Shown: piece by piece, positions 1 through 64,000 of the stretch
Layout: each line of letters starts with the position of its first letter
How positions within the stretch are numbered: position 1 is the first letter of the stretch
Source: Candidatus Enterousia sp.
GTDB lineage: Bacteria; Pseudomonadota; Alphaproteobacteria; Rs-D84
Assembly (NCBI GenBank): GCA_045647355.1
Contig: JAZRMF010000005.1
Span: forward strand, 13,288 to 77,287
Reading direction: 5' to 3'
Length of the DNA: 64,000 nucleotides
The notes under the pieces: generated by a model
What the model saw: the letters and a program-made list of their open reading frames with translations, nothing else
The model's database searches: none
What the model was told of the DNA's origin: nothing
Program-made: the position numbers and the translations under genes

Positions 1-1
1 T

Positions 2-1090
2 GCATCCATGTCCAGTAATATGAACGACACGGATCAATTGGCGCTGTTTGTGGATGATGCAAAATCTAATTTTGGCATTCAAATCGTCCCGCCTGATGTG
101 AATACCAGTGAATCACTATTTACGGTCAAAGATGGCAAGATTATATATGCCTTGGCCGCGATTAAGGGCGTTGGCGTTGCGGCGATGGATGCGCTTGTTG
201 CGGAACGCGCAAAGGGTAAGTTTAAAAACATAACTGATTTTGCAAAACGTTGTGCGTCATTTATGAACAAACGTATCTTAGAGGCCTTCGCCCGTGTCGG
301 CGTACTGGATTCCATAAATCCAAATCGTGCCGAGATATTTGTAAATGCGGATATGATTTTATCTTATGCGGCAAAATCAAAAGAAAATGCGAACGCACTA
401 TCACTATTTGCAAATACGGTTGAAGATGATGTTAGCGAAGATAGGCTTGCCAAGAACCTGGTTAAAACAACGCCGTGGACGTTCGGCCAAAAGTTGGAAA
501 ATGAACTTTCGGCACTTGGGTTTTATATTTCGGCGCATCCGTTGGATCAATACAAACATTTAATCGCGCGTGAACATTTGGCGACCAGTGCAACATTGGC
601 GGATATGCAGGACCGCGCATCTGTGCGTATTGCGGCAAATGTTAATTCGTTTTCACATCGGCGCACCAAGGCCGGTAAAGAGATGTTAACAATAAATGCA
701 TCGGATAGTTTTGGAAATATCGATGCGGTGGCGTTTGGTGATGCAGTGTCCGAACTGTCGGTTGTGTTGGGGGCGGAAAATACGGTGGTAATATCTGGGA
801 AAACATCTAATCGTGACGACAGGGTGTCGATATTTATTGATTCTATTATACCACTTGCGCAATGGGTGGCGCGAATTGCAAACAAAATGACGTTGGGTGT
901 TCATAATAAAAATGTGCTGGCGGACATTAAAAAGGCATTAAGTACCCTGCCCGCTGGAAAAACCAAGGTTGTTTTGAACCTATATTCGGGTGACAAAAAG
1001 ACATCACTTGAATTAAAGGGTGGTGTGGAACTTGGCAAGACAACTATTGGTGATTTTGTCGGCCTGGGGATAAAGGTTAATATAGAATGA
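2..1090 (+). CDS. dnaE: DNA polymerase III alpha subunit, C-terminal part (gene starts before the window)
   Basis: PPDVNTS, YALAAIKGVG, ELSALGFYISAHPLD motifs and a C-terminal OB fold; frame is open from the window edge. Confidence 0.95.
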   Translation, partial: ASMSSNMNDTDQLALFVDDAKSNFGIQIVPPDVNTSESLFTVKDGKIIYALAAIKGVGVAAMDALVAERAKGKFKNITDFAKRCASFMNKRILEAFARVGVLDSINPNRAEIFVNADMILSYAAKSKENANALSLFANTVEDDVSEDRLAKNLVKTTPWTFGQKLENELSALGFYISAHPLDQYKHLIAREHLATSATLADMQDRASVRIAANVNSFSHRRTKAGKEMLTINASDSFGNIDAVAFGDAVSELSVVLGAENTVVISGKTSNRDDRVSIFIDSIIPLAQWVARIANKMTLGVHNKNVLADIKKALSTLPAGKTKVVLNLYSGDKKTSLELKGGVELGKTTIGDFVGLGIKVNIE

Positions 1091-1866
1091 TAGATTTTCT
1101 TAAATTTATAAATTATTTTTATGAAATAGAAACAGATATTTGTGACATAGTGAAAAAACATAAGTTATGCCCAGGTAGCGAGTATTTATCCGCCTTTAGT
1201 ACAAATGTTGCAGATTTTAATTTTAATCATATTGTGCCTATAGGAGATATCACACCACGAGACGTTATGATTGCAACAGAAAATGAATTTAAAATGCGCA
1301 ATCGCGAACCTGTTGTATATGTAACTCCATTATGCAACGACTATCCATGTTCAGGTAATGATGATTTACAATTAATTTCTACTGACGCTTGGATGGTATT
1401 TGAAGGCAAAAAAACAACAAAATTTGAATCAAATGATATTATCGTACGTGTTGCAACAAATGCAGATATAGATGGGTATATTGACGTTTATTACAAGGGA
1501 TTTTCAACTGGTGTTTATTCAGGCATGGAATCTGGTTATGCTATAACAGAACGCAAATCTTTTGATAATCCGTATAAAACCAAGTTGATGGCTTTTTACA
1601 AAGACAAACCAATTGGTGTGGTTAGTGTCGATGTAAAAGATGATGTGGCATATATCGAATCTTTTGCCATTTTACCAGAATATCGTCGCGGTGGCGAGGC
1701 CGCACGTATTTTGGGAAATGCCGCAATTAGAACAAGTTATAATAAAGGCGCAAATAATATATTTATTATCACTGCGGCTGGGACGGCATTAGAACGGTTT
1801 TATCAAATGGCTGGTTTTTCAACTAAGTTTTGTGGATGTTTTTATAAATGGAGAAAACAATCTTGA
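1087..1866 (+). CDS. GNAT-family N-acetyltransferase
   Basis: C-terminal GNAT motif A (FAILPEYRRGG) and motif B (ALERFYQMAGF); ATGA overlap with dnaE. Confidence 0.8.
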   Translation: MIDFLKFINYFYEIETDICDIVKKHKLCPGSEYLSAFSTNVADFNFNHIVPIGDITPRDVMIATENEFKMRNREPVVYVTPLCNDYPCSGNDDLQLISTDAWMVFEGKKTTKFESNDIIVRVATNADIDGYIDVYYKGFSTGVYSGMESGYAITERKSFDNPYKTKLMAFYKDKPIGVVSVDVKDDVAYIESFAILPEYRRGGEAARILGNAAIRTSYNKGANNIFIITAAGTALERFYQMAGFSTKFCGCFYKWRKQS

Positions 1867-2708
1867 AACATATACCTGTACTTTTAGATGCGGTTTTGAA
1901 CACGATTGGTGATATTCGTGGAGCCAATGTTTTGGATGCAACATTTGGTGCCGGTGGCTATACGCGCGCATTTTTGCAACGTGGTGCCAATGTAACGGCA
2001 TTTGATCGTGACCCTAATGTATTGGATGATGTCAAGCAGATGAAACAAGAATATGGTAATCGTTTTAATTTTATCCCCGCGCCCTTTTCTCGTATGGTTG
2101 AATTAAATGGTAAATTTGATGCGATTGTTTTTGATTTGGGTATTTCGTCTATGCAGATAGACAACCCGAAACGTGGTTTTTCTTTTCGGACGGACGCGCC
2201 GTTGGATATGCGTATGTCTGTGGATGGTCCAACGGTACGTGATATGTTTGAACGGTGGAGTGTGGACGATATTACCAAAATTTTGCATGATTATGGCGAC
2301 ATTAAGCCTGCAGCGGCCATTGCGCGTGCTATTAAAGATACGATGCCACGTACGACATTTGAATTAAAAGATTTGATTCATAACCCACGTGATATCGCGC
2401 CGGTGTTTCAATCATTGCGTATTGCTGTGAATGATGAAATGGGCGAATTGACACGTGCATTGAATACGGTCCCAGAACGGTTAATGCCTGGGGGGCGGTG
2501 TGTTTGTGTGACATTTCATTCTATCGAAGACAGAATAGTCAAAGATACTTTTCGCAAATGGACCACGCCGGTTGGTGATCCGCGTATGCCAAGTGTAGAA
2601 AACGCGCCTTTTGAATTATTAAAGACGAAAACACCAACAACACAGGAGGTTGATAGTAATCCGCGTGCGCGCAGTGCACATATGCGTGGGGTGGTAAAAT
2701 TGTGTTGA
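1848..2708 (+). CDS. rsmH: 16S rRNA m4C1402 methyltransferase RsmH
   Basis: HIPVLL, DATFGAGGY, FDLGISSMQID..RGFSF, PLDMRM, TFHSIEDRIVK, NPRARSA; exact start uncertain (TTG at 1863 possible). Confidence 0.95.
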   Translation: MEKTILKHIPVLLDAVLNTIGDIRGANVLDATFGAGGYTRAFLQRGANVTAFDRDPNVLDDVKQMKQEYGNRFNFIPAPFSRMVELNGKFDAIVFDLGISSMQIDNPKRGFSFRTDAPLDMRMSVDGPTVRDMFERWSVDDITKILHDYGDIKPAAAIARAIKDTMPRTTFELKDLIHNPRDIAPVFQSLRIAVNDEMGELTRALNTVPERLMPGGRCVCVTFHSIEDRIVKDTFRKWTTPVGDPRMPSVENAPFELLKTKTPTTQEVDSNPRARSAHMRGVVKLC

Positions 2709-2767
2709 CCCAATGCGCAAGATTTTTGTAAAATAAACTCTAAACAAAAGGAAAAAGGAAAGGAAAG

Positions 2768-3310
2768 ATGAAAAACAAATTGTTTTTAGTGACTTTTTTG
2801 GTCGCATTGTTGTTAGTGCACGCGGCGGACGCGGTGTGTCCTGTATGCACTATCGCGATTGGCGCGGGTCTGGAAGGAATGCGCATGATGGGGGTCAAAG
2901 ATGTTATTACTGGTATTTGGGCCGGTGGTTTAACTTTGTCTTTGATTGGTTGGACCGCAAATTATATGCGTGCGCACAATGTTCATAATAAGATTTGGTA
3001 TGTTCTGAACCCTGTGGTTTACCTTGCGTTGTTATTCAGTGTGTATTTTGTACCGACTGAGAATCCTATTGTAAAATGGTGGGATAATTGTATGTGGGGT
3101 GTGGATCAATTCTTGTTGGGCGCCATTGTTGGCGGAATTGTATTTGTTTTAATGGAATTATGGTATATGCGTATCAAACGCAATCATGGTGGTCATGCAT
3201 TGTTCCCGTTTCAAAAGGTGGTGATGCCTTTTGTGGGGCTGTTGCTGGCGACAGGAATATTTTGGGCAATCATCAGTTTGTTGCCGAAATACGGAATAGT
3301 TTTATGCTAA
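2768..3310 (+). CDS. Uncharacterised membrane protein with signal peptide followed by CPVC (CxxC) and about 4 TM helices
   Basis: MKNKLFLVTFLVALLLVHAADA|VCPVC, hydrophobic segments, FPFQKVV; AGGAAAG RBS. Confidence 0.75.
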   Translation: MKNKLFLVTFLVALLLVHAADAVCPVCTIAIGAGLEGMRMMGVKDVITGIWAGGLTLSLIGWTANYMRAHNVHNKIWYVLNPVVYLALLFSVYFVPTENPIVKWWDNCMWGVDQFLLGAIVGGIVFVLMELWYMRIKRNHGGHALFPFQKVVMPFVGLLLATGIFWAIISLLPKYGIVLC

Positions 3311-3338
3311 CGATATATTTATAAAAAAGGATATTGTT

Positions 3339-3920
3339 ATGAAAAAAGAAAAGATGACATTGGAAGAAATGGTTAAAAAGATTGATGATTCCAAAAAGGT
3401 TAATCCGTTGGATTTGTCTTCGGATCAAGATTTATCTATTGCATTGATGAACTTGGTATCGTTGGAAGAGCATTTTTTCTTTAGTGGTGCCAAGACCAAA
3501 AAGCCTGGATTTTATGATTTGATAAATGTTGTACGCGAAATGCGTAAAGAATTGATGGAACGGATTGTTGCCAAAAATGGCATTGAAGGTGGTGAAGTTT
3601 GGTGCATTTCAAAGCATTTGCTGGCCGCGTCTATGCGTCTGTACGAGGTTGGTACCAAGGCCATGGGTGCCGGCAACAAAAAAGATGCCTATAAAATGTT
3701 TGAAAAGGCGTATGAATTGTATTCTTTGTTTTGGGGACTGAATATGAATATGATTGATTTGGATGGCGTCAAACAGATGGAACCAAAGTTTTATGAATCT
3801 GTGATGGGTGATGATGCCAAAAAATCGAAAGACGTCAAAACGCAAATGACTGAATCAAAATCAACAGTGCGCAAATTGGGCGATTGGGTTAAAAAAGCAG
3901 TCAATTGTTGCATAGAATAA
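3339..3920 (+). CDS. Uncharacterised helical cytoplasmic protein (EEH, WCISKH motifs, C-terminal CCIE)
   Basis: 193-aa ORF with AAGGA RBS, 28 nt after the preceding gene. Confidence 0.75.
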   Translation: MKKEKMTLEEMVKKIDDSKKVNPLDLSSDQDLSIALMNLVSLEEHFFFSGAKTKKPGFYDLINVVREMRKELMERIVAKNGIEGGEVWCISKHLLAASMRLYEVGTKAMGAGNKKDAYKMFEKAYELYSLFWGLNMNMIDLDGVKQMEPKFYESVMGDDAKKSKDVKTQMTESKSTVRKLGDWVKKAVNCCIE

Positions 3921-3940
3921 AATAGGCGGGAAATTCACTA

Positions 3941-3970
3941 TTGACTAGATTTACGAAAAAATATTATACT
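3941..3970 (+). promoter_or_regulatory. sigma70-type promoter for the secreted-protein cluster
   Basis: TTGACT-N18-TATACT upstream of AGGGAG RBS and TTG start at 3991. Confidence 0.55.
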
Positions 3971-3990
3971 TATACCAGAAGGGAGAAAAT

Positions 3991-6402
3991 TTGATTACGC
4001 AAGGAAAGTTTTTTTCTTGTTTTGCGTGTTTGTTGGCGATATGTGGTGTCGCATATGGTGCGTATGCACCTTCGTCTGTGTCTAATCCCCGCGCAAACGA
4101 TTCGGGAACATCTCCAAGATATGCCCAGGGCAATAATGAAAATATTGCGCGTCGTGCGGCAATTGTCGGTGCAACCCGGGTTCGCGTAAATCCATCACGT
4201 GCGGGTGTTGTGTCACGTGGGGCGCTTATTAATTCCGCTGTTCGGACCGCGGTTCCGTCAACACGCACACGGGTGCGCACCGCTACGGCACCTGTTACGG
4301 TTTCGCGGGTGGCACGCAGTGCAAAAACCAATGCTCGGTCTGGCAAAAGCACAATACTAGATACTTCTAATATATCGCGCAGTGCTACGGTACGTGCAAC
4401 GGCGTTGTTTAATGATGTTAGTAAAATTGGCTCTGGATATGCAAATTGCCGTGAATCATATGCAACGTGTATGGATCAAATCTGTGGCCAGGCGAACGAT
4501 ACATATCGTCGTTGTTTCTGTAGTGATCGTTTTAACCAGTTTCGCGATACGGAAAACGCCCTGGACAAGGCGATGATTATGTTGCAACAGTTCCAAGACA
4601 ATAATTTAAATGCTGTTGATAAAACCGCCGCAGAAGTAAATGCAATGTATTCTGCAACCGTTGGGGAACAGGCGATAAAAAAGGATACCAGTGCATCGGC
4701 CAAAATGTTAGAGGAAATAAACGATTTATTGTCGGGAAAGTCGTCGTCCAAGAGCTATTCTGGATCTTCTAATTCAATTGGTGTATTGGATTTAGATTTT
4801 TCGTCTGATATGGATGATATTTGGTCGGGTGGTGGCGATTCAATATTCTCGTCATCTGGACAGGATTTATCACAATTAGAAGGTTCCGCATTGTTTAATG
4901 CGGCCCAAAAACAGTGTTCACGTTTGTCGCAAAGTACGTGTGAAAACGATGCGGTGTTTTCGATGTCTAAAAGTTCTTATAATATCTTGATAAGTCAAGA
5001 TTGTAACGCATATGAAAAAACTGTGAATAAAAAGCGCGAAACTGTGGCACAGGCTATTCGTACGGCGGAAAAGTTCCTGCGTGAGGCACGTTTGGAAGAA
5101 TATCGTTCACATAATTCCGCGGATGTTAATGAATGTGTTGCCAAGGTACGCGCGGCAATGTTACAGGACACAGCATGTGGCGATAATTACAAGCGTTGTT
5201 TAGACCCAACAGGCGCGTATATAAACGGTTCAACCGGTGAGGCAATTTATTCGCCACGTTTGTTCAAACTTGAAGAAACTATTGCGCTTAGCGGTGATGT
5301 GTCGGGTGATGTGTTGGCTGACAACCCAGATTATAACAAGTTTTTAGAAAATTATCGGAAATACGTGACACGTGAATTGGATACGTGCCGTGATATTGCA
5401 GACTTTGTTTGGACTGAATTCAAACGTAACGCAATAATTGAAATCGCCCAGGCACAATCGAACAAGATTGAAGAAGTCAAAATGTCATGTGTTAACACAA
5501 TGGCGGAGTGTTATAATACACAAACCCAGGCATTGGTCGGTTTCGACCAGAATACCGCAACGGCGGCGGGCGCATTGGGTCGTTATGCCGCGCGTGATAT
5601 GTGCCGCGAAAAGGTTACTGCGTGTGCTGCATTATATGGTAGTGCAAGTGACAATCGGTCGTGTGAATTTGATAGTCGTGGGCATTTGACCAGTGATTCT
5701 AAAACCTGTGGTTTGGCATCGTTGTTGAACTATGTTTCGACAGTCGATTCGTTAAACGTGGTTGAAAAGTGTAACGATGCCATTGATGAATATGTTGAAC
5801 AACTTTGCACCCCCGAAGGTGGAACGTACGAATATCCGTATAAGTGCAAGGATATGTCACCAGTTGATAGTGATAATAACATGAGTTTACCGCATGTAAT
5901 AAAAGAATACGCACTGGCGAATTGTTGGGACGTTTCGGACAAGGACAAAGAAAAGGCGTATGCTAATTTGGATATCAAAATTCGTACGCGTATTGATACG
6001 GTGATTGCGGATGTACGTTCGGGTATACGTTCGACATTGGGTGAAATATGCGAAGATAAAGAAGGGCATTGGTATAATTCGGATTCCGAAGGTCGGGTAC
6101 AATCGCCCGCATTTGAAACACCACCACGGCTTACGGTGTTTTACAATGAAGTTTCTGGGCGTGGAACCGATGATCCAACATTGGCAGAATGGGGCGTTTG
6201 TTATCAAAACACGCGTATGTTGGATTGTTTGGGGCATAATTCTATCGACACCAAAGTGGATGACGAAGGTACGGTTACGACGAATTACGCCACGTGGGAT
6301 GCAACACGGGAAGTTTGTACGTTCACAGATTCTTGGTACAAGAAAAAGTGTGAACAAATTGGTGGGTATTACGAAAACGAAACATGTTATATAGGAAATT
6401 AA
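3991..6402 (+). CDS. Secreted cysteine-rich protein with R/S/A/T-rich N-terminal region
   Basis: Signal peptide (..ICGVAYG|A), about 110 aa of Arg-rich low complexity, about 28 Cys in the mature part. Confidence 0.8.
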   Translation: MITQGKFFSCFACLLAICGVAYGAYAPSSVSNPRANDSGTSPRYAQGNNENIARRAAIVGATRVRVNPSRAGVVSRGALINSAVRTAVPSTRTRVRTATAPVTVSRVARSAKTNARSGKSTILDTSNISRSATVRATALFNDVSKIGSGYANCRESYATCMDQICGQANDTYRRCFCSDRFNQFRDTENALDKAMIMLQQFQDNNLNAVDKTAAEVNAMYSATVGEQAIKKDTSASAKMLEEINDLLSGKSSSKSYSGSSNSIGVLDLDFSSDMDDIWSGGGDSIFSSSGQDLSQLEGSALFNAAQKQCSRLSQSTCENDAVFSMSKSSYNILISQDCNAYEKTVNKKRETVAQAIRTAEKFLREARLEEYRSHNSADVNECVAKVRAAMLQDTACGDNYKRCLDPTGAYINGSTGEAIYSPRLFKLEETIALSGDVSGDVLADNPDYNKFLENYRKYVTRELDTCRDIADFVWTEFKRNAIIEIAQAQSNKIEEVKMSCVNTMAECYNTQTQALVGFDQNTATAAGALGRYAARDMCREKVTACAALYGSASDNRSCEFDSRGHLTSDSKTCGLASLLNYVSTVDSLNVVEKCNDAIDEYVEQLCTPEGGTYEYPYKCKDMSPVDSDNNMSLPHVIKEYALANCWDVSDKDKEKAYANLDIKIRTRIDTVIADVRSGIRSTLGEICEDKEGHWYNSDSEGRVQSPAFETPPRLTVFYNEVSGRGTDDPTLAEWGVCYQNTRMLDCLGHNSIDTKVDDEGTVTTNYATWDATREVCTFTDSWYKKKCEQIGGYYENETCYIGN

Positions 6403-6425
6403 AATAAACAAAAAAGGACAGAACC

Positions 6426-8831
6426 ATGTTAAATAGAAAAGCGTTTATTGGTATAGTTGCGGTTATGTGTTGTGCACAGGCTGCATTAGGTGCCGCGAGT
6501 GTACGTTCGGTTGGTACACAAAATGCCGGTGCAACATCTGCACGCACAGGCAGTTTACGTGTTACACCCACCAAAACGGTGTCGGCCACACCACGGACAT
6601 CGGTTGGAACGCCTGCTGTGATTTCGGGTGCCGGACGTTTAGCAACATCGGGTGGCGGAACAATCGGCAATAAACCTGGCAAAATCGGTAAACAGGGTTC
6701 TGCAGCATCTGCGGCGGCATTGGCAGATTTGGAAAGAAGCATGGAAGAATTGACAAACAATTATAATGCGCTTAGCAATCAATATGCTCAACTGTCCTTG
6801 GGTATTTCTGATGCAACCGCGACAGCGTTAAATGCAAAAAATGCAAGTGAGGCGAACACGGAACAAATCGCGCTTAAAATGAACAGTACCGATTTTAACA
6901 CAAAATTTGATGCGCGTGCGGAAACTGCGGGTCTGGCTGATAAATCTTTCGTACAGAGTTATGTTAGTGAAAATGCCCCTACCCCGGATTTAACTGGTTA
7001 TTACACAAGTGCGCAGGTTGAAAGTCGGTTGTCGTCCAAGGTCGGTGTTGGGTCCGACTTTGACAATGCGTTTGATTCACGTTTAGAAAACAAAGGTATT
7101 GAATCTAATGTTAGCAATTTGACGAACCGTGTTACGGCTATCGAGGAAAATCCGGGTGTTAATACGGATGCGGTAAACGGTTTGATTGATGCCAAAGTAG
7201 AAGGTCTGCGTACCGAAGTTACTATGGGGCTTACCACTACATTGGAAAGTGCAAAAGAATATACAAATGCCAACAAGGGTATGACTGCATCAGAACAGGC
7301 GGCATTTAGTACATTGTCGGGAAATGTGACCACTTTGGCTACCCAGATGGATTCCAAATTAAGTAAAGACGAGGCTTCGTCTACCTACTCTACCAAGGAC
7401 GAATTAGCAAATGCGGTTATCGGCGGTCAGGTTGATCTTTCGGGGTATGCAACAACCGGAACGGTTAATGCGTTGGCTGAACGCGTTACTGGTGCCGAAA
7501 CAGCAATTCAAAATAATACAACCGCATTAAATGGCAAGGTTGATAACGAAACATTGACCTCTTTGGCTTCGCAAATAAATGCGGCACTGGATACCAAAGT
7601 AGACTTTAATAATTTTGATACTTTGTCGACCCAGGTGTCTGCTAATTCTACGAGTTTGACGGGCAAAGCTGATGCTGCAACGGTTAACGCATACATCGCG
7701 TTGATAAATGATGAATTGGCAGAAAAAGTAAGTGAAAGTCGTGTTGAGGAATTGATAGATAATGCCAATCTTGGCGGGGGGCAAGTTAATTTATCTAACT
7801 ATTATGACAAAACACAAGTAAACTCGTTATTGGATGCCAAGGCAGACGCTGGTACAGTGTATACCAAGACCGAAGTAAATGATTTGTTGGGTGAAAAAGC
7901 TAATGCGGCCACAGTTAACAGTGCGATTGAAAGCATAAATACATCGTTGGGAGACAAAGCAAATACTGTTACTGTTAATGCAGCGTTGGAAAATATAGTT
8001 TCTTCGTTGGAAGGCAAAGCGTCGACGGAATATGTCAATGATGCAATAGAACAAGCGGTAACAGGTTATTCACCAGAAGAAATACGGGGAATAGTGGAAG
8101 ATATTGTTGGCGAATCAACGTTTGTGACAGTCGATACGTTTGATACACATGTTACAAACGCAGATTCAACTTTTGCCACCAAGGATGAAAATGCGGCAAT
8201 GTTGGCACGTGCCAAAGCTTATGCTGATGAAAAACTCGATGAAATCAGTATACCTGAACCAAATTTAACCAATTATTACACCAAGGGCCAAGTTGACGAA
8301 TTCCTGGGCGCAAAAGCAGATACACAAACGGTTAATGCGGCCTTAGATGCCAAGGCAAATGCGAGTGCTGTTTATTCAATTGCAGAGGCAGACGAAACAT
8401 TTGTTAAACAAGAGGATGCTGTTAGATTGGACACCCAGGTTGGTGAAAACACCGAAAATATCGGAACGTTAGGCACTACTGTCGGGGAGTTGCAAGAAAC
8501 TGTGGCGGGGCATGGCACTGATATCACTAATTTGCAAACGGATATGGCGACCAAATCCGAACTGCAAACAGCAGAGTCAACATTGACAGCGGCTATTTCA
8601 ACTGCTCAAACTGCGGCAACAAATGCAGCAAAAGGATACACAGATGATAAAATTTCGACTCTTGCAACCAAGTCAGAACTGCAAGAACTCGCATCAAATA
8701 CTTATACCAAGGCAGAAACAGATGCCATGTTGATTACAAACAATATATGCGGTGGTAGAGCAGCAACGGTAACAACTGAACAGCTTGCAGATGGGACCGG
8801 GACCCGTGTTACAGTTACTTGTCCAGACTAA
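6426..8831 (+). CDS. Secreted fibre-like coiled-coil repeat protein
   Basis: Signal peptide; repeated (D/N)L(S/T)xYYTKxxVD and KAD/N-xxTVNAAL units; terminal Cys pair. Confidence 0.8.
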   Translation: MLNRKAFIGIVAVMCCAQAALGAASVRSVGTQNAGATSARTGSLRVTPTKTVSATPRTSVGTPAVISGAGRLATSGGGTIGNKPGKIGKQGSAASAAALADLERSMEELTNNYNALSNQYAQLSLGISDATATALNAKNASEANTEQIALKMNSTDFNTKFDARAETAGLADKSFVQSYVSENAPTPDLTGYYTSAQVESRLSSKVGVGSDFDNAFDSRLENKGIESNVSNLTNRVTAIEENPGVNTDAVNGLIDAKVEGLRTEVTMGLTTTLESAKEYTNANKGMTASEQAAFSTLSGNVTTLATQMDSKLSKDEASSTYSTKDELANAVIGGQVDLSGYATTGTVNALAERVTGAETAIQNNTTALNGKVDNETLTSLASQINAALDTKVDFNNFDTLSTQVSANSTSLTGKADAATVNAYIALINDELAEKVSESRVEELIDNANLGGGQVNLSNYYDKTQVNSLLDAKADAGTVYTKTEVNDLLGEKANAATVNSAIESINTSLGDKANTVTVNAALENIVSSLEGKASTEYVNDAIEQAVTGYSPEEIRGIVEDIVGESTFVTVDTFDTHVTNADSTFATKDENAAMLARAKAYADEKLDEISIPEPNLTNYYTKGQVDEFLGAKADTQTVNAALDAKANASAVYSIAEADETFVKQEDAVRLDTQVGENTENIGTLGTTVGELQETVAGHGTDITNLQTDMATKSELQTAESTLTAAISTAQTAATNAAKGYTDDKISTLATKSELQELASNTYTKAETDAMLITNNICGGRAATVTTEQLADGTGTRVTVTCPD

Positions 8832-8890
8832 TAAATACCATGCAAAGTAAGTGCGATTTGATAACAAAGAATTTAAAGAGGGGATAAAAA

Positions 8891-10114
8891 ATGGTCAAAA
8901 ATAAAATATATTCAAAATATGGATTATCATTGGTGTGTCTTCTATCTGTTATTGGTGGGGGCGCATACGCGACAGAAGTTACTAATGGTTTTTCATTTGT
9001 AATACCGAATATCCAGGGGGCTGCGGGCTGTGCACCGACGGTGAACAAGAACGCGAATAATTGCACCGTGGTGCAACCCACCGCGCGCGCCAATGGTACT
9101 GGTGAATGTCAGGCAACCGGTGACCCCCAAATAATTTGTCCAGGTGCACCAGGGACCCCAGGAACCAGTTGTACAACCAGTGCCGAACGCGTCGATACTG
9201 GGGTAAGGGTTACCACACAATGTGGTGATGATGATCCGCAAACAGAAATTGTTAATGATGGTATCAGTCCAACGATAGATTATGAAACCATTACAAATAC
9301 GGTGTCACAGAATATGGCAGGTACTTATGCGTCCAAAGAAGATATTGCCGGTTTTCAAACAGCGTCTGATGTTTCAACCGCAATATCAAGTGCAACCAGT
9401 GGTTTTGCATCGAAAACTAATATTCCTGTGATGGATACCACTACTGGTGGAATGTCTTGGGTTGACCCGACAACTGGTAATACCATACATTATGGTCAAT
9501 ATACGTTTATTACGTTTGGTTCTTATAACAAGAAAATGAACAATAAATGGTTCAAATGCACAAAATTCAAAACGGATGTGCCAACTACTACGTTGGTTCA
9601 ACAACATATAGAAAATGTACAATGTAATAGTGGCGACGGGTGGAATTATGGGACAGATTGCCTTTTGGATGGTTCTATAACGTCATATGCTTCCCCATTG
9701 CCCCAAGGGCTTGAAAATTGGAATTGGAAATATAATCTGTGTCAGATTATCAAATCTGGGGATGCGATAACCATGATAGAAGAAACCGTTGCCGATAAAG
9801 GGTATTTAACATCAGGCACTGTAAGAACAGCGTTGGGCTTGGGTGCAAATGCTACAGTTGCAACGACGGATTTGATTCCTTCGGATAGCCATATCAAGGA
9901 CGCAATTGCAACAGTTGGTTACGCAATGGACACGGATTTACAGACATTACAACAAACTGTAACGGATGGCCTTGCCGCGCGGCCAACACAAGACGAAGTT
10001 ACTAGTATGGTCAATTCTAGTAAATTGTGCCAAGGTGATATTCGTGTAGAACGTACCGCAGTGGAAGGCGCAAACCGGTTCTCTGTTTATTGTGTAACAG
10101 TAACAAATGAGTAA
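8891..10114 (+). CDS. Secreted fibre-like protein with Cys-rich N-terminus and short collagen-like segment
   Basis: Signal peptide (GGGAYA|T), PGAPGTPG, YASKEDIAGFQTASDV shaft units, central Cys/aromatic domain, terminal Cys pair. Confidence 0.78.
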   Translation: MVKNKIYSKYGLSLVCLLSVIGGGAYATEVTNGFSFVIPNIQGAAGCAPTVNKNANNCTVVQPTARANGTGECQATGDPQIICPGAPGTPGTSCTTSAERVDTGVRVTTQCGDDDPQTEIVNDGISPTIDYETITNTVSQNMAGTYASKEDIAGFQTASDVSTAISSATSGFASKTNIPVMDTTTGGMSWVDPTTGNTIHYGQYTFITFGSYNKKMNNKWFKCTKFKTDVPTTTLVQQHIENVQCNSGDGWNYGTDCLLDGSITSYASPLPQGLENWNWKYNLCQIIKSGDAITMIEETVADKGYLTSGTVRTALGLGANATVATTDLIPSDSHIKDAIATVGYAMDTDLQTLQQTVTDGLAARPTQDEVTSMVNSSKLCQGDIRVERTAVEGANRFSVYCVTVTNE

Positions 10115-10148
10115 TTTAAAAGAAATAATTGATAAAAAAGGACAAACT

Positions 10149-11789
10149 ATGATGAAACGTAATTTATTTGGATTATTCGGAGTATCGATGGCCTGTTTCA
10201 TGATTGTCGGCGCCGGTTGTGCCGCTGAGCACAAGGATCTGTTGTATTCTTTTGATGTGCCTCTTGGTGCAGAATTCGATTATAATTCGGTATCGGCACA
10301 GTTACAAACCGAAGGCTTTATCAAGGATGACCAGTATCAAGCCATTAAAGCGAAGGCCAACGGTGCCTTACAGGCAGATGATTTTGCCACAACGTTATCA
10401 AGCAATGCTGCAACTATCAAAGATACAATTGCGACCGAAGGATATTTAAAGTCCGCTGACTTGGCAGGTTATGCAACGACCGAACAGTTAAATGGCAAGC
10501 TTAATACAAGCGACCTTGCAACAGAATTGGCTGAAACCGCAAATGCAAATGCAGTTAAAAATATAATTTCGGCAGATACCACTGTCGCGAAAACTTCTGA
10601 TTTAAGTGGTTATGCGGCATTATCGAGTGGCAAGATATCAACTGATGTATTGCCGGCGGGTACCGTTGTGGATTCTGAATACGCAACTGTTAAAACAAAT
10701 GCTGCGAACGCGTTAAAAACTTTACCCGAGAATGTTGTAACAACTGGAATAGGTGGTAAAATATCCGCGGATGTTATACCAACACTTACATCTGATAAAT
10801 TACCTGCCAACACGGTGATAGATGCAGACTATGCAACAGTTAAAACAAATGCTGCAAATGCCTTAAAAACTCTACCTGATAACGTTGTAACAACTGGAAC
10901 AGGAGGCAAAATATCTGCGGATGTTATTCCAACACTTACATCTGATAAGTTGCCGACAAACACGGTAATAGATGCAGACTATGCGACGGTTAAAACAAAT
11001 GCAACGAATGCGTTAAAAACTTTACCTGATAACGTTGTGACAACAACAGGTGGCAAGATATCCACTGATGTATTGCCGGCGGGCACCGTTGTGGATTCTG
11101 AATACGCAACTGTTAAAACAAATGCTGCGAACGCGTTAAAAACTTTACCCGAGAATGTTGTAACAACTGGAACAGGTGGTAAAATATCCGCGGATGTTAT
11201 ACCAACACTTACATCTGATAAATTACCTGCCAACACGGTGATAGATGCAGACTATGCGACGGTTCAGGCGGGTGCGGCAAAAGGCGCTACTGCTCTTCAA
11301 CAAGGAGCGTTGAATGGGTACGTTCAAACCACAAACTTGAAGACCGCAGTTGAAAATTCCGGGGCATTGAACAATTACGTAACGTCAAATGGTTTAACTG
11401 GTGCGGTGAATACAGCAATTTCCCAGAACAATACAATAGCAACCAAAGATGATTTGAAAGATTATGTTAGCAAAGATGGTTTTTCAGATGCTTTGAGTGA
11501 CGCAAATGTTGTAACAACTGGGTCAGGTGGAAATATAGCAACTGTTTTAAGTAACAATAATGTCATCACAACTAGTAATTTGGGTGATAATTTAGGTACT
11601 GCCGTTGAAGAAGCGGTTGCATCAGAAATACGAGAACAAGGCTTGGTTTCAACAACCAATATCGGCACTTGTGTAACAGACACCTCTTCGGAACGCGCGT
11701 CTACCACATGTACAGGAGCAATGGCGACAATATTTAATCAATTAAAATCCGCCATTAACGCTGCTGCTACAGGAAAACAGCAACAGTAG
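10149..11789 (+). CDS. Secreted fibre-like tandem-repeat protein
   Basis: Start re-called at ATG 10149 after AAAGGA RBS; signal peptide; 41-50-aa repeats GKISxDVxP...YATVKTNAANALKTLP. Confidence 0.8.
   Translation: MMKRNLFGLFGVSMACFMIVGAGCAAEHKDLLYSFDVPLGAEFDYNSVSAQLQTEGFIKDDQYQAIKAKANGALQADDFATTLSSNAATIKDTIATEGYLKSADLAGYATTEQLNGKLNTSDLATELAETANANAVKNIISADTTVAKTSDLSGYAALSSGKISTDVLPAGTVVDSEYATVKTNAANALKTLPENVVTTGIGGKISADVIPTLTSDKLPANTVIDADYATVKTNAANALKTLPDNVVTTGTGGKISADVIPTLTSDKLPTNTVIDADYATVKTNATNALKTLPDNVVTTTGGKISTDVLPAGTVVDSEYATVKTNAANALKTLPENVVTTGTGGKISADVIPTLTSDKLPANTVIDADYATVQAGAAKGATALQQGALNGYVQTTNLKTAVENSGALNNYVTSNGLTGAVNTAISQNNTIATKDDLKDYVSKDGFSDALSDANVVTTGSGGNIATVLSNNNVITTSNLGDNLGTAVEEAVASEIREQGLVSTTNIGTCVTDTSSERASTTCTGAMATIFNQLKSAINAAATGKQQQ
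10628..11263 (+). repeat. Intragenic tandem repeat, units A-B-B-A-B' (about 123-150 bp), containing a near-identical ~205-bp duplication at 423-bp offset
   Basis: 10628-10834 vs 11051-11257 differ at only about 3 positions by eye. Confidence 0.9.
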
Positions 11790-11799
11790 ATATATAAAC

Positions 11800-11829
11800 A
11801 AAAACACCAGGTAATTACCTGGTGTTTTT
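11800..11829. terminator. Bidirectional intrinsic terminator (perfect 30-bp palindrome)
   Basis: AAAAACACCAGGTAA|TTACCTGGTGTTTTT between convergent genes. Confidence 0.85.
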
Positions 11830-11869
11830 TATATTTCCCCGGCGTTTGCCGGGATAATGTATTCTCAAC

Positions 11870-12289
11870 TTATTCTGTTGTGGCAGCGAAACTTTTAAGC
11901 ATTTCCATTACCGCCGCGCGTTGTTTATCAGATGTCAATTTCCAATACAGACGTATTAATTCTAAACTTTCGGTACGAACCAATGGGTCATCATCGGTTG
12001 GTTGATGCGCGTTGCGACGCGAACGTGTCGCCTTGGTTTCGTCCGGCATATTCCCTGGCAGACCAACAAAGAAAAATGATACCGGTGTTTGCAACGCCAG
12101 CCCTATTTCAAATAATCGTGAGGCAGATATGCGATTGTCCGCGCTTTCATATTTTTGAATTTGTTGAAACGTAACGCCACATGTGCGCGCCAAATCTTTT
12201 AAAGACACGCCCATCATCGTGCGGCGCAACTGCAGCCGATGCCCAATATGTTGGTCTATTGCGTTTGACGTCATCTTTTTGCCTGCCAT
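11870..12289 (-). CDS. XRE/Cro-C1 family HTH transcriptional regulator (alphaproteobacterial type)
   Basis: IDQHIGHRLQLRR...GVTFQQIQKYESADNRISASRL. Confidence 0.9.
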   Translation of the reverse strand: MAGKKMTSNAIDQHIGHRLQLRRTMMGVSLKDLARTCGVTFQQIQKYESADNRISASRLFEIGLALQTPVSFFFVGLPGNMPDETKATRSRRNAHQPTDDDPLVRTESLELIRLYWKLTSDKQRAAVMEMLKSFAATTE

Positions 12290-12423
12290 GCTTTCCCCTT
12301 TTTTGTTTTTTCAAAGGACGTTCTTCCTATGTAATTTTTATACTATTTTTCTTTTTGCTTTGCAATTAAAAAAGCCATGTGTTATTGTGTGTGCGACATA
12401 AATGTAAAAATGGAGAAAAAGAT

Positions 12424-13896
12424 ATGGGAAAACCTGTGGTTTTGTGTATTTTGGATGGTGTCGGTGTACGTGCAGAACGTGCGCATAACGCGGTACAATT
12501 GGCAAAAATGCCTTTTTTTAATAAACTGATAAAACAATATCCAAATTCGCTTTTACGTGCATCGGGAACCGCTGTGGGGTTGCCAGGCAATTTGATGGGT
12601 AATTCTGAGGTTGGACATATCTGTATCGGCGCTGGGCGTGTTGTCATGCAATATTTGTTACGGTTTGCACGCGAAGATTGGTCAAAGAATAAACCACTGA
12701 ACAAATTTATTGCCGATGTAAAACGTGATGGCGGTATTGTGCATTTTGCGGGTTTAATGTCAGATGGTCGTGTGCATTCGGACGTGCGTGACGAAATGAA
12801 AATTGCAAAGTATATTTTGGATTCGGGTCTGCGTGTGTGTATTCACTTTATCGGCGACGGACGTGACACGCCACCAAAGTCCGCCATGAAATATGTGCGT
12901 ACAATTAAACGTATATTGGCGCCATACTTTGCAAATGGAAACGCGTTTTTTGGGACGTTGTCGGGGCGGTATTGGACAATGGACCGCAACAAGAATATGG
13001 ATCGTACGGAATTGGCGTTTAACGCATTGGCGCGGGCGAAATCTGAACAGACCGCGGATTCGATTGAAGATGCAATCAAAGAATCATATGCCGCGGGCGT
13101 GACAGACGAATTCTTTAAACCAATCGTGATTAAACCGACACCAATTACAAAACGCGATGGGTTTATATTCGGTAATTACCGCAGTGACCGCGCACGTCAA
13201 ATTGTGCGTGCAATGTTGGATACAGGTGCACATATGTTGTGCTTTTCACAATATGGCGAAGGATTAAATGAAAAATGCCCTGCACTGTTGTCTGATATTC
13301 CAGTAAATAATACTTTGGGAGATGTTATTGCGGCGGCCGGACTTTCCCAGTTACGTATTGCCGAAACTGAAAAGTATAATCATGTGACATATTTCATGGA
13401 TGCCGAACGTACCGTCGATTTCAATGGCGAAGAAAAAGTGCTGATAGATTCACCGACCGTTGCGACATTTGACATGAAACCAGAAATGTCTGCCAATGAG
13501 ATTACGGCGGCATTGTTACCACGGTTGCCGAAATTCGATGTGGTTTTGATGAACTTTGCCAATGGCGATATGGTCGGTCATACCGGAAATGAAAAAGCCA
13601 CAATAAAAGCGATGGAATGTTTGGATAAACAACTGTCACAGATTGTGCCGGCGGTATTGAAACTGGGTGGTCAGATACTGATTATCGCCGACCACGGCAA
13701 TGCCGAAACCATGTGGGATGATAAAAACAATACCCCATGGACCGCACATACGAATAACAAAGTGCGCGCGATTATGGTATCTGAACCCGCGGTCAAGAAA
13801 ATCAAAAATGGTGGTCTGGCCGACGTTGCACCGACAATATTGAAAATGTTGGGAGTAAAACAACCAACCGATATGACAGGAAAAGCGTTAATTTAA
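12424..13896 (+). CDS. gpmI: 2,3-bisphosphoglycerate-independent phosphoglycerate mutase
   Basis: LCILDGVG, MGNSEVGH, DGRDTPP, AETEKYNHVTYF, NGDMVGHTG, IIADHGNAE; start re-called at 12424. Confidence 0.95.
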   Translation: MGKPVVLCILDGVGVRAERAHNAVQLAKMPFFNKLIKQYPNSLLRASGTAVGLPGNLMGNSEVGHICIGAGRVVMQYLLRFAREDWSKNKPLNKFIADVKRDGGIVHFAGLMSDGRVHSDVRDEMKIAKYILDSGLRVCIHFIGDGRDTPPKSAMKYVRTIKRILAPYFANGNAFFGTLSGRYWTMDRNKNMDRTELAFNALARAKSEQTADSIEDAIKESYAAGVTDEFFKPIVIKPTPITKRDGFIFGNYRSDRARQIVRAMLDTGAHMLCFSQYGEGLNEKCPALLSDIPVNNTLGDVIAAAGLSQLRIAETEKYNHVTYFMDAERTVDFNGEEKVLIDSPTVATFDMKPEMSANEITAALLPRLPKFDVVLMNFANGDMVGHTGNEKATIKAMECLDKQLSQIVPAVLKLGGQILIIADHGNAETMWDDKNNTPWTAHTNNKVRAIMVSEPAVKKIKNGGLADVAPTILKMLGVKQPTDMTGKALI

Positions 13897-13906
13897 GCGA
13901 TAGTGG

Positions 13907-14794
13907 TTATTTGCGACGCACATGCCCGTTTGTTGTTAACAATTGTGTGCGCATGTTATCCAAAGTTTTATTTGCACGTATTCTGTATAAAATTTCACCG
14001 ATATTTTTATCCAGGTATTGTTCTATCAGCAATTTGTCCTGTTCTTCCGCTAGGAATTCTGGTTGATATTCATCAACCAGGCAGCTAATCCGCCCAAATT
14101 TATGACTGTCTATGAGTATATGTTTTTGTACGTCGTAATCCATGGTTACCGGTGTAATCCCCGTGACAACCACCCTGTCACAATCCCCAAAATTACTTTT
14201 TGATTTTGTTCTTTTGGTTTTTGGAAAAGATTTTGCTTTACGTTTTGTGGTCAGGTTATACAACACATGAAAGTATGGTCCAACCAATTCTTCGGGTTCT
14301 TGACATCTCTGCATTTCTTGGCGAGTTCCCAATATATCTTGCAAAACAGGATCGCTGTATTCGTCTTCGTCGTCATCTTCTTCTTGGGGCCAAACAAAAT
14401 CTGCCATATCATATACACGCTGGACCAAGATATTATCACCACGTTTGATTTTAAATGGCATGTCCTGATCATCAATTAAAACAGGAAATTCACCAAAACG
14501 ATATCCAAAAACGCTGAATTTGGTTGTATATGGATTATCCACTTTGGTTATCGCGGTATAGTCTACGGTGGCAATATCTGTATTAAGGTATTTATAATGT
14601 TCTTCTACTGGATTTAAATCATCGTCAGTATAGGTGCCAATCGCAAGGTCTCGTTTCGAAAAGATAGTTTTGGTCCATACATCGTATTCTTCTTTATCGT
14701 CGCATCCATCAACAGGCATAATTACATAATTGAAACGCCCCGGGCATTTGGCTACAGGAAATTTCTTGGTAATAATCCATCTGTTTTTTAACAT
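13907..14794 (-). CDS. Hypothetical protein with an internally repeated beta-rich domain
   Basis: About 295-aa ORF; YRFGEFPVLIDD..GDNILVQ resembles HKFGRISCLVDE..QDKLLIE; start uncertain. Confidence 0.6.
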   Translation of the reverse strand: MLKNRWIITKKFPVAKCPGRFNYVIMPVDGCDDKEEYDVWTKTIFSKRDLAIGTYTDDDLNPVEEHYKYLNTDIATVDYTAITKVDNPYTTKFSVFGYRFGEFPVLIDDQDMPFKIKRGDNILVQRVYDMADFVWPQEEDDDEDEYSDPVLQDILGTRQEMQRCQEPEELVGPYFHVLYNLTTKRKAKSFPKTKRTKSKSNFGDCDRVVVTGITPVTMDYDVQKHILIDSHKFGRISCLVDEYQPEFLAEEQDKLLIEQYLDKNIGEILYRIRANKTLDNMRTQLLTTNGHVRRK

Positions 14795-14848
14795 TTTGCG
14801 ACATCTCAAATTATTTTCCGAAAAATATTAATACAAAAAATAATAAAG

Positions 14849-15301
14849 TCAAACGGTTTGTGTTCTGCGTTGTTTAAAAAAATCACGCAATAGCTTTGCA
14901 GATTCATCTGCGTATTCGGGCAATTGCACTATGTTTGGGCGCCACAGGTGTCGGTCTGTATCAAACACACGCGCGTTCGATGTTATTCCACCACCCTTTT
15001 CATCCACCGCCGCGAAATAAATATTACGAATACGTGCAAATGAAATTGCTGTTGCGCACATTGCACACGGTTCCAATGATACATATATATCGCAATCATC
15101 CAGAAATTTTGTTCCCAGTTTCTTGCACGCGCGGTTTATTGCGACAATTTCCGCGTGCAGAGTTGGGTTTTGCCGCCGTTGAACCAGGTTTTCACCCCGC
15201 GCGATAATTTTGCCGTCACGAACTATAACCGCCCCGATTGGAACATCGCCATTTTCGCCGGCGCGGTGCGCCAAATTTAAAACTTGCGTCATTATATTCA
15301 T
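14849..15301 (-). CDS. tadA: tRNA adenosine(34) deaminase TadA family
   Basis: DVPIGAVIV, HAE, LEPCAMC, LLRDFFKQRR; start re-called at 15301. Confidence 0.88.
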   Translation of the reverse strand: MNIMTQVLNLAHRAGENGDVPIGAVIVRDGKIIARGENLVQRRQNPTLHAEIVAINRACKKLGTKFLDDCDIYVSLEPCAMCATAISFARIRNIYFAAVDEKGGGITSNARVFDTDRHLWRPNIVQLPEYADESAKLLRDFFKQRRTQTV

Positions 15302-15337
15302 GGATGTAAAATTACTATCATGATTTCGAATTTGCAA
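15284..15337. promoter_or_regulatory. Bidirectional overlapping sigma70 promoters for leaderless tadA and rsmD
   Basis: + strand: TTGCGT-N17-TAAAAT-N7-ATG(15320); - strand: TTGCAA-N17-TAATTT-N7-ATG(15301). Confidence 0.7.
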
Positions 15338-15886
15338 GTTATTTCTGGGGAATATCGTGGGCGAAAGCTATGTTTGCCTGATGGGGCACGTCCAACACAA
15401 AACCTGGCACGTGGTGCGATATTTAACATGTTGGCAGAAATATTATTGGAACCGTACCAGAAATTAAACGTATGGGATGCCTTTGCAGGTAGTGGTGCAT
15501 TAGGCATAGAGGTATTATCGCGTTATCAGAATTCAACGGCCATATTTACCGATATATCAGATGCGTCACTGCGGGCATTAAAGGCCAATTTGGATGGTAT
15601 CAAAGTAGATTGGGCGCGGTACAAGGTGGACAAAAGCGATGCGGCAACACGTATCTGGAAATACGGTCCGCGTGTTAATTTGGTATTTGTGGACCCTCCA
15701 TACGAAAACGCACAAACGGGGATAGATTTTATTGAAAAATTGGCGGATAGTATGGCACATGGCGCAATAGTAGTTCAAGAAATCGAAAAGATTGTGCCCT
15801 ATTCCCCCAATACAACAAAATGGGATATTCTGCGTGATAAAACTTATGGTCGCGCGCGTTTCTTGATTTTACGCAGGAAACCTTAA
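15320..15886 (+). CDS. rsmD: 16S rRNA m2G966 methyltransferase RsmD
   Basis: VISGEYRGRKL, RPT, DAFAGSGALGIE, FVDPPY, KTYG. Confidence 0.92.
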   Translation: MISNLQVISGEYRGRKLCLPDGARPTQNLARGAIFNMLAEILLEPYQKLNVWDAFAGSGALGIEVLSRYQNSTAIFTDISDASLRALKANLDGIKVDWARYKVDKSDAATRIWKYGPRVNLVFVDPPYENAQTGIDFIEKLADSMAHGAIVVQEIEKIVPYSPNTTKWDILRDKTYGRARFLILRRKP

Positions 15887-15986
15887 TAAATTACTTGATT
15901 TTTTATTTGTTTTGATACATAATATGCCGCGCACAACACCCTTGGAGGTTGTGTAAAACTTAAATTGCAAATAAAAAGGATAAAAA

Positions 15987-16613
15987 ATGGCAATTGAATT
16001 AAACGCAGAAATTCGCAATGTTGCTGGCAAGGGGGCCGCACGTGCAATTCGTAATAATAAAAACATCCCCGCCGTTATCTATGGTGAAAAGAAAGACCCT
16101 GTCGCGATTGAAATCTCTGGTCGTGACTTTGCACCGATTGTTCAGATTCCGGCATTACGAACAAAATTATTCCATATTACAACTAAAAACGGCAAAGAAG
16201 ACGCTATGTTGATGGATATTCAATATCATCCAGTGTCTGACAAAATCATTCACGTTGATTTTAAACGTATTGATGTTGCAAAGCCTGTATGCGTATCCGT
16301 TCCAGTTGAAGTTATCAATGCTGACACTTCCAAGGGCTTGAAACTTGGTGGTGTTTTGAACTTCGCGGTACGTAAAGTTGCATTGGTTGCATTGGTTGAT
16401 AAATTACCAGAAAAAATCATCTTGGATTTGCAAGATTTGAATATCGGTGACACTGTTCACGGTTCTGACCTTGTATTGCCAGATGGCGTATCTTTGGGCC
16501 TGCACCAGGCAGAATTGGCGTTCGCCACAATCGGTGGTAAAATGCCAGAAGAAGCCGATGCCAAGAAAGCGGCGGCGCCTGCTGCTGCGGCCGCGGCTCC
16601 TGCAAAGAAATAA
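15987..16613 (+). CDS. rplY: 50S ribosomal protein L25/Ctc
   Basis: GKGAARAIR, IPAVIYG, QYHPVSDKIIHVDF, GLKLGGVL. Confidence 0.96.
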   Translation: MAIELNAEIRNVAGKGAARAIRNNKNIPAVIYGEKKDPVAIEISGRDFAPIVQIPALRTKLFHITTKNGKEDAMLMDIQYHPVSDKIIHVDFKRIDVAKPVCVSVPVEVINADTSKGLKLGGVLNFAVRKVALVALVDKLPEKIILDLQDLNIGDTVHGSDLVLPDGVSLGLHQAELAFATIGGKMPEEADAKKAAAPAAAAAAPAKK

Positions 16614-16717
16614 TTGTTGGTGTAAGTGGCTAGTATTAGTGATTAGTAAAACCGGATGCGGACGCGTCCGGTTTTCATTTTTCTAATACCCACTAACACT
16701 AACCACTATCACTAATT
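16614..16717 (+). terminator. Terminator hairpin extended by inverted short (6-7 nt) repeats
   Basis: AAAACCGGA..TCCGGTTTT core flanked by TAGTG/TTAG-rich left arm and CACTAA/CACTAT-rich right arm. Confidence 0.7.
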
Positions 16718-16731
16718 TTTATTCCTATGGC

Positions 16732-16759
16732 CTTGAAAAGGTATTTGGGCTAACTATAT
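16732..16759 (+). promoter_or_regulatory. RpoH-like (sigma32) promoter of dnaK
   Basis: CTTGAA-N15-ACTATAT resembles the alphaproteobacterial RpoH consensus CTTGAA-N15/16-CCTATAT. Confidence 0.5.
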
Positions 16760-16796
16760 TTGTGTCATACAAGAAGAATAAATAGGAGTGAAAATT

Positions 16797-18695
16797 ATGT
16801 CAAAAGTATTAGGTATTGATTTGGGTACAACCAATTCCGCCATGGCCTTTATGGATGGTAGCGATCCAAAAATTATTGAAAATGCCGAAGGTGGCCGCAC
16901 GACACCGTCTGTGGTGGCAATCACATCTGGGGGCGAACAGTTGGTCGGTGTCACCGCCAAGAACCAGGCCGTTACCAACCCGGAAAACACAATATATGAA
17001 ATTAAACGTTTGATGGGGTTGCGCTTTGATAGCCCGGCCGTCAAAGAAATTATGGGCCGTGTTCCGTATAAAATCGTTGCCGGCGATAATGGCGATGCAT
17101 GGGTCGAAATTGATGGTAAAAAGTATGCACCTTCACAGATTTCTGCTATGATTTTGGCAAAGTTAAAGAAAGATGCCGAAAATTACCTTGGTGAAACAGT
17201 GAATGATGCGGTTATCACCGTGCCGGCGTATTTTAATGACTCCCAACGCCAGGCAACCAAGGATGCCGGTCGTATCGCGGGTTTGAACGTATTACGTATT
17301 GTTAACGAACCAACCGCCGCCGCATTGGCCTACGGTTTGGATAAAAATAAAGATGGCACGATTATCGTTTACGACCTTGGTGGTGGTACATTTGATGTGT
17401 CTGTATTGGAAATCGTCGATGGCGTATTCGAAGTAAAATCAACAAACGGTGATACGGCATTGGGCGGTTCTGACTTTGATGCACGCGTTTTGAAATACTT
17501 AATTGATGAATTCAAATCACAAACAGGTATCGATTTATCAAATGACAAATTGGCATTACAACGTTTGAAAGAAGCCGCCGAAAAGGCAAAAATCGAATTG
17601 TCGTCCAAGACTTCGACCGATATCAACCTGCCCTTCCTTACCGCCGATGCGTCGGGTCCAAAACATTTCAACACAACGTTGACACGTGCAAAGTTGGAAT
17701 CTTTGGTTGACGATTTGATTGAACGCACCATTGAACCATGCCGCAAAGCGCTGAAAGATGCGGGTATTGAAAAATCTCAAATCAACGAAGTTATTTTGGT
17801 CGGTGGCCAAACCCGTATGCCAAAGGTTGTTGAAACGGTTAAAGAATTCTTTGGTCGCGAACCACACAAGGGTGTTAACCCGGACGAAGTTGTCGCAATG
17901 GGTGCTGCAATCCAAGGTGGTGTATTAAAGGGCGATGTCAAAGATGTTCTGTTGTTGGATGTTACCCCATTGTCATTGGGTATTGAAACATTGGGTGGTG
18001 TGTTCACGCGCCTTATTGACCGCAACACAACAATACCGACCAAGAAATCACAAGTGTTTAGTACCGCCGAAGACAATCAATCGGCCGTGACCATCCGCGT
18101 ATTCCAAGGCGAACGTGACATGGCAGCGGATAACAAATTGCTGGGTCAATTTAATTTGGAAGGTATCGCACCTGCACCGCGCGGAATGCCACAAATTGAA
18201 GTGTCTTTTGATATCGATGCGAACGGTATCGTTCATGTGTCGGCCAAAGATAAAGGCACCGGTAAAGAACAGGCGATTTCAATTAAATCTGATGGCGGAC
18301 TGTCCGAAGACGAAATCAAGCGTATGGTTGATGAAGCCGCCGCCAATGCCGAAACCGACAAGAAAAAACGCGAATTGGCCGAGGCAAGAAACACGGCAGA
18401 ATCCGCAGTAAACGGTATTGAAAAGTCATTAAAAGAACATGGTGACAAGGTTAGTGCCGCCGACCGCGATGCAATCGAAGCTGCCAAGAAGGAACTGGCC
18501 GATGAATTGGCGAAATCTGATGCAACCGCGGAAAGCTTAAAAGCAAAAACCGACGCGTTAACCGAAAAAGCCATGAAACTGGGCGAAGCGGTTTACAAAG
18601 CACAACAAGAAGCGCAAAATGCCGCTGGTGCAAACGCGGAATCGTCTGAAAACAAATCAGATGGCACACGTGATGCAGACTTTTCGGAAAAATAA
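16797..18695 (+). CDS. dnaK: Chaperone DnaK
   Basis: [37 protein letters not shown]; AGGAG RBS. Confidence 0.99.
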
Positions 18696-18713
18696 GTAAA
18701 TAACGATAATAAC

Positions 18714-18739
18714 ATGCGGGGCATCTGCCCCGCATTTTT
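18714..18739. terminator. Intrinsic terminator between dnaK and gdh
   Basis: ATGCGGGGCA-TC-TGCCCCGCAT-TTTT. Confidence 0.85.
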
Positions 18740-18763
18740 ATTTGAATAAAAAATCAAAATTGA

Positions 18764-20017
18764 TTAACACCAACCGCGCAATTTCATTGCCGTGGCCACG
18801 CGTTTAATTGAATACATATATGCGGCTTCACGCATTGAAACATTGTATTCAGTTTTGATTTTATATATTGCATCAAATGCGGTCGTCATGGCGATACGTT
18901 CTTTGTCGGCAACCTCTGCTTCGCCCCAGTAATAACCATAGCGGTTTTGCACCCATTCAAAGTACGAAACGGTTACACCACCGGCATTTGCCAAGATGTC
19001 CGGCACCACCATAACACCGTTCTTTAACAGTATTTCTTCGCCATCCAATGTGGTTGGGCCGTTGGCACCTTCGACCACCAATTTAGTTTTTATCAATGGT
19101 GCAGTGTCTTTATTAATAGTGTTTTCCATCGCGCATGGCGACAACACATCTACATCCAAAGCCCAGAATTCATCGGCACCAATTACGGTTGCATTTGGAA
19201 AATCTTTGATACTGCCATTATTCTTGTTTTTATATTCCATTAATGCGTCAATATCCAATCCGTCCGCATTGAACAGAATTGTGTTCCATTCAGCGATTGC
19301 AACAATTTTTGCACCCATGTCATGCGAACATTTGGCGGTAAAACTACCCACGTTACCAAAGCCTTGAATTGCAATTTTTGCACCACGCATATCTTTGCCC
19401 ATTGTCTTTAATGCAGATGCGATTGTAATAGAAATTCCCAAACCTGTTGCCGCCGTACGCCCCAACGAACCGTTTAATTCAACTGGTTTGCCCGTAAACG
19501 TACCGAAAGAATTATAGCCTGACAATTTAATGTATTCATCTATCATCCAAGACATAATTTGACCGTTTGTATTAACGTCTGGGGCCGGAACATCAGATTT
19601 TTCACCAAGTATTGGATAAATTGCATCAACATATCCGCGCGACAGGCGTTCCAATTCACCGGTTGATAATTCTTTTGGGTCAACGATAATACCGCCCTTG
19701 CCGCCCCCATATGGCAGGCCCGTTACCGCACATTTAAATGTCATCCATATTGAAAGTGCGGAAACTTCGTCACGCGACACCATCGGGTGGAAACGAATAC
19801 CGCCCTTGGATGGCCCCAAGGCCGTGTTATGCTGAGCCCGGAACCCAGTAAATGTTTTAATTGAACCATCGTCCATCTTGACTGGTATTTGAACCTCGAT
19901 AATACGCGCGGGGTTCTTTAAAATTTCATAAACATTTTTATCCATTCCTAATTTGTCGCATGCGGCTTTTACACGTGCCTGGGCGGCAATTAATGGATTT
20001 GTGTTTTCATTTGACAT
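18764..20017 (-). CDS. gdhA: Glutamate dehydrogenase (Glu/Leu/Phe/Val dehydrogenase family)
   Basis: GPSKGGIRFHP, GGGKGG, DVPAPDVNT, QGFGNVG, EGANGPTT, ANAGGVTVSYFEWVQN. Confidence 0.95.
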   Translation of the reverse strand: MSNENTNPLIAAQARVKAACDKLGMDKNVYEILKNPARIIEVQIPVKMDDGSIKTFTGFRAQHNTALGPSKGGIRFHPMVSRDEVSALSIWMTFKCAVTGLPYGGGKGGIIVDPKELSTGELERLSRGYVDAIYPILGEKSDVPAPDVNTNGQIMSWMIDEYIKLSGYNSFGTFTGKPVELNGSLGRTAATGLGISITIASALKTMGKDMRGAKIAIQGFGNVGSFTAKCSHDMGAKIVAIAEWNTILFNADGLDIDALMEYKNKNNGSIKDFPNATVIGADEFWALDVDVLSPCAMENTINKDTAPLIKTKLVVEGANGPTTLDGEEILLKNGVMVVPDILANAGGVTVSYFEWVQNRYGYYWGEAEVADKERIAMTTAFDAIYKIKTEYNVSMREAAYMYSIKRVATAMKLRGWC

Positions 20018-20140
20018 GTATATCTCCTGTTAAAGTATGATATAGATATACGACCAAACAGGCGAAAAATCAAACACAAAAAATATTCTTTTCCACTGGA
20101 CAAAGTAATCAATACGATATAAAATGTCAGCACTTTATCT

Positions 20141-20214
20141 GCGGGCGTGGTATAATGGCAGCACGAAAGCTTCCCAAGCTTTAGACGAGGGTTCGATTCC
20201 CTTCGCCCGCACCA
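20141..20214 (+). tRNA. tRNA-Gly (CCC)
   Basis: GCGGGCG acceptor stem, AAAGC-TTCCCAA-GCTTT anticodon arm, GGTTCGATTCC T-arm, encoded CCA. Confidence 0.95.
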
Positions 20215-20415
20215 AAAATAGGACCGACCAAAGTGTCGGTTATATTTTTGGCTTGTGGCAACGGAAGAGAACCCGACCAAGAAGGTTCGAAACCAAGTAG
20301 ATTTTGCAAGTGTAGTGTGGCAAAATCGTTACGGGTTGCCCGCAGGCATTTATGCCGAGAGATCCCCTTCGCCCACACCAAAAATTCAACCGGCATTCCG
20401 CCGGTTTGTTTTTTG
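20215..20415 (+). repeat. tRNA-associated structured element, copy A
   Basis: Hairpin, degenerate antisense copy of the tRNA-Gly 3' end (20245-20273), core homologous to copy B (20284-20360), 23/25 direct copy of the tRNA 3' end (20361-20385), second hairpin. Confidence 0.85.
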
Positions 20416-20421
20416 TATGTA

Positions 20422-21000
20422 CTAGCGATGAAAACTAAGGCAGTCGGCGCACCAACCGTTCATACGTATATGTCTGCGACGTGGTTCTTTCTTTTCGTTA
20501 TACTTGCTGGATAATGCTGAAGTCCGGATCTTAACAGGTTTCTGTTCTGGTTGAATATTATATTTGACTTTCAGTTGTTGCAACAGCCCAGATTCAACAT
20601 GGCAAAAACATTCCTCTTTTATCTGTGACCCTTTTTTAACATTGCACGCTGTACACATTGGTGTCATATTTTTAATATTATCGGGGCCCCCAATAAATCT
20701 GGCAAATATATGATCCCATGAAAATTGTTTAAAATCTATTATCTCTTTGCCACAAGATGAACACCTTGGGGGTTGGCCATGCGCCGCCAAGATACGGTAC
20801 AGATTTTTAATATCAGCTGAAGTCAATTGATTTTGCAATGTTGCAATTGTTGTCAAAATTCCCGTGATTTCCTGGGTGCATTTTTGTGGTTGATCTCGCA
20901 CCACAGAGACACGATTTATTATTCTAATATCCCTTGGGGTGAATTGATCTGTTAACGATTCTATACTTGTCACAACCTCTGTTATTTCTTCATCTGTCAT
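20422..21000 (-). CDS. HNH endonuclease with duplicated N-terminal helical unit
   Basis: CSSC...DHIFARFIGGPDNIKNMTPMCTACNVKKG. Confidence 0.85.
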   Translation of the reverse strand: MTDEEITEVVTSIESLTDQFTPRDIRIINRVSVVRDQPQKCTQEITGILTTIATLQNQLTSADIKNLYRILAAHGQPPRCSSCGKEIIDFKQFSWDHIFARFIGGPDNIKNMTPMCTACNVKKGSQIKEECFCHVESGLLQQLKVKYNIQPEQKPVKIRTSALSSKYNEKKEPRRRHIRMNGWCADCLSFHR

Positions 21001-21016
21001 AGTATATGCCCTAGTT

Positions 21017-21319
21017 TTATTTTCTGTTTGCCAATTTAATCTGTTTTGCCAGTTCCTCCGGTTCCAGCATACATTTCCAATATTTCCGCCACAAAGATTT
21101 AGTTGGATGATTCTTTTTTAATACACGCACATAATCATTAATGTCCGCATTATACGGAAACGTCTGGGATAACACCTGAAAACGTTGAATCATTTCTTGC
21201 CAATCTTGATTAAGTTGGTCATTGCCGCCACTCTTGGAATCCACTATTGGATATTTTATCGCCATATTTTCCCCCATTACCATGAACGACCGTTTCCACG
21301 GGTACCATTGCGTTGCCAT
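21017..21319 (-). CDS. Hypothetical protein
   Basis: ORF in the same-strand run; true start probably MAIKYP after GGGGA RBS. Confidence 0.55.
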   Translation of the reverse strand: MATQWYPWKRSFMVMGENMAIKYPIVDSKSGGNDQLNQDWQEMIQRFQVLSQTFPYNADINDYVRVLKKNHPTKSLWRKYWKCMLEPEELAKQIKLANRK

Positions 21320-22539
21320 TCACGCATTTCCGCAATTTTATCCTGTACTTCTTTGGTTGGATTTTTAATCACTGATTCCGCCCGGGCAATCAGTCGGTCC
21401 GCATCAAAATGCAGTGGGTTTATCTTGCCCAAGAACCACAGTTGCATCCATGCAGGTTGATTTTTTATGTTTGCAATATACCACATATCACTTTTCAGAT
21501 TTCGCAAATCATCATACATTTTTTGGACGACAACCGATGGCTTTTTTATTAAACTGTATGTTATATCTAAATCCCAATCTTGAATGTAACTGTTCTCGGC
21601 AAATGCTGTTTGCAATGCCAGCATCTGAATTGCATCATATTGAAATGGAATTGCCCCAATCGCATATGGTGCGCTTGTGACAGCACGTTCTTTGACCGCC
21701 TTGGATGGGGCCGGTTTGTGCATGTGTGATATAGCAAAATCGCCGTTTGGTTCAATATCACGTTGGCTATGATGCGAAACAAATAATAATCTGAAGCGTT
21801 CCAAATCTTTTGGGGTTAAACAATTACTGTTTGTTTCCACAATATCCACAAATTTCGGTAAATCCCAGCCCGCAATTATACACCACCCGATGTTTTCCCA
21901 TCGATTCAATATATCCTTTACACATGCATTGGCCAATGACAATTCACCTCTTATCAGGGCATCAACCTCCATGTCCGGGGTACGTTTTTCGGGGGTAATA
22001 TCACTAATTTTCAGTTTACCTTGTCTCAGAGCTTCTTTTATAGTAGACTCTGATGGGTTGTTTACGAATTGCAGATTATGTTTGGCATTACGACGTTTCA
22101 ACACCAATTCTTGCATTTTTTCACTTGGGTGTTCAATCATTGAAATCATGGCCGGCATATAGTTCAGAACGACCATAATTTCTTCTTCTGTTAAAAACTG
22201 ACTTACCCGATCTGAACCTGCTTCCTTCATCTTGTCATATAATGCCACCGACAACTCTTTAAATTCTTGCATAAATTCTGGTTCGTCTTTCAATTGAATC
22301 GCAACCAACAGATGCAAACTGACGCGATCCGGTGCATAACGATCATAATGATTTTTGCTTATCGTTTTCTGAACAATATCGTTAAAATGCCGAAGAACCT
22401 TTTGTGTTGTGAAATAATATCCACCCTGAGTACCTTTTAACAAACGCATACATGCATCACATACATTTTTATACATAAAGTATTCTTGCTTGGTCGCAAA
22501 ATTTTCTGTCCTTAATTTATTGGCTGCGTCACCGTCCAT
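21277..22539 (-). CDS. Hypothetical alpha-helical repeat protein (DUF4116-like I-x-x-P-S/T-x-x-x-Q repeats)
   Basis: IEHPSEKMQELVL, VNNPSESTIKEAL, IKKPSVVVQ, IKNQPAWMQ, IKNPTKEVQ; start re-called after AAGGGG RBS. Confidence 0.65.
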   Translation of the reverse strand: MDGDAANKLRTENFATKQEYFMYKNVCDACMRLLKGTQGGYYFTTQKVLRHFNDIVQKTISKNHYDRYAPDRVSLHLLVAIQLKDEPEFMQEFKELSVALYDKMKEAGSDRVSQFLTEEEIMVVLNYMPAMISMIEHPSEKMQELVLKRRNAKHNLQFVNNPSESTIKEALRQGKLKISDITPEKRTPDMEVDALIRGELSLANACVKDILNRWENIGWCIIAGWDLPKFVDIVETNSNCLTPKDLERFRLLFVSHHSQRDIEPNGDFAISHMHKPAPSKAVKERAVTSAPYAIGAIPFQYDAIQMLALQTAFAENSYIQDWDLDITYSLIKKPSVVVQKMYDDLRNLKSDMWYIANIKNQPAWMQLWFLGKINPLHFDADRLIARAESVIKNPTKEVQDKIAEMREWQRNGTRGNGRSW

Positions 22540-22549
22540 AATTGACCCC

Positions 22550-23710
22550 TTATTTTGTTGGAATTTGCAATAATTGCTTTGGGTATATAAGGTTTGGATT
22601 ATCAATACTATTGCGTTCCGCAATCATACTGTAAAGTGTGCCACGACCCAGATAATTCTTGGCAATTATCCACAGACAATCGCCACTGCGTACGGTATAA
22701 AACGTATCGCTGTCACCTGTTGTTTCTGGCATAACAAAATTATGATTTACTGTCGCAACCGTATGACCGGAATCATCGTGCATACGAATGGTTAAGTTGT
22801 ATTCAGTACCTGGTTTTAATTCACCGACATCGGCGCCAACACCAAAACTTTTATAATCAGAAACATACGATTCCCCAAGGTACTTATCATTTAACGATAA
22901 AGACACCTTGAAACGTGGTAATGCGTTACCCGTCACAATCAAACGACCTGTGTCCAGATAATCTATTTTTGAAACGACCAAATCGCCGTCTTTTAATACA
23001 GATGGCGATTGCATAACCTTGCCACCATTTGGTGTCATAAGCAACGACACAGAATTACGATAATCGGCATCCGATATGTACAAGAACAATTTATCTGTTG
23101 ATTTTGTTTTTGGCTTTACCCCCATCAATGAAATGACATAATTACCCGGCGCAAGTTTTGGTGTGTAAACAAATTCGCCGTTTTTATCGGTTCTTTCGGT
23201 TGCAACTATCTTTTTATTCACAATTATAGAAACGCTTTTGTTGGCTTGCCAGCGACCTGCGATAACAACCAAGCCGTCATATTGTATACGCGCAACATCG
23301 AACATTGGAATATTCGTTGGCTCAGATTTTGTTAAAACCGTGCCTTTGGACACGGTTTGAACAGGAACGGGTTTTGCATTATTGTTTAATACTATAATCT
23401 TTTGTGGCGTTGATGCACGCATAAACACAACCCATATTGTAACCAGCAACACTATAAACGCGCATAGTATTGGAAACCAATATTCGCGCAACGTTGAACG
23501 ATTTTTGTCTTCGCGGCGTTGCGTTGTTTCTACCGTCTCGGTTTTCACTGTTGTTGTTTCAACAGTTGACCGATTTCGTGCACGCAAAAATCTGCGTGTA
23601 AAGTTGCGACGACGCGCAAGCCAACTGTCCTGTTGTGCAATAGCATCTTCAATCATATTATCAGTGGAACGTTTCGTTTTACCCATAACGGCGGTATTGC
23701 TGTTTGCCAT
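22550..23710 (-). CDS. Membrane-anchored LysM peptidoglycan-binding protein
   Basis: Single TM, Ig-like FDVARIQYDGLVVIAGR, C-terminal LysM YTVRSGDCLWIIA...IDNPNLIYPKQLLQIP. Confidence 0.88.
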   Translation of the reverse strand: MANSNTAVMGKTKRSTDNMIEDAIAQQDSWLARRRNFTRRFLRARNRSTVETTTVKTETVETTQRREDKNRSTLREYWFPILCAFIVLLVTIWVVFMRASTPQKIIVLNNNAKPVPVQTVSKGTVLTKSEPTNIPMFDVARIQYDGLVVIAGRWQANKSVSIIVNKKIVATERTDKNGEFVYTPKLAPGNYVISLMGVKPKTKSTDKLFLYISDADYRNSVSLLMTPNGGKVMQSPSVLKDGDLVVSKIDYLDTGRLIVTGNALPRFKVSLSLNDKYLGESYVSDYKSFGVGADVGELKPGTEYNLTIRMHDDSGHTVATVNHNFVMPETTGDSDTFYTVRSGDCLWIIAKNYLGRGTLYSMIAERNSIDNPNLIYPKQLLQIPTK

Positions 23711-23818
23711 ATTTATCTCCTTCGGCCGGATATTTTTTTATCATTGGACAAAATAGCATAAAAAATGTTTCTTTGTCAACTTATTTGTGATATAATTTGG
23801 CTGAAATTGGGGGAAAAG

Positions 23819-24898
23819 ATGAAAAAAATTGGAATTATGACAACAGGTGGCGATTGCAGTGGTCTGAACAGCGTGATAAATCGTGTTGTGGTGGGGGCTG
23901 CAAAGCGCAAATGGCGTGTTTACGGGATTGTTGATGGCACAGATGGTCTGTGTACATGTCCGCCAAATGTAATCGAAATGACAACCGAAACCTTACCAGT
24001 TGAAATCGCACGTATTGCAGGCAGTTTTCTGCACAACGGCAACGCGTGTATGATGAACTTTGAAACTGCAGCTGAAACAGGACACATCGCCCAATTTAAC
24101 AGGATGCTTAAAAAATCATTGGCAGCGTTAGATTTGAATGCACTGATTTTAATTGGTGGAAACGGCAGTTTTTCATTATCGTATAAAAATGCCGATATTT
24201 ATAATGGTCTGTCATTGATTTGTATTCCAAAGACGATTGACTTTGATATACCACTAACCGACAAGACCATTGGGTTTGATACCGCGGTAAATGAATTAAC
24301 GCGTTATTGTGACCAACTGTTACTTACCGCACGCAGTCATCATCGCTGGTTTGTGGTACAATCTATGGGGCGCGATTGTGGGCGGCTGGCACTTAATGCT
24401 GGGGTTGCAGTGGGTGCAGATGCAATTATTGTTCCAGAAATTAAATTTGATATTGATAAATTGGTCCGCCATATTCAACAGGTTCCACGTGATTATGGAA
24501 TTATCATGGTGTCCGAAGGTGTAACGTTGCGTGGCCATTCGGGTCGCCCGGCAGATATGATTTCCCGCAAACTGACCGCAGCAGGCATTCAAAATCGTGC
24601 AGCATTTCCGGACTATATACAACGCGCCGGTGACACAACCGCTGCCGACAGGATATTGGCCGCCAAGATGGCAACATGTGCATTGGATGCGGTTGAAAAC
24701 AACGAAACAAATGTTATGACGGCATTACGTGGTGGCGAATGTGTGACGGTACCATTGGCCGAATTCTATGCGGCGGGCGATTTAGTACGCGACCCAAATA
24801 TTCGCGACATGTGCACTTCGAACGCATATATAGAACCAGACGACCCTTTGTTGGACGTGGCAAGCGCAATGAATATCTATATCGGCGAAACGAAATAG
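23819..24898 (+). CDS. pfkA: 6-phosphofructokinase (group III-like; GGNGS/PKTID suggests ATP-dependent)
   Basis: TTGGDCSGLN, IGGNGS, IPKTIDFD, SMGRDCG, VSEG, YIQRAG. Confidence 0.9.
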   Translation: MKKIGIMTTGGDCSGLNSVINRVVVGAAKRKWRVYGIVDGTDGLCTCPPNVIEMTTETLPVEIARIAGSFLHNGNACMMNFETAAETGHIAQFNRMLKKSLAALDLNALILIGGNGSFSLSYKNADIYNGLSLICIPKTIDFDIPLTDKTIGFDTAVNELTRYCDQLLLTARSHHRWFVVQSMGRDCGRLALNAGVAVGADAIIVPEIKFDIDKLVRHIQQVPRDYGIIMVSEGVTLRGHSGRPADMISRKLTAAGIQNRAAFPDYIQRAGDTTAADRILAAKMATCALDAVENNETNVMTALRGGECVTVPLAEFYAAGDLVRDPNIRDMCTSNAYIEPDDPLLDVASAMNIYIGETK

Positions 24899-24911
24899 TT
24901 TGTGGAATTGC

Positions 24912-25074
24912 TTGACTTTTGCATATTTTTACTGCATAATACGCCTGCAAATCCCAAAGATTGCCATTTGAATTAAACCTGTATGCGGTATGCATAAGGA
25001 ACATCATCCGATGAGTTTCATCCTTGATGGCGGTTTTCTTTGTGGTTTAAACAGTTAAAAAAAGGAGTATATAA
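24912..25074 (+). promoter_or_regulatory. rpsP operon promoter and ~128-nt structured leader
   Basis: TTGACT-N17-CATAAT; leader with nested complementary segments. Confidence 0.55.
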
Positions 25075-25542
25075 ATGGCAACTGTTATTCGTTTGGCACG
25101 TTATGGTGCAAAAAAACGTCCGTACTATCACATCGTCGTTACAGATTCACGTAATGCACGTAATTCGGGCAGCATCTTGGGTGTTGTTGGAAAATATGAC
25201 CCGATGTTGGCACGCGACAATGAAAAACGTGTTGTGTTGAAAATCGACGAAATCAAAGAATGGATGGCCAAGGGTGCTAAACCATCAGACCGCGTATATC
25301 GTTTCTTGGCAAATGCCGGTTTGGTTGCAAAACGCGAAATTCCAAATCAGACCAAGAAAAACCAAAAGTCTGAAAAGACCATGCAGAAAATTAAAGACAA
25401 AGCCGACAAATTGGCCAAGTTAGAAGAAGAAAAAGCCGCCGCAGAAGCCGCAGCCAAGGCCGCAGCCGAAGCACCAGCAGAACCAGCTGCAACAGAAGAA
25501 GCACCGGCTGAAGCACCTGCAACAGAAGCGGCCGCAGAATAA
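25075..25542 (+). CDS. rpsP: 30S ribosomal protein S16 with Ala/Glu-rich tail
   Basis: IRLARYGAKKRPYYHIVVTDSRNAR, GAKPSDRV. Confidence 0.97.
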   Translation: MATVIRLARYGAKKRPYYHIVVTDSRNARNSGSILGVVGKYDPMLARDNEKRVVLKIDEIKEWMAKGAKPSDRVYRFLANAGLVAKREIPNQTKKNQKSEKTMQKIKDKADKLAKLEEEKAAAEAAAKAAAEAPAEPAATEEAPAEAPATEAAAE

Positions 25543-25555
25543 AGTGAAGGCAGAT

Positions 25556-25807
25556 ATGTCCAATTTTGCCGAAGAAGAGCAGTTATGTAAAAAGGCGCTG
25601 GTGGGCATCTTTAATTCCAAGGCCCTGTTTTATGGAATGACCAATGAAGAAAAACGCATTTTGCGCAGTACTTATTTCATAAACTTGCAGCCGATGATAC
25701 AATATGCCAAAACGCATGATAAAGACCCTGTAATGCATATTCTGGGCATCCAAGACGTATTGTTGGATATAAAGAAAGTACAGGTAAATGCACATGAATA
25801 CAAATAA
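25556..25807 (+). CDS. Hypothetical protein
   Basis: 83-aa ORF filling the rpsP-rimM gap; GAAGG RBS; overlaps the rimM start. Confidence 0.6.
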   Translation: MSNFAEEEQLCKKALVGIFNSKALFYGMTNEEKRILRSTYFINLQPMIQYAKTHDKDPVMHILGIQDVLLDIKKVQVNAHEYK

Positions 25808-26258
25808 AAATATCTTGGTTGGGAAAATTGTTGCCCCCCAAGGTATCAGGGGCGAAGTTCGTGTGCAGACCTTTACTGCGACCCCATCGGATTTTAAAGA
25901 TTTGTCGGTATTTGGTAATAATGTACCCCTGGGGGCTTTGCATTTCATCCGCATAGTACCAAACAGCAATGTTATCGTTGCGCGGGTTGATGGTGTAACA
26001 AATCGCAATATCGCCGAAACCATGCGTGGCACAGAATTGTTCGTTGACCGCGGCACCCTGCCCGAACCCAAAGATGGCGAATATTACCAGGCGGATTTAA
26101 TCGGCATGCGCGTTATGCGCAATGGCACAGAAATCGGACATGTCGCGTGCTTTCAAAACTTTGGTGCCGGCGACATTATTGAATTAGATAATGGCGAAAT
26201 GGTATCTTTTCGTGGCGCAAACGTTGATATGGAACACAAGGTGATAGTTGTAGATTAA
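25794..26258 (+). CDS. rimM: Ribosome maturation factor RimM
   Basis: VGKIVAPQGIRGEVRV, EYYQADLIG, NFGAGDIIE. Confidence 0.93.
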   Translation: MNTNKNILVGKIVAPQGIRGEVRVQTFTATPSDFKDLSVFGNNVPLGALHFIRIVPNSNVIVARVDGVTNRNIAETMRGTELFVDRGTLPEPKDGEYYQADLIGMRVMRNGTEIGHVACFQNFGAGDIIELDNGEMVSFRGANVDMEHKVIVVD

Positions 26259-26357
26259 AAGATATAATATCAATTGCGTTGCGCACCGTTTATCTGAAGC
26301 AGATAGAGGTAGAGAGAAGCAGGAGAAAAAATAATATTACAAAAAGGAGTAAATATA

Positions 26358-26780
26358 ATGGCAAAGAAAAACAATGGAACGGTGCCAGTGGAAATAGGTG
26401 ATAAAACATTCCAACTTCCTAAGGACTGGCAGAAACTGACGCCGAAACAGATGATACTTGTATATAAAAGTCTGGTAACTTCAAAAACAACACCAGAGGG
26501 TCTTGCAAGCCGCCTGCCTGCATGTCTGTTGTGTGTAGGTTGCAACAAAACTCTGGCCGCTTGTAGTGCCCGTAAAGAGATAACCAATCATATAAAAGGC
26601 AATCCAAATTTCAGTTTCTTCAAGAAACAAACGGGGCCAAAAGATGCTGTATCGGTGGTACAAGTCAGCGATGATGCCACGCCAGAAGAAGTCGAGGCGT
26701 TTTATGCCGAAGTGCAAAAAATTGCTGCCACTTGCACGTATGGTGCACCTACTGCGCGCAAGGACACGTTGGTTAAATAA
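26358..26780 (+). CDS. Hypothetical Cys-motif protein (array member 1)
   Basis: AAGGAG RBS; CNKTLAAC...IAATC. Confidence 0.7.
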   Translation: MAKKNNGTVPVEIGDKTFQLPKDWQKLTPKQMILVYKSLVTSKTTPEGLASRLPACLLCVGCNKTLAACSARKEITNHIKGNPNFSFFKKQTGPKDAVSVVQVSDDATPEEVEAFYAEVQKIAATCTYGAPTARKDTLVK

Positions 26781-26790
26781 AAGTACTATA

Positions 26791-26817
26791 AAACCTTGGG
26801 CAAAATGTCCAAGGTTT
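26791..26817 (+). terminator. Hairpin terminator
   Basis: AAACCTTGGGCA-AAA-TGTCCAAGGTTT. Confidence 0.65.
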
Positions 26818-26921
26818 CACATTCATTAATAAGATTACCATTACGCGACATGGTGTCTTTCAAAGGAGCAGAGATTGATTTTAAAGGACGAACGATATTT
26901 GTAAAATAAAAGGATTTAACA

Positions 26922-27278
26922 ATGAAAGATAGTATCTATCCAGATGATTTTAATTATAAAAGCGAAGAACAAGCTAATAACTGCGGGGTTTTTATACCAA
27001 AATCAAAATGCCCAGCGGTAAATACCAGCAAAGCCGCACACCCATTGATTACATTAAGCAGATGCGCACAATGTCGTGGCAAACTTGTCGCTTTTTGTGT
27101 AACTAAATTGGCACAAGATCCAACAAAACAACCAAGTGAAATTATTCGTGCCGGCGCGCAATTAGTCGATGAACACCCCGAATATTCACAAGATATTGTC
27201 GCGTTACAAGAAACAGTTGCTAAAATATACAGATACAAAACCAAAAACACAGAAGTTGCAAACGAAAAAGGTATGTAA
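26922..27278 (+). CDS. Hypothetical protein with CxxC
   Basis: AAGGA RBS; CAQC. Confidence 0.65.
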   Translation: MKDSIYPDDFNYKSEEQANNCGVFIPKSKCPAVNTSKAAHPLITLSRCAQCRGKLVAFCVTKLAQDPTKQPSEIIRAGAQLVDEHPEYSQDIVALQETVAKIYRYKTKNTEVANEKGM

Positions 27279-27280
27279 AA

Positions 27281-27583
27281 ATGAAAGAGTTTTATGTTTG
27301 TTCAAAATACGCACCCCTTGTCACAGATCCGTCTAACGAAGAATCTGACGCAACGATGATATTTTGGAAATGCTGTGACAAGGCCGATAAAGATTGCCCA
27401 GTGATACAACAATTCAAAGCTCTGGGGGCGACATATTATGCACCAAAGGTATACTCGTCTGTGAAACGGTATTGTTTTAACTTTGCACCCAATAAAATGA
27501 GTATCGATACATTGCGCAAAGTGTGCGATGAAGCACGCATTATTTGCGTATACTGTGAACGTGGCATAGAACGTCGTGGATAA
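27281..27583 (+). CDS. Hypothetical C-x6-C...CxxC protein (array member)
   Basis: CDKADKDCPVIQ...CVYC. Confidence 0.7.
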   Translation: MKEFYVCSKYAPLVTDPSNEESDATMIFWKCCDKADKDCPVIQQFKALGATYYAPKVYSSVKRYCFNFAPNKMSIDTLRKVCDEARIICVYCERGIERRG

Positions 27584-27598
27584 AAAAAGGGATTTATC

Positions 27599-28078
27599 AT
27601 GAGTAATGTTGTTTTAGAATTCAACCAAAACACTTTTGACACACTTTCTGTTCCAGATTCTATAAGTGTCAAAAAAAGAGAGGTTTCACTTCCATTTAAA
27701 AACCCTTTTTACAAAATAACGGTCGACAGTAAAGACATTGTGTCGGTTTTAGGGCAGATAATAAAACCGTCTGTATTACACGGAACCAAGCAATTCGCTG
27801 CGGCGGGTGTTGGTGCCATACCACCATTTTCCGAAACCGAATGTGATCGGCCACTCGGTAAGTGTCAAATAATCGATTATGCCATTGAAAATAATATTGG
27901 TGTGTACGTTTATGTCGGCATGCATCGCGATGACGAACAAGAATATTACGATTATGCCGTTACCATAGCCACACCACATGGTAAAAAACCAAAGAATATG
28001 GCATATGAATTGCAAGGAATGTGCGATTGTTGCAAACGCCAGGCCCGAAAAATGTGTGACCTGCCACAATCAAAATAA
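27599..28078 (+). CDS. Hypothetical C-x6-C...CxxC protein (array member)
   Basis: CDRPLGKCQIID...CDCCK. Confidence 0.7.
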   Translation: MSNVVLEFNQNTFDTLSVPDSISVKKREVSLPFKNPFYKITVDSKDIVSVLGQIIKPSVLHGTKQFAAAGVGAIPPFSETECDRPLGKCQIIDYAIENNIGVYVYVGMHRDDEQEYYDYAVTIATPHGKKPKNMAYELQGMCDCCKRQARKMCDLPQSK

Positions 28079-28095
28079 TTGAAAGGAGATAGCAC

Positions 28096-28437
28096 ATGGA
28101 AACGACACATAACCATCAAATAATATTCTATAAAAAATGCCCGTGTAAATTGGCAGACTGCCCGATTTATCAACAAACCCCGGTCAGGACCAAGGCCACG
28201 TCTGACAATACTTTCTTTATCCAGACTACGGCATCCGACTATCGTATGAATCCGACTTATGCGGTATTAGGTTTGGTTAATACAGATATCGATGAAGAAA
28301 CCCTTTGTGCCGCACTGGATCAATTAAAGCAACCATGCCAAGATTGTCGTGCGAACAAGGAAAGCAAATACCCATCCTGTATAAGGGTTAACTTACTGCC
28401 ATGGATTGCAGTTCACGGGGCACCAAGGAAAAGATAA
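28096..28437 (+). CDS. Hypothetical C-x6-C...CxxC protein (array member)
   Basis: AAGGAG RBS; CPCKLADCPIYQ...CQDCR. Confidence 0.7.
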   Translation: METTHNHQIIFYKKCPCKLADCPIYQQTPVRTKATSDNTFFIQTTASDYRMNPTYAVLGLVNTDIDEETLCAALDQLKQPCQDCRANKESKYPSCIRVNLLPWIAVHGAPRKR

Positions 28438-28453
28438 CAAAGAAGGATTTAAT

Positions 28454-28741
28454 ATGGCAACTATACGATTTATTAGTATGACACATATGAATAAGCCGGC
28501 ATTGACCTGGCCACAACATGCTTTTGCCACAGAACAATGCTGGTTGGCTGAAAACGAGCCGATTGGTTCGATAGAACATTTGGCTAACTGCAAAATTTTT
28601 CAAGAAATGAATCGTCTTGGCATAAAATATTATGTCGCGGACCATGTAGACAATTCTTTTGACGTGCTTGTCCCATATAATAACGCGGTAAGTTTCACAC
28701 TGTTGAACCAATGCCAAAACTGCAAGTACAAGAGAAAATAA
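28454..28741 (+). CDS. Hypothetical C...C...CxxC protein (array member)
   Basis: AAGGA RBS; LANCKIFQ...CQNCK; ends 1 nt before trmD. Confidence 0.7.
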   Translation: MATIRFISMTHMNKPALTWPQHAFATEQCWLAENEPIGSIEHLANCKIFQEMNRLGIKYYVADHVDNSFDVLVPYNNAVSFTLLNQCQNCKYKRK

Positions 28742-28742
28742 T

Positions 28743-29432
28743 ATGCACTTTAATATACTGACCGTTTTTCCAGAAATGTTTCCCGGTACGCTTGGCGGCG
28801 GGGTTGTTGGTCGCGCATTGGCCGACGGGATATGGTCGTATAAAGTGATAAATATTCGCGACTTTGCCATAAATGACTATGGCAGCGTTGATGACGCGCA
28901 ATTTGGTGGTGGCGCAGGCATGGTTATGCGCCCAGACGTTTTGGGTGATGCATTGGATTCTATTGAAAACCCGGGGCAAATCATCTATTTTTCACCCCGC
29001 GGGCCACGGCTTGACCAAAAAATGGTTCGTGATTTTGCATCGACCCCAGACAACAAGGTGTTTACCCTGCTCTGCGGCCGATACGAAGGAATTGACCAAC
29101 GGGTCATTGATGCGTATAATATTATGGAATTATCAATCGGCGATTATATCTTGTCTGGGGGCGAAATTGCCGCGCAAGTTTTTGTTGACAGTTGCGTTCG
29201 CTTGGTTGATAATGTCGTCGGTGGTGGGGTTGAATCCACTGCGAACGAAAGTTTTGAAATCGGGGGGCTGGAATGGCCGTTATACACCCGCCCGTCAGTA
29301 TGGCGTGGACAAAGTGTCCCAGAAGTCCTGCTGTCCGGCCACCACGGCAACATAGAACGGTGGCGGAAACAACAATCGGACGAAATAACAAAAGAACGTC
29401 GTCCGGACTTAATAAAGGAAAATGAAAAATGA
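28743..29432 (+). CDS. trmD: tRNA (guanine37-N1)-methyltransferase
   Basis: [52 protein letters not shown]. Confidence 0.97.
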
Positions 29433-29818
29433 ACATTATTAAAAAAATAGAACAGGCAAATGTTGAAAAGATGCGTGCCGGTAAAAAAATCCCGAACTTC
29501 AAGGCGGGTGATACATTGCGTGTACACGTAAAAATCAAAGATGGCGACAAATTCCGTATTCAATTATTCGAAGGTGTCGTTATCGCACGTGACGGTGGCG
29601 AAGGCAACACTGCATCTTTCACGGTTCGCCGCGAATCATACGGTGTTGGTGTGGAACGCAAATTCCCATTATACAGCCCGGCAATCGAAAAAATTGAAAA
29701 GGTTCGTATTGGTCGCGTTCGTCGTGCAAAATTGTTCTTTCTGCGCAAACTGTCTGGTAAAAAGGCACGTATTGTTGAAGATTTATCTGCAACGTCTGCA
29801 GAAAAAAATGCAAAATAA
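29429..29818 (+). CDS. rplS: 50S ribosomal protein L19
   Basis: [40 protein letters not shown]. Confidence 0.97.
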
Positions 29819-29835
29819 TTGCAAAACAACGTTTC

Positions 29836-29862
29836 AAAATCCCGCAAACGCGGGATTTTTTT
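29836..29862 (+). terminator. Intrinsic terminator after rplS
   Basis: AAAATCCCGC-AAAC-GCGGGATTTTTTT. Confidence 0.85.
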
Positions 29863-29915
29863 CTTTTTGATAATATGGTTTGACTTGGAAAACATATGGC
29901 GGTAACATGTATCAC

Positions 29916-30272
29916 ATGAAGAAGTTATTTTATATTTTATTTGGCGCCGTGGTTGCATTTGGATGCATTGATGAGGCACATGCCTTTACAGAACGCAAAA
30001 CTGCCACCCTGCGCATTATGGACAAGGCCGCTGGCAAAACACAAACCATTACTACGCCCATAGATAATGTCGTTCAATTTGAAAAAATATCGTTGGTTGT
30101 ACGTTCATGTCGGCAATCTGACCCGTTTGATGCGGAAAACTTTTACGCATTTACCGAAATTCGTAAATCTGATGGTGATTTAATATACAGTAATTGGATG
30201 AATCGCAATAACCCCGGTGTCAATCCCGTGCAAAATGCGGACTATGACGTGTGGGTTGTAAAGTGCGAATAA
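29916..30272 (+). CDS. DUF2155-family exported protein (leaderless)
   Basis: ATLRIMDK..., IYSNWM, YDVWVVKC; TTGACT-N17-TAACAT-N7-ATG. Confidence 0.8.
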   Translation: MKKLFYILFGAVVAFGCIDEAHAFTERKTATLRIMDKAAGKTQTITTPIDNVVQFEKISLVVRSCRQSDPFDAENFYAFTEIRKSDGDLIYSNWMNRNNPGVNPVQNADYDVWVVKCE

Positions 30273-30288
30273 CCATAGGGGGTGCGCC

Positions 30289-30600
30289 ATGAAAAAGTTT
30301 TTGAAAAAATATCTGAAATTTATCATTGGTATATGCGTATTGTTGCTGGTTGTGTTTGCATTTGTGACAATTCCCCGCAAATCGACATCATTGGAAAGTG
30401 CGAATCTGAAAGATTGGCGTGCCGCATCAATAGAACGTCGCATCGCCGCCGCCAAGATTTTAACCGCAAACAATACTAATTTAGAATTGTTGGTCGCGTG
30501 CGTTGATAAAATGGCGTCTCTGCCTGATGCGGGTGACATGCCGGTACGCGACGCCACAGAACTTTGTTTCATGGGCATAAAATTAAAAGACAATATCTAA
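30289..30600 (+). CDS. Hypothetical membrane-anchored protein
   Basis: N-terminal TM; AGGGGG RBS; TAATG coupling to the next gene. Confidence 0.7.
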   Translation: MKKFLKKYLKFIIGICVLLLVVFAFVTIPRKSTSLESANLKDWRAASIERRIAAAKILTANNTNLELLVACVDKMASLPDAGDMPVRDATELCFMGIKLKDNI

Positions 30601-31292
30601 TGTGGCGGATATTACTATTTACCCTTTTAATTGGTTGTGCGTATAATGCCGTCAATTATGATATTGGTGCAGAATACCTTGGGGTACCATATGTGACCAA
30701 TCCGTTGGGCGAAAATGCTGCGCCTGATACCGACCCGCTGATACGATTTGACGCGTTTGATTGTGTGACATTTGTTGAAACCGTACTTGCCGATGGCGAT
30801 GTGAATAAATTAAATAAAATAAGATATGCCGATGGCGTGCCAAACTTTATGACCCGCAACCATTTTATCGAAACAGATTGGTTGGAGAACAACCATGACA
30901 TAATGACAAATGTTAGTGCGCAATATGGCAAGATTGCAACCCGTAACGTTATAATAGACAAGAAAAAATGGTTTAAAACCGTACATAATATTGATACAGA
31001 CTTTGCGCCACGTAATATAGCATTAGAATATATTCCGTATGCCGACGCACACGATATCAAGGTTTCAAAACCTGTGATTGTCCTGTTTGTGATTAATAGT
31101 GAAAAGATTCGTAATAAAATCGGCACAGATTTGGCGGTGCGCCATATGGGATTCTTGTTGCCAGATGGTCGTCTGCGCCACGCATCACGCCGGGCAAAAC
31201 GTGTGGTCGATACAGATTTTGAAAAATATATAAACGCAAATATGGAAAATAAAAATAATTTGGGTATAATCTTGGTGGAAATAAAAAAATGA
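30600..31292 (+). CDS. DUF1460 / NlpC-P60-type N-acetylmuramoyl-L-alanine amidase-like protein
   Basis: YLGVPY, FDCVTFVETVLA, RNHF, HMGF, LRHAS. Confidence 0.85.
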   Translation: MWRILLFTLLIGCAYNAVNYDIGAEYLGVPYVTNPLGENAAPDTDPLIRFDAFDCVTFVETVLADGDVNKLNKIRYADGVPNFMTRNHFIETDWLENNHDIMTNVSAQYGKIATRNVIIDKKKWFKTVHNIDTDFAPRNIALEYIPYADAHDIKVSKPVIVLFVINSEKIRNKIGTDLAVRHMGFLLPDGRLRHASRRAKRVVDTDFEKYINANMENKNNLGIILVEIKK

Positions 31293-32419
31293 CAGAAAAC
31301 GAAACGCTTATAAAAATGGATATGGGGTCGCGCAGGGGTAATGCCGTGACGGGGCATGAACATGCGACCGTATGTTTGGGCATTGAATCTTCGTGCGATG
31401 AAACCAGTGCAGCCATCGTCGATTCAAACAAAAACATACTTGCGCATATCATATATTCACAAATACCCGAACATCAAAAATACGGTGGTGTCGTGCCTGA
31501 ACTGGCCGCACGCGCCCATATATTGGCCATTGATACCGTTATCAAACAAACATTGGAACGCGCAAATATGACCATTGATGACATAGATGTTATTGCGGCG
31601 ACAGCGGGACCAGGATTGATTGGTGGCGTTTTAATTGGATGGATGGCGGCAACTGGGATTGCGCAATCTGCACATAAACCATTAGTTGCAGTAAATCATT
31701 TAGAAGGACATGCATTGGTGCCACGTTTGGCGGCGGCAACGGCGGATAATTCCAATGCGCCGACAAATGTAGATTTTCCGTATTTGTTAATGTTGGCATC
31801 GGGCGGACATTGCCAAATTTTACTAGTACGTGGCGTAGGCAAATATGAATTGATTGGTCAAACATTGGATGACAGTGCCGGCGAAGCATTTGATAAAGTG
31901 TCAAAAATGCTGGGGCTTGGGTATCCAGGTGGTCCAATTGTTGATAAACGCGCCGCGATGGGTAATCCACGTGCGTTTGATTTTCCGCGACCATTGTGCG
32001 ACAAACCCAGTTGCGACTTTTCATTTAGTGGCATCAAAACTGCGGCACGCACATTTTTATCAAAAAACACACCGCCCTATTCTGACGATTTTATAAATGA
32101 TTTTTGTGCTTCTTTCCAGGCATCTGTGGTTGATTGCATAACTAACCGTTTGGAACACGCACTAAAAAGTCAATCTGTTCGCGATGCGGCACCAAAAACA
32201 TTGGTTGTTGCCGGCGGTGTTGCCAAAAACAGCGCTATACGCAGCGCGATGGAAACACTTGCCAAGCAACATAATATGATTTTTGCCGCACCACCAATGA
32301 ACCTGTGTACGGATAATGGTGCAATGATTGCGTGGGCAGGATTAGAAAATTATCAAATCGGCAACGTCGTTCATGAACCAATCGCACCACGTCCGCGTTG
32401 GCCATTAACCGAATTATAA
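31289..32419 (+). CDS. tsaD: tRNA N6-adenosine threonylcarbamoyltransferase TsaD
   Basis: LGIESSCDETS, GGVVPELAARAH, NHLEGH, DDSAGEAFDK, CTDNGAMIA. Confidence 0.97.
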   Translation: MTENETLIKMDMGSRRGNAVTGHEHATVCLGIESSCDETSAAIVDSNKNILAHIIYSQIPEHQKYGGVVPELAARAHILAIDTVIKQTLERANMTIDDIDVIAATAGPGLIGGVLIGWMAATGIAQSAHKPLVAVNHLEGHALVPRLAAATADNSNAPTNVDFPYLLMLASGGHCQILLVRGVGKYELIGQTLDDSAGEAFDKVSKMLGLGYPGGPIVDKRAAMGNPRAFDFPRPLCDKPSCDFSFSGIKTAARTFLSKNTPPYSDDFINDFCASFQASVVDCITNRLEHALKSQSVRDAAPKTLVVAGGVAKNSAIRSAMETLAKQHNMIFAAPPMNLCTDNGAMIAWAGLENYQIGNVVHEPIAPRPRWPLTEL

Positions 32420-32430
32420 AGGTGTGTAAT

Positions 32431-33606
32431 TTGTTGCCTAAACCAGAACCTTTTGTAAAACCTGATATGATTTTTTCGGTTTCCGACGCATCGGCATTGT
32501 TGAAAAACGTGGTAGAAACCGCGTTTCCTGTTATTAAAATTCGCGGGGAATTATCGCAAATAACTCGTGCAACATCGGGTCATATATATATGACAATCAA
32601 AGATGCTGGCGCGGCAATGTCGGTTATTATATGGCGCGGGACACCAATAAATTTTGCATTAAGTGATGGACTGGAAGTAATTATTACCGGGCGACTTACC
32701 ACATATCCGGCACGTAGTAATTATCAAATTGTGGCGTCTAATATTGAAATGGCGGGCGTTGGTGCAATCCTTAAAATGTTAGAAGAACGCAAACAAAAAC
32801 TGGCGGCCGAGGGGCTATTTGATGCGTCACGCAAGAAACCGTTGCCAAAATTACCAACAACAATCGGTGTTGTAACAAGCCCGACTGGCGCCGCATTCCA
32901 AGATATTCAAAACCGCCTGCGCGAACGTTTCCCAGTACACGTATTGCTGTACCCCGCAACCGTCCAAGGGGCGACCGCCGCGGCTGAGGTTGCCGCCGGC
33001 GTCAAATACTTTAATCGCGAAAAAAATGTAGATGTTATTATTGTTGCGCGTGGTGGCGGGTCATTGGAAGACTTGTTGCCGTTTTCCGAAGAAATTGTCG
33101 TGCGCGCCGTTGCTGAAAGTGAAATCCCAGTTATAACCGGTGTCGGACACGAACCAGATTGGATGCTGGTTGATTTTGCAGCCGATCACCGCGCACCCAC
33201 CCCAACTGGCGCGGCCGAGGCCGTTGTTCCAACCAAAATATCACTGATTCAAGAATTAGATAACCTTTGGCATAGATTATCATCAAATTTAACAACACGT
33301 CTTGGCAACGCACGAAATCGTATAGAAAACATAAATATCAAAAGCCCGCGACAAATGGTTATGGAACGCGCCCAACGGTTAGACGATATCACACGCACAC
33401 TTGGCATAATTATAAATGCAAAAATGGTGGACGCGCGCCGCAGCATTGAACATAGCGGTCAAATGCTGAATTCTTTGGGCTATAAAAACGTTTTGGCACG
33501 TGGATACGCGATTGTGCGCGACAAAGACAACACTATTATTTCATCGGCAACAAATGCTGATAAAATCGCCACTGTTGAATTTGCCGATGGTGTTGCAAAG
33601 ATTTAA
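32431..33606 (+). CDS. xseA: Exodeoxyribonuclease VII large subunit
   Basis: IRGELS, SGHIY, VVTSPTGAA, ARGGGSLEDL, GVGHEPD, APTPTGAAE; TTG start after AAGGTG. Confidence 0.95.
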   Translation: MLPKPEPFVKPDMIFSVSDASALLKNVVETAFPVIKIRGELSQITRATSGHIYMTIKDAGAAMSVIIWRGTPINFALSDGLEVIITGRLTTYPARSNYQIVASNIEMAGVGAILKMLEERKQKLAAEGLFDASRKKPLPKLPTTIGVVTSPTGAAFQDIQNRLRERFPVHVLLYPATVQGATAAAEVAAGVKYFNREKNVDVIIVARGGGSLEDLLPFSEEIVVRAVAESEIPVITGVGHEPDWMLVDFAADHRAPTPTGAAEAVVPTKISLIQELDNLWHRLSSNLTTRLGNARNRIENINIKSPRQMVMERAQRLDDITRTLGIIINAKMVDARRSIEHSGQMLNSLGYKNVLARGYAIVRDKDNTIISSATNADKIATVEFADGVAKI

Positions 33607-33665
33607 TACTGGACATATCCTTTTTTTTCGCTAGAATCCCTATGTTTCAAGGCAAGGAATTATAA

Positions 33666-34004
33666 ATGAGCAAACTATCAAAACAATTTAAAAACGAATG
33701 TATCGACATATTACAATCTGCAGATGTAACCATCACACAATCACAAGAAACCGAATATTATTTTGTTCTACGCACAGTGTATAACGTATCCCAAGATAAT
33801 ATGCACAAGTTTGAAATGAATATAGTCCCGGGGCGTTTTGGTATCTCACATTATACAATAACAAAACCAAATGGCCAAAAATTTTCATGTCGCGCACGTC
33901 CAGACGCCATTTTATTTCATCGCCCCAGGGCGGATGACATGCTGGAAATATTTCGCGCATTATGCCTTCGACATTTGATTCAAGAAAACAACACAAAGAA
34001 ATAA
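33666..34004 (+). CDS. Hypothetical protein
   Basis: 112-aa ORF; own promoter-like TGGACA..TAGAAT and AAGGA RBS. Confidence 0.65.
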   Translation: MSKLSKQFKNECIDILQSADVTITQSQETEYYFVLRTVYNVSQDNMHKFEMNIVPGRFGISHYTITKPNGQKFSCRARPDAILFHRPRADDMLEIFRALCLRHLIQENNTKK

Positions 34005-34011
34005 ATCGTTT

Positions 34012-35664
34012 TTATTTCATCAATGTTTTTGCAGTAGCCAATGATTCTGGCGTTATTTTTGCACCACTGATGATGCGCGCAATTTCATTCAGTCGTTCAT
34101 CGCCTGTTATCTCATGAACATTTGTGGTAGTTGTTTCACCGATAGATTGTTTTTCTATTTTAAAGTGTTTATCGGCATAACCTGCAACTTGGGCAGAATG
34201 GGTTATAACTAATGCCTGTGATCCGGCGGCAAGGCGGTTAAGCCGGTCGCCAACGGCGCTTGCGGTGGCACCACTGATACCGGTATCAACTTCGTCAAAA
34301 ATAAATGTGTGCGCAGTGTTTTCACCAGCCAACACCACACGCAATGCCAACATTAATCGTGCAAGTTCCCCGCCCGATGCAGATTTATGCAATGGCGCAA
34401 ATGGCATGCCTGGGTTTGTCTTTATCATAAATGTAACATCATCGTGCCCTGTCGCGCCCGGTGCAGTTTCGCCAATTTCAACATTAAAGTCGGCGTTGGC
34501 CAATTTTAAATCAGGCAATTCGCGTAAGATTCGTGTTCGCAATTCTGTGGCGGCCGATGTACGCGCCGTTGTTAAATGATTTGCAAATTCATCATATTCT
34601 TGTTTTGACTTGGTCACGGCCGATTTTAACTTTTTTAATTCTGCATCAGAATTATTTATCGTATTCAATGCAGATTCCATCTCGATTAATTTGTTTGGCA
34701 ATTCATCTGCGGCAACATGGTGTTTGCGTGCCGCGGCCCGTATTGCGAATAAACGTTCTTCAATAGAATCAACCGTATCAGTATCTATATCATCTGTGGT
34801 AATTTGTCCTGCGACATTGGCGACCAAATCCGCCGCATTATATAACATATCTATTTGTTCAGAATACGGATTTGGTTCGGTTTTGATGCGTTCCAAGATA
34901 TGCGCCACCGCAAATATCTGTGCATCCAATGTGTCACCACCACGTCCCATTGCAGTGATTGCATCATTTAAAATCGCCGCATTTTTCTGTGCATTTATTA
35001 TATCACTGCGCCGGTCGGACAATTCTTGTTCTTCGCCCGGTTTAACCTTTAATGCACGCAATTCGGCAACATTATGTTCCAAATATTCTTGTTCTATTGC
35101 GGACTTTGCAAGGAAATCTTCAATTTCATGCAATTTTGTTAATGTTGAACTATATGTGTTATATGCATTTTTTACATTCTTTAATAATTCATCAAAACCA
35201 TCAATATTTTTTGACGCAAAATCATCCAATGCAATACGGTGCATTGCTGGATTTAACAGCGCATGATTTGCAAATTGTCCATGAACCTCGACCAATTCAT
35301 CACCAACAGCCTTTAATGTTTTAATGGATACAGGCGTATCATTTATCCATGCGCGACTTTTACCATCCGTTCCCAGTGTACGCCGCAGAACCAATAAATC
35401 GCCATCGTATTCAATACCATATTCATTCAGTATATCCGTGGTCGCACCGTTTACCGCATCAAATTCCGCAATTACCGTTGCCACATCTGTACCATGACGC
35501 ACCAGACCGGTATCGGCACGTCCACCAAGTGCCAAAGACAACGCATCTAATAATATACTTTTACCTGCCCCTGTTTCACCAGTTAAAATATTCAACCCAG
35601 AACCAAATTCAAGATTTAGTTTGTCTATTAAAACAACATTAGAAATATGCAGTCCCGTTAACAT
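34012..35664 (-). CDS. recN: DNA repair protein RecN
   Basis: LTGETGAGKSILLDAL, VHGQ, ASGGELARLMLAL, FDEVDTGISG, ITHSAQVA. Confidence 0.97.
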   Translation of the reverse strand: MLTGLHISNVVLIDKLNLEFGSGLNILTGETGAGKSILLDALSLALGGRADTGLVRHGTDVATVIAEFDAVNGATTDILNEYGIEYDGDLLVLRRTLGTDGKSRAWINDTPVSIKTLKAVGDELVEVHGQFANHALLNPAMHRIALDDFASKNIDGFDELLKNVKNAYNTYSSTLTKLHEIEDFLAKSAIEQEYLEHNVAELRALKVKPGEEQELSDRRSDIINAQKNAAILNDAITAMGRGGDTLDAQIFAVAHILERIKTEPNPYSEQIDMLYNAADLVANVAGQITTDDIDTDTVDSIEERLFAIRAAARKHHVAADELPNKLIEMESALNTINNSDAELKKLKSAVTKSKQEYDEFANHLTTARTSAATELRTRILRELPDLKLANADFNVEIGETAPGATGHDDVTFMIKTNPGMPFAPLHKSASGGELARLMLALRVVLAGENTAHTFIFDEVDTGISGATASAVGDRLNRLAAGSQALVITHSAQVAGYADKHFKIEKQSIGETTTTNVHEITGDERLNEIARIISGAKITPESLATAKTLMK

Positions 35665-35682
35665 GTCGGTATTATTAACCTT

Positions 35683-36132
35683 TTATATCACATTTTCCAG
35701 TGTAAAATCGTTGGTCCACAGTATCTTGCATGTAATAGCAAAACCAGGATATATATCGGCAAGCAGTTTATAATATTCTGTTAATTGGCGAACATACTCT
35801 GGACGGAAACGCTCTTTATTCAAATCTGTTTTATAATCTATAACAACAACCGTTTTGGTTTCTTTATTGACGTACAGGCGGTCTATGCGACGACTTATAA
35901 AACGCCCATCTATGTATCCCGCAATAGGGACTTCGGTTTTTGAAAGCGGCCCCATATATTCAACCAATTCTTTATTACCAGAAATCTTGGCTACAATATC
36001 ACTATTCCCGCGCGCCATGCCATCGTCATCAAAAAATATATTTTGCATTTGGGCGTGCATTTCCGTTCCCACAGACACAGCATAATCTTGCCGTAACTTA
36101 TCGTTTATTAAATCGGTTATTTTATTCGCCAT
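35683..36132 (-). CDS. PD-(D/E)XK nuclease (AddA/RecB C-terminal nuclease domain as a separate gene)
   Basis: GTEMH, EVPI, RRIDRL, VIDYKTD, YVRQLTEY; own AAGGA RBS inside the addA 3' end. Confidence 0.85.
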   Translation of the reverse strand: MANKITDLINDKLRQDYAVSVGTEMHAQMQNIFFDDDGMARGNSDIVAKISGNKELVEYMGPLSKTEVPIAGYIDGRFISRRIDRLYVNKETKTVVVIDYKTDLNKERFRPEYVRQLTEYYKLLADIYPGFAITCKILWTNDFTLENVI

Positions 36133-38746
36133 AATTCGCAATCCTTAATTTATCGGTACTGACACACACACCCGGACATTCAGACAAAGTTTTCCATAAC
36201 AAACCATGCCACGATAATTCTGGGGCGGTTTTGTTTGTGGTAAACCCATAGATATACAGTTCATCACACGCACGTGTCATTGCTACATATAACAGGCGAA
36301 AGCTTTCTTCTGTGGATTTACGTGTCGCGTATGATTGTAATTCGGCAATCTCGGGACTAATTGCATCGGGATTTGATGACATCCACAACCATACTGGGAA
36401 ATCAGAATTTGCGGTCTTGATATCATAAAACCTATCTGTTTTGGGTGTCACAGTCGTATCTATTAAGAATACCGCCGGCGATTGAAGCCCCTTGCTGCCA
36501 TGCACCGTTACTATGCGCACCCCATCACCAGAATCCATATCGCGCTTGATTTCACTGGCACTGGTTATAAACCATTTAATAAAGTGCCGCAGTGTCCCCG
36601 GCCGTGTTCTTTCATAGGCCAGACACATCGTTAAAAACTCCTCTATTGGGTCAATAATTTGCGCACCCAATGCCGCAATCATATTTTCACGCACATTGTA
36701 ATGGTTTAATACGTACGTGAAAAATGTATATGGCCCGGCAACCGAATATTGATTTATAAAGTCAACCAACACATCATAAATATCAGGACGCATTGACTTA
36801 ACAAACTCTAAAACTGTTGCATGCGGGGCCTGTCTATCGGTCGTGCGACGACGTACGGTTTCGGCATTACGTGCGGCACATATGTTATAAACTTCTGCAT
36901 CCGTTAACGCAAAAATCGGACTTTTTAGCACACACCCCAAACTGTAATCATCGGCATTGTTTATACAGAAACGCAACAAATTCATTAAATCGCGGATGAC
37001 GGGATATTCTGGCAAGATTACTCGGTCACTGCCTGCAACCGCAATTCCACGATGCTTTAATTCGCCGCTTGTCATCGTCACCAATTGGCTACGTCGTTGA
37101 ACAAGAATCATTATATCAGACGGATTATATTTGCCCGATTTAATCAGAGTTTCAATTTTATCTGCTATGCCTCGAACATATTGCCGGCGCAAAATCGCAG
37201 TATCTTCTTCGGACGAAGACAATAGTTTATAAACCTCTACCGCCCCAGGTTTTCCAACACGAAAACATTTATGTTCGTTATTCTTGAACCCTGTTTTTTC
37301 TACGACATCCGCATTTCCAAAGAACATATCCACTGTATCCAAGATGGGTTTAGTAGATCTAAAATTTTGGGTTAATGCGGGTTCGCCAATTTGCCGTGCA
37401 TTGTTTTGAATATACGATGCGATTTTATCGCGACTGGATGCGAACGCCGCAGGATCTGCACCTTGGAATCCGTATATAGACTGTTTTGTGTCGCCCACAA
37501 CAAACAACGAACGCGGCAATCCGCTTTTGTCACCTTCGGCAAAAAAGTCACCTGCCAACATTTGTAAAATGTCCCATTGAATTGGCCCTGTGTCTTGTGC
37601 TTCATCAACCAATATATGCGATAAAGACAAATCCATTTGCGACAAAATCCAACCCATAGTTTCAGGATTAGAAAACAATCGATGCGTGTATAAAATTAAA
37701 TCTTCAAAATCAAGAACATTATATGTTTGTTTTAATTCTTGATATGTTCGCGCAAACGCCGCCGCCAAATCAAACAGTGCAATTGTATCATCGTAAATAT
37801 TTTTATTTACCAGGTAATCATTGTATTCTTTAACACGTTCTTTTTCGTTCGACAAATAATCATAATTTAATCCACGTTTTGGGTTTCCATTATTATACAG
37901 ATAACAAGATTTATATGTTTCAAAATTAATACTTTTTTCAAATGATTGTTTTATACAATTAATAATATCTATTAACGCCTTGGTTGGTGCTTTTTCGTTT
38001 TCCGCCTGCACTACAATATTTTCCATGGTTTTCCGGTCAAAATTCCATATTTTTTCGAACCCTATATTTAATTTTTTCTTAATCGTTTCAATAAAATAAT
38101 CACGATATTTAACAAAATCATTTGCCCGAAAAAAGTTTTTATATTGCTTTTCTATATTTTCTAATAAATCGCCAAATTTATATTCCGATACAACACCGAT
38201 AATATGTTCAAATGCGTTAATAGTATTTGAATCCATCGATGTTGAATTAATAACGCGTTCTAACGCCTCGTGCAGCAGAACCTTTTGTGGCGCATCAGAT
38301 ATCAACGACCACGATGGAGATATTCCCGCCTCGGTTGGAAAACGATGTAAAATTTCTTCACAAAAACCATGTATAGTTTTAATTTTTAATATTTCCGGGC
38401 TATCAATATATTTGAAAAATATGCTGCGGGCATGCTTTATATCTGTGTCATTTGGCACAGTATTTATTGCGATACCCTTTAACAAAGTAATTAATTCTTC
38501 GTCTGTTGCCATCGCCCATTCACGTAATGCCGCCAATATACGATTGCGCATTTCGCCCGCCGCCGCATTAGTATATGTCAAACACAAAATACCACCCATA
38601 GGTTCATCACTACGAAACAGAATTCGTAATAATCTTTCGGTTAAAACGCTTGTTTTCCCGGTGCCTGCATTTGCCTGAACCCAAACATTATTTGTCGGTT
38701 CTGCGGCAATTTCTTGTTCATCAGAAAGAGGCATTTTTTTTGTCAT
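36122..38746 (-). CDS. addA: AddA-type UvrD-family helicase lacking the nuclease domain
   Basis: WVQANAGTGKT, LTYTNAAAGEMRNRI, TIHGFC, LVDEAQDT, VGDTKQSIYGFQGA, TVHGSKGLQ, LLYVAMTRA. Confidence 0.88.
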   Translation of the reverse strand: MTKKMPLSDEQEIAAEPTNNVWVQANAGTGKTSVLTERLLRILFRSDEPMGGILCLTYTNAAAGEMRNRILAALREWAMATDEELITLLKGIAINTVPNDTDIKHARSIFFKYIDSPEILKIKTIHGFCEEILHRFPTEAGISPSWSLISDAPQKVLLHEALERVINSTSMDSNTINAFEHIIGVVSEYKFGDLLENIEKQYKNFFRANDFVKYRDYFIETIKKKLNIGFEKIWNFDRKTMENIVVQAENEKAPTKALIDIINCIKQSFEKSINFETYKSCYLYNNGNPKRGLNYDYLSNEKERVKEYNDYLVNKNIYDDTIALFDLAAAFARTYQELKQTYNVLDFEDLILYTHRLFSNPETMGWILSQMDLSLSHILVDEAQDTGPIQWDILQMLAGDFFAEGDKSGLPRSLFVVGDTKQSIYGFQGADPAAFASSRDKIASYIQNNARQIGEPALTQNFRSTKPILDTVDMFFGNADVVEKTGFKNNEHKCFRVGKPGAVEVYKLLSSSEEDTAILRRQYVRGIADKIETLIKSGKYNPSDIMILVQRRSQLVTMTSGELKHRGIAVAGSDRVILPEYPVIRDLMNLLRFCINNADDYSLGCVLKSPIFALTDAEVYNICAARNAETVRRRTTDRQAPHATVLEFVKSMRPDIYDVLVDFINQYSVAGPYTFFTYVLNHYNVRENMIAALGAQIIDPIEEFLTMCLAYERTRPGTLRHFIKWFITSASEIKRDMDSGDGVRIVTVHGSKGLQSPAVFLIDTTVTPKTDRFYDIKTANSDFPVWLWMSSNPDAISPEIAELQSYATRKSTEESFRLLYVAMTRACDELYIYGFTTNKTAPELSWHGLLWKTLSECPGVCVSTDKLRIANYGE

Positions 38747-38837
38747 TTATGTCCTTGCTTTACACCGCAAAGTTTAGTATAAAAGCATAAGAACTGCAAG
38801 AGATATATCTTGAACGCGTTATTGGGGGGCAAAAAAA

Positions 38838-40763
38838 ATGGATATCAGTAATATCATGCTTATCATTTCTGCAAGTATTGGCGGAATTCTTTTTGTTATG
38901 TTGATTGCACTTTACTTTATATCACGAAAATCACAACGTGTTATGCAATCTATGATTTCTATTATTACCGATCCGAATCGCGCCCGCATCCAAGACGCAT
39001 CGCGCATATTACAAACCATTATGGCAGACGAAATAAAGAAAATTGCCGCCTGTTTTCAAACAATGCACGAAACATTGCGCACACAAATTGCGGCGGCCGA
39101 TGAATTACGTGAAAAATTGGGTGTGCAAAACGAAGAACTTGTAAAACTTGCCAACGAAGCCGTTGCGCGCGTATCGCAAATGTCCGGGCGCATAGATAAT
39201 ACTGTTACGGGTCTGCGCGAAATTGTAAATTCTGATGCATGGGGCGATGTCACAAACGCCACAGATCGTTTTGCATCAACCGTTGAAAACACTCTGACAC
39301 AAATAACAAATACAACGACAGATTCTACAGATAAGATAAAACAAATTGATGATACTGTTGAGAAATGGACAGAAACAAGCGAAAAATTAAATACTGCACT
39401 GCAAAAGTCTATGGAAGACAATACTGAACACTTTGAAAAGATGACCGATGAATCCGGCAAATTCCAAGAACGTATATCTGAGCTCGCCACAAATACAACC
39501 GAAGGATTCACAAATATCAAAGACGTTGCGTCAAATTATGAAAATGTATTAAAAGACAACAATAAAATCATCAGCACATATCTTGCAAAACTCGACTCTT
39601 TTGATAAACAGAGCAAAAAACAATTGAACTCTCAGGCAACAACACTGACAAACACTGCGAACTTATTAAGTGCACAGGTATTAATCACAGAAACATCTGT
39701 CGAAAAGCAAATACGTAAATTAACTGAAGCGGTCGAAGCGGTTATAACCAGTGCAACCGAAACAGAAAGTGCTGTACGCGGTATATCCAGCGAACTGTCC
39801 GGACTTACCAATCATTTTGAATCAGAAATCAAAGACTTTGCAAACGATGTCGTTACGGAATTAAAAACTGTATCTGGCGTTGCCGATGCAACATTGAAAG
39901 ACACCAAGACATCCGCAAATGCGTTCTCGGAATCCGTCAAGGCGATGGCCACAGGGGTACGCGAAACATTGATTGAAATGAATACGGCCCACACACAATT
40001 GGCCGGTCAATCCGAAGGTTTAATCAAGATGACCACAGATACCACCGCACAGTTACGTCCGCTTTCTGAATTGATCGAAAAGTATTATGTTGCCCTGCCC
40101 GATTTGGTTAAATCGTCTGGCGATGCGGGTGCATCATTGGCCAAGGTTGTATCTGAATTGGATGCCAAGATTGCGAGCATCCGCGCAACAGTTGAAGAAT
40201 CATCCGTGTCGGTATCTGAATCTGCAAATAAACTGGATGATTTGGCCGGACAATCACGTCAGCAAATGATAGATTTGATGTCTGACTATGCCAAGGCCGT
40301 TGAAACAATGCAGACATTAAACAAACAAATGATGGTTGCACGCGCGGCGGCACCAATGGATGCAATTGGTGCTGTTCCAACCACCGCCCCACGTGCCAGC
40401 AGTCGTGATTTTATCGCACAATCAACGCGTGAGTTTGATAAAATGTATGAACAGACATTGGATTTAACACGCGCGATGGGCGGCGATATTCCCGACATAG
40501 TGTGGAAGAAATACCATGACGGCGATAAAACAATCTTTGCCAAATGGATGGCAAAAATGATTCGCGTCACAGATAAAAAGCAGATACGCGAATTGTTAAA
40601 GTCTGATTCCGTGTTTAATTCCCAGGCAACACAATTCGTCCGCGCATTTGACAAGATTATGACGGCCGCAAAACAAACCGATACACCGGATAAATTGGCC
40701 GCGGCATTGTTAAAAACAGATTTGGGAATAATCTATTCGGCATTGGCGCCACAAATACAATAA
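38838..40763 (+). CDS. Membrane-anchored coiled-coil protein with TipN/GPR-like C-terminal domain
   Basis: N-terminal TM, about 480 aa of apolipoprotein-like coiled coil, VWKKYHDGDKTIF...FVRAFD...LKTDLGIIYSAL. Confidence 0.6.
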   Translation: MDISNIMLIISASIGGILFVMLIALYFISRKSQRVMQSMISIITDPNRARIQDASRILQTIMADEIKKIAACFQTMHETLRTQIAAADELREKLGVQNEELVKLANEAVARVSQMSGRIDNTVTGLREIVNSDAWGDVTNATDRFASTVENTLTQITNTTTDSTDKIKQIDDTVEKWTETSEKLNTALQKSMEDNTEHFEKMTDESGKFQERISELATNTTEGFTNIKDVASNYENVLKDNNKIISTYLAKLDSFDKQSKKQLNSQATTLTNTANLLSAQVLITETSVEKQIRKLTEAVEAVITSATETESAVRGISSELSGLTNHFESEIKDFANDVVTELKTVSGVADATLKDTKTSANAFSESVKAMATGVRETLIEMNTAHTQLAGQSEGLIKMTTDTTAQLRPLSELIEKYYVALPDLVKSSGDAGASLAKVVSELDAKIASIRATVEESSVSVSESANKLDDLAGQSRQQMIDLMSDYAKAVETMQTLNKQMMVARAAAPMDAIGAVPTTAPRASSRDFIAQSTREFDKMYEQTLDLTRAMGGDIPDIVWKKYHDGDKTIFAKWMAKMIRVTDKKQIRELLKSDSVFNSQATQFVRAFDKIMTAAKQTDTPDKLAAALLKTDLGIIYSALAPQIQ

Positions 40764-40776
40764 GAGAATAGTAATT

Positions 40777-40804
40777 ATAAAACGGGGTTAAATCCCCGTT
40801 TTAT
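40777..40804. terminator. Bidirectional terminator
   Basis: ATAAAACGGGG-N6-CCCCGTTTTAT. Confidence 0.8.
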
Positions 40805-40808
40805 GTTT

Positions 40809-41489
40809 TTATCTTTTACGAGCAAGAAACTCTTTCTCTTGTCGTTCCCGATCAGTCAGCATATTGTTATATAATTGTAATAAAAATCTATCTAATGATG
40901 CACTTTGGATATCTTCACGTGGGCATAACATATAATCCACCGTCAATTTTGCACGCAGTATATCCAACGCACCACATGTATTCATATCGCGAACCTTTTT
41001 ATCGTTTTTCATATTGGCCCGTTTTTTGACCACATTACCATCATCTTCCGGCGGAATAAACCACGCCACCTTGATATTATAATCGGCCGTCTCTTTGTGT
41101 TCTCTGAACCATTTTGCCATATCTGCGGCGTAACGTGGTTGAATAACATCATATACCATATTACGCCCAATATTCTCCTTGATTTCACGTTCTGGAACCC
41201 CATAGTACCATTTTGGGTCCCCTTCTTTCCATACCGCTTCATTTACCCACAAGAACGTGGCCAATGGTTCCTCTGGGGAGATTTTACCGTCTTTGTCTTT
41301 GTGTTCAAAATACGATTCATCCCGAAAGAAATACGGTTTACCTTCGCTTTCATTATCTTCGGGGCGCATTGGGCGTGTGGTGGCCGAACGCAGGTTATAG
41401 AACAAACCATCTGGTTCAAGACGTGTTTGCTTAAACCGTGTTTTACCTGTGGCAGATTCACCAATCAGAAGCAATAAAGTTGGTAGCAT
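40809..41489 (-). CDS. Divergent guanylate kinase-like P-loop protein
   Basis: GESATGKT, SATTRPMRP, YFF, YYGV. Confidence 0.7.
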   Translation of the reverse strand: MLPTLLLLIGESATGKTRFKQTRLEPDGLFYNLRSATTRPMRPEDNESEGKPYFFRDESYFEHKDKDGKISPEEPLATFLWVNEAVWKEGDPKWYYGVPEREIKENIGRNMVYDVIQPRYAADMAKWFREHKETADYNIKVAWFIPPEDDGNVVKKRANMKNDKKVRDMNTCGALDILRAKLTVDYMLCPREDIQSASLDRFLLQLYNNMLTDRERQEKEFLARKR

Positions 41490-41521
41490 ATGTTTCTCCT
41501 TTCTTGTTATTATCCATTAAA

Positions 41522-41542
41522 AGAGGCGTTAAAAACGCCTCT
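41522..41542 (-). terminator. Terminator hairpin after rpoD
   Basis: AGAGGCGTT-AAA-AACGCCTCT. Confidence 0.7.
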
Positions 41543-41546
41543 CCTC

Positions 41547-43634
41547 TTAATCCTCTAAAAAGCTGCGCAACTTACGTGCCCGCGTTGGGTGTTTCAGTTT
41601 ATTCAGAGCCTTTTGTTCAATTTGACGGATACGTTCACGCGTAACGCCAATATAGTCACCAACCTCTTCCAATGTGCTGGTCTTGTTCGTACTCATTCCG
41701 AAACGTTGGCGCAAAACAGTTTCTTCTTTTGGATCCAATTCAGACAAGATTTGTGTCACAATCTTGCGCAGATTCTTTTGCGCCGCGGATGTGAACGGAT
41801 TCTTGGCCGTTTCGTCTGCGATGATTTCCATACGTGAACTATCATCTTCGGTACCAACGGGTGCCTCTAATGAAATTGGACGCAGATTAACCTTCATTGC
41901 CTTGTGTATCTTGTCCACTGGCAAGTATATAATCTTGGATAATTCTTCGGCAGTTGGCTGGCGACCATACTTGTGCATAAATTGACGTGATGCACGTTGA
42001 ATCTTGTGGATATTGTCTATCATATGCACAGGGATACGGATTGTACGCGCCTGGTCGGCAATACTACGTAAAATTGCCTGTTGAATCCAGTTCGTTGCAT
42101 ACGTAGAGAATTTGTTACCCAAACGATAGTCAAATTTATCCACAGCCTTCATCAAACCAATATTTCCATCCTGGACCAGGTCGGAAAAATCAAGACCCAG
42201 ACCACGATTACTGCTCTTCTTGGCGAATTTGATAACAAGACGCAAGTTGGCTTCTATCATTTCGCGCTTTGCACGGGCCGCTTCGGTTTGACCACGACGA
42301 ACCAATTCAACAACCTTTTTATATTCCGCAGTTGGTTGGCCGGTTTCGCTTGCAATCGCGGTAATGTCGTTTTGTATCTTTACGATGTCGGCACCATGTT
42401 CCTTGGCAAACTTAACCCATGCATTATTTTTATGCTTTAACAGTTTCTTGACCCAGTTGCGATTTAATTCGTTTCCGGTGTATTCCGCCAAGAAATCTTC
42501 ACGCTTAATCTTGTTCGCCATGGCCAGACGTAACAATTTCCCTTCTAACCCCATTAACAATTGGTCGCGTTCGGTCAATTTTTCCATAATTTCCGCAATG
42601 CGGTCATCGTTAAGGCGAATCTTGCTGACATTTTCAAACAAGTTTAGGCGCATTTTATTGTATTTTGCTTCCAACTGGTCATCAGGCTTGGACGATGTAA
42701 GCAGTTTTTCCATACGCATCGCCTGCAACTTTTGCATGCTGTTGAATGTGCGTTTAATCTTGGCAAACAAATCCAGAACCATCGGCATAAGCGCTTCTTC
42801 CATGACAGGAATTGGCACACCCGATGTACTGCGTGGTGTGTCGTCTTTCTTGATACCATCTTCGTCCAAATCTTCTTCATCTTCATCGACATCGTCATCT
42901 TCACCACTAACAGATTCTTCCAAATCGTCCAAATCATCATCATCCAGTTCATCAACCTGGTCAACACCTTTGGATTTAAGGGTTTCAGAAATAGCCGCCA
43001 ATGATTTCTGTTCGGCATCAGATGAATACATCGCTTCAAGATTCACAATATAACGCAAACGGATGTCTTCGTTTATCAACTGTTGATACCAATCCAACAT
43101 AGCCTGTATTGTCATTGGGCTTTCGCACAGGCCATAGACCATTAAACGGGATGCGGCCTCGATACGTTGGGCGATAGCAACTTCGCCGGCGGCGGTCAAT
43201 AACTGAACCATGCCGATTTGTTTCAAATATGATTGAACCGAATCTTGAACGCCCAAAACCAATGTGCCGGTTTGACTGCGTTCCAATTGCTTGGCGTAAT
43301 GTTCGTAATCTTCGTCATTGACATCGACCTGTTCGGCATCAGCATTCAGCAAATTACGATATTTTTCCGCGTTTTCATCAGAATCATCGTCATAATATTT
43401 TTCAATATCTTTGGCATAATTTTCTGTTTCCAAGATTTCCAAACCTAAATCTTGTTTAAAGAAATCCAGAACTTCTTGTTGTTCATCTTCGGGAACTTCA
43501 TCGGCATCAACCGCGGAGTTAAAATCCATTTGGGACAGATAGCCATTTTCCATAGAGGATGCGGCAAGTTTTTGCAGGTTTTCCGGCAGAGAATCTACCA
43601 ATAACCGTGTTGCTTCATCTATTTTCTTGGACAT
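41547..43634 (-). CDS. rpoD: RNA polymerase sigma factor RpoD
   Basis: [53 protein letters not shown]. Confidence 0.97.
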
Positions 43635-43662
43635 TAAAAACCCTTAATTTGTTGGTTTTTTA

Positions 43663-44190
43663 TTATTTTTTGTTCTTGTTCGCCTTGGCCACCGCATCAT
43701 GCAGTGCAGATTCAGAAATCAATCCCAAAACAATCGGGTTTTGAACCTGGATATCTGTGTAATTTTTGTGTGTTTTGTTACGAACAGATGCCACTGTTGG
43801 ATTAGTACTGCGCATTAAACGTGCAATTTGCCCATCCGACAATTCAGGACAATTCTTTAAAATCCACAAAATGCCGCCCAAACGGTTTTGACGATGCAAT
43901 TTTGGTGTATAACCAATACCCTTTTTGTCTTGGGCATTTTGTGCCTTGACAATTGTGTCCAACAATGTCAGGCGCGCATTTGGGTCTTCTTCGCATTTTT
44001 TAATATCTTCACGCGTAAGTTGTCCGTTTAAAATCGGATCCAAACCCTGCATTTTTTGGGTTTCTGCATCGGCAATATTTTTAACCTCTAATTCATGCAA
44101 ACCGCAGAATTCGGCAATTTGTTCAAATGTTAACGCAGTATTTTCAATCAACCACAATGCAGTGGATTTTGGCATATATGGGTAGTTCAT
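43663..44190 (-). CDS. DUF1013 / TrcR-family transcription regulator
   Basis: MPKSTALWLIENTALTFEQIAEFCGLHELEV, DPILNGQLTREDI. Confidence 0.9.
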   Translation of the reverse strand: MNYPYMPKSTALWLIENTALTFEQIAEFCGLHELEVKNIADAETQKMQGLDPILNGQLTREDIKKCEEDPNARLTLLDTIVKAQNAQDKKGIGYTPKLHRQNRLGGILWILKNCPELSDGQIARLMRSTNPTVASVRNKTHKNYTDIQVQNPIVLGLISESALHDAVAKANKNKK

Positions 44191-44265
44191 AGAATATCCT
44201 CTTGTTCGCTGTGGCTAAATATAGCACAAAATGTGTCATATTCAAGCGGTTTTTTGTAAAATATT

Positions 44266-45684
44266 TTATTGTTTTTTTACAAGTTTAAATCCGCCAGGTA
44301 TATCCATCACCGTCCACCCAGACGCATCTATTTTACCGCGCAATTCATCGGCCAATGCAAAATCACGATTTTTCTTGGCATCTGCACGTTTTGCGGCCAA
44401 TTCTTGGATTTCGATTGGGGCGGTTTCTGATTCCGCCGCACGCAATTTGTTTGCGCGATCGCGCAGTTGCAACCCCAACAAATCGTCAATAAAATCCAAC
44501 AATGATAATTTTGTTGCCGCATTTACGGTTTGATTTTTCAATAAATCTTGGACAGCAACCAACGTTTCTGCGGTTTTCAGGTTATCAGAAATCGGCGTTA
44601 AAATCTTGTCATGCCATTCGTTATACAAATCTTGCTTGACCGGTTCCGTATCATCCGCAGCCATTAAATCGGCAATTTTACGAACCATGTTTTTATAGCC
44701 CGCCGCCGCGGCATCCAAAGATTCAAATGCAAAATCCATCGGTTGACGATAATGCCCTTGCAATAACAAATACCGGAACGCCATTGGATCATAGCCGCGC
44801 TCTATCAATCCGCGCACAGTATAGGATGTACCCGAGGATTTTGACATTTTACCGTCTTTCAGCATTAACCAAGCCCAATGAACCCAATAATGAACCCATG
44901 GAGCACCAACAATTGGTTCAGATTGTGCGATTTCATTGGTATGATGAACTTTGATATGTTCTTGACCACCGGTATGAATATCAAAATGCTCGCCCAGGTA
45001 TTTCATGCTCATGGCACTGCACTCTAGATGCCATCCTGGGAACCCAACGCCCCACGGGCTGTCCCATTCCATTTGACGTTTGACATCGGTTGGTGAAAAT
45101 TTCCACAATGCAAAATCCGTAATATTGCGCTTGTTATTATTTTCAATACGCGCACCACCACGCAATTCAGACAAATTCTGGCCACCCAATTTACCATAAT
45201 CAGGCAATTTTGACGTATCATAATAAATGCCATCGCCCGGAATTTCATACGTAAACCCAAGTTTTTCCAGTTTCTGAATCAATTCGATTTGTTCTTTGAT
45301 ATGATCGGTCGCGCGTGGTGTATGCGTTGGACGCATAATGTTTAATAAATCCATATCACCAATGCAACTGGCTATATACTTATTGGCCACATCCCAAACC
45401 GATAGGTTTTCACGTGCCGCGCCCTTTTCCATTTTATCTTCACCAGTGTCTTCGTCACTGGTAAGGTGCCCAACATCAGTGAAATTCATAACATGGTTTA
45501 CCGTATATCCATTTGCCAAAAACATGCGTTTTAACATGTCGTTGTTAAAAAATGTCCGCATATTTCCAATATGTTGGTCCCAATAAACGGTTGGGCCGCA
45601 ACCATAAAACCCAACATGGTTTGGTGTAATTGGCACAAAATCTTCTACTTTGCGTGTCATTGTATTGTAAAGTCTTATTTGCAT
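44266..45684 (-). CDS. cysS: Cysteine--tRNA ligase
   Basis: CGPTVY, HIGN, DFALWK, GFPGWHLECSAM, KMSKS. Confidence 0.97.
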   Translation of the reverse strand: MQIRLYNTMTRKVEDFVPITPNHVGFYGCGPTVYWDQHIGNMRTFFNNDMLKRMFLANGYTVNHVMNFTDVGHLTSDEDTGEDKMEKGAARENLSVWDVANKYIASCIGDMDLLNIMRPTHTPRATDHIKEQIELIQKLEKLGFTYEIPGDGIYYDTSKLPDYGKLGGQNLSELRGGARIENNNKRNITDFALWKFSPTDVKRQMEWDSPWGVGFPGWHLECSAMSMKYLGEHFDIHTGGQEHIKVHHTNEIAQSEPIVGAPWVHYWVHWAWLMLKDGKMSKSSGTSYTVRGLIERGYDPMAFRYLLLQGHYRQPMDFAFESLDAAAAGYKNMVRKIADLMAADDTEPVKQDLYNEWHDKILTPISDNLKTAETLVAVQDLLKNQTVNAATKLSLLDFIDDLLGLQLRDRANKLRAAESETAPIEIQELAAKRADAKKNRDFALADELRGKIDASGWTVMDIPGGFKLVKKQ

Positions 45685-45877
45685 AACAAAATCCTTATAT
45701 TTTAAGTGTTGGTATAATAACAGATATATTAAAAATAGGCAAACAATATGTTTGCAAAAAAGTAATTTAACAACAACAGTAAAAATTTATAAATGGAACT
45801 GTCATAACATAGATATTGTTTCAAATATCAATTCAAAAGTCAATATATTTTTGACAGCCAACCCGCATAATTAATAT

Positions 45878-45904
45878 AAAAGCCCCAAAATTTTCGGGGC
45901 TTTT
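45878..45904 (-). terminator. Terminator hairpin
   Basis: AAAAGCCCC-N9-GGGGCTTTT. Confidence 0.75.
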
Positions 45905-45930
45905 GCGTTAACCTCTCAACATAAAAGTTC

Positions 45931-46707
45931 TTACTTTCTTGCAGACAAAAGTTGGTCTAGTTCCTTTTTTCTCGCGGCTGTTTCATGTTGTCTCTGATTG
46001 TACCCTTTTATAAACACATCAACTAATTTACCAATCTCGGATTTTGGATTATTAATAACATTTCCTTCGGGTTCTTTATACGAAAACTGATTATCTTTTG
46101 TTTTTACACTCAGAGTGTATTCCTTGTTTTTATAATCTATTCTTAATGGCGCTGATTCATATGCGTTCCATGAACGTGTCCCCGTCAAGAAATACGAACG
46201 ACTGCCGTCATTGTAATCATTTATTTGCGGTCGGAACCCAGGATCTTTCATTATAAGCTTTACTATGGCGAGATGAAATTTATTTAATTTTTTTACTTCA
46301 TTGCCATCTTGCTTGGCAGCATCTTCCTTTTCTGCTTTTTTTATAGCAACTTGCTCTGCTTGCTGTTGTTCCTTTTTGCTTGCCGCCCTTGCGTGCTGAT
46401 TAGCATTATATCTTTTGATAATAGTCTCGGTTAATTTTGCAATTACAGAATCCTGATTATTATCAACCGTTTGTTTATCTTCTGTATAGGAAATCTGCCC
46501 TTCGTTAGTATCCAAATGCAAGGTATATTCTTTGCCATTATAATCTATTGTCAATGGCTGTATGCCATACATGCTGCTTGTTCCACTTAAAAAATACGAA
46601 CGGCTACCATCGCTATAGTCATTTACCGCGGCACCAAGGTAATGATCTTTTAAAAGTTTTTCTATTCTATCAAGATGTGATTGCTCTAATTTTTTTATCT
46701 CTTTCAT
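45931..46707 (-). CDS. Hypothetical protein with two tandem ~105-aa homologous domains
   Basis: NDYSDGSRSYFLSGT / NDYNDGSRSYFLTGT; PLTIDYNGKEYTL / PLRIDYKNKEYTL; AAGGAG RBS. Confidence 0.75.
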   Translation of the reverse strand: MKEIKKLEQSHLDRIEKLLKDHYLGAAVNDYSDGSRSYFLSGTSSMYGIQPLTIDYNGKEYTLHLDTNEGQISYTEDKQTVDNNQDSVIAKLTETIIKRYNANQHARAASKKEQQQAEQVAIKKAEKEDAAKQDGNEVKKLNKFHLAIVKLIMKDPGFRPQINDYNDGSRSYFLTGTRSWNAYESAPLRIDYKNKEYTLSVKTKDNQFSYKEPEGNVINNPKSEIGKLVDVFIKGYNQRQHETAARKKELDQLLSARK

Positions 46708-46779
46708 ATCGAGTCTCCTTTTCATCAAAAGTATAGCACAAAAATGCAATAATGCCAATACGTTTTTAACCGTTAAACT

Positions 46780-47694
46780 CTAATTTTCATTCGCGCGGGG
46801 GTGACAGTGTTCATAGATATTCATTATTTCCGACATGTTAACCTTGGTATAAAGTTGCGTAGTGGAAAGTGATGAATGCCCCAATAATTCTTGCAAACTG
46901 CGTAAATCCGCGCCATCGGCCAGCAACGCCGTTGCAAAGGTGTGCCGCAATGCGTGCGGTGTCACATAGTCGGGTAATTGCAGGTAATAGCGCAATTTTT
47001 CAATAACTTTTTCCGCCATACGTGGCGACATTGGCAATCCGCGAACACTGCGGAATAATTCATCATCCGGCGCATTACCACATGGGCGTGCGGCAACGTA
47101 TTTTTCAATGGCACGATACACCGCCGGCAACACGGGAACAATGCGTTCTTTGGACCCCTTGCCCACAATACGCAAAGTATTTGGATGCCCCGCGATATCT
47201 GCATTGGTAAGGGACAGCGCCTCGGATATACGCAGACCACACCCAAACAGCAATGTCACCAATGCCCAATCACGTGCGGCAATCCATGGTTCGTCACTGT
47301 CAATGGATGCAATTGCACCGCGCATATCGGCAACATCCGACGCGTCCAAGGCCTTGGATAATTTCTTTGGAATCTTGGGCGAAGAAACAACACCAATTGC
47401 ATCATTTTTAATACCACGATATTTTGCCAAATATTTATAAAACCCACGCAACGACGACAACGCGCGCGCCGTTGATTTAAACGACAGCCCACGCTTTTGC
47501 CGGTCGGCAAGCCAAGAACGAAAAGTTATCGTATCGGCATTTGCCAAGTCCCCTATTCCGGGCTCTGCACCGGCAAAATTACCATAGAACCGGCAAAAAT
47601 CTTCCAAATCGGTCCGATACGCATCCGCCGTATGCAGAGAATATTTACGCGTATTTGTTATGTATTCAATAAAGTCATCAATCGCTTCGTTCAT
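46780..47694 (-). CDS. xerC: Tyrosine recombinase XerC
   Basis: HTADAYRTDL, ARALSSLRGFY, GLRISEAL, GKGSKERIVP, TPHALRHTFAT, DLRSLQELLGHSSLSTTQLYT. Confidence 0.88.
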   Translation of the reverse strand: MNEAIDDFIEYITNTRKYSLHTADAYRTDLEDFCRFYGNFAGAEPGIGDLANADTITFRSWLADRQKRGLSFKSTARALSSLRGFYKYLAKYRGIKNDAIGVVSSPKIPKKLSKALDASDVADMRGAIASIDSDEPWIAARDWALVTLLFGCGLRISEALSLTNADIAGHPNTLRIVGKGSKERIVPVLPAVYRAIEKYVAARPCGNAPDDELFRSVRGLPMSPRMAEKVIEKLRYYLQLPDYVTPHALRHTFATALLADGADLRSLQELLGHSSLSTTQLYTKVNMSEIMNIYEHCHPRANEN

Positions 47695-47696
47695 TG

Positions 47697-48428
47697 TTAT
47701 CTGATTTCAAATATTGCCGACACGCCAACGGTAACCTCGGTATCTTTGCCTGTGATTGCGCCACCGGCATAGGATTCTTCTACGGCCATATCCATACTGG
47801 CCTTGGCAAGGCGGAAATTGGCCGTTGGACGAACATTATATGAACCGCCCGTAGAATATGACACAGCAAGCATTTTGCCCGCCTTTTTCCCGGCGCCCGC
47901 CGCCAATGCATTTGCACGATCGTGCGCATTTTGAACCGCCGTTTCTAAACACGATTCCATAATCGGCTTCAATGTTTCGGCAGATGTAAACATACGCAGG
48001 TTTGATACAAATACATCTGGTTGCCCCGCAAATTTAGTTAAGACTGTTTCAATTGTATCGATACTTTTTGCGGACACATCCAATGAAATGTTTGTTTCAA
48101 TGCCAACAAATTCAGATTTCTGGGTTGTACGATTCCATTCGTTCTTTTCATAAGAATTAAATTCACTGGTCTGAACCTTGACATCCAATGTTTTCAGGTA
48201 TTCGTTCATTTCCGCGACCTTTTGCGATGCCAATTTCATAGATTTTGCGGCGCTTTTATCAACAACCGTAACCCGAATAGTTATTGCCGTTCTATCCTTT
48301 GGCGCAGATGTTAAACATTCGCCCCCAACAGAAATAGTCCGCGGTTCTGCCAACCGATTTATTCCCCATACACCCAACACACAAACACATAATCCAATTG
48401 CCAAAAATCCTGCTGTTTTTTCCTTCAT
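47697..48428 (-). CDS. SIMPL (DUF541) domain protein
   Basis: RTISVGGE..APKD, AVQNAHDRANALA..AG, VTVGVSAIFEI. Confidence 0.85.
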   Translation of the reverse strand: MKEKTAGFLAIGLCVCVLGVWGINRLAEPRTISVGGECLTSAPKDRTAITIRVTVVDKSAAKSMKLASQKVAEMNEYLKTLDVKVQTSEFNSYEKNEWNRTTQKSEFVGIETNISLDVSAKSIDTIETVLTKFAGQPDVFVSNLRMFTSAETLKPIMESCLETAVQNAHDRANALAAGAGKKAGKMLAVSYSTGGSYNVRPTANFRLAKASMDMAVEESYAGGAITGKDTEVTVGVSAIFEIR

Positions 48429-48495
48429 CTTTTTCCCCTTTTGGTTACTTTGATTTATGGCAATATTATACTCTTTTTTAAAATTAAATAAAAGA

Positions 48496-48519
48496 AAAAT
48501 CCGCCCAAAGGCGGATTTT
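48496..48519 (-). terminator. Terminator after rpsD
   Basis: AAAATCCGCC-CAAA-GGCGGATTTT. Confidence 0.8.
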
Positions 48520-48541
48520 AAAAGGTACGTAATGTTTCCTA

Positions 48542-49174
48542 TTAACGTGAATAGAATTCAACGACCAATTCAGGGAACATTTGAACCGGATATGGAACAT
48601 CTGCAAATGCCGGAACACGTGTAAATGTTGCAACGAAATTTGCGCTGTCCAAATTGATGTAATCTGGAACGTTACGTTCACCAGATTCCAATGCCAAAAC
48701 GACCAATGGCATTTGTTTCGCCTTTTCACCAACGGTAATGACATCACCCGGTTTAACCTGGTAAGAAGCGATTTTTACGCGTTTGCCATTAACATAAATG
48801 TGACCGTGGCTAATTAATTGACGTGACGAGAACACCGTTGGTGCGAATTTTGCACGATATACAACGGCATCCAAACGACGCTCCAACAAACCGATTAAGT
48901 TATCTGGTGTGTCGCCCTTCATATTGTTTGCTTCCAAATAATATGCACGGAACTTCTTTTCACCGATATTACCATAGTAACCTTTCAAGGTCTGTTTTGC
49001 ACGCATCTGCTTTGCGTAATCGGTCATATTACCGCCACGCGAAGTTGGACCATGCTGACCCGGTTTGTATTTACGTTTGTTAAACGGCGATTTTGCCTGG
49101 CCCCACAGGTTTACACCCAAACGGCGGCCAATTTTTAATTTACGGGTATTACGTTTTGCCCCATCTCTTGCCAT
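48542..49174 (-). CDS. rpsD: 30S ribosomal protein S4
   Basis: [41 protein letters not shown]; start re-called at 49174. Confidence 0.97.
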
Positions 49175-49329
49175 AATTTTATCCTTTTGGTTTTTTATGG
49201 TGCCGGACATTTGACAGAAACCTTATCACTATCGGGACCAAAACGCACCGATGCTTAATCAGTTCTGAATTACCCAGCGGCATGCATGCTATAACATTTA
49301 TTACGAAAAATCAAGCATTTTTTCGGTGA

Positions 49330-49887
49330 TTATTTGCTTAACTGTTTAGTATACTTATAGATATCTGCACGTTTGCGGTTATGCCGTGATATTCTGACAT
49401 TTTGGTTCAGTTCCTTTGTATCATATCCGTATTTTTCCCAAAATATCCGGCTGGCGCGATTAGTGGATTGCACACACGCATAAAAACTATCTAATTTCAA
49501 ATTGTTAACACAATAATCTTCAAGCATTTTAAGGGCCGCCGCAGTTTCCGTATTACCACGAAATGCCAATCCCCATACTTCGGCCCTATGTTTTGTAATA
49601 TCTATGTCATCCAGCCCGCAAAAACCGCCAATATGATTACAATCGTTATAAACAATGAACTGTTCGCTGTATTTGCTGGTCGGATCAAATCTGTGCAATA
49701 GTCTTTCAAACTTTGTATCCGCCCAATACGCAACTATAAACCGATAAAAACGATATTTATTTGGGGTTACATCGATGGATGCCCACCAAAACCATGGTGC
49801 CAGTCTTTCACGATTGGCCACCAACAATCTATACATTTCTTTGCGGTTTTGCAAAAATATAACAAAGTCCATCTTTTTTAATTCCAC
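49330..49887 (-). CDS. RimJ/RimL-type GNAT acetyltransferase
   Basis: NRERLAPWFWW, IGGFCGL, TNRASRIFWEKYGY; GTG start. Confidence 0.8.
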   Translation of the reverse strand: MELKKMDFVIFLQNRKEMYRLLVANRERLAPWFWWASIDVTPNKYRFYRFIVAYWADTKFERLLHRFDPTSKYSEQFIVYNDCNHIGGFCGLDDIDITKHRAEVWGLAFRGNTETAAALKMLEDYCVNNLKLDSFYACVQSTNRASRIFWEKYGYDTKELNQNVRISRHNRKRADIYKYTKQLSK

Positions 49888-50104
49888 AATATTTACCTTT
49901 TAATATTGCATACCTGCGATATTGGTTCCCCAAAACCAGACCTATTCATCGATGGTTTCTGCACACAATCGGCGCACAGTTCGGAAGACTAGCATAAGAT
50001 TCATTACTGTCAACAGAATATTTGAAGCACTTCAACACAGAAATCACCCAAATAGATGGTTGTTTTTTGTGGCAGATGTAAAAAAAGATGCTAATATTTA
50101 CACT

Positions 50105-50674
50105 ATGTTTGATATCACAGATAAATTTTTCATAAAAAAATTGAATAAACACCTGAAAAATGGCGGGGTAATTGCTTTTCCAACAGATACGATTTGGGGG
50201 CTGGGCGCCCTGCCCAACCAAATGGGCGCAGACGCCTTATTTGAAATAAAGCAACGCCCGCACGAAAAGCATTTGATAATAATGTCGGATTGTTTGGATC
50301 ATATACAGAAATACATGTCGGGATATCCGGTCGTCGCATTTGATTTGGCCAAGAAATATTGGCCGGGGGCATTGACCATCGGTGTTCCCGTCCAGGATAC
50401 ACAAACAATGTCTTTTGGTGCCGTGCGTGTTCCAAACTATAAACCATTTCAAGATTTATGCCGCATAATCGACGGGCATTGTTTGGCCACCAGTTCCGCA
50501 AATATCTCGGGGCAACCGGTACTGACAGATCCAGATGCCATACGTGCACAATTTCCAAACATAATGGTAATTGACAATGCATATGAAAAAATGGGTGGTG
50601 CACCAAGCACTGTTGTCATACTGGATGGCGATAAAATGAACATTGTCCGCCAAGGTGCCGTGGTTATAGAGTAA
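50105..50674 (+). CDS. tsaC: L-threonylcarbamoyladenylate synthase (TsaC/Sua5/YrdC), leaderless
   Basis: IAFPTDTIWGLG, IKQRP, YWPGALT, TSSANISG, RQGAV; GTGGCA-N17-TAATAT-N7-ATG. Confidence 0.92.
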   Translation: MFDITDKFFIKKLNKHLKNGGVIAFPTDTIWGLGALPNQMGADALFEIKQRPHEKHLIIMSDCLDHIQKYMSGYPVVAFDLAKKYWPGALTIGVPVQDTQTMSFGAVRVPNYKPFQDLCRIIDGHCLATSSANISGQPVLTDPDAIRAQFPNIMVIDNAYEKMGGAPSTVVILDGDKMNIVRQGAVVIE

Positions 50675-50730
50675 TGTAAATTAATTCAAATGGTGGCCGG
50701 TATTATATCATAAAAAGTAAAGGCGAAAAA

Positions 50731-51228
50731 ATGTTTCAAAATGTATCAGAAGAAATTATACAAAAAGCACTTGGTATGTATATCACAAAGAATACCAGGT
50801 ACCTTATAGAAGCGCAAATTGATAACAGGGATGATACCATAACCGTGGTGGCAAAGTTTTCCATTAATGATTGCTGTTATGCCCCCAATTCCGGACATTT
50901 TAACGCGGTAGAGGCGATAATATGTCTGAACCAAATGGTCTATGTCGCCTTGATGGGTGGCATAGATAAAAAGATGTTGCCGTTCTATATCGGATTTACC
51001 CCAGATGATTTTTGTCGGCATTGGCAAAAAGTTTATCTTTCTGTGTTTGAACAGATTAAATTCAGGAAATTTATTGATGCCACTTCTTTTTTGGGCAAAA
51101 TAACATTAAAACCCTTACACAAAATAGGCGATAAAGTATATGTTGGTTGTTGTTTTGGATTTGGCAATGACAAGGAATGTACCAACTTTATCGGCAATGT
51201 GAAAGGATTCATTCCACTTTTGGGCTAA
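50731..51228 (+). CDS. FcoT-like hotdog-fold thioesterase
   Basis: FSINDCCY..SGHFNAVEAIICLNQMVY matches the FcoT (Rv0098/ScoD) signature GHFNxVExxICxNQ. Confidence 0.7.
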   Translation: MFQNVSEEIIQKALGMYITKNTRYLIEAQIDNRDDTITVVAKFSINDCCYAPNSGHFNAVEAIICLNQMVYVALMGGIDKKMLPFYIGFTPDDFCRHWQKVYLSVFEQIKFRKFIDATSFLGKITLKPLHKIGDKVYVGCCFGFGNDKECTNFIGNVKGFIPLLG

Positions 51229-51345
51229 ACCGCCCCCCGCACAAAAACGCCTAAATTAGCAGTTGTGCATTAAATTGGATGTCTTCATCCCGCCTTTAAA
51301 ATCAAAAAAATCCGCATTCGGGCTTTTAAGATTGAATTAAAAAAA

Positions 51346-51515
51346 AGACGAAGGGATTCCCTTGGCACTTTGTGCCTGCGGGTAAACCGTGACGATTTCG
51401 GCTCGTTTCACTTCCGAAATCTACTTGTTTTCGAACCAGCAACTGCGTCGCGAACGATTTGTCCACCCTTCATATCCGACAAAAATAAAATGCCCAAATG
51501 GGCATTTGATCTTTG
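51346..51515 (-). repeat. tRNA-associated structured element, copy B
   Basis: Hairpin, 14/16 antisense copy of the tRNA-Ser 3' end (51466-51481), core homologous to copy A (51437-51360), truncated direct copy GAATCCCTTCGTCT. Confidence 0.85.
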
Positions 51516-51606
51516 TGGCGGAGATGAAGGGATTCGAACCCTTGATACGGTTGCCCGTATACCACATTTCCAATGTGGCGCACTAGACCAACTATGCGAC
51601 ATCTCC
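51516..51606 (-). tRNA. tRNA-Ser (GGA)
   Basis: GGAGATG acceptor, CCACA-TTGGAAA-TGTGG anticodon arm, long variable arm, GGTTCGAATCC, CCA. Confidence 0.95.
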
Positions 51607-51616
51607 GGATATTAAA

Positions 51617-52006
51617 TTAATCTTCTTCGGATGTATCATCTTCGACATCATCGGCGACCAATTCAGATGCATCAACTTCGGGTTCTTCGGTTGCCAATGT
51701 TTCTTCCAATTCGGCATCTATTTCACGCAATGCCGGGTCGACACTGTTGACCTCTAACGTTTCTTCGGCATTTTCAACCGCCGGTGTTTCCTTGTAAGAT
51801 TGCACAAATTCATGTCTAATCGCGGCAACATCCAATTTACCACTTGCGATTTCGCGCAACGCGGTCACCGTTGGTTTGTCGTTGCCACGTTCCACCACAG
51901 GTGCCGCACCGCCGTTCAAATCGCGAACGCGTTGTGATGCCAACATCCCCAGTTCATATCTGCTTTCCACAAATGGTAATGTGTCAGAATTAGTTGTGCG
52001 TGCCAT
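51617..52006 (-). CDS. rpoZ: RNA polymerase omega subunit
   Basis: MART..D, SRYELGMLASQR, NDKPTVTALREIA. Confidence 0.93.
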   Translation of the reverse strand: MARTTNSDTLPFVESRYELGMLASQRVRDLNGGAAPVVERGNDKPTVTALREIASGKLDVAAIRHEFVQSYKETPAVENAEETLEVNSVDPALREIDAELEETLATEEPEVDASELVADDVEDDTSEED

Positions 52007-52057
52007 ATTAAAATCCTTTGTTGAAATATATTTTCATCCCGTTATAATGCCCTATGG

Positions 52058-53305
52058 ATGGTCAAAATGCAAGCAGAAAATAATAAAAATAACATAAAAA
52101 CATTATCTTTTGGATGCCGCCTTAATGCATTGGAATGCGAAAAGATAAAAAACATGCTGCAATCCCGCGGGATATGTGCGGTTGTCGTTAATACCTGTTC
52201 TGTCACCGGCGAAGCCGAACGCCAATGCGGACAGACGGTTAGGAAAATCGCCCGCGAAAACCCAAATGCCATCATTTTTGTAACCGGGTGTGGGGCGACA
52301 CGGAATCCAGACCTGTTCCGTAAAATTCCCGGTGTGGTTGTTATTCCTAATGCCGACAAAATGAAACTTGAATCATATACTGTGCCGAATAATATTACCG
52401 CACTGGCATGTGAATTGGACGTAAAAAATGCGGACACTGTGGTTTCTAAACAATTTGTTCAGGTTCAAAATGGGTGCAATCACGATTGCACGTACTGTGT
52501 AACCCGCCTGTTGCGTGGACCGGCAACGTCATTTGAATACGATGATATTTTGGCCGATGTACGCAGTGCCACCGCCGATGGGTTTGGTGAAATTATCCTG
52601 ACGGGGGTTGATGCGGCATCATACGTCAAAATCTATGACGGGCGCCCATTTTTATTAGCCGATTTGTGCAAAAAGATTTTAGCGGACGAACCGCGGGTGC
52701 AACGTCTGCGTTTGTCTTCGGTGGACCCGGCGGCACCAACAATCCGCGATATTATTCAGATGATGAAATCTGACGCGCGCTTTATGCCACACCTGCATCT
52801 GTCTATGCAATCGGGTTCCGATACTATTTTGGCGGCGATGCGACGTCGGCACACGGCACAAACCGTACGCGATTTGGTCAAATTGGCGGACGGCAAAATC
52901 ACTTTCAGTTGGGATATAATCTGTGGTTTTCCGGGCGAAACCCAAGAATTGTTTGACGAAACCGCTAATTTAGTTCGCGAATTAAAACCAATAAAAATTC
53001 ATGCGTTCCCCTATTCTATCCGACCTGGGACGGTGGCCGCAGAAATGCCAAACCAAATCAATCATAACATTTCAAAACAGCGGGTAAAAATCATAACCGA
53101 TATTGCAAATGAAAACCTGAACAATTTTATGCAAGAACAAATTGGCAACACTGTTCAAGTATTGGTTGAAACCAATAACAACGCCCGAACACCCGATGAT
53201 ATACCGGTACACATTGACGGAGAAATTATTCCAGAACGCACCATTTGCGATGTCAAAATTACGGGTGTTTCGAACGGAACTTTTACCGCAATAAAAAATA
53301 TTTAA
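52058..53305 (+). CDS. mtaB: tRNA t6A37 methylthiotransferase MtaB (radical SAM)
   Basis: SFGCRLNALE, VNTCSVT, VTGC, VQNGCNHDCTYC, PHLHLSMQSG, HAFPYSIRPGT. Confidence 0.9.
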   Translation: MVKMQAENNKNNIKTLSFGCRLNALECEKIKNMLQSRGICAVVVNTCSVTGEAERQCGQTVRKIARENPNAIIFVTGCGATRNPDLFRKIPGVVVIPNADKMKLESYTVPNNITALACELDVKNADTVVSKQFVQVQNGCNHDCTYCVTRLLRGPATSFEYDDILADVRSATADGFGEIILTGVDAASYVKIYDGRPFLLADLCKKILADEPRVQRLRLSSVDPAAPTIRDIIQMMKSDARFMPHLHLSMQSGSDTILAAMRRRHTAQTVRDLVKLADGKITFSWDIICGFPGETQELFDETANLVRELKPIKIHAFPYSIRPGTVAAEMPNQINHNISKQRVKIITDIANENLNNFMQEQIGNTVQVLVETNNNARTPDDIPVHIDGEIIPERTICDVKITGVSNGTFTAIKNI

Positions 53306-53350
53306 AAAAATATATTGGCATTGACGATTGTTGTTGTTATTATGCAAATC

Positions 53351-54526
53351 ATGAAGGCAATATATATCACACTTTTATCGTTTTTAATGACAGTGTCCGC
53401 GATGGCGGACTTTAAGACAACCGCAAAATCCGCGTTCTTGATTGACTATGATTCTGGGGCCGAAATCGTCGCCAAAGAGGCCGATACATTAATGCCACCA
53501 TCTTCAATGTTAAAGTTGATGACTTTGGCGGTGTTGTTTGATGAAATAAAGGCCGGACGCATAAGTCTGGACGAACGCATAAATGTCAGCGAAAATGCCG
53601 ACTATCAGAATCCGTTATGGTACCCGGCAAGCAAGATATGCCTCGTCACCGGGCAGCGAATAACCGTGCGGGATGCTATTTTGGGACTAATTGTATTGTC
53701 GGGTGGCGATGCGTCTGTTGTTGTGGCGGAAAAAATTGCCGGTTCTGAAATCAAGTTCACCGAAAACATGACACGCAAAGCACGCGCAATTGGTATGCCA
53801 ATGTCAACGTTTGGAAACGCCAGTGGATTGCCCAACGAAACCAACATGATGACAAGTCGCGAATTGGCAATATTGGCCACGCATTTGATTTCTGATTATC
53901 CAGATTTATACCCTATGTTTGCAACCAAACGATTTGAATTTGCGGAATACAAGACAGATTGGTGTCGCGATTGGGGTCGTACACATACCGTAAATTACAA
54001 TAAATTATTATTCATTATGCCGGGCGCAGATGGATTAAAAACCGGCCATACTGACAAGGGTGGATATGGCATGGTGGCCAGCGCGAAATCTGGTGGTCGT
54101 CGATTAATTGGTGTTATCAATGGTTTCAAAGGCAAGGGTCACGATGCCTTGGCGGCAGAAATGAAAAAGCTGTTAACACATGGATTTACAACAACAATCG
54201 CGCGTGTATTCTATCATGCCGGCGATGATGTTGTGGCGGTTCCTGTATGGTATGGACGTAAAGATACGGTTATGACGACCGTTGATAAAACCTTTGCCAT
54301 TACCGTTGATAAAAATGTCGGCGTTGGTGGTGTGCGCGTTTTGGCACGTTACAGTGACCCAGTTGCCGCACCTGTTAAAGTTGGTGACATTGTTGGCGAA
54401 ATAGTTGCAGAACAAAACGGCAAGGTCATTGCGCGCGGAAAACTGGTTGCACGTGAACGTGTCGGGAAAATACAGTTCTTGGCGCGCGCATGGAAGAATA
54501 TTATGGTTATGATATTTGGTAAATAA
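53351..54526 (+). CDS. D-alanyl-D-alanine carboxypeptidase (PBP5/6, peptidase S11), leaderless
   Basis: PSSMLK (SxxK), SGGD, KTGHT, PBP5 C-domain; TTGGCA-N17-TATTAT-N7-ATG. Confidence 0.92.
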   Translation: MKAIYITLLSFLMTVSAMADFKTTAKSAFLIDYDSGAEIVAKEADTLMPPSSMLKLMTLAVLFDEIKAGRISLDERINVSENADYQNPLWYPASKICLVTGQRITVRDAILGLIVLSGGDASVVVAEKIAGSEIKFTENMTRKARAIGMPMSTFGNASGLPNETNMMTSRELAILATHLISDYPDLYPMFATKRFEFAEYKTDWCRDWGRTHTVNYNKLLFIMPGADGLKTGHTDKGGYGMVASAKSGGRRLIGVINGFKGKGHDALAAEMKKLLTHGFTTTIARVFYHAGDDVVAVPVWYGRKDTVMTTVDKTFAITVDKNVGVGGVRVLARYSDPVAAPVKVGDIVGEIVAEQNGKVIARGKLVARERVGKIQFLARAWKNIMVMIFGK

Positions 54527-54528
54527 CA

Positions 54529-55428
54529 ATGGCGAAAAAAAATTCAAACGTTTATGATTTTCCGCATCCGATGGATAATGATACATTAATCGGACATGAT
54601 TCTACGTTTGCCACATTTGTTGAGGCATGGAATAATCGTAATAATTACCCATTGCATCCGGTATGGATGCTGACCGGGCCACGTGGCATTGGCAAGGCCA
54701 CATTGGCATACAAGATTGCCAAGATGGTTTATGGTAACGTTGGGGATTTCTTTATCATTGATATGGATCGCAATATTGATAAAGATGGCAAGGTCAAATC
54801 AGACGGAAAATCCATTTCTGTATTCACCGTACGCGCCACGATTGAGAAAATGCAAATGTCGTCTATGTCGGGCGAATGGCGCGTTGTATTGATAGATTCT
54901 GTGGACCAATTAACAACGGCGGCCGCAAATGCGATATTGAAACTGCTGGAAGAACCACCGGCCAAGACGCTATTCTTGCTGGTGACACACCAATTATCCA
55001 ATGTGTTGCCGACCGTTCGTTCACGTGCACGGGTTGAAAAGATGCACCCATTGTCTATTTCTGACCTGCGGCGGTTATGTGCAAAATTTATGCCCGACGA
55101 TGTTGTTGATGATGAAACGTTGCGATTGGCCAATGGGTCTTTTGGTCGGATTGCGGGTTTAAAGCAATCGGGTGGCGACGTAATTTATGACAAACTTATA
55201 AAATTGGTGCAAAGTAAGAATTCTACTGCGGCGGATTCAATGAACCTGGCCAAACAGATTGCACCGTTTCCGGAATTGCATGGCATATTATTAGATGCGA
55301 TTGCAAAGTTCGGTCTGGCCGAAGTTTATTCCGATGCTACGCGTACTATTTCGGATATTTCACGCGTCAATTTGGAACCGGAAATTGCCATATTCAAGGT
55401 TATAGAAGAGATTAAAAAATGCTTATAG
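54529..55428 (+). CDS. holB: DNA polymerase III delta' subunit
   Basis: LTGPRGIGKATLAY, WRVVLIDSVD, AANAILKLLEEPP, LPTVRSR. Confidence 0.9.
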   Translation: MAKKNSNVYDFPHPMDNDTLIGHDSTFATFVEAWNNRNNYPLHPVWMLTGPRGIGKATLAYKIAKMVYGNVGDFFIIDMDRNIDKDGKVKSDGKSISVFTVRATIEKMQMSSMSGEWRVVLIDSVDQLTTAAANAILKLLEEPPAKTLFLLVTHQLSNVLPTVRSRARVEKMHPLSISDLRRLCAKFMPDDVVDDETLRLANGSFGRIAGLKQSGGDVIYDKLIKLVQSKNSTAADSMNLAKQIAPFPELHGILLDAIAKFGLAEVYSDATRTISDISRVNLEPEIAIFKVIEEIKKCL

Positions 55429-56186
55429 ATACCCATTGTCATTTGACGTATGAAATAGATTCAGACGGTGGTGTTGATGCCGTTATTGAACGTGCTAAAT
55501 CCGCAGGTGTGGGAATAATCATATGCCCCACCGCCGACCCCGAAGACGTTCCGTCTGCGATAGAAATTACCGAAAAATACGATAATGTTTTTGCGACAAT
55601 TGGTATTCACCCCGAACATGCGGGCAATAATGCACACGATTTTATTACACCCGAAATACTTTCGCATCCGCGTGTATTGGGCGTTGGGGAAATCGGCTTG
55701 GATTATCATGGCGATGATATAAAACCACGCGCGCAACAAATCGAACTGTTTGAAACACAATTGGAAATGGCACGCAACGCGAAATTACCTGTTGCAATTC
55801 ATACGCGCGATGCCGAAGAAGATACTGCAGAAATATTGACCAGATTTTCCGATATTGGTGGTGTTATGCATTGTTTTACATCCGGATGGGAATTGGCGAA
55901 AAAGATGTTGGACCGCGGATTCTTTTTTTCGGCAAGTGGTATTTTAACATTTAAAAATGCGGCTGAAATTCGCGACACGTTTTCGAAAATACCTTTGGAC
56001 CGCATTGTCGTTGAAACCGATAGCCCATATTGTGCGCCCGTACCACACAGGGGCAAAGTATGCGAACCGGCATTTGTGGTGGAAACTGCGCACGTACTTG
56101 CGGAAATAAAAAATATACCATTTGAAAAATTGTCTGATATAATGTTAGAGAACGTTAAAAACCTATATCCAAAGATAAAGATTTAA
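55419..56186 (+). CDS. tatD: TatD family hydrolase
   Basis: IDTHCH, GIHP, GEIGLDY, IHTRDA, MHCFT, VETDSPY. Confidence 0.93.
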   Translation: MLIDTHCHLTYEIDSDGGVDAVIERAKSAGVGIIICPTADPEDVPSAIEITEKYDNVFATIGIHPEHAGNNAHDFITPEILSHPRVLGVGEIGLDYHGDDIKPRAQQIELFETQLEMARNAKLPVAIHTRDAEEDTAEILTRFSDIGGVMHCFTSGWELAKKMLDRGFFFSASGILTFKNAAEIRDTFSKIPLDRIVVETDSPYCAPVPHRGKVCEPAFVVETAHVLAEIKNIPFEKLSDIMLENVKNLYPKIKI

Positions 56187-56189
56187 TAA

Positions 56190-56657
56190 ATGCCAAGACA
56201 AATGATAAAATTTGGTGCCGTTTCTGAAAACCGCAAAGCGCGGTTCAGTTATACTGTCGAAGACACTATCGAGGCCGGCATTTCCCTAACTGGGGCTGAA
56301 ATTAAATCTGTGCGATATGGTTTGGTCACAATCGTCGATGGTTTCGTGCAACACAGGGGCGGCAATTTGTTCTTGGCCGGTGTAGAAATTCAGCGTCTGC
56401 CGACGGCGGCACGATATATCAATTTTGATGAACGCCGTCCACGTCAATTATTACTGCACCGGGCGCAGATAAATCGCCTGATTGGAAAACTGACCGAAAA
56501 AGGCGCAACCATATTTCCACTGAAATTGTATTTTAATAATCGCGGAAAATTAAAGGTCCTATTAGGAATTGGATTTGGTAAGAATCGTGCAGACAAACGC
56601 GAAACCATAAAACGTCGCGAATGGGAAAAGTCCAAGGCCCGATTGTTAAAGGGTTAA
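56190..56657 (+). CDS. smpB: SsrA-binding protein SmpB
   Basis: ENRKARFSY, EAGISLTGAEIKSVR, LLLHR, DKRETIK. Confidence 0.95.
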   Translation: MPRQMIKFGAVSENRKARFSYTVEDTIEAGISLTGAEIKSVRYGLVTIVDGFVQHRGGNLFLAGVEIQRLPTAARYINFDERRPRQLLLHRAQINRLIGKLTEKGATIFPLKLYFNNRGKLKVLLGIGFGKNRADKRETIKRREWEKSKARLLKG

Positions 56658-56747
56658 TATCCCCATACTCCACCATTAAGAAATCTGTCTTGGGGAAATG
56701 GTACGGCCATGTGTGCTATGATGCCATCAACCAAAGGGAGATTTAAA

Positions 56748-57494
56748 ATGAATACACACAAATGCGATTGCATACACATACCATTAATTGGGGACATGGC
56801 ACCAGAATTCGGCGCAAACACCACAAACGGATATATCCATTTTCCAAACGATTATCGTGGGCGGTGGGTTGTTTTCTTTTCGCACCCGGGCGATTTTACG
56901 CCGGTCTGCACGACAGAATTTATAACATTTCAATCCATGATTAGTGAATTCCATGCACTGAATACAGACCTGTTGGGGCTGTCCGTAGATTCCAACGCAT
57001 CACATATTGCATGGATTCAAACCATAAAAAACGATATCGATTTTATGGGATGGAAAAATGTTGATATAGAATTTCCAATCGTCGCCGATACCGCCGGCAA
57101 GATTGCCCGTATGTACGGCATGATTCACGATGCCACTGGCAACATGGATGCCGTTCGCGCAGTGTTTATCATTGACCCACGCGGCATTATTCGCGCGATA
57201 CTTTATTACCCGAAATCGGTTGGACGTAATATCACCGAAATTAAACGTGTGTTGATAGCATTGCAAACATCAGACGCGTTTCATGTTGCCACACCAGCGG
57301 AGTGGATTCCAGGAGAAGACGTTATTGTGCCGGCACCCAATACAACGATGGATGCCATGTCCCGCAAAGGAGGCAAAGGCAACGAAAGAAATTGGTTTTT
57401 GCATTTCAAAATGTTAAGCCCTGATATGATTTTAAACAAAATCACAAATCGAAAGTTTATTACCAACGATAAGAAGCCAAAGAAGAAGAAATAA
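56748..57494 (+). CDS. Peroxiredoxin (Prx6-type)
   Basis: FSHPGDFTPVCTTEF, VRAVFIIDP, VGRNITEI, TPAEW; GGGAG RBS. Confidence 0.92.
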   Translation: MNTHKCDCIHIPLIGDMAPEFGANTTNGYIHFPNDYRGRWVVFFSHPGDFTPVCTTEFITFQSMISEFHALNTDLLGLSVDSNASHIAWIQTIKNDIDFMGWKNVDIEFPIVADTAGKIARMYGMIHDATGNMDAVRAVFIIDPRGIIRAILYYPKSVGRNITEIKRVLIALQTSDAFHVATPAEWIPGEDVIVPAPNTTMDAMSRKGGKGNERNWFLHFKMLSPDMILNKITNRKFITNDKKPKKKK

Positions 57495-57522
57495 AAACGG
57501 GCGATATTTTCGCCCATTTTTA

Positions 57523-57879
57523 TTAAAACACTAACGGCCAATCGCGGATGTCGGGGGGCATAGATTCTGATTCTGGGCGCCATTGAAATTGTTCCATTAT
57601 AACGTGTTTATCTTTTGTGAACTTGACACCCTCTTCTTTTAATGCCTTGTACTGTTGATCAAAAAATCCAGGGCCGCACAACGAACCGTCCTTGAACACT
57701 ACGCGGTGCCACGGCAGATGCCAACTCTTTTGATTGTTCGATGCATAACCAACAAACCGCGCCATACGTGGCCGCCCAATCAGCGCGGCAATTTGACCAA
57801 ACGTCGCCACCCGCCCCGATGGGATTTTGGCAACGACGTCATAAACCTGGTCATAGAAACTTTTCTGTGGCATTGCCAT
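57523..57879 (-). CDS. Alkyltransferase-like protein (ATL/YbaZ, MGMT family)
   Basis: IPSGRVATFGQIA, ARFVG, PWHRV (Trp in place of the catalytic Cys). Confidence 0.88.
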   Translation of the reverse strand: MAMPQKSFYDQVYDVVAKIPSGRVATFGQIAALIGRPRMARFVGYASNNQKSWHLPWHRVVFKDGSLCGPGFFDQQYKALKEEGVKFTKDKHVIMEQFQWRPESESMPPDIRDWPLVF

Positions 57880-57887
57880 TTCCCCTT

Positions 57888-58715
57888 TTACGCGGCGCAT
57901 GCGTATTCGCGACCACGCATACTGATAAAGTTCATATTTATCGCGCGGTTACGCTGTGTTTCCTGCAGGATAAGCATCGCCTCGATATGTTTCATGTATT
58001 CGGCACGTTTCATATTGGCGTTTACTTCCAACGGATTCTGTTTATACAGTTCTTCATTTTCATGCGGACTGACATAGGATTTCATGGCCTCTTGCCGTAC
58101 ATCGGCGTCCAGTGGGCTGATTCCAGGAACAAATATATCGATAAAGTGTGTCAATTCATGACGTATATCCGCCAAAAACATCGCCAGATTACTTTTATAC
58201 GCCGGATTATTCAGGTTTATATTTAACTTTTTATCCGTCGTGACATTCATACCGTCATTTGGTTTTGGCTTTTCCATTTGCTGAACCAATATCTCCGGCA
58301 TTTTTGCCATATCATCGGCGAAGTTGGTATCGAATTGATTATTGGTCTTTTTATATTCCGTACCGTCACGTTGATATGTCGGAACCTTTTTCTTGGTGAT
58401 ATCTTTACTGATATTCTGCAGAAATACGCGCACAATATCCGATGCCAATTTCAAACGTTCCGCATCTGACTTGTCTTTCCAATTTTGAAACTGGTTAGAA
58501 ATCTCGCCATTATTACAGGTTGCAATAAAGACATCCGTCATGTAATCGGAAAACTTTTCACATTTTTCACGGTCCATTTTTCCGGTTGATTGGACTTTGT
58601 CTTGTTCCGATTGATTTGGCTTTTGCTGATTTTGTGGATTTTGTTTTTGCAGATCTTCGATTGCCCGAAGGATTCCTGCGATTTTTGCATTACGCAACTG
58701 TATCGTCTGTGTCAT
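57888..58715 (-). CDS. Putative zincin-like (HExxH) metallopeptidase
   Basis: IRHELTHFID...YKQNPLEVNA; AAGGAGG RBS. Confidence 0.65.
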   Translation of the reverse strand: MTQTIQLRNAKIAGILRAIEDLQKQNPQNQQKPNQSEQDKVQSTGKMDREKCEKFSDYMTDVFIATCNNGEISNQFQNWKDKSDAERLKLASDIVRVFLQNISKDITKKKVPTYQRDGTEYKKTNNQFDTNFADDMAKMPEILVQQMEKPKPNDGMNVTTDKKLNINLNNPAYKSNLAMFLADIRHELTHFIDIFVPGISPLDADVRQEAMKSYVSPHENEELYKQNPLEVNANMKRAEYMKHIEAMLILQETQRNRAINMNFISMRGREYACAA

Positions 58716-58858
58716 GGCGGCCTCCTTTGGTTTCATGGGTAACCCCCACACGTTTATATATAGGTAAAAATCAATACCCGTCAAGGGGCGCACCTGCGTA
58801 AATTGATTGATATTTTTTTATCAATATAGTAATATTTTCATGTAGCAAAGGAGAAACC

Positions 58859-59470
58859 ATGAAAAAGATTCTTTTAACATCTGTTGCGGCGGTTATGGTA
58901 ACAATTGTCGCAAATGCAAAAACTGCCCCGTATGTATCAATACACGCAGGATACACAAAACCAACGACGAGCCTATCAGTAAAAGAAGACTGGAAGTACA
59001 ACCTTGGTGAATATTTTTCTGATGATTTTGCATATGATGTATCCGGCGCCGTTGGTATTAAATTCGATATTTCGTCCATGTTTGATGTCCGGGCCGAAGC
59101 CGAATATGACTTTGTTAATGGGTTTGTTTTTGCAACAAGCGGCGTATGGCAACGTTCACATACCACGTTATTTAATGCGTATCTTGATTTGAAAAACAAT
59201 ACACCACTTACCCCATATATCGGGGGTGGTATTGGTTACCAATGGAACCATTCCAGCGAGGCCATATTTAGTAACCGAACAGTTTATAAATCCATGGCAT
59301 ATCAGATTGGAACAGGTTTTGCATTTAATATAACAGACAATCTGTCGATGGATTTAGGGTATAGATATCTGTGGTCATTACATAAATTTAACTCTGATGA
59401 CGGTTTGTACCATTATCATACTACCAATACTTATCACCAATTCCGCATTGGTGCAATGTATGCATTTTAG
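58859..59470 (+). CDS. Outer-membrane beta-barrel protein (OmpA-like/Opa-like 8-strand)
   Basis: Signal peptide, RAEAEY, NAYLDL, TPYIGGGIG, DLGYRY, C-terminal YAF. Confidence 0.9.
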   Translation: MKKILLTSVAAVMVTIVANAKTAPYVSIHAGYTKPTTSLSVKEDWKYNLGEYFSDDFAYDVSGAVGIKFDISSMFDVRAEAEYDFVNGFVFATSGVWQRSHTTLFNAYLDLKNNTPLTPYIGGGIGYQWNHSSEAIFSNRTVYKSMAYQIGTGFAFNITDNLSMDLGYRYLWSLHKFNSDDGLYHYHTTNTYHQFRIGAMYAF

Positions 59471-59489
59471 AAATCAATATTTCCAAACC

Positions 59490-59515
59490 AAAAATCCGCG
59501 TAATGCGGATTTTTT
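59490..59515 (+). terminator. Intrinsic terminator
   Basis: AAAAATCCGC-GTAAT-GCGGATTTTTT. Confidence 0.8.
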
Positions 59516-59555
59516 GTTGATTAAAATTCCATAATGTGATAATTTTCCCAATGCC

Positions 59556-60761
59556 ATGAGAGAGAATAAAATCCAATATAAATTGAACAGAACAGAACGA
59601 ATACTGATATATTTTTCGGTGTTTCATGGCATTTCACAATTATTCTTGGGAACATTTGTTGTGTCGTTTCTGATACGCAATTCTATCAGCGAAATTGTAT
59701 CTGTATCACTGTATGACTTGTTCTTCTATTTGGCGATTATGCTGTCGTTCGTATTAATGATAAATCGGTGCAAGCACGGTAATATCAAGGTTATTTTTGG
59801 ATCACACATTATTGTTCAAATGGCGGTTATAACTTTGATTGCATTGCTTGGCACACATGCGGCAAATTGGGTCATGATTTTGGGTATATTACATGGTGTA
59901 CAACATGCCCTGTATAGTATGGCACAACAACAGATGATTATTGACAGGGTTAGCGCAAGGCGCATGATGTTTTTCTATGGCACAGATACCGCCGTGACTA
60001 ATATAGTAAAAATACTGATTCCGATTACATTGGGGGCGCTAATAACCATTGGTTCGTTGCAAAATATGGCATGGGTATTGGTGATTATGGGGGCGATTGA
60101 ATTGTGTCTGCTGTACATAATGCCCCCGATACAAAACCACAGTGATCATCATGCTGATTTACATAAATTCATGCATCAATCATTAAAATCGCCATGTATG
60201 CGTAAATTGTTCCAAGCCGAATTCTTGCGTGGATTTGCATATGAATTGGAAACTGTTGGGATATTATACATTGTATATATTTTCCATACAGATATGAACC
60301 TGGGGGCATGGACAACGGTTTTTGCATTGGTGACGGCAGCGGCAACATGGGCATTTGGACGTTTTTGTTCCAAACGTGACTTTACATGGGTTATTGGACT
60401 GTGTTCCACATTGTTAATTGGCGCAATAATATGCCTCATGTTCGATGTTAATCGGTTCAGCACGTTGGCCTATTCTGGGACATTGGCATTGGGTATTGCC
60501 ATGATGGACCAGGTTGCATCGGTCAATGTATTAAACCTGGCCAAGACAAAGTTGGTAACGCAAACATATCGTGCAGAATACCTGGCTGCGCGTCAGGTTG
60601 TGTCCTTTATTGGACGCTGGGGCGGAATTATCGCGCTGTTATACGTTGGTGTATTTGGCGGATACGATATATTGCCGTACCTGATTATTATTTTTGCGAT
60701 ATCGCGCATAGGGGCGGCATTTATATATACCAAAATTGGAAATTATACTGGGGGCGAATAA
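59556..60761 (+). CDS. MFS-type transporter
   Basis: About 12 hydrophobic segments in a 6+6 arrangement, 401 aa. Confidence 0.8.
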   Translation: MRENKIQYKLNRTERILIYFSVFHGISQLFLGTFVVSFLIRNSISEIVSVSLYDLFFYLAIMLSFVLMINRCKHGNIKVIFGSHIIVQMAVITLIALLGTHAANWVMILGILHGVQHALYSMAQQQMIIDRVSARRMMFFYGTDTAVTNIVKILIPITLGALITIGSLQNMAWVLVIMGAIELCLLYIMPPIQNHSDHHADLHKFMHQSLKSPCMRKLFQAEFLRGFAYELETVGILYIVYIFHTDMNLGAWTTVFALVTAAATWAFGRFCSKRDFTWVIGLCSTLLIGAIICLMFDVNRFSTLAYSGTLALGIAMMDQVASVNVLNLAKTKLVTQTYRAEYLAARQVVSFIGRWGGIIALLYVGVFGGYDILPYLIIIFAISRIGAAFIYTKIGNYTGGE

Positions 60762-60811
60762 TAAAAAATGCCCTTGCAAAATATTTAGACCCGTGTATAA
60801 TACAGCGCACC

Positions 60812-60902
60812 GGAGATATGGCAGAGCTGGTTGAATGCGCACGACTCGAAATCGTGTATACAGGAAACTGTATCGAGGGTTCGAATCCCCCTATCTCCGC
60901 CA
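60812..60902 (+). tRNA. tRNA-Ser (CGA)
   Basis: GGAGATA acceptor, CACGA-CTCGAAA-TCGTG, long variable arm, GGTTCGAATCC, CCA; upstream TTGCAA-N16-TATAAT. Confidence 0.95.
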
Positions 60903-60952
60903 TCTATCCTTGTCACATGCAAAGGATAATGTTATTAAACGAGGGGTATACC

Positions 60953-61243
60953 ATGAATCAACGTTATTTTGACGCAAACAAAACCTATACAATCAGCCGT
61001 CGCGGCTATCGTGTAACATTACGATATCTTTTAGACATTTCCACAAAAGACGGTGGCAAAACCGCACATATTTTTTGTGGGATACACGATGGGGGTACCA
61101 ATAAAGACGAACATTTGTTCTTTGCGTTGCATGACGGGCGTTATGCCACTTCGCCACAGTTGGAAAAAGCGTTGCAAAAATTATGGTCTGGCAAAACCAA
61201 TGTATTGCACGCAATATCCAGCCAGAAACAAGTGCATAGTTAA
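60953..61243 (+). CDS. Hypothetical protein
   Basis: 96 aa after GAGGGG RBS. Confidence 0.55.
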   Translation: MNQRYFDANKTYTISRRGYRVTLRYLLDISTKDGGKTAHIFCGIHDGGTNKDEHLFFALHDGRYATSPQLEKALQKLWSGKTNVLHAISSQKQVHS

Positions 61244-61274
61244 ATAAATCGTATTCTATCGGTTTTTATTTTTA

Positions 61275-61303
61275 AAAAAATCCGCCGAAATAGCGGATTT
61301 TTT
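61275..61303. terminator. Bidirectional terminator
   Basis: AAAAAATCCGC-N7-GCGGATTTTTT. Confidence 0.8.
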
Positions 61304-61907
61304 AACCACCTTTGACCATCCCGGCCATTTGTTGAATAATTTCCCACCTTTCTTTATTGCTTAGGTTCGCAACCTGGGACCAATCAATAATCCCCATACC
61401 TGGTTGTGCGTTGTTTTCGGGATTAGAAATTGGTTGTTGATGATTGACAGGTGCACCCTTTGGATAAAACGCGTTAGCAACCAATGCATCAATAAGCCCT
61501 GCCATGCTCATACTGCATGCACTGCGCGCACACCCAGCGGCCGTACCTATTTCGTATTCTGGGAATCTGCTGTTTGCTTTGGCATATTCTGTGCTAAAAT
61601 ACCCACAACAGCCCCAATGGGTCATTCCATCTTCAAAAACAAGGCGCATATAGAAATATTTACCATGTTTTGGAGATGGGTCAGTATTGCATATATCGCG
61701 GTACTTTCCTTCGGTTTCAGATGATAATACATTTATTTGCACAAGTTTTTTGTGAAACATACTGTGCAGATGGCTTTGAATATCTCTAAAATACTTTGGC
61801 AGCAATTCAACGTCTTTAATCTTCGCATTACGGTATTCATCGGATACCCGGCCACCAACAGTAACACCGGTTGCACTGATTGTTATATAATCTTTTGTAT
61901 CAATCAT
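61302..61907 (-). CDS. Hypothetical protein
   Basis: About 201-aa ORF, start re-called at MIDTKD. Confidence 0.6.
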   Translation of the reverse strand: MIDTKDYITISATGVTVGGRVSDEYRNAKIKDVELLPKYFRDIQSHLHSMFHKKLVQINVLSSETEGKYRDICNTDPSPKHGKYFYMRLVFEDGMTHWGCCGYFSTEYAKANSRFPEYEIGTAAGCARSACSMSMAGLIDALVANAFYPKGAPVNHQQPISNPENNAQPGMGIIDWSQVANLSNKERWEIIQQMAGMVKGG

Positions 61908-61983
61908 AAACGCACGCCTTTGGTTTTTATGCAAAAACCATAGCACACCATATGTGTTTGTCAACTTTTATTGAATAAAAGCG

Positions 61984-62814
61984 CTATTTTTTGCGTTTAC
62001 GTGTTAGATGACGCCATATACGATGAATAAAGCCCTCTCGTTTAGACGACACAATAACATCGTGCCCAATATATGATTTGATATCCCGATATATCTTGTT
62101 ATATTCTGTGCGATATTTTGACGATGGACAACCGATGAACTTTAAACATTTAAGTAAAGAATACGAATCATCCCAATGCCACGTCTTGTACCGATATTTC
62201 CGTGTTCCCAATCCGCGCAGACGTCCAACCGTCATTGATTCTAATTCTTGGTAATTCGATTTAGACACCGCCAATTGAAAATCTATTAATATCAGGTGGT
62301 CGCCCAATATTGCGAAATTTTCCGGGCGAATATCACGATGCACAACATCAGATTTTTTTAAATCTTGAAAGATTTTATATAAATCGCGCACCAATATCAT
62401 CTTGGCATCCGCCGGCATCGTCCCCAACCGTCCAGATTTTGCCACACGTTGCAGTGAATCACCATTTGCCATAATTTCATTGGCAAAGAACAAATTATCG
62501 CCACTGTCGTTATAATACAGCGGTTGTAGAAAATGTTCTTTATCCATATCCCACAACTGTTTACCCATAACGTATTCGTTACGATATAATTCGGGGTGCC
62601 GCCCACTTTTAATAAACAACATTCGATGCTGTGGATCCATGGCAAGCATAAAGATATTATAAACCCGATTCGCCACAAAGGTGACATCATAAAACCCATA
62701 ATTTTCTGTTAAAAAATCCGCCAATTTTTGGGCGCGTTCGGGAACAGCCACTTTACCAGGTGCACGGGTGCCTTTGATATCGTTATAGAGTTTGTCTTTG
62801 ACATTGGAATTCAT
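61984..62814 (-). CDS. Protein kinase-like (PKL) fold kinase
   Basis: LFIK, NE, VHRDIRPEN, LIDFQ. Confidence 0.8.
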   Translation of the reverse strand: MNSNVKDKLYNDIKGTRAPGKVAVPERAQKLADFLTENYGFYDVTFVANRVYNIFMLAMDPQHRMLFIKSGRHPELYRNEYVMGKQLWDMDKEHFLQPLYYNDSGDNLFFANEIMANGDSLQRVAKSGRLGTMPADAKMILVRDLYKIFQDLKKSDVVHRDIRPENFAILGDHLILIDFQLAVSKSNYQELESMTVGRLRGLGTRKYRYKTWHWDDSYSLLKCLKFIGCPSSKYRTEYNKIYRDIKSYIGHDVIVSSKREGFIHRIWRHLTRKRKK

Positions 62815-62822
62815 ATTCTGTA

Positions 62823-63977
62823 TTAAACCTCGAAATCATAGTTTTTAACGGATTTTACAATTGCCGCAACCAATTTTTCCTGGTGTGAAGATGTTTTTAA
62901 TAACTTTTCTTCGGCCGCATTAGATAAATGCCCACATTCTATTAACGCGCCCGGCACTGTAGAACGCAAAACCGCCAATGGCGCATGTCGAACCGCCGGA
63001 CCGGCCTGTTGCTCTATTCCCGCACGATTAAACGCACGTGCGCAACCATTTGCGTATTCTTCAGACATTTCTGCCACCGCATGTTGTTGCAATGCAGAAA
63101 GCGCGACACGAATATCTTTGGAAAAACTTTCAAAGCCACTGACATCAATTTTATCTGCGGCATTTTCGGCATCCGCCAACTTTTGCGCCTCTTCGTCAGA
63201 TGCCTTTTCTGAAAGTGTATAAATCGAAAAACCTTTGACCGCACGACTGGGGTTGGCGTTTGCGTGTATAGAAAGGAATAAATCGGCCTTTTTCTTTTCG
63301 GCAATTGCCGCCCTGTCGGCAAGTTTTAAATATGTATCATCACCACGTGTCATATAAACCATAAATCCCGTCTCGCGCAGAGCCTTGCGTAATTTGTGTG
63401 CAACCGACAATACAATTGTTTTTTCCTTGGTTCCGCCCTTGCCTATACAGCCCGGGTCTTTGCCACCATGCCCCGCATCAAGGACAATTACGCGTTTTTT
63501 CACCGGGGCTGTCGTTGCGTCATTTGCCGCCGCCGTAGATGCCTTGGCCGCACCAGTACCCGCAACAAAGTCTATAACCAAACGGTAATCGTTATCACCA
63601 TTTGGTTCCAATATCATTATCTGATTTTTTGGTATTTCCGAAATAGGCTTTTTCAATGCCGCAATAATATTCAACGCATCACCAATTTGTGCCTGGGTCA
63701 TGCTTTTAACAAGTGTACCAGATGCCAATTTCGCCGATACAGATTCATCCGATGCCATATTTGATATTTTTATGGTCAGTGTATTTTCGCCATATACCAA
63801 CGTATACGATGGACGCGTGGACGTTTCAATAACAATGCGTGTCTTGCCCCCAGGTTGTACACCCGTACGCATTGAACGCAATACATTTCGCGCCGCCAAA
63901 GCCATACGTGGCAACAGCCCCGCAATAATAACGCCAACACCCGTAATCTGCAAAAGATTCCTACGCGATACTTTCAT
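62823..63977 (-). CDS. amiC: Tat-exported N-acetylmuramoyl-L-alanine amidase with AMIN domain
   Basis: SRRNLL Tat motif, TRIVIE..RLVIDF AMIN, LDAGHGGKDPG, FLSIHAN, LIECGHLSN. Confidence 0.9.
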   Translation of the reverse strand: MKVSRRNLLQITGVGVIIAGLLPRMALAARNVLRSMRTGVQPGGKTRIVIETSTRPSYTLVYGENTLTIKISNMASDESVSAKLASGTLVKSMTQAQIGDALNIIAALKKPISEIPKNQIMILEPNGDNDYRLVIDFVAGTGAAKASTAAANDATTAPVKKRVIVLDAGHGGKDPGCIGKGGTKEKTIVLSVAHKLRKALRETGFMVYMTRGDDTYLKLADRAAIAEKKKADLFLSIHANANPSRAVKGFSIYTLSEKASDEEAQKLADAENAADKIDVSGFESFSKDIRVALSALQQHAVAEMSEEYANGCARAFNRAGIEQQAGPAVRHAPLAVLRSTVPGALIECGHLSNAAEEKLLKTSSHQEKLVAAIVKSVKNYDFEV

Positions 63978-64000
63978 AACACGGTGTATTATACCAAAAA

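Follow-up and report, generated by a model that had tools for sequence, protein, structure and literature searches.

In a 64,000-nucleotide stretch of the genome of a Candidatus Enterousia strain (hereafter the window), two tRNA genes are each followed by a composite repeat in which a structured core stands between an antisense and a sense copy of the 3' end of the gene itself. A first-pass annotation, made from the bare sequence, had read this as a constant scaffold with target-specific arms, a layout suggestive of a non-autonomous mobile element, an attC-like folded site, a guide-like RNA or a decoy attB. The question raised by the locus is whether the arms do specify a target, or whether they belong to the place in which they stand and something else has moved between them.

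Anatomy of the two copies in the window

Copy A lies behind tRNA-Gly(CCC) (20141–20214, plus strand), a gene called by ARAGORN and scoring 63.2 bits with the Rfam tRNA model, and its first component is part of that gene. The segment from the T-arm to the 3' end serves as direct copy 1 (20195–20226, the reference copy of the repeat search), comprising the 3' half of the T-loop, the 3' strands of the T-stem and acceptor stem, the CCA and the start of the trailer. A terminator-like hairpin (20222–20241), bidirectional in a two-strand terminator scan, forms the hinge to a degenerate inverted copy of the tRNA 3' end (20245–20273), whose T-loop complement reads GAGAACC, not TCGAACC. At a second hinge (20269–20288), GAACC (20269–20273) pairs with GGTTC (20284–20288) around a 10-nt loop, a pairing on which the minimum free energy and centroid folds agree. 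The left border of the core is formed by GGTTCGA (20284–20290), the 5' half of a copied T-loop. The core itself, a hairpin-bearing insert (20291–20362), scores 100.6 bits with the covariance model R1 and is delimited by covariation and by blocks of similarity that stop at its borders. Helix H1 (20291–20294 with 20334–20337) surrounds the GTAG-headed hairpin H2 (20300–20307 with 20320–20327, 12-nt loop), and helix H4 (20339–20341 with 20359–20361) surrounds the GCAG-headed hairpin H3 (20345–20348 with 20353–20356). The 3' end of the core reads ..CGAGAGA and runs into direct copy 2 (20361–20392), which consists of GA, the 3' half of the T-loop, the 3' strands of the T-stem and acceptor stem, the CCA and trailer, and is followed by a second bidirectional terminator-like hairpin (20388–20406). 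All of these features are on the plus strand. The scan of copy A returned five terminator-like sites, against 0.5 expected from shuffles.

Every component listed by the first-pass annotation for the two copies was recovered where it had been placed, by ARAGORN, the terminator scan, and repeat and alignment checks. The 23 matches in 25 nt noted there between the tRNA end, with its CCA, and the distal copy belong to a longer repeat of 84% identity over 32 nt (spacing 166 nt), in which the tRNA's own 3' copy is intact and the distal one carries two changes. A second direct pair (20237–20250 and 20402–20415) has the same spacing of 165–166 nt, which places the terminator within the duplication. 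The inverted copy was likewise borne out: arms at 20189–20228 and 20235–20274 are 73% complementary over 40 nt, lie 6 nt apart and are centred on the terminator loop, while those at 20234–20264 and 20365–20395 are 71% complementary over 31 nt and centred on the core.

Copy B is on the minus strand, behind tRNA-Ser(GGA) (51516–51606; ARAGORN and Rfam). It has a terminator-like hairpin from the same scan (51488–51507), an inverted copy of the tRNA 3' end (51466–51485; 20-nt arms, 85% complementary to 51512–51531), GGTTCGA with the core (51353–51437; 101.6 bits with R1, converted from G000:C5:64640–64724), and a partial direct copy of the tRNA 3' end (51346–51359; 93% over 14 nt) that a run of T ends after 13–14 nt. 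Another terminator-like module follows, and behind it GGCGGGATGAAGACATCC (51277–51294, read by eye) is a second inverted copy of the tRNA-Ser end, a truncated one that looks like what is left of another unit.

Aligned together with their tRNAs, the two loci have a mean column identity of 76%. The stem GATTTTGC/GCAAAATC of copy A becomes GATTTCGG/CCGAAATC in copy B with the 12-nt loop unchanged, the compensatory change proposed earlier. The two copies fold with z-scores of −2.6 and −3.1; of 200 shuffles, one did as well as the first copy and none as well as the second. Within the window, only the three tRNAs reach an Rfam gathering score.

Distribution and fold of the core

The family-1 core, to which both copies belong, occurs at four loci in its own genome, and all four are just 3' of tRNA genes (Gly-CCC, Ser-GGA, Gln-TTG and Tyr), as expected from the earlier description of a structured repeat tied to tRNA 3' ends. 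With three core families taken together, 11–12 of the 45 tRNAs, about a quarter, are occupied by reading. Further copies were found in relatives: the covariance model matches 53 of 60 same-genus genomes (MAGs, mostly 89–98% complete), one of four from the sister family and none of 36 from elsewhere in the order. There are 0 to 24 matches per genome at E up to 0.01, with 28 in G007 when it was searched separately; the genomes G020, G002, G035 and G001 have 11–14 each, G020 having 14. The host genomes are small, about 0.9–1.1 Mb, and the organism is a gut bacterium.

All examined copies are intergenic, and the many extragenic copies lie mainly downstream of genes; the orientation is always that of the tRNA. 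Different tRNAs carry the repeat in different species, with orthologous occupancy at some of them – Gln-TTG in seven genomes and Gly-CCC in three. Identical units stand in tandem with a period of 161–172 nt, and units of unlike core families are stacked at one tRNA (L017, L024, L016). The core is also nested at GGGA^AT inside another core family (L178), two cores stand in tandem (L028), and the core occurs outside tRNA contexts at L172, L182, L092 and L096, always after ..GA. At some loci islets with genes for a C5 methylase, AAA_14/DUF4143, GNAT or TetR proteins lie between tRNA and repeat, bordered by short repeats of the tRNA 3' end.

The site of copy A is polymorphic. In a contig of a related strain (read run X6), 36 letters separate 20220 from 20423, and the site is empty; it has a terminator-like hairpin alone, directly behind the tRNA, and this hairpin is similar to hairpin 2 of copy A. 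With differing tRNAs occupied across species, tandem arrays and this empty site, the repeat has the hallmarks of the mobility that had been suggested for it.

No family in Rfam matches, and no prior description of such an element was found in the literature. Permissive Rfam searches of copy A and seven other copies gave nothing near gathering scores, a pattern scan gave no matches in viral contigs and none in metagenome contigs, and blastn of copy A against phage and plasmid collections returned nothing. A looser pattern found 120 stretches in genome contigs; among the 80 loci listed, three match R1 (L085, L092 and L096).

The core is about 75 nt long, with two GYAG-headed hairpins, each inside a short helix, and lies between GGTTCGA and the (GA)ATCC of the last copy. 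The covariation seen between the two window copies holds in the larger alignment. The three core helices are 95.2% paired compared to 75.1% in shuffles and contain 116 double-change cells compared to 32.6, a value reached by none of 500 shuffles; these counts come from alignments fitted to the model, and the shuffle statistics are inflated by the kinship of the sequences. In 43 of the 55 copies that could be parsed, every pair of H4 is formed, the middle pairs being CCC/GGG in 25, CGC/GCG in 15 and CAC/GTG in three. G·T cells outnumber A·C cells by 10 to 3 in H1–H3 and by 23 to 6 in the apical mini-stem (33 to 9 overall), which shows that the core folds on the tRNA-sense strand. The mini-stem itself, 2 bp within the 12-nt loop of H2, is common to two core families, the second of which has the same H1/H2 fold and apical loop.

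Short motifs are fixed relative to this fold. GTAG heads H2 in 56 of 58 matches, the tag ending on the first paired base of an 8-bp stem, and RYAG heads H3 in 56 of 58. The 3' side of the stem is followed by CGTC (25 of 58) or CGTT (31 of 58), sharing the stem's last base. GGTTCGA borders the core in 42 of 58 matches, and the variants AGTTCGA, GGTCCGA and GGTTCA follow the T-loop of the host tRNA. Similarity between copies ends sharply at GGTTCGA and at ..CGAGNGAAT(CC), and the dinucleotide GA is found on both core flanks.

Two assignments to known RNAs were tried and rejected. The hinge resembles a hammerhead ribozyme (..GANGAG-stem-CGA.., in some relatives CUGAUGAG-stem-CGAAAC), but the core positions of a hammerhead (a three-way junction with CUGANGA ... 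GAAA and a UH cleavage site) are not conserved: positions C3 and U4 differ from one tRNA to another, many copies have C at A14 (GGTTCGACAAC), and the Rfam hammerhead HH9 gives 13.3 bits where gathering requires 52. A tRNA-like or permuted-tmRNA-like gene was set aside too, the units being uncalled by both ARAGORN and Rfam; the genome has a real alpha-type, two-piece tmRNA (171 bits) elsewhere, away from the units.

Proposed origin of the arms and proposed movement of the core

Behind the occupied tRNAs the segment from T-arm to terminator stands direct, inverted and direct again, with the terminator hairpin and the T-arm as hinges. This geometry is the product expected of an inverted triplication and needs no guide. 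An exact direct repeat of at least 12 nt is present in 36 of 58 matches, beginning at the GA of the T-loop and leaving the tRNA intact; in relatives it often matches without a difference for 45 to at least 60 nt, terminator included (53, 58 and 57 nt at L010, L014 and L085, at least 60 nt at L016, L166, L167 and L183). Both arms had been reported to match the host tRNA. This is firm for the sense arm alone; the antisense arm tracks its tRNA weakly once the generic TGG/CCA, T-loop and A/T tract are left out. In the own genome the antisense arms rank their tRNA 1, 3, 3, 3, 5, 7, 10, 12, 13, 15, 17 and 17 among 45. Across 35 elements the own arm is strictly best in none, with a median score of 6.0 compared to 5.5 for the others, some of the windows used being mis-set where hairpin 3 is long.

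Core and arms do not share one history. Over the 55 nt that precede the core, which cover the inverted arm and the hinge, copies at the same tRNA are more alike (0.683 identity) than others (0.529), while the identity of the core is independent of the tRNA (0.754 and 0.730). Thirteen pairs of cores that are at least 90% alike stand at different tRNAs, with upstream identities of 0.04–0.64. Cores this alike on unlike scaffolds mean that the arms belong to the locus and not to the moving part. The earlier idea of one constant scaffold with target-specific arms finds no support here, and the reading built on it – a guide RNA, or a folded single-strand site of a programmable recombinase (bridge-RNA-, omega-RNA- or attC-like), with arms specifying the tRNA target – is brought close to refutation by the decoupling and must be called very improbable. 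The succession of antisense arm, structured core and sense arm gives it a surface resemblance to such systems, and a strand-specific fold would suit it; yet the arms pair with each other instead of lying in open loops, they are inherited with the locus, and the sense arm continues into the terminator, which is expected of a duplication but not of a guide. The core may possibly be attC-like in a loose sense only, that of a folded single-strand site.

Nor was a cognate enzyme for the repeat found. The first-pass annotation had found none evident in the window, and its suggestion of a co-occurring recombinase, HUH nuclease or reverse transcriptase found no support in the genus: reverse transcriptases, Y1 transposases, IS110, and serine and tyrosine recombinases were profiled, and none tracks the element. 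The IS110 recombinase (PF01548) that would mark a bridge-RNA element has no match in 60 relatives, or in 61 genomes with the own genome included. RAYT/Y1 (PF01797) has no match in the own genome and one in 60 congeners, an IS200-type element of G028 with hairpins unrelated to the core; an association with RAYT was not found. Reverse transcriptases (PF00078) occur in 24 of 60 congeners and are absent from the four high-copy genomes named above; a retroelement such as a retron, group II intron or DGR is not supported. No ORF lies within the units, the tandem ones included, and no cognate integrase of the kind that marks a tRNA-integrating island was found in or near them. The tyrosine recombinases examined are Xer-like or phage-type by length and context; the phage-type integrase of the own genome adjoins tRNA-Ser(GCT), in an islet with DUF3631, and neither a core nor a repeat of the tRNA end is found there. 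With the direction of replication taken from GC skew, 6 of 11 occupied tRNAs point the way of the fork, compared to 21 of 38 among all tRNAs of the two large contigs, a lack of strand bias that speaks against an IS200-like single-strand route.

The best explanation, held tentatively and at rather less than an even chance, is that the composite repeat is a REP-like mobile module residing in inverted triplications made by replication, and not a guide-bearing element. Two layers would be superimposed. The lower would be an inverted triplication of a segment of about 45–60 bp from T-arm to terminator, with a second terminator after the last copy; the first copy would be part of the working tRNA, and the two junctions would coincide with the terminator hairpin and the T-arm, which are the natural short palindromes here. 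Template-switching or fold-back during replication at both palindromes could produce it. Recombination between the direct copies may then keep them alike and delete the unit, leaving an empty site, or amplify it into tandem arrays, and the inverted copy may be degenerate because long perfect palindromes are not tolerated. The upper layer would be the core of about 75 nt, set exactly into the T-loop of the final copy; the inverted and last direct copies make up a palindrome, and this point is close to its centre. The core would be the part that moves or is exchanged among sites, landing after ..(C)GA and before AT with the help of a putative trans-acting activity, and its fold would act as RNA or as single-stranded DNA.

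Several observations weigh against this explanation. At L014 and at Val-TAC of the own genome, perfect direct copies stand beside an inverted copy that is already degenerate, at about 70%, and homogenisation of the direct copies has to be assumed in addition. One scaffold type shows the identical alteration of the T-loop complement every time (TC to GA), a change that looks selected rather than decayed and that the two-layer model leaves unexplained. Triplications that arise spontaneously should at times be empty, and no core-less scaffold stands behind any tRNA of the own genome; a non-tRNA hairpin in another MAG (L092) is the only candidate empty target. The decoupling of core and arms could stem from gene conversion among cores and not from transposition, and the searches above did not find an enzyme for the movement of the core.

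The repeat could instead be a miniature, non-autonomous integrative element resembling a CIME. Here the whole unit of about 170–200 bp (tRNA 3'-end copy, terminator, inverted arm and core) would enter the T-loop or 3' end of a tRNA in circular form through site-specific recombination, restore the tRNA and displace the original end, served in trans by a recombinase of islands or phages, for which the core would be a recognition or accessory region. The direct repeat from the T-loop to the 3' end and beyond would then be attL and attR; in copy A the tRNA end is intact and the distal copy has two changes and a terminator of the empty-site type. The stacking of unlike core families at one tRNA looks like accretion, the cargo islets are bounded by short 3'-end repeats, the GA on both core flanks could be left by a 2-nt crossover, and serine recombinases occur in 53 of 60 congeners. 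This account is nonetheless unlikely. At least 12 tRNAs are occupied in one genome, which would need many specificities or a recombinase that reads the T-loop only. G020, with its 14 matches, has only two Xer-like tyrosine recombinases, and the one phage-type integrase and one large serine recombinase of the own genome adjoin no copy. A serine recombinase gene near a copy was noted in a single case (G033:C14). A unit-sized element would not be predicted to have a core and arms that travel apart, a strand-specific covarying fold is unexpected in a double-stranded att site, and the core is missing from the viral contigs, phages and plasmids searched.

Alternatively, the units could be a family of structured small RNAs expressed from tRNA trailers. 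The inverted and distal direct arms would close a long helix ending in ..CCA, the hinge and the two core arms would form a four-way junction, and the whole would act on a recogniser of tRNA ends in processing, as a decoy or in regulation, with the DNA repeats merely the route by which it was copied. Strong covariation with G·U-type pairs on the tRNA-sense strand only, a mini-stem kept in two core families, an invariant orientation with each unit ending in a terminator, and orthologous occupancy at Gln-TTG and Gly-CCC all agree with this. A strong bidirectional terminator lies between the tRNA and the element, however, and scanning either window copy showed no promoter-like site in the interval from terminator 1 to the core; words resembling −35 and −10 elements around terminator 1 are, by reading, spaced 13–16. 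Copy numbers that vary widely from genome to genome, an empty site and identical tandem units are characteristic of a selfish repeat, the helix of the arms is imperfect and runs over the CCA, and no Rfam family matches. Small RNAs of this kind are a doubtful explanation, given as little credence as the integrative element. Quite improbable too, and slightly further from favour, is that the core serves, as RNA or as single-stranded DNA, as the folded cis-acting substrate of a so far unrecognised insertion system based on none of the HUH, DEDD or reverse transcriptase enzymes. Such a system would read CGA^AT at the tip of a hairpin, of which the T-arm of any tRNA gene is a natural case, and would make or need the triplication so that the tRNA survives.

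If the two-layer reading holds, target-matched arms can arise from the palindromes of tRNA genes with neither a guide nor a dedicated enzyme, a caution for scans that look for programmable elements by layout. It would also mean that REP-like modules persist and turn over in genomes of about 0.9–1.1 Mb that lack RAYT, a natural test system for the spread of tagged palindromic repeats that have no transposase, which is posed as an open question by Di Nocera et al. 2013 (PMC3733652). Should structure-guided insertion be the right reading instead, a new insertion mechanism would be aimed at the T-loop, and the repeat would represent a new class of mobile element to which all tRNA genes of a reduced genome are open. 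At tRNA loci the repeats also cause breaks in assemblies – two contigs, C5 and C4, stop within a copy – and they mark tRNA genes that collect islets.

Comparison with known systems

Like the PATEs of the IS200/IS605 group and the attC sites of integrons, the repeat has no terminal inverted repeats and no ordinary target duplication, carries hairpins near both ends, inserts beside a short fixed word and folds on one strand. Unlike them, it is accompanied by no Y1 transposase in its own genome, has no lagging-strand bias and does not enclose gene cassettes between copies; among the tyrosine recombinases, judged by length and context, no integrase of integron type was noticed.

T-loop-type integration into tRNA genes leaves attL/attR repeats that extend from the T-loop to the 3' end of the tRNA. 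The present repeat shares with tRNA islands and CIMEs this direct repeat of the tRNA 3' end from the T-loop, the intact tRNA and tandem accretion, and differs in having no integrase beside the units, an inverted copy, a core within the distal T-loop copy and a length of only about 170–200 bp.

The proposed triplication layer would have a precedent in the inverted triplications and tandem inversion duplications (ODIRA) that arise when replication switches templates at short inverted repeats. Inverted triplications bounded by short interrupted inverted repeats are described as an established product of replication errors, and later remodelling of palindromic junctions is also described, in Brewer et al. 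2015 (PMC4689423). The triplications treated there span kilobases, are selected through gene dosage and, in yeast, need an origin, while here the unit is about 50 bp and recurs at a dozen tRNA genes per genome, always with the same kind of insert.

The core layer is closest in description to the palindromic repeats surveyed in PMC3733652, as far as the accessible text of that survey goes. Alphaproteobacterial tagged REPs that lack a dedicated transposase are described there, and CGTC-tagged REPs (RPE-4 and RPE-6 of Rickettsia, dRS3 of Neisseria) resemble the core in the alphaproteobacterial host, the 8-bp stems and the CGTC or CGTT that comes after the stem here. In those repeats CGTC is described as an unpaired terminal tag, after which comes a stem beginning with AT, and the loops as having 4–5 nt; here CGTY is 3' of the stem and shares its last base. 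GTAG-tagged REPs, REPINs and BIMEs differ from the core in other ways: no RAYT is found here, the hairpins are head-to-tail and enclosed by two further helices, the whole being a module with a fixed length of about 75 nt, the loop of H2 has 12 nt with a mini-stem against the 4–5 nt of REP hairpin loops in the same text, and the last G of the tag is paired. A tRNA link of comparable kind does not appear in those portions of the survey. Other features are shared. Both are short imperfect hairpins headed by a tag of the GTAG type, with many extragenic copies mostly downstream of genes, compensatory changes in their stems and units that join into larger folds. H2 agrees with the usual description of such a repeat, an imperfect palindrome 20–40 bp long that carries a conserved terminal GTAG tag. 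Some REP families in the accessible text are nested in long 'target palindromes' that are never found empty, and the core is nested in a similar way; here, as a difference, the palindrome is made from the 3' end of the host tRNA and the T-loop is the point of insertion.

Elements behind tRNA genes in the window and the genome

Three tRNA genes lie in the window: tRNA-Gly(CCC) at 20141–20214 (+), tRNA-Ser(GGA) at 51516–51606 (−) and tRNA-Ser(CGA) at 60812–60902 (+). Copy A lies behind the first and copy B behind the second; inspection of the sequence 3' of tRNA-Ser(CGA) found no element of this kind. The order of parts that the first-pass annotation had described behind tRNA-Gly was borne out by sequence reading, a terminator scan and a repeat search. 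A terminator-like hairpin (20222–20241) precedes a degenerate inverted copy of the tRNA-Gly 3' end (20245–20273), GGTTCGA (20284–20290), a hairpin-rich insert, a direct copy of the tRNA 3' end, and a second terminator-like hairpin (20388–20406). Both hairpins are bidirectional, and 5 terminator-like sites were observed around copy A versus 0.5 expected. The repeat search gave two equally spaced direct pairs, 20195–20226/20361–20392 (84% over 32 nt) and 20237–20250/20402–20415 (79% over 14 nt), and two nested palindromes, 20189–20228/20235–20274 (40 nt, 73%, 6 nt apart) and 20234–20264/20365–20395 (31 nt, 71%). These pairs define a direct, inverted, direct layout of tRNA 3'-end copies (arms) around a folded core, with junctions at the terminator hairpin and the T-arm (GAACC...GGTTC). 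Copy B has the layout of copy A, as had been proposed; the aligned loci have a mean column identity of 76%, and fold stability exceeds that of shuffles at both (z = −2.6 and −3.1, copies A and B). Behind copy B, a coreless terminator-like module (AATCTTAAAA..GATTTTTTTGATTTT) with a second, truncated inverted tRNA-Ser end (51277–51345, −) looks like a remnant of another unit.

In the whole assembly (1.09 Mb, 11 contigs, 41% G+C, 93.5% complete), BLAST placed the core at five sites representing four loci, all directly 3' of tRNA genes: Gly-CCC, Ser-GGA, Gln-TTG and Tyr-GTA. The ends of contigs C5 (441983–442046) and C4 (33810–33930) both fall inside the Tyr copy, with an overlap of 99 nt; the assembly is broken at this locus because the repeat is present there. 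A covariance model built from these four cores (R1) added two weak matches, also behind tRNAs (Lys-CTT and Pro-TGG). Reading by eye of the 130 nt 3' of all 45 tRNAs, and further at selected ones, revealed two more core families built on the same architecture. Family 2 (GGTTCGACACGATAG...) is behind Val-TAC, Lys-CTT, Pro-CGG, His, Lys-TTT and Glu-TTC, and shares with family 1 the arrangement of helices H1 and H2 and the apical loop motif; family 3 is behind Pro-TGG, and a truncated unit is behind one tRNA-Met. By this reading, with all core families included, 11–12 of the 45 tRNAs are occupied.

The terminators of many tRNAs in this genome and its relatives sit within a longer palindromic frame, CCA-AAAATTCAAACC[hairpin]GGTTTTAATTTTTGG, which loosely resembles DNA-invertase half-sites and −35/−10 words, at a variable spacing (13–16 by eye). 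Several copies have a distinct miniature element of ~105 nt within or beside them (C4 ~33700–33805, Tyr copy; C5 ~347800–347930, Glu-TTC copy; loci L010, L026, L177 and L182). Its terminal inverted repeats, TACGAGAATACACAATTA ... TTATTGTGTATCGAG, flank a terminator-like module, and 8-bp target duplications were found at two copies, GAGTAGGG (Glu-TTC) and CGAGCGAA (L182).

Fold, distribution and insertion of the core

The three R1 helices were 95.2% paired versus 75.1% in shuffles, and 116 cells were changed on both sides versus 32.6, across 40 distinct sequences; these figures are upper bounds, because the alignment was fitted to R1 and the sequences are related. None of 500 shuffles equalled the observed value and the signal was lost when pairing partners were slid, so the covariation anticipated from the two copies holds in the larger alignment. 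A fourth helix, H4 (3 bp, CNC...GNG), encloses hairpin 3; in 43 of 55 parsed copies all of its pairs are Watson-Crick, the middle pair being C-G in 25, G-C in 15 and A-T in 3. A 2-bp mini-stem within the 12-nt H2 loop has 83 Watson-Crick, 23 G.T and 6 A.C cells, and the non-canonical cells of H1–H3 are 10 G.T versus 3 A.C. Because G.T exceeds A.C, the fold is assigned to the tRNA-sense strand, whether as RNA or as single-stranded DNA. In 56 of 58 matches the final base of GTAG is the first one paired in H2, with CGTC or CGTT after the stem, and in 56 of 58 RYAG precedes H3; the core is therefore read as two head-to-tail GTAG-type REP-like hairpins with a short helix round each.

R1 matches (E ≤ 0.01) were found in 53 of 60 same-genus genomes, with at most 24 per genome, and in one of four sister-family genomes, but in none of 36 genomes from 15 other families of the order. 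A separate search of relative G007 gave 28. Further copies, which the first-pass annotation had proposed to look for, thus exist both in the own genome, all behind tRNAs, and in relatives. One match outside the genome set is an uncultured alphaproteobacterium record. Phage and plasmid collections returned nothing by blastn, nor did viral contigs and JGI metagenome contigs by a specific sequence pattern. The DNA runs containing the stretch came from animal and bovine gut metagenomes. Rfam contains no family for the element. The own genome also carries an alpha-type two-piece permuted tmRNA outside the window (G000:C5:85876–86215, +; Rfam alpha_tmRNA, 171 bits), which ARAGORN did not call and which puts the organism in the Alphaproteobacteria.

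Both states of the copy A site were found in contigs of the DNA runs. In a related strain the site is empty: an 896-nt contig (run X6) joins 20220 to 20423 with just a terminator-like hairpin in between. The filled site is crossed by a 2895-nt contig (run X1), which covers 20185–21000 without gaps. An HNH endonuclease ORF (191 aa, 20422–21000, −; PF14279 4.6e-10, PF01844 3.5e-08) ends directly at terminator 2 of copy A; it lies outside the element, since its 3' part also occurs in the empty-site contig. In contigs from run X9, cores precede either the tRNA end or a second core. Among relatives, identical units occur in tandem (three copies, 171-nt period, L035) and units of different families are stacked at one tRNA (L017, L016, L024). 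Family 1 occupies different tRNAs in different species; family 2 is behind the own Lys-CTT and Lys-TTT, and family 1 is behind Lys-CTT of relative G035 and both Lys tRNAs of G007. Cargo islets edged by short acceptor-end repeats lie between tRNA and element at L008, L015, L019, L022 and L031, and encode a C-5 cytosine methylase, an AAA_14/DUF4143 ATPase, and GNAT and TetR proteins. At L019, a surface-lipoprotein assembly modifier (Slam) gene is on the other flank of the copy.

Where near-identical cores occupy unlike loci, similarity stops sharply at GGTTCGA on the left and at ..CGAGNGAAT(CC) on the right. Of the 58 matches, 42 have GGTTCGA as this left 7-mer and the remainder track the host T-loop (AGTTCGA, GGTCCGA, GGTTCA). 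The distal direct repeat starts at the T-loop GA, and the core is therefore flanked by GA left and right. Cores were also found in four other settings: inserted at GGGA^AT, where another core family has its 3' end (L178); immediately 3' of another core (L028); following ..ATGA where a gene ends (L182); and, in two other MAGs (L092 and L096), at ATACCGA^AT in a hairpin loop behind a terminator, next to a coreless copy of the hairpin. One core (L172; G035:C3:131900–133000) lies away from tRNAs amid G+C-rich short repeats of another family (..CCCCGCCCC.., palindromes rich in GGAGG/CCTCC).

Arms, core and candidate enzymes

The arms and the core have separate histories. For 41 elements labelled by eye with the tRNA whose 3' end is repeated, leaving out pairs with locus ids alike in the first three digits, identity in the 55 nt upstream of the core averaged 0.683 in 54 same-tRNA pairs versus 0.529 in 765 different-tRNA pairs; for the core these values were 0.754 and 0.730. 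Thirteen pairs with cores at least 90% alike but different tRNAs had upstream identities of 0.04–0.64 (e.g. own Ser-GGA versus G007 Gly-CCC: core 0.94, upstream 0.11), and the closest core was often in another genome behind another tRNA (58 rows, one duplicate removed). At orthologous loci (Gln-TTG in seven genomes, Gly-CCC in three), the genomes have a recognisably common inverted arm and hinge together with cores from different sublineages; the arms are therefore resident at the locus, and the part that moves or is exchanged is the core.

The sense arm is a genuine duplicate. It contains an exact repeat of at least 12 nt in 36 of 58 matches, many of these repeats span 45 to at least 60 nt (CCA, trailer and terminator), and the repeat ranks first of 45 tRNAs for 10 own-genome elements. 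From the 3' arm of the terminator onward, the antisense arm runs colinear with the tRNA-end complement, with weak specificity: with generic features removed it ranks 1–17 of 45 (12 own-genome elements), and its own tRNA is strictly best in 0 of 35 elements. The claim that the arms match the host tRNA is thus firmly upheld for the sense arm and weakly for the antisense arm.

As had been noted for the window, no cognate enzyme is evident. The own genome encodes two Xer-like recombinases, one integrase, one large serine recombinase and one RT, none of which adjoins a copy. Among the 60 same-genus relatives, a Y1/HUH transposase is found in one (IS200, hairpins unrelated), IS110 in none, RTs in 24 (missing from four genomes with 11–14 R1 matches) and serine recombinases in 53, close to a copy in one noted case only. 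The tyrosine recombinases of G020, a relative with 14 R1 matches, are two Xer-like proteins only. GC skew gave no sign of a replication-strand bias, 6 of 11 occupied tRNAs being co-oriented versus 21 of all 38 on the two large contigs.

Several loci of the own genome were recorded in passing. An islet at the 3' end of tRNA-Ser(GCT) (G000:C5:176469–179684) encodes a phage-type integrase (367 aa), a DUF3631 protein (412 aa) and small ORFs, with no repeat of the tRNA end at its far side. The lone RT (337 aa, G000:C1:374388–375401) is among ORFs without a Pfam match, and the large serine recombinase (G000:C5:304290–304742, open frame 556 aa) is ~2.3 kb from tRNA-Ser(TGA).

Origin and comparison with known repeats

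The proposal of a mobile element with a constant scaffold and target-specific arms survives in part; such a scaffold is not supported, arms and core having separate histories. A better reading of the element is an inverted triplication resident at the locus, in which a separate REP-like module is housed. The arms would have arisen by replication template switching, which is known to give inverted triplications with short interrupted inverted repeats at their bounds (PMC4689423). The proposed origin needs neither guide nor enzyme and would account for arms that match their own tRNA. It fits poorly with the lack of a core-free triplication behind any own-genome tRNA, and with the degeneracy of the inverted copy, seen even at loci with perfect direct copies. 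A further poor fit is that, in scaffolds without an extra GCAAC..GTTGC hairpin, the T-loop complement is uniformly changed from ..TCGAACC to ..GAGAACC, a change that looks selected. The mechanism as a whole, triplication plus REP-like module, is offered tentatively, as possible but somewhat short of probable. Two alternatives are live, a mini-element that integrates and a tRNA-trailer RNA that is expressed, and these and the triplication reading are not fully mutually exclusive.

The published literature searched gave no account of such an arrangement, though the additional files of PMC3733652 might list related repeats. In that paper (Di Nocera et al. 2013), tagged palindromic repeats (REP/REPIN) comprise GTAG and CGTC super-families; the alphaproteobacterial CGTC repeats, including RPE-4/6 and dRS3, have no dedicated transposase, and some REP families lie in long target palindromes never seen empty. 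REP/REPIN are the nearest described kind. The present family resembles them in its GTAG head, extragenic site downstream of genes, compensated stems and nesting in a palindrome, but differs from them in having no associated RAYT. Relative to the repeats described there, the new features are the fixed module of two hairpins and four helices, a target palindrome made of the host tRNA's own end, and the T-loop as the insertion point.
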